From positions 6,569 through 38,568 of the forward strand of contig PFXI01000063.1 in NCBI GenBank assembly GCA_002791575.1: a stretch of 32,000 nt of DNA. Direction: 5' to 3'. The number at the start of each line of letters is the position of its first letter. The first letter of the stretch is position 1. The notes beneath the pieces are model-generated. The model made no database searches. It saw only the letters and a list, made by a program, of their open reading frames with translations, and was not told the DNA's origin. Positions 1 through 32,000 of the stretch are shown one piece after another. This DNA is from Zetaproteobacteria bacterium CG_4_9_14_3_um_filter_54_145. Its GTDB lineage: Bacteria > Pseudomonadota > Zetaproteobacteria > Mariprofundales > Mariprofundaceae. The translations under genes were made by a program, and so were the position numbers.

Positions 1-570
1 AAGCAGCATAAACAGCACAGGACAGTGGATAATTTTAACAACTGGGACTTCCCCGACTTCCTCACAGAAATCGTCCACTTCAATGCCGACGGTAGCGAGC
101 GTGTGTTGTCCGCCGGTGTCAATCCCGCTCTGTCACCGGACGGAAAATGGATCGCATTTGCCATGCCTACAGGCCGCAGCATGCACCTGTTCCGCATGCA
201 CACCGATGGCTCCGAACTGATACAGATTACAGACAGCAGAAGCGAAGATGTACAACCGGCCTGGAGCAGGGATGGCCGCTGGCTGCTGTTCACATCCAAT
301 CGCGCCAACCCTGACCTGCGCCATAGCGAAAAGAGCGAGTGGGATATCTGGCGTATCGGCACCAACGGACGCAACCTGACGCAACTGACCCGCGATCCGG
401 CCCGCGACGGCGGGGCTGCCATGGGCACTGATGGCAAAGTCTACTTTCACTCGGATCGCAAGATCAGCAGCGAGCAGCGAGCAGAGCACCAGATCAAGTC
501 GCACTCAGTCTCCGGCTTCCATATCTGGTCGATCGACCTGCCAAAGCAAGCCGACCCCGTAGCTAACTGA
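1..570 (+). CDS. TolB-like periplasmic beta-propeller (PD40-type repeat) protein, C-terminal part; 5' end lies outside the window
   Basis: The reading frame is open from nt 1, with no stop before the listed GTG at 25. Recurrent SPDGKWIAF, WSRDGRWLLFTSNR and GTDGKVYFHSDR blocks are typical of TolB/PD40 repeats. TGA at 568-570. Confidence 0.7.
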   Translation, partial: KQHKQHRTVDNFNNWDFPDFLTEIVHFNADGSERVLSAGVNPALSPDGKWIAFAMPTGRSMHLFRMHTDGSELIQITDSRSEDVQPAWSRDGRWLLFTSNRANPDLRHSEKSEWDIWRIGTNGRNLTQLTRDPARDGGAAMGTDGKVYFHSDRKISSEQRAEHQIKSHSVSGFHIWSIDLPKQADPVAN

Positions 571-1414
571 AGATAGCTGCCAGCTCTGCGAAACCGTCCT
601 CCAGCTCCACCTCGACAGCGGCCAGATGGGTCTCATTCAGACCCAGCCGCTTCATCGGAGGATAGTGCAGTATATCAATACCTTCCGGCATGATATCGAA
701 GGGCGACGCATGACCTGTTTCCGACAGCAGAAATTGTACGGCATCAATCACATCGATCAGATTTTCACGCGGCCGGTCATCCGCCTCAACACCATGATGG
801 GATGCCAGGGCAATGAAGGCATCCGGCATCTCCCAGTAGGTCAGCAGACGCCCCCCCATCTCGCGGTGTAGCTGTCGCAACAGCTCGTGTCGCTCCTGAT
901 CATCACAGGCGGCGATTTCATCCGGCACCGCACAGATAATTGCAGCCACTCCGACATCGAACAGCATACCGCCCATAAATGCCTCTTCGGGATCGACACT
1001 GCCGACCAGGCGCGCCAGATGCTGGGCCGCGGCCGCTACCAGCAGCGAGTGCTGCGCACTTTCGCGCAACAGCGCCTGCAGATCAGGCGCCTTCACCGCC
1101 AGATGAATCTGTGAGGAGATGGCTGTCATCAACTGCAGTGTGCGCCGCCCGCCCAGGCGCTGGATCGCCATCGACAGATTACGTATCTCAATCCCGGAAG
1201 CCTTGAAACGGGCGCTGTTGGCAATACGCAGTACGGTTGTCGAGAAGGTCGAGTCCGTGGCAATGACCTTGGCAATATCAGCTGCCCCTTTGTCCTTATC
1301 ATTCACCATCTTGCGAACCTTGATGACAGCTTCCGGCAAAACGGGCAGGCGAGCATCCCCCTCCGCGAAGCGACGGCGAATCTCCTGTGCCAGTTTAAAT
1401 GCATCCACACTCAT
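563..1414 (-). CDS. HDOD domain signalling protein
   Basis: 283 aa. The N-terminal LPVLPEAVIKVRKMVND...IAKVIATDSTFSTTVLRIANSARF matches the HDOD signature and the length is typical. The ATG at 1414 overlaps the stop of the upstream ATPase gene (ATGA). The 3' end overlaps the convergent TolB-like gene by 8 nt. Confidence 0.8.
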   Translation of the reverse strand: MSVDAFKLAQEIRRRFAEGDARLPVLPEAVIKVRKMVNDKDKGAADIAKVIATDSTFSTTVLRIANSARFKASGIEIRNLSMAIQRLGGRRTLQLMTAISSQIHLAVKAPDLQALLRESAQHSLLVAAAAQHLARLVGSVDPEEAFMGGMLFDVGVAAIICAVPDEIAACDDQERHELLRQLHREMGGRLLTYWEMPDAFIALASHHGVEADDRPRENLIDVIDAVQFLLSETGHASPFDIMPEGIDILHYPPMKRLGLNETHLAAVEVELEDGFAELAAIFS

Positions 1415-3312
1415 TTTTCATGCCCCATCAACTCATATATTTCTTCGACACTGCGATGCGATACCGCGCGCGGAACAATGCGATACACCTCCTCAACAGT
1501 GGTAAAGCCCAACAGTACTTTGTACAAACCATCCTCCATTAATGACAACAGCTGCGTACTGTCACAACTGATCTTGCGCACCTCTTGTGATGAGCGCCGC
1601 TCCAGAATCGCCGCGCGCACATCTTCATTGAGCACCAGCAGCTCATGCAACGCGGTACGACCATGATAGCCGGTACCATAACAGGTTCCGCACCCAGTAC
1701 CGCGATAGAAGGTATTGGACCTTAACGTGGCATCATCAATACCGATCAGGTTGGCAATACGCTTGTTCGGCATATAAGCCTGCCGACAGTCCGGGCAGAT
1801 GGTGCGAATCAGCCGCTGGGCCAGAATGCTGACCACGGTCGAGGAGATCAGAAACGTTTCAATACCCATATCGATCAGGCGCAACAAGCCGCCGATAGAG
1901 TCCTCGGTATGAAATGTTGTCAGCACCTTGTGCCCTGTCAGGGCAGCCTGCACCGCCACCTGTGCCGATTTCCGGTCCCGCACCTCACCCATGACAATAA
2001 CATCCGGATCCTGACGCACCACGGCCCGCAATGAGTCATCAAAAGAGCGACCGGCAGTTTCATCGACCGAACACTGAATAATCCCCGGCACGATATATTC
2101 GACCGGATCTTCCACCGTAATGATCTTGGTCGTCGGGCGATTGAGATAGTCAATGGCGGCATACAGCGTGGTCGTTTTGCCCGAACCTGTCGGACCGGTA
2201 ATCAGAATAACTCCCGTCGGCGCGTCCAGCGCCTCATGCTTGAACCTGTCCAACAGCCCGCGGCTCATACTGATCTGCTCGATATTCTTCAGTCCACCGG
2301 TGCTGCGAAGCACACGCATCACCATATTTTCGCCATAGATCGTCACATAGGTGGAAACTCGGTAGTCCGCGCTGACATGTCCCACATCGCGACTGAAGCG
2401 ACCATCCTGATGCCGCCGGCTGTCGGAGATATCCATACTTGCCAGCACCTTCAGACGGGCAACCACCCGGTGCGCCAGATCCGGAGGCAGGTCCATCTTG
2501 TGAATCAGCACACCATCCAGGCGCAAGCGGATACGGGTGTGGCTCTCCATCGGTTCAATGTGAATATCGCTGGCGCGCTCGCGGATCGCCGCCAGCAGAA
2601 TACTATCAACAACCTCCGATACCTGATCATGCGGCTCCACACCCTTGCCATCGGCAGCCTCAAGCTTGGAGAGCATCGACAGCAGTGCACTTTCCGCGGC
2701 AATAACAACCACCGCTTTCTTGTGCAGACGGCGTTCAATCTCATCAACAGCGGCATTGTGCAAGGGGTTGGCTGTCGCAATTGAGACACGCGTTGCACTG
2801 GCTTCATAGGGTATGGCCAGATGCATGCGCATGAATTTAACGGCAAATTTTCGCAACAGATCACGATCCGCCATATCCAGATCAATATGAATCAGTGGTA
2901 TGCCCAACTGTTCAGACAGTGCCTGCGCCAGTTGACGATCATCAATCATGCCCAGTTCGCGGAAGATATCGCCCATGCGTTTGCCGGGTGCTCTCCGCAG
3001 CACTGCCTCGGCCTGCTGTAACTGCGCCAGCGTGATATAACCCAATTCGCAAAACAGCTCGCCCAGACGGAAGCTGCGCCCGTGCCTGCACACCAGCCGA
3101 CGGTGTTCGTCCTCCGTCAGCATACCCAACTCGACAAAGATCGTGGAGAGCAGCTTGCTTGCGCCGAGCTTAACCTGCACACGCACGCCTTTTTTCACCT
3201 GCCCGGCAGTAAGCACACCCTCATCCACCAGAATGGCGGCAAAGGTACCACCGGGTTGCTGTGCCAGACCTTCGATATCCTTGCTGCTGCTGCCTTGAGC
3301 ATCGTCGACCAT
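1411..3312 (-). CDS. GspE/PilB/MshE-family secretion or pilus ATPase with an MshEN-like N-terminal region
   Basis: 633 aa. Walker A GPTGSGKTTTLYA, the family-typical Asp/His boxes, and a C-terminal tetracysteine (CPDC...CGTC). Strong SD (AGGAGGG) before the ATG at 3312. N-terminal tandem RLGELFCELGYI.. and RMGDIFRELGMIDDRQLAQALSEQ motifs. Confidence 0.85.
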   Translation of the reverse strand: MVDDAQGSSSKDIEGLAQQPGGTFAAILVDEGVLTAGQVKKGVRVQVKLGASKLLSTIFVELGMLTEDEHRRLVCRHGRSFRLGELFCELGYITLAQLQQAEAVLRRAPGKRMGDIFRELGMIDDRQLAQALSEQLGIPLIHIDLDMADRDLLRKFAVKFMRMHLAIPYEASATRVSIATANPLHNAAVDEIERRLHKKAVVVIAAESALLSMLSKLEAADGKGVEPHDQVSEVVDSILLAAIRERASDIHIEPMESHTRIRLRLDGVLIHKMDLPPDLAHRVVARLKVLASMDISDSRRHQDGRFSRDVGHVSADYRVSTYVTIYGENMVMRVLRSTGGLKNIEQISMSRGLLDRFKHEALDAPTGVILITGPTGSGKTTTLYAAIDYLNRPTTKIITVEDPVEYIVPGIIQCSVDETAGRSFDDSLRAVVRQDPDVIVMGEVRDRKSAQVAVQAALTGHKVLTTFHTEDSIGGLLRLIDMGIETFLISSTVVSILAQRLIRTICPDCRQAYMPNKRIANLIGIDDATLRSNTFYRGTGCGTCYGTGYHGRTALHELLVLNEDVRAAILERRSSQEVRKISCDSTQLLSLMEDGLYKVLLGFTTVEEVYRIVPRAVSHRSVEEIYELMGHEK

Positions 3313-3397
3313 AATCCCTCCTGAACCAACCCTGCCGGAGCAGGATTGGTGCCAAGTTAATTCGTGTGTAAGGAGTAGAAAAAAGGCTCTATCCGCG

Positions 3398-6300
3398 CTA
3401 GCCGGGCTCGCGCTCCATCTCCACTGCTATCATGCGGGAGACGCCCGGTTCCGGCATGGATACGCCAACCAGTCGATCGGCTTTCTGCATGGTGATCTTG
3501 TTATGTGTGATCGCCATAAACTGAACCCGGTCAGCCAGATCGCGTATCATATCGCAAAAACGACCGACGTTGGCATCATCCAGTGGCGCATCTACCTCGT
3601 CCAGCACGCAGAACGGCGCGGGCTTGATACGGAAAATGGCAAAGACCAGCGCCACAGCTGTCAGCGCCTTCTCTCCGCCTGAGAGCAGGCCTATATCCTG
3701 CAGACATTTTCCCGGTGGCTGGGCAATCACCTCCACACCCGCTGTCAGTACATCATCGGAATCCAGACGCAGCTGGGCCCGTCCACCGCCAAACAACTGC
3801 GGAAAAGTCTGCTGGAAGATGGCATTGGTCTGGTCAAACACCTCGCGAAAACGCTGGCGGGTAGTGCGGTCAATGCGCACGATGGTATCGTTCAATGTCG
3901 ACAGGCTCGCGTCAAGATCAGCCGCCTGCCCGGCCAGAAAACGCTCCCGCTCGCCGGCTTGCTCAAACTCACCTATGGCCAGCAGATTGACCGGCCCGAA
4001 ACGGGCCAGCCGCTCGCCCAGATCCCGACTACGCGTCATAACCACCTCGGCATCCGCGCCGGCAATATCGACAGCCGCCAGCAGTGCCGCAGCTGTCTGC
4101 CGGCAGCGCTGCTTAATTTCGCTTTCCAGCTCCTGCAAACGAGTCACATCCTGAGCCAGAGCTAGCTCAATGCGCTGGCATGCCATGGCACGCTGCTGGC
4201 GCAGGTCTCTGGCATGCCGTTCAGCCTGCTCGGCGGCATGCGCATGCTGTTGCTGCTCATGCCCCTGCTGACGCACGTGATTCATCGCTATATGCGCTTG
4301 CTCCACCCTGCCTGCAGCCGCATCGATCTGCGCATCCAGATCGGAGTGGCGGTTGGCCTGCAACAGCTCCAGCGCTACCCGCGCCAACCGATCTGTATCC
4401 GACTCTCTCTGGGCAAGCAGTCGCTCCCTCTCATCGAGCAAGCGCTGCAACTGCTGGCGCAGGTTGTCTGTTGCCTGCACAAACAGAGCCAGTGATTGCT
4501 CGGATGCAGCCAACAGCGAACGGGCCTGATTCAATCCCTGCTCGCAGATCTGCATCTGCGTGTGGCGCTCATCGAGAGCGGCCTTTGCCCGGTTCAGTTT
4601 GCCGTCATCAATATCCTGCGCCTGTTCAAATTGCTGCTGCCAGTGCCGCTGTTGTTTTGTCACATCATCCAGATCGACCAGCAAACGCTGCAGGCGCTGA
4701 TCCTGCGCCGTTAACTCAACCTGCAACTGTGCAACCGTCGCTGCTGCAGTCTGTGCCCCACTGTCTCCGGAGCTCTTGTCCAGATGAGCCTGCTGCCACT
4801 GCTGCTGTTGCCGCGCAAGCCTGGCCTCTGCCTGCGCAAAGCTTGCGCGCACCACAGCCAGTGCCTGGCCGGCGGCATCCTGCAGTTGCTGCTGCTCTGT
4901 AAGCTGCCTTTTCATGGCCATACGCCTGGCCGTGCGGTTGCCAACGGGCGGCACCAGCCAGCCTTCCGGCTCATAACGCCAGCCATCGCGGCTGACGCAT
5001 GCCACCCCCGAACCGACAGCCTGCTCTATCCGCTCAACCAGAAATACCGGCGAAAATACCGCACGCAACGGGTCATCTGCACTCAGTCCAATAGCATCCG
5101 CCAGCAGGCGGCCGCCATCGGGAGTAGTTGTCAAAGGTGACCTCTGTCGATCTGCGACAAATATCGCCACTGGTGCTGCCGATGCCTGCTCGATGAGTGA
5201 CGGCCACTGATCACGATCATGGTCGGCCGGCACAAGGGCATCGGCGGAGCGCCCGCGCAAAGCTGCGGCGACTGCCGCCTCCAGACCTTCCGGTACATGC
5301 AGCGCCTCATCCATCCACACCGCGCCCTGCCCTTTCAGGGTATCACGCAAGGCGTCAGGCACATCCTGACTGCGTGTGCGCGCTGCCAGCTCCAGCACCA
5401 GACCTGTGCGCTCGCGCAGTAGTGCTTCGGCTTCAGCCAGTGAACAGGCCGCCTGCTCGCGCGCCTGGCGGCAACACTCCAGCTCCTCTGTTGCCAGCGC
5501 CAGCACGTCTCTACTCTCGGCCTGAGTCTGCAGCGCCGTGTTTAACAACTGCTCACTCTCGCTCAGCCGGTGTGAAACGGATCGCTGTTGATGCTGCGTC
5601 TGTTTTAACTGCTCATCCAGCTGCTCCTGCCGCTGTGCTAATCGCTGCATGGCTGCCGCCGCCTGTTCACGCCGCTGCTCTATCTGCTCCCGATCATGTT
5701 TCAGCCGTTCATATTCTGCCAGCAACCTATCGCGCTCGGCACTCTGTTGACGATAACCCTGTAACGCGTTCTGCACAGCAGTTGCAGCCTCTGTGCGCTC
5801 TGCCTGCAGCAGCGTATCGTCCTGCAAATCCAGTGCGGCCTGCGCCTGCTCCAGGTCACCCGTAACCCGCCGGATATGCGCGTTACCCTCTTCTATGCGG
5901 GCTTCCAGAGCATGCTGCCGCTCACTGAGCAATCGTCGCTCACCGGCCATGCGCTCGGCCTGCTGCTGCAGGTCTGCCCGTTGCTGTTCAGCCACACGCA
6001 ATTGCTGCTGAATTTCCTGCGCCTGCTCATCAAACAGCTGCACCTGCGCACGCGCCTCAATACTGACTCGCTCGCAGCCGCTTAACCTGCCGACAGCTTC
6101 CGCCTCATCATGCCGGGCACGACTTAGCTGCTGCTCAATGCCGGCGCTGTTCTCCTGCAGGGCCGCATAGCGTAGCGCCAGCGCCAGCGACTGCAGATGA
6201 GCCATCTCATCCTGCATGCTGCGGAATCGCTCCGCGCGTGAGGCCTGCTGCTTCAGGCTGCGGCACTGGGCGCGCACCTCTTCCAGCAGATCCAGCACAC

Positions 6301-6874
6301 GATCGAGGTTCTGTCGGGTATCTTTCATACGTCGTTCGGCTTCACGGCGACGTGTGCGGTACTTCATCACACCTGCCGCCTCTTCAAAAATGACACGCCG
6401 CTCTTCCGGCCGGGCGGTCACCATGCGGGCAATAGAACCCTGCTCGACAATGGCATAGGCGCGGGTGGAGATGCCCGTATCGAGAAACAGATCAATAATA
6501 TCCTTCAGCCGCACCATCTTGCCGTTGATGAATGCATCGGAGCCGCCCTCGCGCACCATGCGCCGGCGCACGGATATCTCTTCCAGTTCGTGATACGGTG
6601 GCGCCAGTGCGCCTTGCTCAACAGTAAAAGTAAGCTCAACGTCACAAACCGAAACAGGGGGGCGAGTGTCGGAACCCTGAAAGATCAGATCATCCATCAC
6701 TCCACCGCGCAGATGGCGGGCCGAATGCTCACCCAGCACCCAACGCAGGGCGTCAATGATATTGGACTTGCCACAGCCATTGGGACCTACGATCGCGGTG
6801 ATTCCCTCACCCAGCTCAATGCGGGTGGGATCAACAAAGGACTTGAAACCGGCCAGCTCAATACGCTTGAGCCG
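3398..6874 (-). CDS. smc: Chromosome partition protein SMC
   Basis: Canonical N-terminus MRLKRIELAGFKSF...GPNGCGKSNIIDALRWVLGE, a very long Q/E/A/R-rich coiled coil, and C-terminal LSGGEKALTAVALVFAIF...LDEVDAPLD. I place the start at the MRLK Met (6874) rather than the ORF-track Met at 6928. Confidence 0.95.
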   Translation of the reverse strand, partial: RLKRIELAGFKSFVDPTRIELGEGITAIVGPNGCGKSNIIDALRWVLGEHSARHLRGGVMDDLIFQGSDTRPPVSVCDVELTFTVEQGALAPPYHELEEISVRRRMVREGGSDAFINGKMVRLKDIIDLFLDTGISTRAYAIVEQGSIARMVTARPEERRVIFEEAAGVMKYRTRRREAERRMKDTRQNLDRVLDLLEEVRAQCRSLKQQASRAERFRSMQDEMAHLQSLALALRYAALQENSAGIEQQLSRARHDEAEAVGRLSGCERVSIEARAQVQLFDEQAQEIQQQLRVAEQQRADLQQQAERMAGERRLLSERQHALEARIEEGNAHIRRVTGDLEQAQAALDLQDDTLLQAERTEAATAVQNALQGYRQQSAERDRLLAEYERLKHDREQIEQRREQAAAAMQRLAQRQEQLDEQLKQTQHQQRSVSHRLSESEQLLNTALQTQAESRDVLALATEELECCRQAREQAACSLAEAEALLRERTGLVLELAARTRSQDVPDALRDTLKGQGAVWMDEALHVPEGLEAAVAAALRGRSADALVPADHDRDQWPSLIEQASAAPVAIFVADRQRSPLTTTPDGGRLLADAIGLSADDPLRAVFSPVFLVERIEQAVGSGVACVSRDGWRYEPEGWLVPPVGNRTARRMAMKRQLTEQQQLQDAAGQALAVVRASFAQAEARLARQQQQWQQAHLDKSSGDSGAQTAAATVAQLQVELTAQDQRLQRLLVDLDDVTKQQRHWQQQFEQAQDIDDGKLNRAKAALDERHTQMQICEQGLNQARSLLAASEQSLALFVQATDNLRQQLQRLLDERERLLAQRESDTDRLARVALELLQANRHSDLDAQIDAAAGRVEQAHIAMNHVRQQGHEQQQHAHAAEQAERHARDLRQQRAMACQRIELALAQDVTRLQELESEIKQRCRQTAAALLAAVDIAGADAEVVMTRSRDLGERLARFGPVNLLAIGEFEQAGERERFLAGQAADLDASLSTLNDTIVRIDRTTRQRFREVFDQTNAIFQQTFPQLFGGGRAQLRLDSDDVLTAGVEVIAQPPGKCLQDIGLLSGGEKALTAVALVFAIFRIKPAPFCVLDEVDAPLDDANVGRFCDMIRDLADRVQFMAITHNKITMQKADRLVGVSMPEPGVSRMIAVEMEREPG

Positions 6875-6980
6875 CATCAGCCAGACCGGCCCCATAACGT
6901 ATATTCTCTCTCCCGAAACATCATGCAAGCGTCGCAGGAAAACGGTGTCAGATCAAGAAAACGGATAACATTTAGGTGTT

Positions 6981-7118
6981 AAAGAAGGGTTCTTCGCGTA
7001 TTTTCGGGAAGAATCCATTGCCTTGCAGAAGGTAGTCATGATCTGTTTTGCACGCGCATACATGCACTTGTTCTTTCCTGACAATTCACTGCTGCCAAGA
7101 ATCAGAGTCACAAGCATT
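6981..7118. repeat. Conserved ~140-nt repeat module (copy a), joined to a hairpin element
   Basis: Aligns by eye at high identity with 12813-12951. A shared core is ..GAAGGTAG(T/C)CATGATCTGTTTTGCACGCGCATACATG(C/T)ACTT(G/A)TTCTTTCCTGAC.. Confidence 0.8.
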
Positions 7119-7287
7119 TCACCGCAGAGGACGCAAAGGAGCGCAAAGGAAAAGCAAGGCAATATAAGTAGAATGCACATCATGCTGTGACCGGCTCGCG
7201 CATGAGTATCCGGCTTGTCCGAGTCGTGGCGTGCCAGAGGCTATATTCATATTCGCCTTTCCTCTGCGCTCCTATGCGGTGAGTGCC
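7119..7287. repeat. IVS-like long inverted-repeat (hairpin) element, copy a
   Basis: Left arm TCACCGCAGAGGACGCAAAGGAGCGCAAAGGAAAAGC (7119-7155). Right arm GCCTTTCCTCTGCGCTCCTATGCGGTGAG (7255-7283) is its imperfect reverse complement. The loop is about 95 nt. Confidence 0.8.
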
Positions 7288-7310
7288 TTTGACTATCGCG
7301 CACCGGGAGT

Positions 7311-8003
7311 TCAGGTGCTTGCCTCTCCACGCTTGAGCAGATGATTCATCATCAACACACTGACCAGGCAGGAGGTGAAGCTGGATGCAATAATCATGTA
7401 GAGCACGACCAGCTGGGCAACCGCAGCATCCAGCGCTGCGGCGCCGGCCAACACCATGCCGACAAAGATACCGGGCATATGCACCAGCCCGACCACACGC
7501 AATGTATCAATCGTCGGAATCATCGCCGTCTTCATGCCTTCGCCAACCACGCTGCCCGATTTCATCCTCTCAAACATAATCGATACGGCATTCATACCAT
7601 TAGCAGCAATCATACTGCCCAGCGGCACCAGCGTACGGGTATCATCACCAATGGCGCCTGTGAAGGCCAGCCAGGGCAGTGTCAGCAGGCAGCCGCAAAT
7701 CAGGCCTGTTGCTGCAGCCAGCCATGTGGTCGCCTTGCCATCATAGTGGCTGGCACTGTTGTGCGCGGCCAGCACGCAGAAGCCGGCAATCAAAGCGGCC
7801 TGTGCCATATGGGAGCTGATATCAAAAATCCAGTGCAGCACAAATGCCAGTGCCAACAGCTGCAACAGCCCGCGCGCCGAGGCAATCAGCATGCGCTTCG
7901 ACAGCCCCATCTGCTCACGTCTGGCCCACAAAGCCACGCCGGCCAGCAGCATCCACGCTGCCAGCAGTTTGATCAGCATATCGAGCATATCGGCATCCAG
8001 CAT
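7311..8003 (-). CDS. UPF0014/FetB(YbbM)-family ABC-type permease
   Basis: Polytopic membrane protein. IPTIDTLRVVGLVHMPGIFVGMVLAG resembles the conserved UPF0014 block. Start placed at the ATG at 8003, preceded by GGAGGA, rather than at 8027. No partner ATPase gene is adjacent. Confidence 0.6.
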   Translation of the reverse strand: MLDADMLDMLIKLLAAWMLLAGVALWARREQMGLSKRMLIASARGLLQLLALAFVLHWIFDISSHMAQAALIAGFCVLAAHNSASHYDGKATTWLAAATGLICGCLLTLPWLAFTGAIGDDTRTLVPLGSMIAANGMNAVSIMFERMKSGSVVGEGMKTAMIPTIDTLRVVGLVHMPGIFVGMVLAGAAALDAAVAQLVVLYMIIASSFTSCLVSVLMMNHLLKRGEAST

Positions 8004-8203
8004 ATTTCCTCCAGCATGGGTGATCATTGCATCATAGTAGCGCCCTGTATGGCATCAGTCTCGGGCAGGAGCGGCACTGACCCCCCGGCCACCGCCTGTT
8101 CTTTCTGTTTCGCTTGGATGCTGCAATAGATAATTAGGGATAGCACGCGCCAGAGAGAATAGATAACCTTCGCTGCATGCATATTTTACTTACAACAGGG
8201 CAT

Positions 8204-8232
8204 AAAAAAACCGGACGCAATAATGCGCCCGG
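8204..8232 (-). terminator. Intrinsic terminator downstream of tRNA-Ala
   Basis: On the minus strand: CCGGGCGC-ATTATT-GCGTCCGG followed by TTTTTTT. Confidence 0.75.
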
Positions 8233-8241
8233 TTGTCTATT

Positions 8242-8317
<76 letters not shown>

Positions 8318-8358
8318 GAAGGACGCGCATTTAAGCGCGCTCACTCAGGCTTGTCAAC

Positions 8359-9795
8359 ATGAACACGCCGATGCATCTGTTCAGGCGCACCCTCTCTGCC
8401 GATTGCCTGACTCCGCCGGGCCTTTTCTCACGCATGGTGGAGCGCGGCGACTGCTTCCTGTTTGAATCTGCCGAAGGCGGTGAGCAGTGGGGCCGCTACA
8501 GCATTCTCGGTATCAATCCCGCCTGCCGTGCGACAGCGGACGGTAATCAGACACGTCTGCACTACCGCGACGGCCGTGAAGAGTGCTATGAAGGCGATAT
8601 TCTCGCATGGCTGCGCGAGCACGTGCTGGATGAATCCTTTCTGGCCGAAGATGATCTGCCCTTTGCCGGCGGTGCCGTCGGCTATTTCGGTTATCAGCTA
8701 GTGTCACACTTTGAAGATATTCCGGCCGACCTGCCGGATCCTGTCGGCGCTCCTGAATCAGCCTGCCTGCTGGTCGATCGTTTCATGGTCTTCGACAACC
8801 TGCGCGGCACGCTGACCTGCTGCGTGCGCCTGCCTGCAAATCAGGCAGAGGCCGCTGAAACAGCCCTGAACCGCATGGAGGCAAGCCTCAATGAAGGTGA
8901 GGTAGCCAGCGTACTGAGGCTCGATGCCGATACATCGTTGATCGCAGCACCCCAGGCGCAAACCTCTCAGGCCGATTTTGAGGCGGCGGTAAGCAAGGCG
9001 CGTGAATACATTCTGGCCGGTGACATTTTCCAGGTGGTACTCAGCCAGCGCTTTTCACGCCCGTTAAACTGCGCACCATTCGATATCTATCGTGCCGTTC
9101 GCCATATCAATCCGTCTCCCTATCTATTCTACCTGCATATCGGCGACACCATTCTGGTCGGCTCTTCGCCGGAGATTCTGGTACGTCGAGATATGAACAA
9201 AGCGGTGGTTCGCCCTATCGCCGGCACCCGCCCGCGCGGCAAAACTGCAGCGGAAGACAAAGCGCTGGAGCTCGAGCTGCTGGCCGACGCCAAAGAGCGC
9301 GCCGAGCACGTGATGCTGGTGGATCTGGGCCGCAATGATCTCGGTCGCGTCTGCCAATATGGCACGGTAGAGCTGACATCCTCAATGGTGATCGAGCGTT
9401 ATTCTCATGTCATGCATATTGTCTCCCAGGTTGAAGGCATCCTGCGTGATGATGTTGACTCACTCGACCTGCTGGCAGCCACATTCCCGGCCGGCACCGT
9501 ATCCGGTGCCCCCAAGGTGAGAGCGATGGAGATCATTCATGAGCTGGAGCCTGTAGCACGCGGCCCGTATGCGGGTACCGTCGGCTATATCGGCTTTGGT
9601 GGCCAGCGCATGGATACAGCAATCGCGATTCGCACCGCGGTTATCCACGGTAATGAGGTACATATCCAGGCCGGTGCCGGCATCGTCGCCGATTCGATAC
9701 CCGAGCGAGAGCACATCGAATGCGTGAACAAAGCCACGGCGATGTTCCGTGCCGTGGCACTGGCAGAAGCACAACCGAAAGGGAGAAAGGTGTAA
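8359..9795 (+). CDS. trpE: Anthranilate synthase component I
   Basis: 478 aa. LTP..LF...[19 protein letters not shown] near the N-terminus, and the C-terminal chorismate-binding signature [15 protein letters not shown]...[13 protein letters not shown]. Confidence 0.95.
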
Positions 9796-9796
9796 C

Positions 9797-10363
9797 ATGA
9801 TTCTGGTCATCGACAACTACGATTCGTTCACCTTCAACCTGGTTCAGTATCTGGGCGAGCTCGGTGAGGCGCCGGCAGTGCACCGTAACGATAAAATCAC
9901 GCTGGATGAGGTTGCCGCCATGCAGCCCGATCATATTCTCGTTTCGCCCGGCCCCCGCACGCCGTATGAAGCGGGCATTTCAATGGAGCTGATTCGCCGT
10001 TTCTCCGGCAAGATTCCGATTCTCGGTGTATGCCTGGGTCACCAGTCGATCTCCGCTGTCTTCGGCGGGCAGGTAATCCGGGCGCCGCGGCTGATGCATG
10101 GCAAGACCAGCCCGATTGAGCATGATGGCGCAGGCATATTTGCCGGCCTTCCCTCTCCATTCACCGCCACCCGCTACCATTCACTGATTGTGCCGGAGCC
10201 GCTACCCGATTGCCTGCTTAAAACAGCATGGACGGCCGAAGGTGAGCTGATGGGACTGCGCCACCGCGAGCACCCGACATTCGGCCTGCAGTTTCATCCG
10301 GAGTCGATCCTGACCGAGCACGGGCATCAGATGCTGAAAAACTTCCTGATGACCAGAGCATGA
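9797..10363 (+). CDS. trpG: Anthranilate synthase component II (glutamine amidotransferase)
   Basis: [19 protein letters not shown] start one nt after the trpE stop. Catalytic GVCLGHQ and a HPES triad element are present. Confidence 0.95.
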
Positions 10364-10368
10364 TTTTA

Positions 10369-10388
10369 CACCGCAGAGGACGCAAAGG
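10369..10388. repeat. Solo arm of the hairpin repeat family (exact 20-mer CACCGCAGAGGACGCAAAGG)
   Basis: Identical to 7120-7139. It is the exact reverse complement of 11965-11984 and 18114-18133. Confidence 0.85.
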
Positions 10389-10408
10389 TGAGAGAAATGA
10401 GGTTATAA

Positions 10409-11440
10409 ATGAATGAATCGGTAATGCAGATGATTAAAGATCTGCAGGTAGGCAACGCGATCACGGGCGATGCAACCGAGTCGGTATTCTCCGCCATCAT
10501 GAGCGGTGAAGCGACAGCAGCGCAGATCGGCGCCATTCTGATGGGGCTCTCTATTCGCGGAGAGTCTGCCGAAACGCTTGCCGGTGCTGCCAAAGCCATG
10601 CGTGCCGCGGCAACCCGTATCACACCAAAAGCCTCCGGCCTGATCGATACCTGCGGCACAGGTGGTGACGGCGCCAAAACATTCAATATCTCAACCGCTG
10701 TATCACTGGTCGTCGCCGCCTGCGGCGTGCCTGTTGCCAAGCACGGCAACAGGGCCATGTCCTCCAAATCGGGGGCTGCCGATGTACTCGAGGCCCTCGG
10801 CGTCAATCTGGAGATCACACCGGAACAGGTAGCAGCTTGCATTGATACTACCGGCATAGGCTTTCTGTTTGCCCAGCAACTGCACCCGGCCATGCGCCAT
10901 GCAGGTCCCGTGCGGCGGGAGCTGGGCGTTCGTACACTGTTTAACCTGCTTGGACCTCTGACTAACCCTGCGGCTGCGGAGTATCAGGTACTGGGTGTGT
11001 ATGCGCGTGAAAAACTGGATCTGGTTGCCGGAGCACTGCAGCAACTCGGCATCAGGCGCGCCCTCGTGGTACATGGCCGCGACGGCATGGACGAAATCAC
11101 CACCACCGACATCACCGATGCCGTACTGGTTCAGGCGGGACAAGAACCGATCAACTTTGAGATCGACCCGGCTGCATTCGGCATGCCCTACGCCGCACCT
11201 TCGGCACTGGCTGGCGATGATGCCGCCACCAATGCAGCCATACTGCAGCATATTTTCGCAGGGCAGGCAGGCGCCGGGCGTGATATTGTACTACTCAATG
11301 CTGCAGCCGCACTTTGGGTCGCAGGCAAGGTGGATGGTATCGGTGACGGTCTGGCCATGGCCGCCCGCGCCATTGACTCCGGCAAGGTTCAGCAAACGCT
11401 GAATGAACTCATCGCCTTCACCCGGCAGGCTAATCATTGA
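10409..11440 (+). CDS. trpD: Anthranilate phosphoribosyltransferase
   Basis: 343 aa. The GTGGDG motif (DTCGTGGDGAKTFNIST), KHGNRA and the overall TrpD layout. GAGG SD 7 nt before the ATG. Confidence 0.95.
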   Translation: MNESVMQMIKDLQVGNAITGDATESVFSAIMSGEATAAQIGAILMGLSIRGESAETLAGAAKAMRAAATRITPKASGLIDTCGTGGDGAKTFNISTAVSLVVAACGVPVAKHGNRAMSSKSGAADVLEALGVNLEITPEQVAACIDTTGIGFLFAQQLHPAMRHAGPVRRELGVRTLFNLLGPLTNPAAAEYQVLGVYAREKLDLVAGALQQLGIRRALVVHGRDGMDEITTTDITDAVLVQAGQEPINFEIDPAAFGMPYAAPSALAGDDAATNAAILQHIFAGQAGAGRDIVLLNAAAALWVAGKVDGIGDGLAMAARAIDSGKVQQTLNELIAFTRQANH

Positions 11441-11984
11441 ACCGCAAAGGTCGCGAAGGTACGCAAAGGAAACCTTCAGAATGATAATTCAACTTCTAAT
11501 ACATAAGCCGATGGCGTATTCGCCTAATGTCTAATACAGCAGCAGACATCAATGCTTTAAGCCGTAAAGTGCTGGATGCCGCTATGATTGTGCACGCAAC
11601 ACTTGGACCAGGACTGCTGGAATCAGCGTACGAGCACTGTCTGTTTTATGAGTTAAGCAACCAGGGCATTCATTGCGAAGTACAGGTAGAACTACCAATC
11701 GTCTACCACGATCAGATCATTGATGCTGGTTACCGTATCGACATGCTCATCGACAATGTAATTATCGTCGAGCTAAAAGCTACCGAACGGCTACTGCCAA
11801 TTCATGAAGCGCAATTACTCTCTTACCTGAAGCTTGCGAATATACGATTAGGCTTGCTAATAAACTTTAATGTTATTCACCTCAGAGATGGCATCAAAAG
11901 GATGGTCAATGACCTCTAAATCCATGAACACTATAAAATTAATTTTCTGTTTTTCCTTCGCGTACCTTTGCGTCCTCTGCGGTG
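11440..11984. mobile_element. Inverted-repeat-flanked cassette carrying a GxxExxY ORF, inserted between trpD and trpC
   Basis: Left arm AACCGCAAAGGTCGCGAAGGTACGCAAAGGAAA (11440-11472). Right arm TTTCCTTCGCGTACCTTTGCGTCCTCTGCGGTG (11952-11984) is its near reverse complement. The interior is visibly more A+T rich than the trp genes. Confidence 0.7.
11527..11919 (+). CDS. GxxExxY protein (PD-(D/E)xK nuclease-fold family)
   Basis: 130 aa. G-L-L-E-S-A-Y motif in GPGLLESAYEHCL, a D...E-L-K element in YRIDMLIDNVIIVELKA, and a size typical of the family. Confidence 0.85.
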   Translation: MSNTAADINALSRKVLDAAMIVHATLGPGLLESAYEHCLFYELSNQGIHCEVQVELPIVYHDQIIDAGYRIDMLIDNVIIVELKATERLLPIHEAQLLSYLKLANIRLGLLINFNVIHLRDGIKRMVNDL

Positions 11985-12027
11985 CAATGGCTTTGACGCC
12001 AACAACAATACGCTGTGGTGAAGGCTC

Positions 12028-12813
12028 ATGACTTCTATTCTCAACGAAATTGCCGCATATAAACGGGGATGGGTGGCTGAGTGCAAACTACGCCGCTCAG
12101 AAGCCGAGTTACTGGCACTGGCCGCAACCCGCACACCGCTTGATTTTTCCGGTGTGCTTTGCGACAACGTGAAGCACAAACAGAATGCAGTCATTGCCGA
12201 GGTTAAAAAAGCCAGCCCGTCTAAAGGTATTATCCGGCCCGATTTTGACCCGGTTGCAATCGCCCGCTCCTATGAAGCGGGCGGCGCAAGCTGCCTCTCC
12301 GTATTGACTGATGTGAAATATTTTCAGGGTGATGACAGCTACGTCAGTGATATACGAGCTGCAGTAAGCCTGCCTCTGCTGCGTAAGGATTTCATGCTTG
12401 ATCCGTACCAGATCATTGAGGCCAAGGCGATGGGAGCAGATGCCATTCTGGTGATCCTGGCCATGCTTGATGATGTGCTTGCACTTGAGCTAACCGCCTG
12501 TGCCCATGAGCTGGGGCTCTCGGTGCTACCGGAGGTGCATAATGCAGCAGAGCTTGAGCGGGCACTGAAGCTGGATACCCGCTTGATGGGCATCAACAAC
12601 CGCAACCTGCACACCTTTGAGACCACACTGGATACGACCATTGAGCTGCTTGCATTGATGCGTGGTGAGCACACGGTAATCACCGAGTCGGGTATCTTCA
12701 CCCGCGATGATATCATGCGCATGAACAGGGCAGGCGTATACGGCTTTTTGATCGGTGAATCGCTGATGCGGCAACCGGAACCGGGTCAGGCTCTGGCTGC
12801 ACTGATAGCTTAA
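12028..12813 (+). CDS. trpC: Indole-3-glycerol phosphate synthase
   Basis: 261 aa. VIAEVKKASPSKG, LSVLTD..YFQG, LRKDF and GINNRNL motifs. Confidence 0.95.
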   Translation: MTSILNEIAAYKRGWVAECKLRRSEAELLALAATRTPLDFSGVLCDNVKHKQNAVIAEVKKASPSKGIIRPDFDPVAIARSYEAGGASCLSVLTDVKYFQGDDSYVSDIRAAVSLPLLRKDFMLDPYQIIEAKAMGADAILVILAMLDDVLALELTACAHELGLSVLPEVHNAAELERALKLDTRLMGINNRNLHTFETTLDTTIELLALMRGEHTVITESGIFTRDDIMRMNRAGVYGFLIGESLMRQPEPGQALAALIA

Positions 12814-12951
12814 AAAAGGTTCATAGCGTATTAGTAGGAGAGGGATCTATTGCCCTGGAGAAGGTAGCCATGATCTGTTTTGCACGCGCATACATGTACT
12901 TATTCTTTCCTGACGCTTCACTGCTGCTAAATGACCAGAGTCAAAAGCATT
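12813..12951. repeat. Conserved ~140-nt repeat module (copy b)
   Basis: Paralogue of 6981-7118. It starts at the trpC stop codon. Confidence 0.8.
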
Positions 12952-13107
12952 TCACCGCAGAGGGCGCAAAGGACGCGAAGTAAAGTCGAAATTAATGAAC
13001 AGAGGGGGCGAGGGGCTGGCACGTCACCGATGAACCCGACGGCTCATGCGCGTAGCGCCACAACAGCCATTTCCTTTCCTTGCTTTTCCTCTGCGTCCTC
13101 TGCGGTG
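12952..13107. repeat. IVS-like long inverted-repeat (hairpin) element, copy b
   Basis: Left arm TCACCGCAGAGGGCGCAAAGGACGCGAAG. Right arm CCTTGCTTTTCCTCTGCGTCCTCTGCGGTG. The interior matches the reverse complement of the interior of copy a. Confidence 0.8.
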
Positions 13108-13224
13108 CATGCCTGTGATCTTCGATTTTGAACTTGCTGAATTGGCAGCCTGCCAGCGGGGAATCAAGGCTTTAAGATACAAACTCAGCATGGGTGCATT
13201 TCCCGCTAACCAGCGATGAACCTT

Positions 13225-13258
13225 AAAAAAGAGAGGCCGCTCTTATAGAGCGGCCTCT
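13225..13258 (-). terminator. Intrinsic terminator of the lipoprotein gene
   Basis: Perfect 11-bp stem AGAGGCCGCTC / GAGCGGCCTCT with a 5-nt loop, followed on the minus strand by TTTTTT. Confidence 0.8.
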
Positions 13259-13266
13259 GGTGAAAT

Positions 13267-14037
13267 TTACTGGTTGTTCAGCATCTCGCTATCCTGCACT
13301 GTTTCATCAACTGGTGCTGCAGGAGCAGGAGGTGTCGGCTTTGGTGCCTGAGCCTGCGTACTGGCCAGCTGCTCCTCAAAAGCACTGAACAGATCCTTGG
13401 CGACCTTATCTTTCAACTGCGCATTCACCCAGTTATGCCCATTATACACCTGGCCGATCGTACGTATCTCCAGCTGTGCCTTGGGCTGAGTCTGGCCGGC
13501 AACAGTGGCCCGCATAACGCGCGCCACATAACGGTAGCGCACTATCTTCATGCCGCCGCCAAAATCAAACAGGTTACTGAACATACCCAACGCATTGCCA
13601 TTGCCGCCACCCTTGCGTATCCAGTCGGTGGTTAGTGTCCCGGAGGGTGAGTCCACACTCTGCACAGGCAGGTTCAAGGCAGTCATAGCATCCACTACGG
13701 CGGAAAAAACCTGGCCTGCTGTTGCATCATAGATCTTTGCATCCAGTGCTACATACTTGCCAGCCACGGCTTTGCGGTAGGAGCCCGGCATAGCATTCTC
13801 TTCAGTCACCGTCGCCACTGTCTCTCCGGATGGTACCTGCAACTCCGCGCGCAGCTCGGGCGGCACATCCAGTGGTGCACGCTGCTCTGCTGCGGCAGAA
13901 CCGCCCTTACCCTGTGCATATGCCGGCTGACCTGTCCCCTCGTCCGTATCCCAGAACAGTTTAGGCCCGCCACCCTGACAGGCTGTCAGTGAGAAAAGCA
14001 TTAGAATTGGTAATGAAAAATAGATTCGTGTATTCAT
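13267..14037 (-). CDS. Lipoprotein of unknown function (possibly BamC-like)
   Basis: Signal peptide with lipobox LFSLTAC. Pro/Ala-rich C-terminal tail. The stretch VFSAVVDAMTALNLPVQSVDSPSGTLTTDWI resembles BamC-type domains, but this is weak. Start placed at the ATG at 14037; the ORF track uses a TTG at 14052. Confidence 0.6.
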   Translation of the reverse strand: MNTRIYFSLPILMLFSLTACQGGGPKLFWDTDEGTGQPAYAQGKGGSAAAEQRAPLDVPPELRAELQVPSGETVATVTEENAMPGSYRKAVAGKYVALDAKIYDATAGQVFSAVVDAMTALNLPVQSVDSPSGTLTTDWIRKGGGNGNALGMFSNLFDFGGGMKIVRYRYVARVMRATVAGQTQPKAQLEIRTIGQVYNGHNWVNAQLKDKVAKDLFSAFEEQLASTQAQAPKPTPPAPAAPVDETVQDSEMLNNQ

Positions 14038-14139
14038 AGAAGCCGCATTCAATCGACGCGGCCCTGCTTGGTCAAGGTATTAGACAGACCCGAAGCCGTT
14101 CGCTTCACTGCATCAATCAAGCCCACAGTGCTGAAGCAC

Positions 14140-14171
14140 AAAAAAAGGGAGAGCCGAAGCTCTCCCTTTTC
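14140..14171 (-). terminator. Intrinsic (bidirectional-looking) terminator after the cyc2-like gene
   Basis: GGGAGAGC-CGAA-GCTCTCCC, flanked by an A7 run on the left and TTTT on the right. Confidence 0.8.
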
Positions 14172-14200
14172 AAACCATTCCTGTTGGAATGAAGTCTGAC

Positions 14201-15433
14201 TTACATCAGAGCTTCGATATCCAGTGTTGTGGTCTTGGTTGTTGTTGCAACTGCAGCAACAGTAGCCTTAGATATTTCGTGAGTCAGTGCGATGATGAAG
14301 TTCTGATAGATCTCATACTCAACTGCGACGTTGGTGTATGTGATCTTGTTTGTTGCCTGAGCCTGACCGTAGCCGGCAGCCAGTACAACATTGTGCAGAG
14401 GCTTGATGGTGCCGCGAACGGACCAGCCAGTCAGGTTCTTCAGAGTATCAGCATTGTAGTTGTTGACGTTGACAGCAGTAGACTTGGCCGCAGAAGCGTA
14501 GTCAGCATACAGACCGAACTGAGAATCGCCGAGCTCGCCTTCAAGCTGAGCATCCAGACCCCAACGCTTGGTTACGAGCTGCTGAGTTGCTGTAAGCAAT
14601 GGGTCTGCCAATACGAACTGACCAACAGAGCCGATGTTACCGTTAACAATGATACCACCCAGACCCAGGCTCATGCCGCCAACTTCAAAGAAGCCGTTTG
14701 CACGCACCATAGGAGCAGCTGTGAATGTGCTTCCGCCAGCACCAGCAACACCCCAAACAGTGCCGTCGGAAGGAGCAGTCAGACCGACCTGGATTGCGCC
14801 CATCTCGTTACCGATGAATGCAGTCAGACCAGCGATCTGGCCACCGCCGATGGTAGAACCCTTGAACAAGTTCTGGTTAGCAGAGACGAAACGAGCATTC
14901 ATCATGCCGCCATGCTGACCCCAAACGTTGGAGAGCTGCATACCAGCATCTTCACCGAAACCGGTGTTGTAGTAAGAAGCGCCGACTTTGAAGCCGCCCA
15001 TGTCAACAGAGTGGATCAGCTGATGGTTACCGAAAGCGCCGCCGCCGAGCTCAACAAAAGCACCGGTGTTGCTGCCGATACGGCCAGCAATCAGTACAAC
15101 CTGATCAGCGTATGAGATTTCCTTGGTTGTTACTGCACCAGTCTTGGACTGGATGATCTGTGGACGTACAACAACAGTTGCGTTCAGTACGGAAGGGATA
15201 GACAGAGCGTCATCCTCAATCAGAGCCTGCTCACCGACGTCGGTGAAGCCACCCATCTTGAATGAACGGCCGAAGGCCGAAATGGTAGGGAAGCTCTGGA
15301 AATGGCAGCTCAGGCAAGCAGCGCCGGTCTGGCGAGCGAATGCCGGAATAGCTTCAGAAGTGGTTGGAGCAACTACAGCAGTAGAAACAGCAACAACAGC
15401 AAAAGCAGCAGCAGAAAGAAGCATCTTCTTCAT
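14201..15433 (-). CDS. cyc2: Cyc2-like fused monohaem cytochrome c / outer-membrane beta-barrel porin (candidate Fe(II) oxidase)
   Basis: 410 aa. Sec signal peptide, then IPAFARQTGAACLSCHF containing the single CxxCH. The remainder is Gly/aromatic-rich with an alternating beta-strand pattern typical of a porin. Confidence 0.65.
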   Translation of the reverse strand: MKKMLLSAAAFAVVAVSTAVVAPTTSEAIPAFARQTGAACLSCHFQSFPTISAFGRSFKMGGFTDVGEQALIEDDALSIPSVLNATVVVRPQIIQSKTGAVTTKEISYADQVVLIAGRIGSNTGAFVELGGGAFGNHQLIHSVDMGGFKVGASYYNTGFGEDAGMQLSNVWGQHGGMMNARFVSANQNLFKGSTIGGGQIAGLTAFIGNEMGAIQVGLTAPSDGTVWGVAGAGGSTFTAAPMVRANGFFEVGGMSLGLGGIIVNGNIGSVGQFVLADPLLTATQQLVTKRWGLDAQLEGELGDSQFGLYADYASAAKSTAVNVNNYNADTLKNLTGWSVRGTIKPLHNVVLAAGYGQAQATNKITYTNVAVEYEIYQNFIIALTHEISKATVAAVATTTKTTTLDIEALM

Positions 15434-15650
15434 GTTGTGGTATCCTTGAATAATAGATTTGACTCCGTAGAGCCAGTATTAGTTACGCTTCTGTGAAGGT
15501 TCTATCTGCGTCCGATCAGGCAATCATCTGCAGCGAGAAGGGTCCAACACCAGTTGCGATGTGCGAACTCTGTGTGACGCAGATCACTGGGTCAACGTGC
15601 CACACTTATGTGTGTGTGATTTTGACACACATCCCTGTTTCAACCTTATT

Positions 15651-15880
15651 CTACCGCAAAGTACGCAAGGGACACAGAGGAAAGGCATTCATATATAATC
15701 TTGCTTATAGAGTATGCGAGCAATGTCTGCGACTTGCTTGACCGCACCTGATCAAACGGACAAGAACTCTGCGACTTAGTCCTCGCCACAAATACCTGCC
15801 CTGCCCTCCGCATCCTTTTCCAAAGATCCCTATCGCACGCCGGGAGTGCCGTCACTCGCTCCGCTGCGGTGAAGCATTTG
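15651..15880. repeat. Degenerate member of the hairpin repeat family in the cyc2-feoB intergenic region
   Basis: Left arm CTACCGCAAAGTACGCAAGGGACACAGAGGAAAGGC (15651-15686). Right arm CTCCGCTGCGGTGAAGCATTTGAC (about 15857-15880). Confidence 0.5.
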
Positions 15881-15912
15881 ACTTTTGTTACATAAAATTG
15901 AGTCTCATTGAG

Positions 15913-17976
15913 ATGCCGCAAACAACAGAGCAGCCACAACCCGTTCTATTCCATCGCCATATTTACCGGGGCGATGCCGGGCTGCGCGTGGCGCTGGTCG
16001 GCCAGCATAACAGTGGCAAGAGCACGCTGTTTCACGCCGTTGCCAGCACCAGCTATCAAACAGGCACACTGACCGGCACACATAAACAGTGGGCCGAGTG
16101 CCCTGTGCAGATAGGCGTCAATGAGGTTCACCTGGTTGATCTGCCCGGTATGCACTCACTGCGCAACCTCACGGGTGCAGACCTCGAGGCATTGAAATAC
16201 CTGCTATGGGGTGACCAGAGGCCACTGATATCCCGCCATGAGTGTGACAATCCGCCAGCGCCATTTTCCCGGCCCGATGTGCTGGTGCATGTCATTGATG
16301 CCAGTGTCCTCGGTCGCAGCCTGGAGCTGACGCTTGAGCTGGCCGAGCTGGGGCTGCCGGTTGTTGTTGCACTGAACATGATGGATGAAGCACACCGCAA
16401 AGGCATCATCATTGATATCGATGCACTCTCTGCCCGACTGGGCGTAGCGGTTATCCCGACCGTTGCCTTGAAAGGCCACGGCCTGGCAGAGCTGTTTGAT
16501 CGGGTCATTGATGCAGCCGGTCACTCCGCTAGCCCTCTACCGCAGCAACTGCCGCCAGCGCTGCAGCCCTGGCTTGAGCGCATGCAGCAGGTGCTGCGAC
16601 GACCAATAGACAATTCAGATATCCATGCCGCCTTCTCACTGCCGGCCACACTGCTCTATATGCACATGCTGGAGCGTGACCCCTACTTTATGGCCGAAAT
16701 GACGGATCACTTTCCCTGCCTGTTGCCTGATATTGAACTGCTGCACCAACAGGCTGCAAGCGTACTGCCCCGTCCGTTAGCCATTGAGATGGAAGCCGAC
16801 CGCCATCAGCGCGCCGTCAGCCTGTTCGAATCGGTAGCCAGAGTTGTGCACAAACCGGCACCGGGCTGGGATGAGCGACTGGATATGTTTTTTCTGCACC
16901 CGCACTGGGGCCTGATCGGATCGCTGGCGGTATTTGCCATGGTACTGTTCATGGTATTTGAAGTCAGCAAAGTACTGGATGCCGTTTCGGCAGCCCCGCT
17001 CGCCGACATGATTGCCGGCTGGCAGCCGGATACAGTAGCCGGCGTGCTGGGGCGCGCCGTCTCTGATGGCCTGATCGGCCTGATCGGTATTGTCATCCCC
17101 TATATGTTACCGCTGGTGCTGATGCTGGCGGCACTGGAGGAGTCGGGCATCATGCACCGGATAGCCTTTGTCGTGGATCGCTTCTTCCATACCATCGGCC
17201 TGCACGGCAAAGTGGCGATGCCGTTTCTGCTCGGGCTGGGCTGCAATGTGCCGGCTATCGCGGCAACGAAGGGGCTGACCAGCGGGCGCGACCGCGTCGT
17301 CGCCTCACTGTTAATCACCTTTGTACCCTGCTCTGCCCGTTCGGCCGTGGTGCTGGCACTGGGGGCAAAATATCTCGGTGCCGCCGGCGTATTTGCGCTG
17401 TTTCTGTTAAGTATGCTGGTCATTGCCATACTCGGGCGACTGCTATCGCGCCGTTATCCGGAGCTCAGCCCCGGCATTATTCAGGAGATCCCCCCCTATG
17501 CCTGGCCGCAGTGGTCATCTGTTATCTCCGCCACCTGGCAACGCACAAGCGACATCCTGACTATTGTCACACCACTGCTGGTCGGCGGCAGCATCGTTCT
17601 GGCCCTGATGCAGGTTGCCGGATTTGATCAATGGATCAACCTGATTCTTCTACCCGTTACCGGCTGGATGCTGGGCCTGCCCGCCGTCCTCGGTGTGCCC
17701 ATCCTGTTCGGCGTGTTGCGCAAAGAGTTGTCACTGGTGATGATCTATCAGGCGCTGGGCACATTTGAGATAGGTCAGATCCTCGACAGCGTCCAGATCG
17801 CCACATTCCTCGTCTTTCTGTTATTCTATATACCCTGTATTTCCACGTTTGCCGTGATGCTGAAGGTGATCGGTCGCAAGGAAGCCCTGTTTTCCATCAT
17901 CCTCTCCATTGGCGTCGCACTGATCACTGCCGTTGCCGTGCGCTTTCTGCTTACTACTTTCACCGCCCTGCAATAA
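15913..17976 (+). CDS. feoB: Ferrous iron transporter FeoB
   Basis: G-domain motifs GQHNSGKS, DLPG and NMMD, followed by a polytopic membrane domain. First ATG at 15913; the ORF track uses a TTG at 15898. No feoA is visible upstream. Confidence 0.9.
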   Translation: MPQTTEQPQPVLFHRHIYRGDAGLRVALVGQHNSGKSTLFHAVASTSYQTGTLTGTHKQWAECPVQIGVNEVHLVDLPGMHSLRNLTGADLEALKYLLWGDQRPLISRHECDNPPAPFSRPDVLVHVIDASVLGRSLELTLELAELGLPVVVALNMMDEAHRKGIIIDIDALSARLGVAVIPTVALKGHGLAELFDRVIDAAGHSASPLPQQLPPALQPWLERMQQVLRRPIDNSDIHAAFSLPATLLYMHMLERDPYFMAEMTDHFPCLLPDIELLHQQAASVLPRPLAIEMEADRHQRAVSLFESVARVVHKPAPGWDERLDMFFLHPHWGLIGSLAVFAMVLFMVFEVSKVLDAVSAAPLADMIAGWQPDTVAGVLGRAVSDGLIGLIGIVIPYMLPLVLMLAALEESGIMHRIAFVVDRFFHTIGLHGKVAMPFLLGLGCNVPAIAATKGLTSGRDRVVASLLITFVPCSARSAVVLALGAKYLGAAGVFALFLLSMLVIAILGRLLSRRYPELSPGIIQEIPPYAWPQWSSVISATWQRTSDILTIVTPLLVGGSIVLALMQVAGFDQWINLILLPVTGWMLGLPAVLGVPILFGVLRKELSLVMIYQALGTFEIGQILDSVQIATFLVFLLFYIPCISTFAVMLKVIGRKEALFSIILSIGVALITAVAVRFLLTTFTALQ

Positions 17977-17987
17977 ACGCAATCCTT

Positions 17988-18133
17988 TCACCACAAAGGA
18001 CGCAGAGGTAAGGCAATAATTGTTGTGTGTTTAACCGTGCCGACAGCAGATGCAGAGCATCAGGCCAGGGCCACACTCTCAATAATATTTTCTATACTGC
18101 TTTTCCTCGGCGTCCTTTGCGTCCTCTGCGGTG
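17988..18133. repeat. IVS-like long inverted-repeat (hairpin) element downstream of feoB
   Basis: Left arm TCACCACAAAGGACGCAGAGGTAAGGCA. Right arm TGCTTTTCCTCGGCGTCCTTTGCGTCCTCTGCGGTG. Loop of about 80 nt. Confidence 0.8.
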
Positions 18134-18174
18134 CAGGCCTGTGACCATCGCCCGGCGAAATGGTTTTGACTTTA

Positions 18175-18897
18175 TTATATAGAAGGATCGGAGCGGTGCA
18201 GACGGCGGATACGCATCAGATCGACAAACATCTTCAATGGATCAAGTAGCATACGCACTTTTGAGTTCGGCTCGTTCACCCAGCGCACCGGAATCTCCAC
18301 GGTCGTAAGCCCGAGCGCATTGGCCAGAAACAGCACTTCCACATCGAAGCTGAAACCATCGAGTTTCTGGCGACTGAAGATGGCCCTGGCTGCAGAGGCA
18401 GTGAAGGCCTTGAACCCGCACTGGGTATCCGGCATATGCAATCCCACCATCATACGCATCAACAGATTAAAGCCCTGTCCCATATGCTCGCGCAACCATG
18501 ACTGATGCTGGGCAATGTCTGAATCCGGATGCTGGCGTGATGCAACCACCACATCGGCACCGGCAGCAATCTTCGGCAGCACCTTCGCCACCTCCCGCAC
18601 ATGGGTTGCATGATCAGCATCCATAAACAGGCAGACCTGGCCATGTGATTCAAGCATGCCACGGCGCACGGCCGCGCCCTTGCCCCGATTCTGCGGCTGT
18701 TGCAGCAGCCTCAACTCCGGCATATCGTTTATCAGCGCCCCCACCCTTGCCGATGTGGCATCGCTGCTGCCATCATCGACAACCACGATTTCAAAACCAC
18801 CGTCGATATTGGCAATCAGCCATGCATAAGCTTCTGTCAGCGTTGCCGGCAGGCGATCCTGTTCATTGAAAGCAGGGATAATCACAGATAACTTCAT
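18175..18897 (-). CDS. GT2-family polyprenyl-phosphate glycosyltransferase
   Basis: MKLSVIIPAFNE, VVDDGSSD and FMDADH (DxD). ATGA overlap with the upstream GT39-like gene. Confidence 0.85.
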   Translation of the reverse strand: MKLSVIIPAFNEQDRLPATLTEAYAWLIANIDGGFEIVVVDDGSSDATSARVGALINDMPELRLLQQPQNRGKGAAVRRGMLESHGQVCLFMDADHATHVREVAKVLPKIAAGADVVVASRQHPDSDIAQHQSWLREHMGQGFNLLMRMMVGLHMPDTQCGFKAFTASAARAIFSRQKLDGFSFDVEVLFLANALGLTTVEIPVRWVNEPNSKVRMLLDPLKMFVDLMRIRRLHRSDPSI

Positions 18898-20519
18898 AGA
18901 TCCGCCTTCATAATATAGAGCAGGAAGCCGCCCTGCTCCAGGCTAGGCTGCAGCTCACTCAGCCATGGCAGCTCCTTGCGCGACTCGCTGCGCAACATCA
19001 ATACAAAGGGCGGCCGGGTCTGACGCAGACGCTCGGCACCGGCGGCTCCGAGCAGCAGTGCGTAGTTGCGACCGGAATAGAAAGAGACAGACGGAGCATT
19101 AAGATTGTAGCTGTAGAACGGCATGGCTTCCGGTTGCTGGCGCATCACATCTGCCATCGCCATGGTCGGTGCCTGCATCAGCTTGCCGACAAAAGTGCCT
19201 GCGCCAATCAACAGACTGAACTGCAAGAGCATACCGGTAACGATAAGCCCGGGCAGCAGCCGGGCGGCAGTTGTCTGCCGGGCCAGCCAGATCAGGCCAC
19301 CCAACAGCAGCAGGCCGAAAAAAGAGACCATGAATGTGGGCGTTATATGCTGGGCCACGATGGCCACTGCACGCGGATGATGCGGCAGCGTCTGCAACCA
19401 CGGGTAGAGCAGCGGCATACTGAGCAGCAGAAGCGCCACCGGCAGCAGCAGAAACAGGGTAAAGCGAATCATACGCGTTGCACTGATATCGTCCGGCACC
19501 GAACGCATCCAGACTGCGGCCAGCAGCAGCGCAACCCCCGGATAGATACAGGAGATATAGTGCGGCAGCTTTGTCTGGGCAAAAGTGAACAGCACAATCA
19601 CCAGCAGCGTTAGCACCAGCCCCAAACGCGCCAGCAGCGCCAGTACATCGTCACTGCTCCGGTCCCGCCATGCTTGCCGGTATGCCCATGGCAGCACTGC
19701 CAGCCACGGCAGCACCGATACGGCAAACACGACTATATAATAGTGCCAGCCGCCGCCATGCCCCTGCATCGGATTCATCGCCCGGCCGATATTCTGTACC
19801 CAGATAAATTCATATAAAAAGCCGGGGCCGTGCTCAATCAGTATCATCAGATACCAGGGGGTAGCCGTAAGCAGAAACAACGGCACAGCCGTCAACCACG
19901 GTATATCGCTCAACAGCTTGCGCAGATTACCCGCAAGCAGCCGCTCAGCAAAGATGACCATGAGCGGCACAACGGCACCGACCGGTCCCTTGACACTGAC
20001 TGCAACTCCCATCATGGCGGCAGCCCACAGCGCGTGCCGGCGCTCTTTGCCATGCAGCCATAGCGCGTAGTTCAACAGGCATGCCGCGATAAAACAGTTC
20101 AGTACCGCATCAAGAATCGCTGCATGAGCCAGGAAACCGACCTCCAGCATGCTGAGGAAAATCGCTGCAGCCATGATGCCGAATTGACGACTGTGCAAAC
20201 GCGTACCGAAATGGAATAGCAGCATGGCCGTAGCAAAGCTGAACAGGGCCGATGGCAGTCGTGCGGCAAATGCATTTTCGCCGAACATAGAGAAGCAGAT
20301 ATCCATCATATAGTATGTGAACGGCGGCTTCTCAAAAAATTGCAGGCCATTGGCCGTTGGCACAATCCATTCACCATGGCGCATCATATCGATCGCAGTT
20401 TGCGCGTAGATCGTTTCGTCATAGTCGAATAACGGGGCCAGACCGAGTGTCGCCAGCGTCAGAATGCCCCAGACCCAGAACAACCAGGAGGGAAGCGGAT
20501 TGGTCGATGAAGTTTGCAT
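18894..20519 (-). CDS. ArnT/PMT (GT39/GT83-like) polytopic glycosyltransferase
   Basis: DYDETIYAQTAIDMMRHGEWIVP...FFEKPPFTYYM matches the N-terminal loop signature, followed by more than 10 TM segments. Start placed at the Met at 20519; the ORF track starts at 20660. Confidence 0.8.
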   Translation of the reverse strand: MQTSSTNPLPSWLFWVWGILTLATLGLAPLFDYDETIYAQTAIDMMRHGEWIVPTANGLQFFEKPPFTYYMMDICFSMFGENAFAARLPSALFSFATAMLLFHFGTRLHSRQFGIMAAAIFLSMLEVGFLAHAAILDAVLNCFIAACLLNYALWLHGKERRHALWAAAMMGVAVSVKGPVGAVVPLMVIFAERLLAGNLRKLLSDIPWLTAVPLFLLTATPWYLMILIEHGPGFLYEFIWVQNIGRAMNPMQGHGGGWHYYIVVFAVSVLPWLAVLPWAYRQAWRDRSSDDVLALLARLGLVLTLLVIVLFTFAQTKLPHYISCIYPGVALLLAAVWMRSVPDDISATRMIRFTLFLLLPVALLLLSMPLLYPWLQTLPHHPRAVAIVAQHITPTFMVSFFGLLLLGGLIWLARQTTAARLLPGLIVTGMLLQFSLLIGAGTFVGKLMQAPTMAMADVMRQQPEAMPFYSYNLNAPSVSFYSGRNYALLLGAAGAERLRQTRPPFVLMLRSESRKELPWLSELQPSLEQGGFLLYIMKADL

Positions 20520-20641
20520 ACTGCGCAATCTAGCCTGCATGATGCACAAATACAGGTCATAATAGTCACGACAACGATCCCACGCGATAATAGATGGCTG
20601 AAATTGATTCTCTGAGCCCCGCACCTGTGCTACGTTTACGC

Positions 20642-21592
20642 ATGCCTGTAAAAAAATCACACCTGTTGTTTCTGCTCAAGCTGGCCCTGACCGTCGGCCT
20701 GCTGACCTTTATCTTCCGCAGCGTTGATATGAATGATGTATGGACGCGTATTATCGCCATCAATCCGGCATGGCTGTTCTCCGCCCTGGCGCTGGTTACA
20801 GCCGGCTATGCACTCTGCGGCCTGCGCTGGGCATGGATTTCACAGGGACTCGGCATTGAGGTATCACGGCGCCGGAAAATCCGTCTCTACTTTCTGGGCA
20901 TGTTCGCCAGCCTCTTCCTGCCCTCCACCATCGGCGGTGATGTCATACGCGGCATTCTGCTGGCCAAAGGCGAGGGGCGCGCCGGCATGGGCCTGATTGC
21001 TGCGGCGAGCGTCATTCTGGACCGGGTTAACGGCCTGTATGCGCTGCTGCTGTTGCTGACCATCTGCATGGCCATGGTCACCGTACCCACGCTTTGGTGG
21101 TGGGGCTGGCTGGCACTGGTCTCCGGCATGTGGATTACCATGCCTCTGCTGCCACGACTTACCCGCTGGCTGCCGGAACGGCTGGCGCAACTCAAAGCAC
21201 TACCGCTACGCGACAGCCATTTCCAGCATATGTGGTGGCAAAGTATGCCGGTCTCATTCCTGTTTCAGATGATCATTATTCAGGCGCATGTACTTCTCGG
21301 CATCGCCGTCGGTCTGGAGATGCCATGGGCGGCATACGCTGTTATGGTAGGCCTTGTAGCAGTTGTAGCCATGCTGCCGATTTCACTCAATGGCTTCGGC
21401 GTACGCGAAGCCGGCTATGTCGGTTTTGCCACCTACTTTGGCGCCGATCCTGCCGCCGCTGCTGCCATGGCGGCGTTATGGGTGATTGTGCTGGCACTCT
21501 CATCCCTGCCCGGCCTGTATGTGTTATGGCGCATGGGCGGACGCAAGCGCATTGAAGCATCAATGCACCAAGATATCTCTCCCGGCACATAG
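20642..21592 (+). CDS. UPF0104 / LPG-synthase-TM (flippase-like) membrane protein
   Basis: Polytopic protein. LFLPSTIGGDVIRG is typical of the family. Start placed at MPVKK (20642). Divergent from the GT39-like gene. Confidence 0.7.
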   Translation: MPVKKSHLLFLLKLALTVGLLTFIFRSVDMNDVWTRIIAINPAWLFSALALVTAGYALCGLRWAWISQGLGIEVSRRRKIRLYFLGMFASLFLPSTIGGDVIRGILLAKGEGRAGMGLIAAASVILDRVNGLYALLLLLTICMAMVTVPTLWWWGWLALVSGMWITMPLLPRLTRWLPERLAQLKALPLRDSHFQHMWWQSMPVSFLFQMIIIQAHVLLGIAVGLEMPWAAYAVMVGLVAVVAMLPISLNGFGVREAGYVGFATYFGADPAAAAAMAALWVIVLALSSLPGLYVLWRMGGRKRIEASMHQDISPGT

Positions 21593-21625
21593 GCGGCCAG
21601 GAGAACAGCAAAATCTGCAAACATC

Positions 21626-22573
21626 ATGATGCAATCCGCCCCGCCGCTGGTCTGTATCGGCCCTGAACTCGCCGCTTATGGTTTTGGTCAGGGGCATCCT
21701 TTCGGGCCGGATCGCCTGGATGCATTCTGGCATGAGGCTGTGCGGCAGGGCCTAAACAAACAGGTCACACTTACCGAGCCTCTCATGGCCACGCGTAAAG
21801 CCATTGAACGATTCCATACCCCTGAATATGTAGCACGTGTCATCAAGCAATCCCTGTCGGGTGACGGTTTTCTCGACGACGGTGACACCCCGGCCTTCAA
21901 AGGGGTCTATGAGGCTGCCGCCACAGTTGTCGGCTCGGTACTTGCTGCAGCAACGGCGTGCCTCTGCGGCAGCCATCAACGCGCCTTCGTGCCGATTGCC
22001 GGCCTGCACCATGCCCGTCGCAACAGTGCTGCCGGTTTCTGCGTATTCAACGATTGCGGCATCCTGATTGAGCATTTGCAGCAGGTGTACGGGCTGACGC
22101 GCATCGCCTATGTCGATATCGATGCCCATCACGGTGACGGCGTATTTTATGCTTTCGAAGCAGATCCGTGCGTGTGGATTGCCGATATACATGAGGACGG
22201 GCGTTTTCTCTATCCGGGCACTGGCAAAGCCGGTGAAACCGGCAAGGGCAGGGCTGCCGGCACAAAACTGAACCTGCCGATGCCACCTGCGGCGAATGAC
22301 CATGCATTCATGGACGCCTGGCAAAAGGCCGAAGCGCATATCCGTGCGGCCCGTCCCCAATTCATCATTTTCCAGTGCGGTGCAGACTCGCTTGCCGGTG
22401 ATCCGATCACGCATCTGCGCTTTACCGCCGCGGCCCACGCCCATGCAGCCAAAAGCCTGTGCAGCCTTGCCGATGAGCAGTGCGATGGTCGTATCATTGC
22501 TTTGGGCGGCGGCGGTTATAACCGGGCCAATCTGGCTGCTGCCTGGTGTGCTGTATTAACAGCAATGCTGTAA
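21626..22573 (+). CDS. Histone deacetylase-family (AcuC/AphA-like) amidohydrolase
   Basis: GLHHA, VDIDAHHGDGV and GGGGYN motifs. Confidence 0.85.
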   Translation: MMQSAPPLVCIGPELAAYGFGQGHPFGPDRLDAFWHEAVRQGLNKQVTLTEPLMATRKAIERFHTPEYVARVIKQSLSGDGFLDDGDTPAFKGVYEAAATVVGSVLAAATACLCGSHQRAFVPIAGLHHARRNSAAGFCVFNDCGILIEHLQQVYGLTRIAYVDIDAHHGDGVFYAFEADPCVWIADIHEDGRFLYPGTGKAGETGKGRAAGTKLNLPMPPAANDHAFMDAWQKAEAHIRAARPQFIIFQCGADSLAGDPITHLRFTAAAHAHAAKSLCSLADEQCDGRIIALGGGGYNRANLAAAWCAVLTAML

Positions 22574-22602
22574 TTGGAAACGCGGATCTGTTCAGCACGC
22601 TG

Positions 22603-24225
22603 TTAAGGCTGCCGGGCAGCCCCGTCACCACGCCGGTCAGCAATGCCGGTCAACCGGCCACTGCGTCGATCCCACAGAATGGCCTGCATATTGCCGTACT
22701 GCCTGTTCATCTGCTTGAGCAAATGCCCCCGCTTTTCCAGCCCGGCAGCTAATGGCGGGGAAAAAGCATCCGGCTCATACTGCACCAGATCGGGCAGGAA
22801 CTGGTGATGGAAGCGGCCTCTATTCACCCAGTCGGCTGGCGGAGTCTCATCCAGCATAAAGCCGACCGCGGCAAGCAACACCATGGAGATAATGCGTGAG
22901 CCACCCGGTGTGCCGACGATAAAGGTGCGGTCCGGGCCGACCACAAAGGTTGGTGTCATCGAAGAGAGCATGCGCTTACCCGGTGCCACCGCATTGGCTC
23001 TCCCCTGCACCAGCCCGTAGGCATTCGGCTGGCCCGGCCGGGTGGCGAAATCATCCATCTCATCGTTAAGCAGAATGCCGGTTGATGGTGATACATAGCC
23101 TGAGCCGAAGCCGTAATTGATTGAGAGTGTTGCCGATACCATATTGCCTTCAGCATCAATGATGGAGAAATGGGTTGTATCGACACTGGCACCGATCGGC
23201 TCGGCAAAACCGGCGAGCTCTGCTGACGGGGTAGTTTGATCCATTTGAATTGATGCACGCAGCGCCTGTAATCGCTGCGCATCCAGATAATCCTTCGGAA
23301 TAGAGACAAAATCACTGTCGCCCAGACAGGCATTGCGGTCACGGTAGGCGCGCTTCATCGTCTCAATCAGCAGATGGGTACGGTCTGCCCTGCTTAATGC
23401 GGCCAGGTCATCATCCTGCAACTGGGCGAAGATATGAGCCAGCGTCATGCCGCCGGATGAGGGTAGTGCGGCCGAAACGACATGGAAACCATGAAAATCG
23501 AAGCTCACCGGCTCGCGCTCTATGACATGGTAGGCAGCCAGATCAGCCAGCCGGATCAGGCCGCCGTCACGCTGCATATCAGCAACCAGCCGCCCTGCGG
23601 TTTCACCGCGATAGAAGTCTGCGGCACCCTTTACCGCGAAGCGCGCCAGCGTATCGGCCAGCGCCGGCTGACGAATGGTCTCACCCTGCCTGCGCATGAA
23701 GATGGCGCGCCCGCTGTCATTGAAAGCCTCTGCACGCCAGCGGATCATGGCGCCCAGATGGGGCGTGACGGCAAAACCCTCTCTGGCCAGGCGGATTGCC
23801 GGTGCCGTCACATCACTACGGGGTAACTGTCCGTAGCTGCTGACCAGTCGCTCCACCCCGGCCGGCAAGCCCGGCACCCCGGCCGACTGCGGGCCGTCTA
23901 TACTCGATGCAGTTGCATACACTTCACCGTGGCCGGCAAGTGCAGGTGCCGTCTCACGGGCATCGATCATCACATAACGATCTGTTTTGGCGATATAGAG
24001 CAGGAAGAAGCCGCCACCACCAAAGCCCGAGGAGCCGGGCTCCACTACACCGAGAGCAAGCGCTACCGCCGCTGCCGCATCAAAGGCATTACCGCCTTTG
24101 TTGAGCATGTCGATACCGGCAGCGACTGCCTGCGGGTGGGCCGCAACCACCATAGATCCAGCCGGCTTTGCAGCCGCCGCCGGCAGTGGCAGCAGCAGAA
24201 CCAGCAGCAGACAGAGATACCGCAT
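22603..24225 (-). CDS. ggt: Gamma-glutamyltranspeptidase
   Basis: Signal peptide, the autoprocessing site context LSSMTPTFV, and GGSRII. The ATG at 24225 overlaps the mutY stop (TGATG). Confidence 0.9.
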   Translation of the reverse strand: MRYLCLLLVLLLPLPAAAAKPAGSMVVAAHPQAVAAGIDMLNKGGNAFDAAAAVALALGVVEPGSSGFGGGGFFLLYIAKTDRYVMIDARETAPALAGHGEVYATASSIDGPQSAGVPGLPAGVERLVSSYGQLPRSDVTAPAIRLAREGFAVTPHLGAMIRWRAEAFNDSGRAIFMRRQGETIRQPALADTLARFAVKGAADFYRGETAGRLVADMQRDGGLIRLADLAAYHVIEREPVSFDFHGFHVVSAALPSSGGMTLAHIFAQLQDDDLAALSRADRTHLLIETMKRAYRDRNACLGDSDFVSIPKDYLDAQRLQALRASIQMDQTTPSAELAGFAEPIGASVDTTHFSIIDAEGNMVSATLSINYGFGSGYVSPSTGILLNDEMDDFATRPGQPNAYGLVQGRANAVAPGKRMLSSMTPTFVVGPDRTFIVGTPGGSRIISMVLLAAVGFMLDETPPADWVNRGRFHHQFLPDLVQYEPDAFSPPLAAGLEKRGHLLKQMNRQYGNMQAILWDRRSGRLTGIADRRGDGAARQP

Positions 24226-25181
24226 CACACTGACCTCTGCTTTTCCAGCAGGCGGTGAATGCCTGTCGGCAGGGCAAGCTGTGATATGTCATCAACCCAC
24301 TGCCCTGTGCCGGATGGTGCGCCATCCGCCAATTCGCCATACAGGTGCAGGCGTCGGTGCGTCAGCAGATGGACATGCGTGGGCGCCTTTGCCGGCGCAT
24401 CATTCAACTCAGTGATCGGCGGTGTCCACAACCCTGCCCAGATACCTGTTTGCGGACGCTGACTCAGCCAGATCCCCTTTTGCGGACAGAGATGCAACGC
24501 CACCTGCCAGTGCAGATCGATCACCGCCACCGTCGCCTGCTTTTCTACTGCCGTATCCACCTGCCAGGCCGAGATACACGCTTCGGATACCGGGCAGCTG
24601 TTGCAATCTGCGCTTTTGGCACCGCAGATCGTTGCGCCCAGCTCCATCATGGCCTGATTCCATAAGGCCGGATCAGCCGCGCCATCCAGCGCCTGCTGAG
24701 CCAATAACCACAGCTCTTTGTCAGTCGCCTCCGGCTGATCATGCCAGCGCCTGAGTACCCGCTTCACATTGCCGTCCAGCACCGGCCTTGGCTGCCTGAA
24801 GCAGAACGATGCAATAGCACCGGCTGTAGAGCGACCGATACCGGGCAGCGATAGCAATGCATCGAAGTCGCGCGGAAAGCGGCCGGAAAATTCGTTTTCG
24901 ATGCGCATGGCAGCCTGATGGATAAAACGGGCACGGCGGTAGTAGCCCAACCCCTCCCATGCCTTAAGCAGATCATCCAGCGGCGCATCGGCCAGAGAAG
25001 CAATCGAAGGGAAGCGCTCGAACCAGGCGGCGTAACGAGGTTGCACCGTTTTCACCTGTGTTTGCTGCAACATGATTTCAGAGATCCAGATATGGTAGGG
25101 ATCGGCCGTATGGCGCCAGGGCAGGTCACGGGCCTGCCGAAGATACCAACAGGCCAGCGCCTCACATCGGATGAAAGACAA
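24225..25181 (-). CDS. mutY: A/G-specific adenine DNA glycosylase MutY
   Basis: WYLRQARDLPWR, PYHIWISEIMLQQTQV, an HhH-GPD region, a 4Fe-4S cluster loop CGAKSADCNSCPVSEAC, and a C-terminal Nudix-like GLWTPP. The start is uncertain. I favour the TTG at 25181, which is preceded by GGAGGA. The ORF-track Met at 25358 would run nearly 200 nt into the TonB-like gene. Confidence 0.85.
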   Translation of the reverse strand: MSFIRCEALACWYLRQARDLPWRHTADPYHIWISEIMLQQTQVKTVQPRYAAWFERFPSIASLADAPLDDLLKAWEGLGYYRRARFIHQAAMRIENEFSGRFPRDFDALLSLPGIGRSTAGAIASFCFRQPRPVLDGNVKRVLRRWHDQPEATDKELWLLAQQALDGAADPALWNQAMMELGATICGAKSADCNSCPVSEACISAWQVDTAVEKQATVAVIDLHWQVALHLCPQKGIWLSQRPQTGIWAGLWTPPITELNDAPAKAPTHVHLLTHRRLHLYGELADGAPSGTGQWVDDISQLALPTGIHRLLEKQRSV

Positions 25182-26073
25182 GCCTGTCCTCCACCACCTC
25201 GAAGGTGAGGTAAAAACTGACACGATCCAGCCCCCACGAGCTCGGCAATACCTTGAACGGTGCTGCGGCATGAATCGCTTCGATAGCACTGTCATTGATC
25301 TGGGCAATAGGGCTCGGATGCAGAATCTCCACACCGGCCAGATCACCATTACTCTCAATCGTCAGTTTGATCAGCGAGCGCCTGGCCTCATCGGGGTATT
25401 TATCATATCTGGCCTCTCCCGGACGCCACTGCTCCTCCAGCGCCCGCACCAGCGACTGGGCATATGGCGCATATTTGACCTGTTTGGTGTTGATCGGTAT
25501 ATCCGCTTCACGGCTCAGTCTCTGCTTCATCAGCCGCTCACGCTGAAAATCGCGCGACAGTTGCGACAGCGCCATCGCCGATGGCATCAGGTTGGAGAGC
25601 GGCACCTGCTTGACTGGCTCTGCAGGCTTTTTCTGTTTCACCGGCGGCAATTTCCTGACCGGCTTGGGTTGCGTCTCCGGCTCATCTCCACGTTTGGCCA
25701 GCATGCGCGTACGCTGCTGCTCCAGCGGAGGCGGTGGTGGCGTTTTCGGCTGCTGCGGCGGAGCAGGTGCAGGCTGACGCTGCTGACCGCTGACCGGTGC
25801 TCTTGCATGACGCGTTACCCGGTCATCAGCCTGCTTGCTGCCACCGGTAGCATTGCGATTGGAGATGGTCTTCGCATCTTTCGGCGTCTGCCTGGCGCTT
25901 TTTTTGTCTTTATCCAGCAGCACCACGTCCATAATCCGGGGCGCCTCTTTTTTCTGCAGCGGCTTTTCGCTCTGGGTCATGCCGATAAACAGAGCCATCA
26001 GCACATGCACGGCAATAGATGCCGTCAGAGCGATGCCGATGCGGCGCTGTTGGGGTTTAAGGCGATATTTCAT
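25162..26073 (-). CDS. TonB-like energy transducer
   Basis: N-terminal TM anchor, a Pro-rich spacer (PAPAPPQQPKTPPPPP), and a C-terminal TonB_C-like block LIKLTIESNGDLAGVEILHPS...INDSAIEAIHAAAPF. Confidence 0.75.
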   Translation of the reverse strand: MKYRLKPQQRRIGIALTASIAVHVLMALFIGMTQSEKPLQKKEAPRIMDVVLLDKDKKSARQTPKDAKTISNRNATGGSKQADDRVTRHARAPVSGQQRQPAPAPPQQPKTPPPPPLEQQRTRMLAKRGDEPETQPKPVRKLPPVKQKKPAEPVKQVPLSNLMPSAMALSQLSRDFQRERLMKQRLSREADIPINTKQVKYAPYAQSLVRALEEQWRPGEARYDKYPDEARRSLIKLTIESNGDLAGVEILHPSPIAQINDSAIEAIHAAAPFKVLPSSWGLDRVSFYLTFEVVEDRLVFHPM

Positions 26074-26585
26074 GGTAGTCGGGCGGCAATATACATCGCC
26101 AACGCCCCATTTAGCCAGCCGCTAATGGTTGAGAGCAGTAATAGGGGCGGTAGCGCGTAAAATAGCGCCGGCTGCTGAATAAACAGTGACTCGACAGTAA
26201 CAAACTGTGCCAGCATGTGCGCAAGTGCCGCCAGCAGACTGATTCCGATCAGGCTGACGCCCGGCAACCAGCGCCAGACGGCAATCATGACAAAGGCGGC
26301 GCTGAGTGCGCCGGCCATGCTGATCACAAAGGTCGGGGTAAACAGTGTACCGATAAAAAATGCCCCGATCACAACGCGCCCGATCGCCAGCAGCACTGCG
26401 GCTTTCGGCCCCATCCAGATCAGCGCCAGCAGCGTTACCAGATTGGCCAGTCCCGGCTTGAACCAGGGGCCGAGACTGGGAAGCGATGCCTCGAACAGAT
26501 GCAGCCCGATGGCCAGCATCAGCAAAGCCAGCCAGCGCGCCTTGTGCTCCAGCTCATGCAGGGCAGGTCTCTGCCCGATCACCAT
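26070..26585 (-). CDS. Gx transporter family (heptaprenyl-diphosphate-synthase-component-I-like) membrane protein
   Basis: 171 aa with 5 TM segments. HLFEASLPSLGPWFKPGLANLVTL resembles the family signature. ATGA overlap with the downstream gene. Confidence 0.65.
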   Translation of the reverse strand: MVIGQRPALHELEHKARWLALLMLAIGLHLFEASLPSLGPWFKPGLANLVTLLALIWMGPKAAVLLAIGRVVIGAFFIGTLFTPTFVISMAGALSAAFVMIAVWRWLPGVSLIGISLLAALAHMLAQFVTVESLFIQQPALFYALPPLLLLSTISGWLNGALAMYIAARLP

Positions 26586-26588
26586 GGC

Positions 26589-26984
26589 TTACTCAACAAT
26601 GGCATCAAAACGGGCCTCGGCACTACCGCGAATGGTAACAAGAATCCGGTTAGGCACACAGGCGATCATATCCCCGGCATGTCGGTGTGCACCGCTAAGT
26701 ACACACTGCTGCGTTGCACATGGGGAAGCAGCGATACGCGCCCCGTGCTGGTCGATGATGATTTCCGAGCTACCCAGCTCACCTTCCGCCTCAAAATGAA
26801 TCGCCTGCTCGCCTGCCAGCGGCAAGGGATAGGTGGCCAGCAAAGTATCACCATGAAACACAGCCGCCACCGCAGGCCCGGATGCCATCAGCGACCGGAT
26901 CATCAGCCACGCCACAACAATCGTCGTCAGTGCTGCAAGCAATAGCAGACGGTCAGCCCGCGTACCCTGCAGGGTAGCCATCAT
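26589..26984 (-). CDS. NusG domain II (DUF1312)-containing membrane-anchored protein
   Basis: A single TM segment followed by the beta-rich block ATYPLPLAGEQAIHFEAEGELGSSEIIIDQHGARIAASPCATQQCV...IACVPNRILVTI. The start is ambiguous (26984 or 27023). Confidence 0.6.
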   Translation of the reverse strand: MMATLQGTRADRLLLLAALTTIVVAWLMIRSLMASGPAVAAVFHGDTLLATYPLPLAGEQAIHFEAEGELGSSEIIIDQHGARIAASPCATQQCVLSGAHRHAGDMIACVPNRILVTIRGSAEARFDAIVE

Positions 26985-27071
26985 ATTTTGCCGCAAAGGC
27001 GATTGCCGGGTTAGGGTTGCCATGCGGCAATGGTAACAGCAGCCGCACTCAATAGGCCAATGGAGTGTCAA

Positions 27072-27737
27072 ATGGATATCCTGATTACCGGTGCAGCCCG
27101 TGGCATAGGGCTTGGATTCGTCCGTTACTATATTGAACAGGGGCATCAGGTTTGGGCATGTTACAGAAGCGATATCGGAGGGCTTGGAGATATCAGCTCA
27201 AAGCAGCTGCATCTGTTACGCTGGGACGTTAGCTGTGATGATGCGCCTTATGGAGAACTACCCGCCACGATTGATCTGCTGATCAATAACGCCGGCATTT
27301 ACGGCCCGGGCAAGGATGGTCAATCCCTATCCAATATCACCTCCGCTGATATGCTGGCAGTCTTCAATATCGATTGCGTCGGTCCGTTGCGTGTGGTGCA
27401 GAGGCTGCAGTCGCGCCTTGCCCATGGCAGCGTCATTGCCAATATCAGCTCGAAAATGGGCTCCTCCGCCGATAACAACAGCGGCGGCACCTACGCCTAC
27501 CGCGCCGCCAAGGCCGGCCTGATCATCGTCTCCAAATCGATGGCGGTGGATCTGGCGCCTCAGGGCGTACATGTCATAACCCTGCATCCGGGCTGGGTTC
27601 GGACTGACATGGTACAGCAGACCGGCCTGATCGATGTCAGCACCTCGGTTGCCGGCATGGCCACCGTTATTGCATCCGCCCGCAGTTATGATCCCGGCCA
27701 GTTTATTGCCTTTGATGGCAAGCCGATTCCGTATTAG
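27072..27737 (+). CDS. Short-chain dehydrogenase/reductase (SDR)
   Basis: MDILITGAARGIGLG (TGxxxGxG), NNAG, and YxxxK in YAYRAAKAG. GGAG SD 6 nt upstream of the ATG. Confidence 0.85.
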   Translation: MDILITGAARGIGLGFVRYYIEQGHQVWACYRSDIGGLGDISSKQLHLLRWDVSCDDAPYGELPATIDLLINNAGIYGPGKDGQSLSNITSADMLAVFNIDCVGPLRVVQRLQSRLAHGSVIANISSKMGSSADNNSGGTYAYRAAKAGLIIVSKSMAVDLAPQGVHVITLHPGWVRTDMVQQTGLIDVSTSVAGMATVIASARSYDPGQFIAFDGKPIPY

Positions 27738-27774
27738 AGTGCCGGGAAGAAAACACCTAGGGCAGGAGCGACCT

Positions 27775-28593
27775 ATGCCGGAGTCATTTAATATGCAGGA
27801 ACTGATGGATTCATACGCGATACCCTGGGCCATCAATATTGCCATGGCACTGGCCATATTTGTCATTGGCCGCTGGATTGCCGGCATACTGCTGAACCTG
27901 CTCGACAAGATACTGAACAAGGCCGGCATGGATGTCATGCTCGTCGGTTTTGTCCACTCCATTCTTAATGCGCTGTTGCTGCTGTTCATCATTATTGCCT
28001 CACTCGACCAGCTGGGTGTTAATATCACCTCCTTCATTGCCCTGATCGGTGCGGCCGGTCTGGCTGTCGGTCTGGCCCTGCAAGGCTCATTGCAGAATTT
28101 TGCTTCCGGCGTACTGCTGATCGTATTTCATCCGTTCAGGGTCGGCCATTTTATTGAGGCTGGCGGCGCTTCCGGTGTAGTCGAAGAGATCGGCATCTTC
28201 AGCACCCGTATGAAAACAGGCGACAACCGCGAAATCATCGTGCCCAATGGAGCTATCTACGGGGGCACCATCACCAATAATTCAGCACGCGCTACCCGCC
28301 GTATCGATATGGTGTTCGGCATCGGTTATGACGACGATATCAAAAAGGCCAAAGAGATCATGCAGTCCATCCTCGAAGCTGATGAACGTATTCTGAAAGA
28401 GCCTGCACCACTGATCGCAGTGGCCGAACTGGGCGACTCCAGCGTCAACTTTGCCGTTCGTCCGTGGGTCAATTCCGGCGACTACTGGGGTGTAAAATTT
28501 GATGTCACGGAAAAAATAAAACTCGCCTTCGATACTGCCGGTATCTCCATACCCTATCCGCAGATGGATGTGCATATCAGCAAGCCGGAATAA
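27775..28593 (+). CDS. mscS: Small-conductance mechanosensitive channel (MscS family)
   Basis: Three TM segments followed by GVLLIVFHPFRVGHFIE...IIVPNGAIYGGTITN, the conserved MscS beta domain. Start placed at the ATG at 27775. Confidence 0.85.
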   Translation: MPESFNMQELMDSYAIPWAINIAMALAIFVIGRWIAGILLNLLDKILNKAGMDVMLVGFVHSILNALLLLFIIIASLDQLGVNITSFIALIGAAGLAVGLALQGSLQNFASGVLLIVFHPFRVGHFIEAGGASGVVEEIGIFSTRMKTGDNREIIVPNGAIYGGTITNNSARATRRIDMVFGIGYDDDIKKAKEIMQSILEADERILKEPAPLIAVAELGDSSVNFAVRPWVNSGDYWGVKFDVTEKIKLAFDTAGISIPYPQMDVHISKPE

Positions 28594-28618
28594 GAGTATC
28601 TTAACAGCTCCTGTTCGC

Positions 28619-28652
28619 GTGGCGCCAGTGCAGTGCATTGGCGTCACATTTT
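28619..28652 (+). terminator. Probable intrinsic terminator after mscS
   Basis: GTGGCGCCA-(10 nt)-TGGCGTCAC, containing one G:U pair, followed by ATTTTAT. Confidence 0.5.
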
Positions 28653-28689
28653 ATACAGCTGACCCGTGCCTGAACGGATATGCGTTGAT

Positions 28690-30033
28690 ATGAACAAGGC
28701 AACCCTGACGCCAAAAATAATATTCGGCCTTATTGCCCGGCTGATCGCCATTGTACTGTGTGCGGAAATTCTGGTCATGCTGCTGTTCAGTGCGATTGGT
28801 GTTGCCGATCACCTCTCCGAATGGGTGATGGCTATTGCCGATGACATGCTGCTTATTCTGCTATCTGCATGGCCAGTCGCCCTGTGGGTTCTCAACCCGT
28901 TACTGATGCTGAGTAACAAAGCCAGCCTGAAAACGGAAATGCTGGCCGCAGCCCTCGAGCATGCCGGTGACAGCGTCATCATTACCGACCGCTCGGGCAT
29001 CATGCTCTACGTCAATCATGCTTTTGAGCAAACAACCGGATACTCGCGTGATGAGGCCGTCGGAGAAAACCCCAACATACTCCAGTCCGGCCGCCATGAT
29101 GGTCAATTTTATACAGCGATGTGGGATGCATTAACAAGCAGTGGCGAGTGGCAGGGCGAGATGTGGAACAAACGCAAGAGTGGTGAGTTATATCCGCAAC
29201 TGCTGCATATCCGTGCATTTCATGATCAAAAAGGAATCCTGCAATACTATATAGGTACCTTTTCCGACATCTCCGAACGCATTGCGCTGGAGCGCGTCGC
29301 CCGCAAAAGCCAGAAAATCGAAGCTCTGGGCCGGCTGGTTGGCGGCGTTGCACAGAACTTCAACAATATCCTCTCCGGCATTATCGGCAAAGTTTATCTG
29401 GCCAGAAAAAAAACAGACTCCCCTGATGCCATCCGGCATATGGATGACATTCATGAGCTCGGTCAGAACGGTGCCCGCCTGATCAAGCATTTGCTCGATT
29501 TTGCCCACCAGTCACAACAGGAAAAACAACGTCTGTCGTTGAACCTGCTGTTCAAGAATGCTGTACGCGCGGCCAGCATCGACATGCCTGCAGACATACA
29601 GCTGATAACCGATTTTCCGACCAGCGAGCTGAGCATGCATGGCGATCCTGTGCAGCTGGAGCAGATAGCCACGCACCTGCTCACCAATGCCCGTGATGCC
29701 GTGGCTCTGGCTGCAGAGAAAACGATCCGCGTCAGTCTGGAAAAGCAATCATCCAAGCAGTGTCCGTTGCGTGAGCATTGCAGCTGTTGCAGCAACTATG
29801 TGGCCATGCTGACTGTAGAGGATAGCGGCTGCGGTATACCACCGGCAGACCTTGAGCATATTTTCGATCCGTTTTTTACCCGCAAGAAACAGGATGAAGG
29901 CGCCGGCCTTGGTCTGTCGATATGCAGCGGCACGGTGGAAGCCCATGGCGGCATGATCCATGTTGAGAGTGAACAGGGAAAAGGCGCGCGCTTTATTGTC
30001 TGCCTCCCCCTGGCTAACAGCGGTGAGAAGTGA
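28690..30033 (+). CDS. PAS-domain sensor histidine-kinase-like protein with a degenerate H-box
   Basis: Two N-terminal TM segments, a PAS domain (SVIITDRSGIMLYVNHAFEQTTGYSRDEAVGENP..), a DHp region GRLVGGVAQNFNNIL, and N (LLTNARDA), G1 (VEDSGCGI), F and G2 (GAGLGLS) boxes. Confidence 0.85.
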   Translation: MNKATLTPKIIFGLIARLIAIVLCAEILVMLLFSAIGVADHLSEWVMAIADDMLLILLSAWPVALWVLNPLLMLSNKASLKTEMLAAALEHAGDSVIITDRSGIMLYVNHAFEQTTGYSRDEAVGENPNILQSGRHDGQFYTAMWDALTSSGEWQGEMWNKRKSGELYPQLLHIRAFHDQKGILQYYIGTFSDISERIALERVARKSQKIEALGRLVGGVAQNFNNILSGIIGKVYLARKKTDSPDAIRHMDDIHELGQNGARLIKHLLDFAHQSQQEKQRLSLNLLFKNAVRAASIDMPADIQLITDFPTSELSMHGDPVQLEQIATHLLTNARDAVALAAEKTIRVSLEKQSSKQCPLREHCSCCSNYVAMLTVEDSGCGIPPADLEHIFDPFFTRKKQDEGAGLGLSICSGTVEAHGGMIHVESEQGKGARFIVCLPLANSGEK

Positions 30034-30484
30034 TACCGCGATCATCTGGGTCACCCGATACAGTTACTAGAAAAGGGGGCCATACCTCCCATACATTTGT
30101 ATGGGTTCCATGGTGGTATAGAGGCTATAGTTTATAACTCCTGTACCTGCCCTCATAATCCTGTTGGTAATACTACCAGTCAATCCGATGCCCATTTGAA
30201 CTGTGACAGGAGTATTTGGCACATCACAAGTAGTCGTGATATTGGTAGTCCCGACTGCTACTGTCTCACAGATAACAGCGCGTTATTGCGATCACAGTTG
30301 ACTGCAGCCTCCTCATTTTGAGTAAATTCCTGCGGTTCAGAAATGTAGTTCAGGGCACATACTACAATAAAGTTCCGGTCACAATTTGCTGGTAGCCCTA
30401 TTGACGGTAACATTGTAGCCTGCACATTCTGGTCATGCAGCGATTATATGGATATGTATGGAAGATGCAGGTGCAAACAAGCAT

Positions 30485-31414
30485 TCAGATATAAATGGAT
30501 GCAGTCAGACAATGTAATGAACCAGCATAGTGTAGAGTCGGAGAATAGATGTATTCGACAGTAAATCCGTGATGCGATAATAATGCTGTCGTTTCTGATA
30601 TATCGCATCTTACAGTAATGTCATAGCGGGGTAGCAATAAACGTTTACCAATCTGAAGCCAGTTAACAAGGCTACCGTATCTGTTCCCGTCGCTTCGAAT
30701 CGGTATTTTTATAATCTCAATTGTTGCATCGTAATTTTTGATTTGCTGAATAAGCGATTCACACCTGTTTCGATCACTCTTTGATGACAGATTCCAGGCC
30801 ACTGCGATCAGGTTTGCCTTCAATACCCGCACATGAACATCTGCATGACCGGTCATTTCCTTGCTGAATCCTGAAAAAACCAGCCAGTGCCGGATGCCTA
30901 ATGCCGCTTTACAGTTTTCAAGATCATTTACAGTGAAGTGATTATGCTTAAGCACATCATTACTGACCAGCATCAAACCTCTGCTACCGACTACCATGTT
31001 CCCCTGTGGCAAAAAAGGGATGGGGGAGAGAGGATGTTTTGTTGCACAGATCGTATGAAACAACTGATTATCATTAGGGCGCTCATCCTGAACGGCCAAC
31101 GGAATACACCAGCGAACAGCCCCCTTAACCTTGATAGCAACAGGTGATCGGTCACGTATCCAGGGCGAGTCGAATGCTGCGGTCACAATGGAAAAATGAT
31201 CCGGCCTTTCCCGGGTTTCAATAAAGGCCTGACTGAATGCGCTGTCGGATGAGAGCAATATGACCCCACAATATCGCGACACACGGCTGGCGATCTCCTC
31301 GAGCAACGAGGTAAGGTCACATTGATAGTGTGGCACCATAATCGCATCGGGTATGCGGTAGTCGGTAATGACCAATCCAGATTCAGCCATCACGTGCATC
31401 TGATCATTCACCAT
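30485..31414 (-). CDS. Guanidino-group-modifying enzyme of the PAD_porph / agmatine deiminase-like fold
   Basis: 309 aa with no signal peptide. The order of motifs matches the family: SPWIRDRSP (W-x-R-D), QGNMVVGSRGLMLVS, TGHADVHVRV (G-H-x-D), and C-terminal AGSLHCLT (H-C-x-T nucleophile). The exact start is uncertain (31414, or in-frame Mets 5 or 8 codons later). Confidence 0.6.
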   Translation of the reverse strand: MVNDQMHVMAESGLVITDYRIPDAIMVPHYQCDLTSLLEEIASRVSRYCGVILLSSDSAFSQAFIETRERPDHFSIVTAAFDSPWIRDRSPVAIKVKGAVRWCIPLAVQDERPNDNQLFHTICATKHPLSPIPFLPQGNMVVGSRGLMLVSNDVLKHNHFTVNDLENCKAALGIRHWLVFSGFSKEMTGHADVHVRVLKANLIAVAWNLSSKSDRNRCESLIQQIKNYDATIEIIKIPIRSDGNRYGSLVNWLQIGKRLLLPRYDITVRCDISETTALLSHHGFTVEYIYSPTLHYAGSLHCLTASIYI

Positions 31415-31455
31415 CCTTCAATCCAGGTAAGAATTCAGGAGAATTTCTTTGCAAA

Positions 31456-31491
31456 GGGGTGAGACGCATGAACGTTTCACACGACTCACCC
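31456..31491 (-). promoter_or_regulatory. Hairpin between the repeat-protein gene and the deiminase-like gene (possible leaky terminator or processing site)
   Basis: On the minus strand: GGGTGAG-(21 nt)-CTCACCC followed by CTTTGC. The stem is 7 bp and the U-tract is weak. Confidence 0.3.
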
Positions 31492-31584
31492 TGTACTGCA
31501 GCTTGCAACAATAATGCTTCCAAAGCGGTTAAGCATACGCTGAAAACTCAAATATATTCTCGCAAACCTTGAGTCACCTGACAG

Positions 31585-31857
31585 TTAATACCGTTTGCCG
31601 GCAGGCCTGACAGCACGAATACCTGCAGCTGTATTGGAGCGTACTCCTGCCGGTTTAACAGCCCGTACGCCTGCAGTCGCTGTATTGGCACGCACACCGG
31701 CAGTTCTGTTGGCACGCATGCCCGCTGTTGTATTAGATCGCATTCCGGCCGGTTTTGTAGCACGAATACCTGAAGTCGCGGCCTGAGTGATGCCCGGCAT
31801 CGATACAAATGCCGCAGTTGCCATAAGTAGTGCCTTGGTGAGTTTATTTTTTTTCAT
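31585..31857 (-). CDS. Secreted, highly cationic octapeptide-repeat protein (8 x A-G-x-R-x-x-x-x)
   Basis: GGAGGA SD 4 nt before the ATG at 31857. Sec-type signal peptide MKKNKLTKALLMATAAFVSMPGITQA. The mature part, ATSGIRATKP AGMRSNTT AGMRANRT AGVRANTAT AGVRAVKP AGVRSNTA AGIRAVRP AGKRY, has no Asp or Glu. Confidence 0.7.
   Translation of the reverse strand: MKKNKLTKALLMATAAFVSMPGITQAATSGIRATKPAGMRSNTTAGMRANRTAGVRANTATAGVRAVKPAGVRSNTAAGIRAVRPAGKRY
31588..31776 (-). repeat. In-frame tandem ~24-nt coding repeats (8 units) inside the repeat-protein gene
   Basis: Codon-by-codon reading of the minus strand. All six frames lack stops here, which explains the overlapping ORF-track entries. Confidence 0.85.
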
Positions 31858-32000
31858 AGAGTCCTCCATATACAGATGATATCGGGCACATTCGACAGCA
31901 TCAGATGAACGAAAAACATCCCACTTTCATGCTATTTACCCGCCCCCTTTTCACCGGCCATTTCCGGGCTCAACCACGCGACCCCAGTTCCGGTCACTCA

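Follow-up and report, generated by a model that had tools for sequence, protein, structure and literature searches.

Introduction

To our knowledge, there are hardly any known cases in which bacteria citrullinate their own proteins. PPAD of Porphyromonas gingivalis, one of the enzymes closest to the one considered here, is a secreted multi-domain virulence factor with a signal peptide, an Ig-like domain and a T9SS C-terminal domain; as far as we know, it has broad host targets and no dedicated substrate encoded next to it. This enzyme, the only characterised protein-directed member of Pfam family PF04371, acts on peptidyl-arginine in a calcium-independent manner and targets host proteins (bioRxiv 10.1101/2020.07.16.207027). 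The citrulassin PAD of Streptomyces, which belongs to PF03068, deiminates Arg in a ribosomal peptide natural product and is encoded far from its substrate, and no PADs were found in RiPP-like neighbourhoods (bioRxiv 10.1101/2020.07.16.207027).

Some unrelated systems are also relevant to the comparison. Bufferins have been described as rare examples of maturation systems using the general Sec pathway: cytoplasmic enzymes act on their Sec-signal precursor, which then leaves via Sec and loses its signal peptide, a part that is dispensable for the modification (PMC11626156). Peptide arginases (OspR, landornamide-type RiPPs) act repeatedly on the Arg residues of a precursor whose gene lies in their own cluster (PMC10028609, PMC12703449). 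FliB is a cytoplasmic enzyme with a Cys motif that methylates flagellin lysines before secretion (PMC8598068).

Here we analyze a locus of two genes lying within a stretch of 32,000 nucleotides of zetaproteobacterial DNA, hereafter called the window. An earlier note on this DNA had described two co-oriented minus-strand genes, one for a repetitive Arg-rich precursor and the other for an enzyme of the agmatine deiminase type, and both ORFs are present as described. The note did not recognise a known system in them, and our literature searches (leader motif, PF04371 with RiPP, GME with precursor peptides) likewise found no published description of the pairing. Judged from sequence, the pairing indicates a system not yet described, in which arginines of a protein are probably altered before its export.

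Family, Fold and Active Site of the Enzyme

The enzyme gene (positions 30485..31414, minus strand) encodes a predicted cytoplasmic protein of 309 aa with the PAD_porph/guanidino-group-modifying fold, the public record of which, PIP02352.1, is annotated 'hypothetical protein'. From the order of its motifs the earlier note had assigned it to the PAD_porph family, and had proposed to verify this by profile search, alignment of the catalytic Cys, His and Asp and structure prediction. All of these support the assignment. The protein matches PF04371 with E=5.3e-13 and 49.3 bits (cut-off 25) over profile positions 32-318 of 321; this is its sole Pfam match at E<=1, a search in which PF03068, the human-type family of the citrulassin PAD, was not matched. 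The same domain is carried by 90/90 homologues. The AF2 model, obtained with high confidence (pLDDT 91.5, pTM 0.89), has an alpha/beta-propeller fold which Foldseek superimposes on agmatine deiminases and PPAD with TM 0.78-0.82 (E about 1e-17 to 1e-20), whereas human PADs reach a TM of 0.5-0.66 only.

The catalytic motifs are all found in the expected order. W85-I-R87-D88 (31151..31162, minus strand), containing a guanidinium-binding Asp, aligns to the WIRD of Campylobacter jejuni agmatine deiminase (PDB 6b10) and extends into R89-S-P91 to form the family-specific signature WIRDRSP. G189-H190-A-D192 (30839..30850, minus strand), with the catalytic His and the second guanidinium-binding Asp, aligns to the H-x-D of 6b10, and the catalytic nucleophile Cys lies in H301-C302 (30509..30514, minus strand) within GSLHCLTAS, which aligns to GSLHC of the same protein and forms the C-terminal motif H301-C302-L-T304. 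In an alignment of 25 diverse homologues that are only 36-63% identical (alignment A1), D88, D192, H301 and C302 are invariant, as are W85, R87, R89 and P91, while at least 90% of the sequences have kept H190; other invariant residues of the family are R112, D115, N139, N251, W252 and Q254. The N-terminus of the protein, read directly from the sequence, contains no hydrophobic stretch, in agreement with the earlier statement that the enzyme has no signal peptide. Because the net charge of the enzyme family spans -18 to +24, there is no consistent electrostatic complementarity between enzyme and cationic substrate, and this idea was dropped.

The best matches to proteins of known structure are AguA of C. 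jejuni (6b10; profile search against the PDB, E=1.4e-12) and AguA of Helicobacter pylori (3hvm), with TM 0.80-0.81 and the same catalytic motifs. In comparison with AguA, the window enzyme is shorter, lacks about 8 residues after WIRD in the alignment to 6b10, and fails the AguA equivalog model TIGR03380, for which it scores 16.1 bits against a cut-off of 381.8 in a match limited to residues 39-96. The earlier note had stressed that no aguB or polyamine gene lies nearby, and indeed neither a CN-hydrolase (aguB) nor another obvious gene of the polyamine pathway was found among the window ORFs scanned. Given these results, and since no polyamine neighbour is conserved, we rejected the identification of the enzyme as a true agmatine deiminase. 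PPAD (PDB 4yt9, 5ak7) shares the Pfam family and the fold of the catalytic domain (TM 0.80-0.82), but its chains have about 420-438 aa, whereas the window enzyme is a single-domain protein that is 15% identical to PPAD and locked to a leader-bearing partner. The enzyme is equally distant from agmatine deiminases and from PPAD (15-18% identity), and its substrate class thus cannot be read from homology with either the small-molecule or the protein-directed enzymes.

One subclade of the enzyme family is fused to a CxxCxxCC domain (PF03692), which is absent from the window enzyme. The Cys motif of FliB resembles that of this domain, which we count in favour of the mechanism proposed below. FliB differs from the window system in its fold, in its chemistry and in the route of secretion, which is flagellar type III. 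Neither the fusion domains nor the globular partners described below have matches in NCBIfam.

The Partner Gene in the Window

The partner gene (31585..31857, minus strand) encodes 90 aa plus the stop codon and matches the profile of partner leaders with E=9.5e-14. Reading from the first ATG would give a product of 94 aa (31585..31869, minus strand); we prefer the 90-aa call (MKKNKL..., ATG at 31857) because a ribosome-binding site GGAGG (31863..31867, minus strand), read directly from the sequence, sits 5 nt ahead of this ATG. The product has the organisation that the earlier note had given it, namely a Sec-like leader followed by eight repeats. The leader of 26 aa, MKKNKLTKALLMATAAFVSMPGITQA (31780..31857, minus strand), is a Sec-type signal peptide with a Lys-rich n-region and the conserved h-region ALLMATAAFVSMP; it is predicted, by heuristic assignment, to end at a signal-peptidase I site between T-Q-A and A. 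The core of 64 aa (31588..31779, minus strand), the proposed substrate region, is composed of eight [A/S]-G-[I/M/V/K]-R units with a period of 8 (one of 9). Its composition, 10 Arg, 3 Lys and 0 Asp/Glu, is as previously reported; its pI is 12, and it contains no Cys.

The eight G-x-R of this core were reached in 0/20,000 composition-preserving shuffles. A tandem repeat at the DNA level was considered as the source of the octapeptides and rejected, since TRF found none in the gene; the periodicity is therefore kept at the protein level. Moreover, alignable codons of the peptide gene show 28 synonymous versus 6 non-synonymous differences from the related locus L001, the enzyme of which is 91% identical, indicating that the peptide ORF is a real gene under purifying selection. 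The peptide has no real match in Pfam and NCBIfam, a PsaK match at 14.9 bits being spurious. A collection of 15 billion proteins contains neither the 90-aa nor the 94-aa product in its exact form, and thus gene callers have recorded neither with these boundaries.

Between partner and enzyme genes lies a spacer of 170 nt that contains, as noted previously, a hairpin (GGGUGAGUCGUGUGAAACGUUCAUGCGUCUCACCCC, followed by UUUGC in the RNA, TTTGC in DNA; 31456..31491, minus strand; spacer fold z=-3.6). This hairpin is a candidate leaky terminator or attenuator that would act between the precursor and enzyme genes. It has no Rfam match and was not flagged by a simple terminator scan, and it is kept only in the closest relative, L001, being absent at most other loci; hence we rejected it as a core regulatory element. 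The long spacer is likewise specific to the lineage of the window, since spacers at most loci measure 2-50 nt.

Linkage and Distribution

A same-strand ORF with the leader is found directly upstream or downstream of the enzyme gene in 24 genome loci from Zeta-, Gamma- and Alphaproteobacteria, Myxococcales, Rokubacteria, Chloroflexia and Desulfobulbaceae. When about 60 related loci (405 kb in six frames), spanning at least six phylum- or class-level lineages, were scanned with an HMM of the leader, 48 matches reached E<=0.01. Each of the 48 adjoins an enzyme gene and shares its strand, and the rest of the 405 kb contains none; about 14 of them come from independent metagenome loci that were not used in building the model. 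The genetic linkage of enzyme and partner is therefore near-universal and exclusive. Coincidental adjacency, which the earlier note had raised as a caveat, is excluded because orthologues of the enzyme essentially always adjoin an Arg-rich, leader-bearing partner. The note had also asked whether a repeat peptide is always upstream of orthologues: the partner is essentially always there, but its repeats and its upstream position are variable. The idea of the note withstood each computational refutation that it had named, and we regard it as partly supported.

Nothing else is conserved across the loci: we found no protease, transporter or RRE protein among the conserved neighbours, and no MNIO (DUF692) or DUF2063 genes conserved near the cassette. 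Further synteny in the Mameliella and Salipiger loci is local to these lineages. The leader profile (alignment A2, 42-aa N-termini) retrieved nothing at E<=10 from a database of 5.8 billion proteins, the motif being too short for a search of such size. The enzyme family is rare: of 1.84 billion representatives, it accounts for about 30 clusters at the 50% identity level. Its homologues carry no annotation beyond 'hypothetical' or 'agmatine deiminase family'. This rarity, together with the vague annotation and the unrecorded peptide, may explain why the system went unnoticed.

Features Shared by the Partners

Across several phyla, about 40 partners have kept the h-region of the leader, with the consensus L-A-x-A-T-A-A-F-V-S-V-P. 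The mature parts are unrelated, and include repeat peptides, a Porin_2 protein (97 bits), a Peptidase_S74-containing protein and unknown globular domains. The octapeptide repeats emphasized in the earlier note are real in the window; by comparison of the sequences, however, the conserved trait is a specific leader combined with an Arg-rich segment just past the predicted signal-peptidase site. With cleavage sites assigned by eye, the first 18 predicted mature residues have a mean net charge of +4.0 (range 0 to +8), which is at least +2 in 26/28 partners, and at least two Arg are present in 28/28. Counting against the mechanism proposed below, the partners of loci L002 and L007 are rich in Lys instead of Arg, and two from Chloroflexia carry just 2 Arg close to the N-terminus. 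In porin-type partners the n-region of the signal is roughly neutral. Among small partners, Arg accounts for 14.7% of core residues and Gly is 2.8-fold enriched at position -2; the Arg context of the window core, G at -2 and a hydrophobic residue or K at -1, is common to 20 non-redundant partners.

The partner is a small peptide in the window and at most loci, but in several Alphaproteobacteria it is a full-size exported protein encoded downstream, such as the Porin_2 porin. Several partners are exported proteins of 280-470 aa, including this porin, in which the Porin_2 match starts at residue 53; the Arg-rich piece is therefore an add-on. The partners thus show a conserved leader, unrelated cores and a gene beside that of the enzyme, as RiPP-type precursors do, yet because several of them are large the system is better termed a protein or peptide PTM cassette.

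Proposed Mechanism and Alternative Explanations

We propose a self-contained cassette of two genes, one for an exported protein or peptide and the other for a cytoplasmic PAD_porph/GME-fold enzyme. The N-terminus of the partner would be a portable module of about 50 aa, consisting of a Sec signal peptide, the hydrophobic core of which is unusually conserved, and an Arg-rich stretch, the latter expanded in the window into eight A-G-x-R octapeptides. The enzyme would bind the conserved leader in the cytoplasm and modify the guanidinium groups of the partner arginines; the most probable reaction is a hydrolytic deimination with citrulline as its product, given that this is the only chemistry known for PF04371 members. 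The modified protein would then leave via Sec, and signal peptidase would cut off the leader. We estimate at roughly 55% the probability that the enzyme recognises the leader and modifies the arginines of its partner, probably to citrulline, before Sec export; that the partner is subject to citrullination or another guanidino modification is wholly what we infer. The partner would accordingly be the substrate and the leader the recognition element. A comparable logic, modification followed by Sec export, is seen by analogy in bufferins, the enzymes (MNIO and DUF2063) and chemistry (Cys to thiooxazole) of which are unrelated. Because the bufferin signal peptide is dispensable for modification, the signal peptide of the present partners need not be the recognition element either, although in these proteins, unlike bufferins, its core is the most conserved part.

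The alternatives differ in how much of this scheme they retain. The same linkage could serve another chemistry, namely conversion of peptidyl-Arg to ornithine as by dihydrolases or amidino transfer as by amidinotransferases. Products besides citrulline are possible because the GME superfamily includes amidinotransferases and dihydrolases having the same Cys-His-Asp catalytic set, and the propeller fold too is common to the whole superfamily; besides, the family is only 15-18% identical to characterised deiminases and has its own invariant residues. Yet PF04371 is the only significant family match, and its characterised members, agmatine deiminases and PPAD, are all hydrolytic deiminases. The known Arg-to-Orn maturases, the OspR-type peptide arginases, have an arginase fold (PMC10028609), which is unrelated to the GME fold of the window enzyme. 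We regard another chemistry as unlikely, and judge in the same way the proposal that the substrate is a small guanidino metabolite such as agmatine, with the partner acting as pseudo-substrate regulator, membrane tether or product-dependent periplasmic protein. The genuine agmatine deiminases 6b10 and 3hvm among the best structure and sequence matches speak for such a substrate, as does the size of the enzyme, which at about 300 aa has no recognisable extra domain for peptide binding. Against it stand the equivalog score of 16 versus 381.8 bits and the lack of an aguB, transporter or polyamine gene conserved near any locus. Moreover, the grafting of a leader and Arg-rich module on unrelated cargo is hard to explain unless this module matters to an Arg-directed site.

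A less probable explanation is that the enzyme is a dedicated cytoplasmic chaperone or export gatekeeper, which would bind the leader or the Arg-rich segment with catalysis being secondary or absent. The conservation of a signal-peptide h-region across phyla would fit a binding interface, and in one member of the family, P0028, the catalytic H190 is replaced by Tyr; nevertheless, the retention of the Cys, both Asp and (in at least 90%) the His in the 25 homologues of alignment A1, at the low identities given above, is evidence of selection for catalysis. Coincidental adjacency, or a small ORF that is no real gene, is already refuted by the comparative data and has a negligible probability. GC-rich DNA can yield Arg-rich ORFs by chance, and the absence of the exact products from the protein collection searched might be taken in the same sense, but the exclusive position of all leader matches beside the enzyme gene, the excess of synonymous codon differences against L001, the correctly spaced GGAGG and the G-x-R periodicity are all opposed to it.

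Returning to modification of the partner by the enzyme before export, we can tentatively extend this reading, though the extension seems doubtful to us. The core of the Sec signal peptide might double as a RiPP-style leader, and deimination of an Arg-rich export block might license Sec translocation. A cationic segment after the cleavage site would block export, as under the positive-inside rule or with a Sec-avoidance signal, and the block would be lifted once the cytoplasmic enzyme had converted its Arg to citrulline, which is neutral. If true, this would amount to an enzymatic, post-translational secretion checkpoint, transferable to unrelated cargo such as repeat peptides, porins and other exported proteins.

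Implications

The system is experimentally accessible, having two genes, a simple mass-shift read-out and cultured carriers in the Roseobacter group, namely Mameliella alba CGMCC 1.7290, Mameliella sp. CS4, Salipiger pentaromativorans P9 and Aestuariicoccus sp. MJ-SS9. If our inference holds, this would be the first case of a PF04371-type enzyme that modifies peptidylarginine in a bacterial substrate dedicated to it and genetically linked with it. The few systems that mature peptides or proteins and rely on the general Sec pathway would gain a second class of enzyme, and the core of the signal peptide would be under selection as a recognition element. Citrullination would then touch envelope proteins of these bacteria, porins included.

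Exclusive Linkage of the Enzyme with a Leader-Bearing Partner

A genome scan restricted to one genome per species retrieved 25 loci encoding relatives of the window enzyme, which span Zeta-, Gamma- and Alphaproteobacteria, Myxococcales, Rokubacteria, Chloroflexia and Desulfobulbaceae and include the cultured Alphaproteobacteria Mameliella alba, Mameliella sp. CS4, Salipiger pentaromativorans and Aestuariicoccus sp. Most genome loci have a small ORF directly upstream of the enzyme gene and on the same strand, the product of which starts with x-[K/R]-[I/L]-x-x-x-L-x-x-A-T-A-A-F-V-S-[V/I/M]-P and continues into an R/K-rich part; five loci seemingly devoid of this ORF carry the leader gene 77-126 nt downstream of the enzyme, where it encodes a larger protein. 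When all ORFs of at least 90 aa in the loci were compared with one another, no other neighbour proved conserved.

Another 35 loci came from a metagenome scan, and an HMM of the leader, trained on the genome loci, gave 48 matches at E<=0.01 in six frames of 405,666 nt. All 48 adjoin an enzyme gene on its strand, with none elsewhere in these sequences, and about 14 represent independent loci outside the training set. Relative to the enzyme match, the leader is located upstream by 208-519 nt in most loci and by about 1.4 kb in those with an N-terminal fusion of the enzyme; it is located downstream by 81-130 nt in loci with a downstream partner and by about 0.5 kb in L025, a fragmentary locus. The few loci lacking a match are cut at a contig end (L006/L028, L045, L047 and L056), have a weak but recognisable leader (L041) or retain the Arg-rich part behind a disrupted leader (L031 and L032). 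In the latter two the downstream partner (L031:3886-4446) keeps the Arg-rich segment AQDGRRRVDAGRR... and its leader is broken by a stop or frameshift, which could be decay or sequencing error. No partner is missing where both flanks of a locus are adequately covered. The earlier note had envisaged a repeat peptide upstream of the enzyme; what holds at every leader match is an adjoining leader-bearing and essentially always Arg-rich partner, which is neither always upstream nor always a repeat peptide.

The Cassette of the Window

The two co-oriented minus-strand genes described in the earlier note are present at window positions 30485-31869, and the features observed there were all confirmed. 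The longest form of the upstream ORF starts at ATG 31869 (minus strand, 94 aa); the likely product is the 90-aa precursor MKKNKLTKALLMATAAFVSMPGITQA/ATSGIR... starting from ATG 31857, because this codon is preceded at 5-nt spacing by the ribosome-binding site GGAGG (31863-31867, minus strand). The 64-aa core behind the predicted cleavage site T-Q-A/A contains 10 Arg and 3 Lys but lacks Asp and Glu (pI 12), and the eight Arg repeats that had been read in it are [A/S]-G-x-R units of period 8 (one at 9). Eight G-x-R were reached by none of 20,000 composition-preserving shuffles. Tandem Repeats Finder detected no DNA tandem repeat, and the octapeptide periodicity is therefore kept at the protein level. 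In L001, the locus closest to the window, with a 91% identical enzyme, the partner (L001:5583-5879) has nine octapeptide units versus eight in the window (31585-31857), with flanking codon changes that are mostly synonymous; the 78 alignable codons contain 28 synonymous and 6 non-synonymous differences, a ratio that marks the window partner as a true coding sequence on which purifying selection acts. Its product is absent from a collection of 15 billion proteins.

The hairpin-bearing spacer of the earlier note is likewise found: it measures 170 nt, folds better than its shuffles (z=-3.6) and contains a long GC-rich hairpin (31456-31491) followed by UUUGC. This hairpin and spacer length are restricted to the window lineage and L001. 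The spacers between partner and enzyme are mostly 2-50 nt across the loci, and the two genes thus form a tight operon. The cassette of the window consists of exactly two genes, since it is flanked by a divergent response-regulator-like gene (L026:1841-2386, minus strand, in the continuation of the window's own contig) and, downstream, by a convergent PAS-domain histidine kinase (window 28666-30033, plus strand). The divergent response-regulator-like gene was likewise seen in L001; the kinase is not retained downstream of the L001 cassette.

Elsewhere in the window, genes for tryptophan biosynthesis form a cluster (trpE-like 8359-9795, trpD-like 10409-11440 and trpC-like 12028-12813), just upstream of which is a tRNA gene (8245-8317, minus strand; Rfam RF00005, 62.7 bits). 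The only possibly polyamine-related gene, about 8 kb off the cassette and not conserved in other loci, encodes a histone-deacetylase-family protein (PF00850; 21626-22573, plus strand), a family that includes acetylpolyamine amidohydrolases. Near the cassette in L001, and not in the window, is a gene for a bifunctional acyltransferase and GNAT protein (PF19576 + PF13444; L001:8882-10594, minus strand), resembling the ornithine-lipid synthase OlsF in architecture.

Features Shared by the Partners

The mature parts of the partners are mutually unrelated: repeat peptides have motifs that include A-G-x-R, G-K-R-V and P-G-[I/L]-R, the L011 partner is a Porin_2 porin (97 bits), that of L016 has a Peptidase_S74 C-terminus and those of L015, L021, L041 and L043 are unknown globular proteins. 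Common to all are the leader and an Arg-rich stretch directly after a plausible A-x-A signal-peptidase site, for example AKA/QSVRRRTETLPR, ANA/QAVRRRVGRRVPRR and ARA/QTPVRRRVDPRVP as predicted. The Porin_2 match of the L011 protein begins only at residue 53, and the Arg-rich piece is therefore an N-terminal add-on. Since porins occur among the partners, the leader must be a genuine Sec signal peptide. Contrary to the normal course of signal-peptide evolution, conservation is far higher in its hydrophobic core than in the cargo, a pattern characteristic of a recognition element.

With cleavage sites placed heuristically, net charge averages +4.0 (range 0 to +8) over the first 18 mature residues in a set of 28 partners; it reaches at least +2 in 26 of them, and at least two Arg are present in all. 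Arg makes up 14.7% of the core residues in 20 non-redundant small partners, with Gly at -2 in 36% of cases (2.8-fold enriched) and I, M or K at -1.

The Enzyme and its Relatives

The enzyme (309 aa, window 30485-31414, minus strand) shows the motif order that had been noticed, with WIRD at residues 85-88, GHAD at 189-192 and HC at 301-302, and the family assignment proposed with it is borne out by a significant match to Pfam PF04371 (PAD_porph; E=5.3e-13, 49.3 bits against a cut-off of 25, profile positions 32-318 of 321). In the PDB, the best match to a profile built from 25 homologues is C. jejuni agmatine deiminase 6b10 (E=1.4e-12), with PPAD at about 2e-7, and the WxRD, HxD and GSLHC motifs align in this search. 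The active site is intact: D88, D192, H301 and C302 are invariant in the family and H190 is at least 90% conserved, while R89 and P91 are among the family-specific invariants (WIRDRSP). In P0028, the enzyme of locus L007, Tyr replaces the catalytic His190 (ITAYADVH) and the Cys and both Asp are intact. The AlphaFold2 model is confident (pLDDT 91.5, pTM 0.89). In Foldseek it comes as close to agmatine deiminases (TM 0.78-0.81) as to PPAD (0.80-0.82), in each case with 15-18% identity; human-type PADs are more distant (TM about 0.6). Identity with AguA was rejected by the equivalog model (16 bits versus a cut-off of 381.8). The N-terminus has no hydrophobic stretch and the modelled fold starts at about residue 13, which places the enzyme in the cytoplasm.

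When 1.84 billion representatives were searched exhaustively with a profile, the family proved small and sharply bounded: only 31 clusters reached E<=1e-30, and full-length scores drop at its edge from at least 184 to at most 124 bits. Annotations on record are 'hypothetical protein' or 'agmatine deiminase family protein', and neither enzyme nor window peptide matches a specific NCBIfam model. The nearest sister clade (P0115-P0127) consists of PAD_porph proteins of 360-440 aa with motifs WxRDYGP and GGAxHC, the signal- or lipoprotein-like N-termini of which mark them as secreted relatives.

One subclade (L041:1016-2731, L043:928-2625, L048, P0091 and P0093) consists of fusions of the enzyme with a PF03692 CxxCxxCC domain, putatively Fe/Zn-binding and YkgJ/FliB-like. 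The fusions have 554-572 aa, with PF03692 N-terminal and PAD_porph C-terminal, and their partners of 190-230 aa contain a globular domain besides the leader and a 'ARRRLRRRRASVP' stretch. In L058:656-4479 the gene of a distant PAD_porph paralogue, which is 24% identical and falls outside the family, lies between an AAA+ ATPase gene and a separate CxxCxxCC-domain gene, so that the association recurs as separate genes. A Chloroflexia MAG carries two paralogous cassettes (L015:5479-6885 and L021:5555-6893) with non-repeat partners of 147-149 aa; the enzyme of L021 occupies two separate ORFs (200 + 191 aa), possibly owing to a frameshift, pseudogene formation or an assembly error.

Discussion

Coincidental adjacency or a spurious ORF is excluded, and comparative genomics very strongly supports a functional pairing of enzyme and partner. 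In our preferred reading, to which we assign a probability of roughly 0.55, the enzyme would dock on the leader and modify the partner arginines before export, most probably to citrulline, because all characterised PF04371 enzymes are, to our knowledge, hydrolytic deiminases; Sec would export the modified partner and signal peptidase I would cut off its leader. A different guanidino chemistry, yielding ornithine or transferring the amidino group, is possible. A small-molecule substrate is less likely, given the negative outcome with the AguA model and the lack of a metabolic neighbour, and would leave unexplained why a leader and Arg module is grafted onto unrelated cargo; the conserved catalytic residues speak against a purely chaperone role.

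The cassette combines known kinds of elements, namely a PAD-type enzyme and a precursor with tailoring enzyme and Sec export. The enzyme has the features of PF04371/GME, lacks those of AguA membership and differs in architecture from PPAD. Nor is it of the PF03068 type of the citrulassin PAD; according to the citrulassin study, genes for PF03068 PADs do not occur in the vicinity of RiPP genes, and PPAD is the one further bacterial PAD that has been characterised. Peptide arginases, likewise Arg-modifying enzymes of RiPPs, are built on a different fold. Bufferins, Sec-signal RiPPs modified in the cytoplasm (PMC11626156), follow the order of events proposed here, cytoplasmic modification before Sec export. 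The fused subclade is suggestive of a protein-directed, pre-export role, since FliB, with a Cys motif similar to that of its PF03692 domain, works in the cytoplasm in association with the membrane and methylates lysines of flagellin ahead of secretion (PMC8598068). Literature searches on the leader motif, and on PF04371 or the agmatine deiminase family with RiPP, signal peptide or Arg-rich, returned no description of the pairing.

As for its possible function, the preferred reading of arginine modification before export can be considered in relation to Sec. Basic residues directly behind a signal peptide inhibit Sec export, related concepts being the 'export initiation domain', the positive-inside rule and the Sec-avoidance residues in the c-regions of Tat signals. 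We hypothesize on this basis that deimination would neutralise an otherwise export-blocking Arg-rich segment, a proposal that would fit especially the porin-type partners, which have approximately neutral n-regions (MVDR..., MPDR..., MSSDR...).
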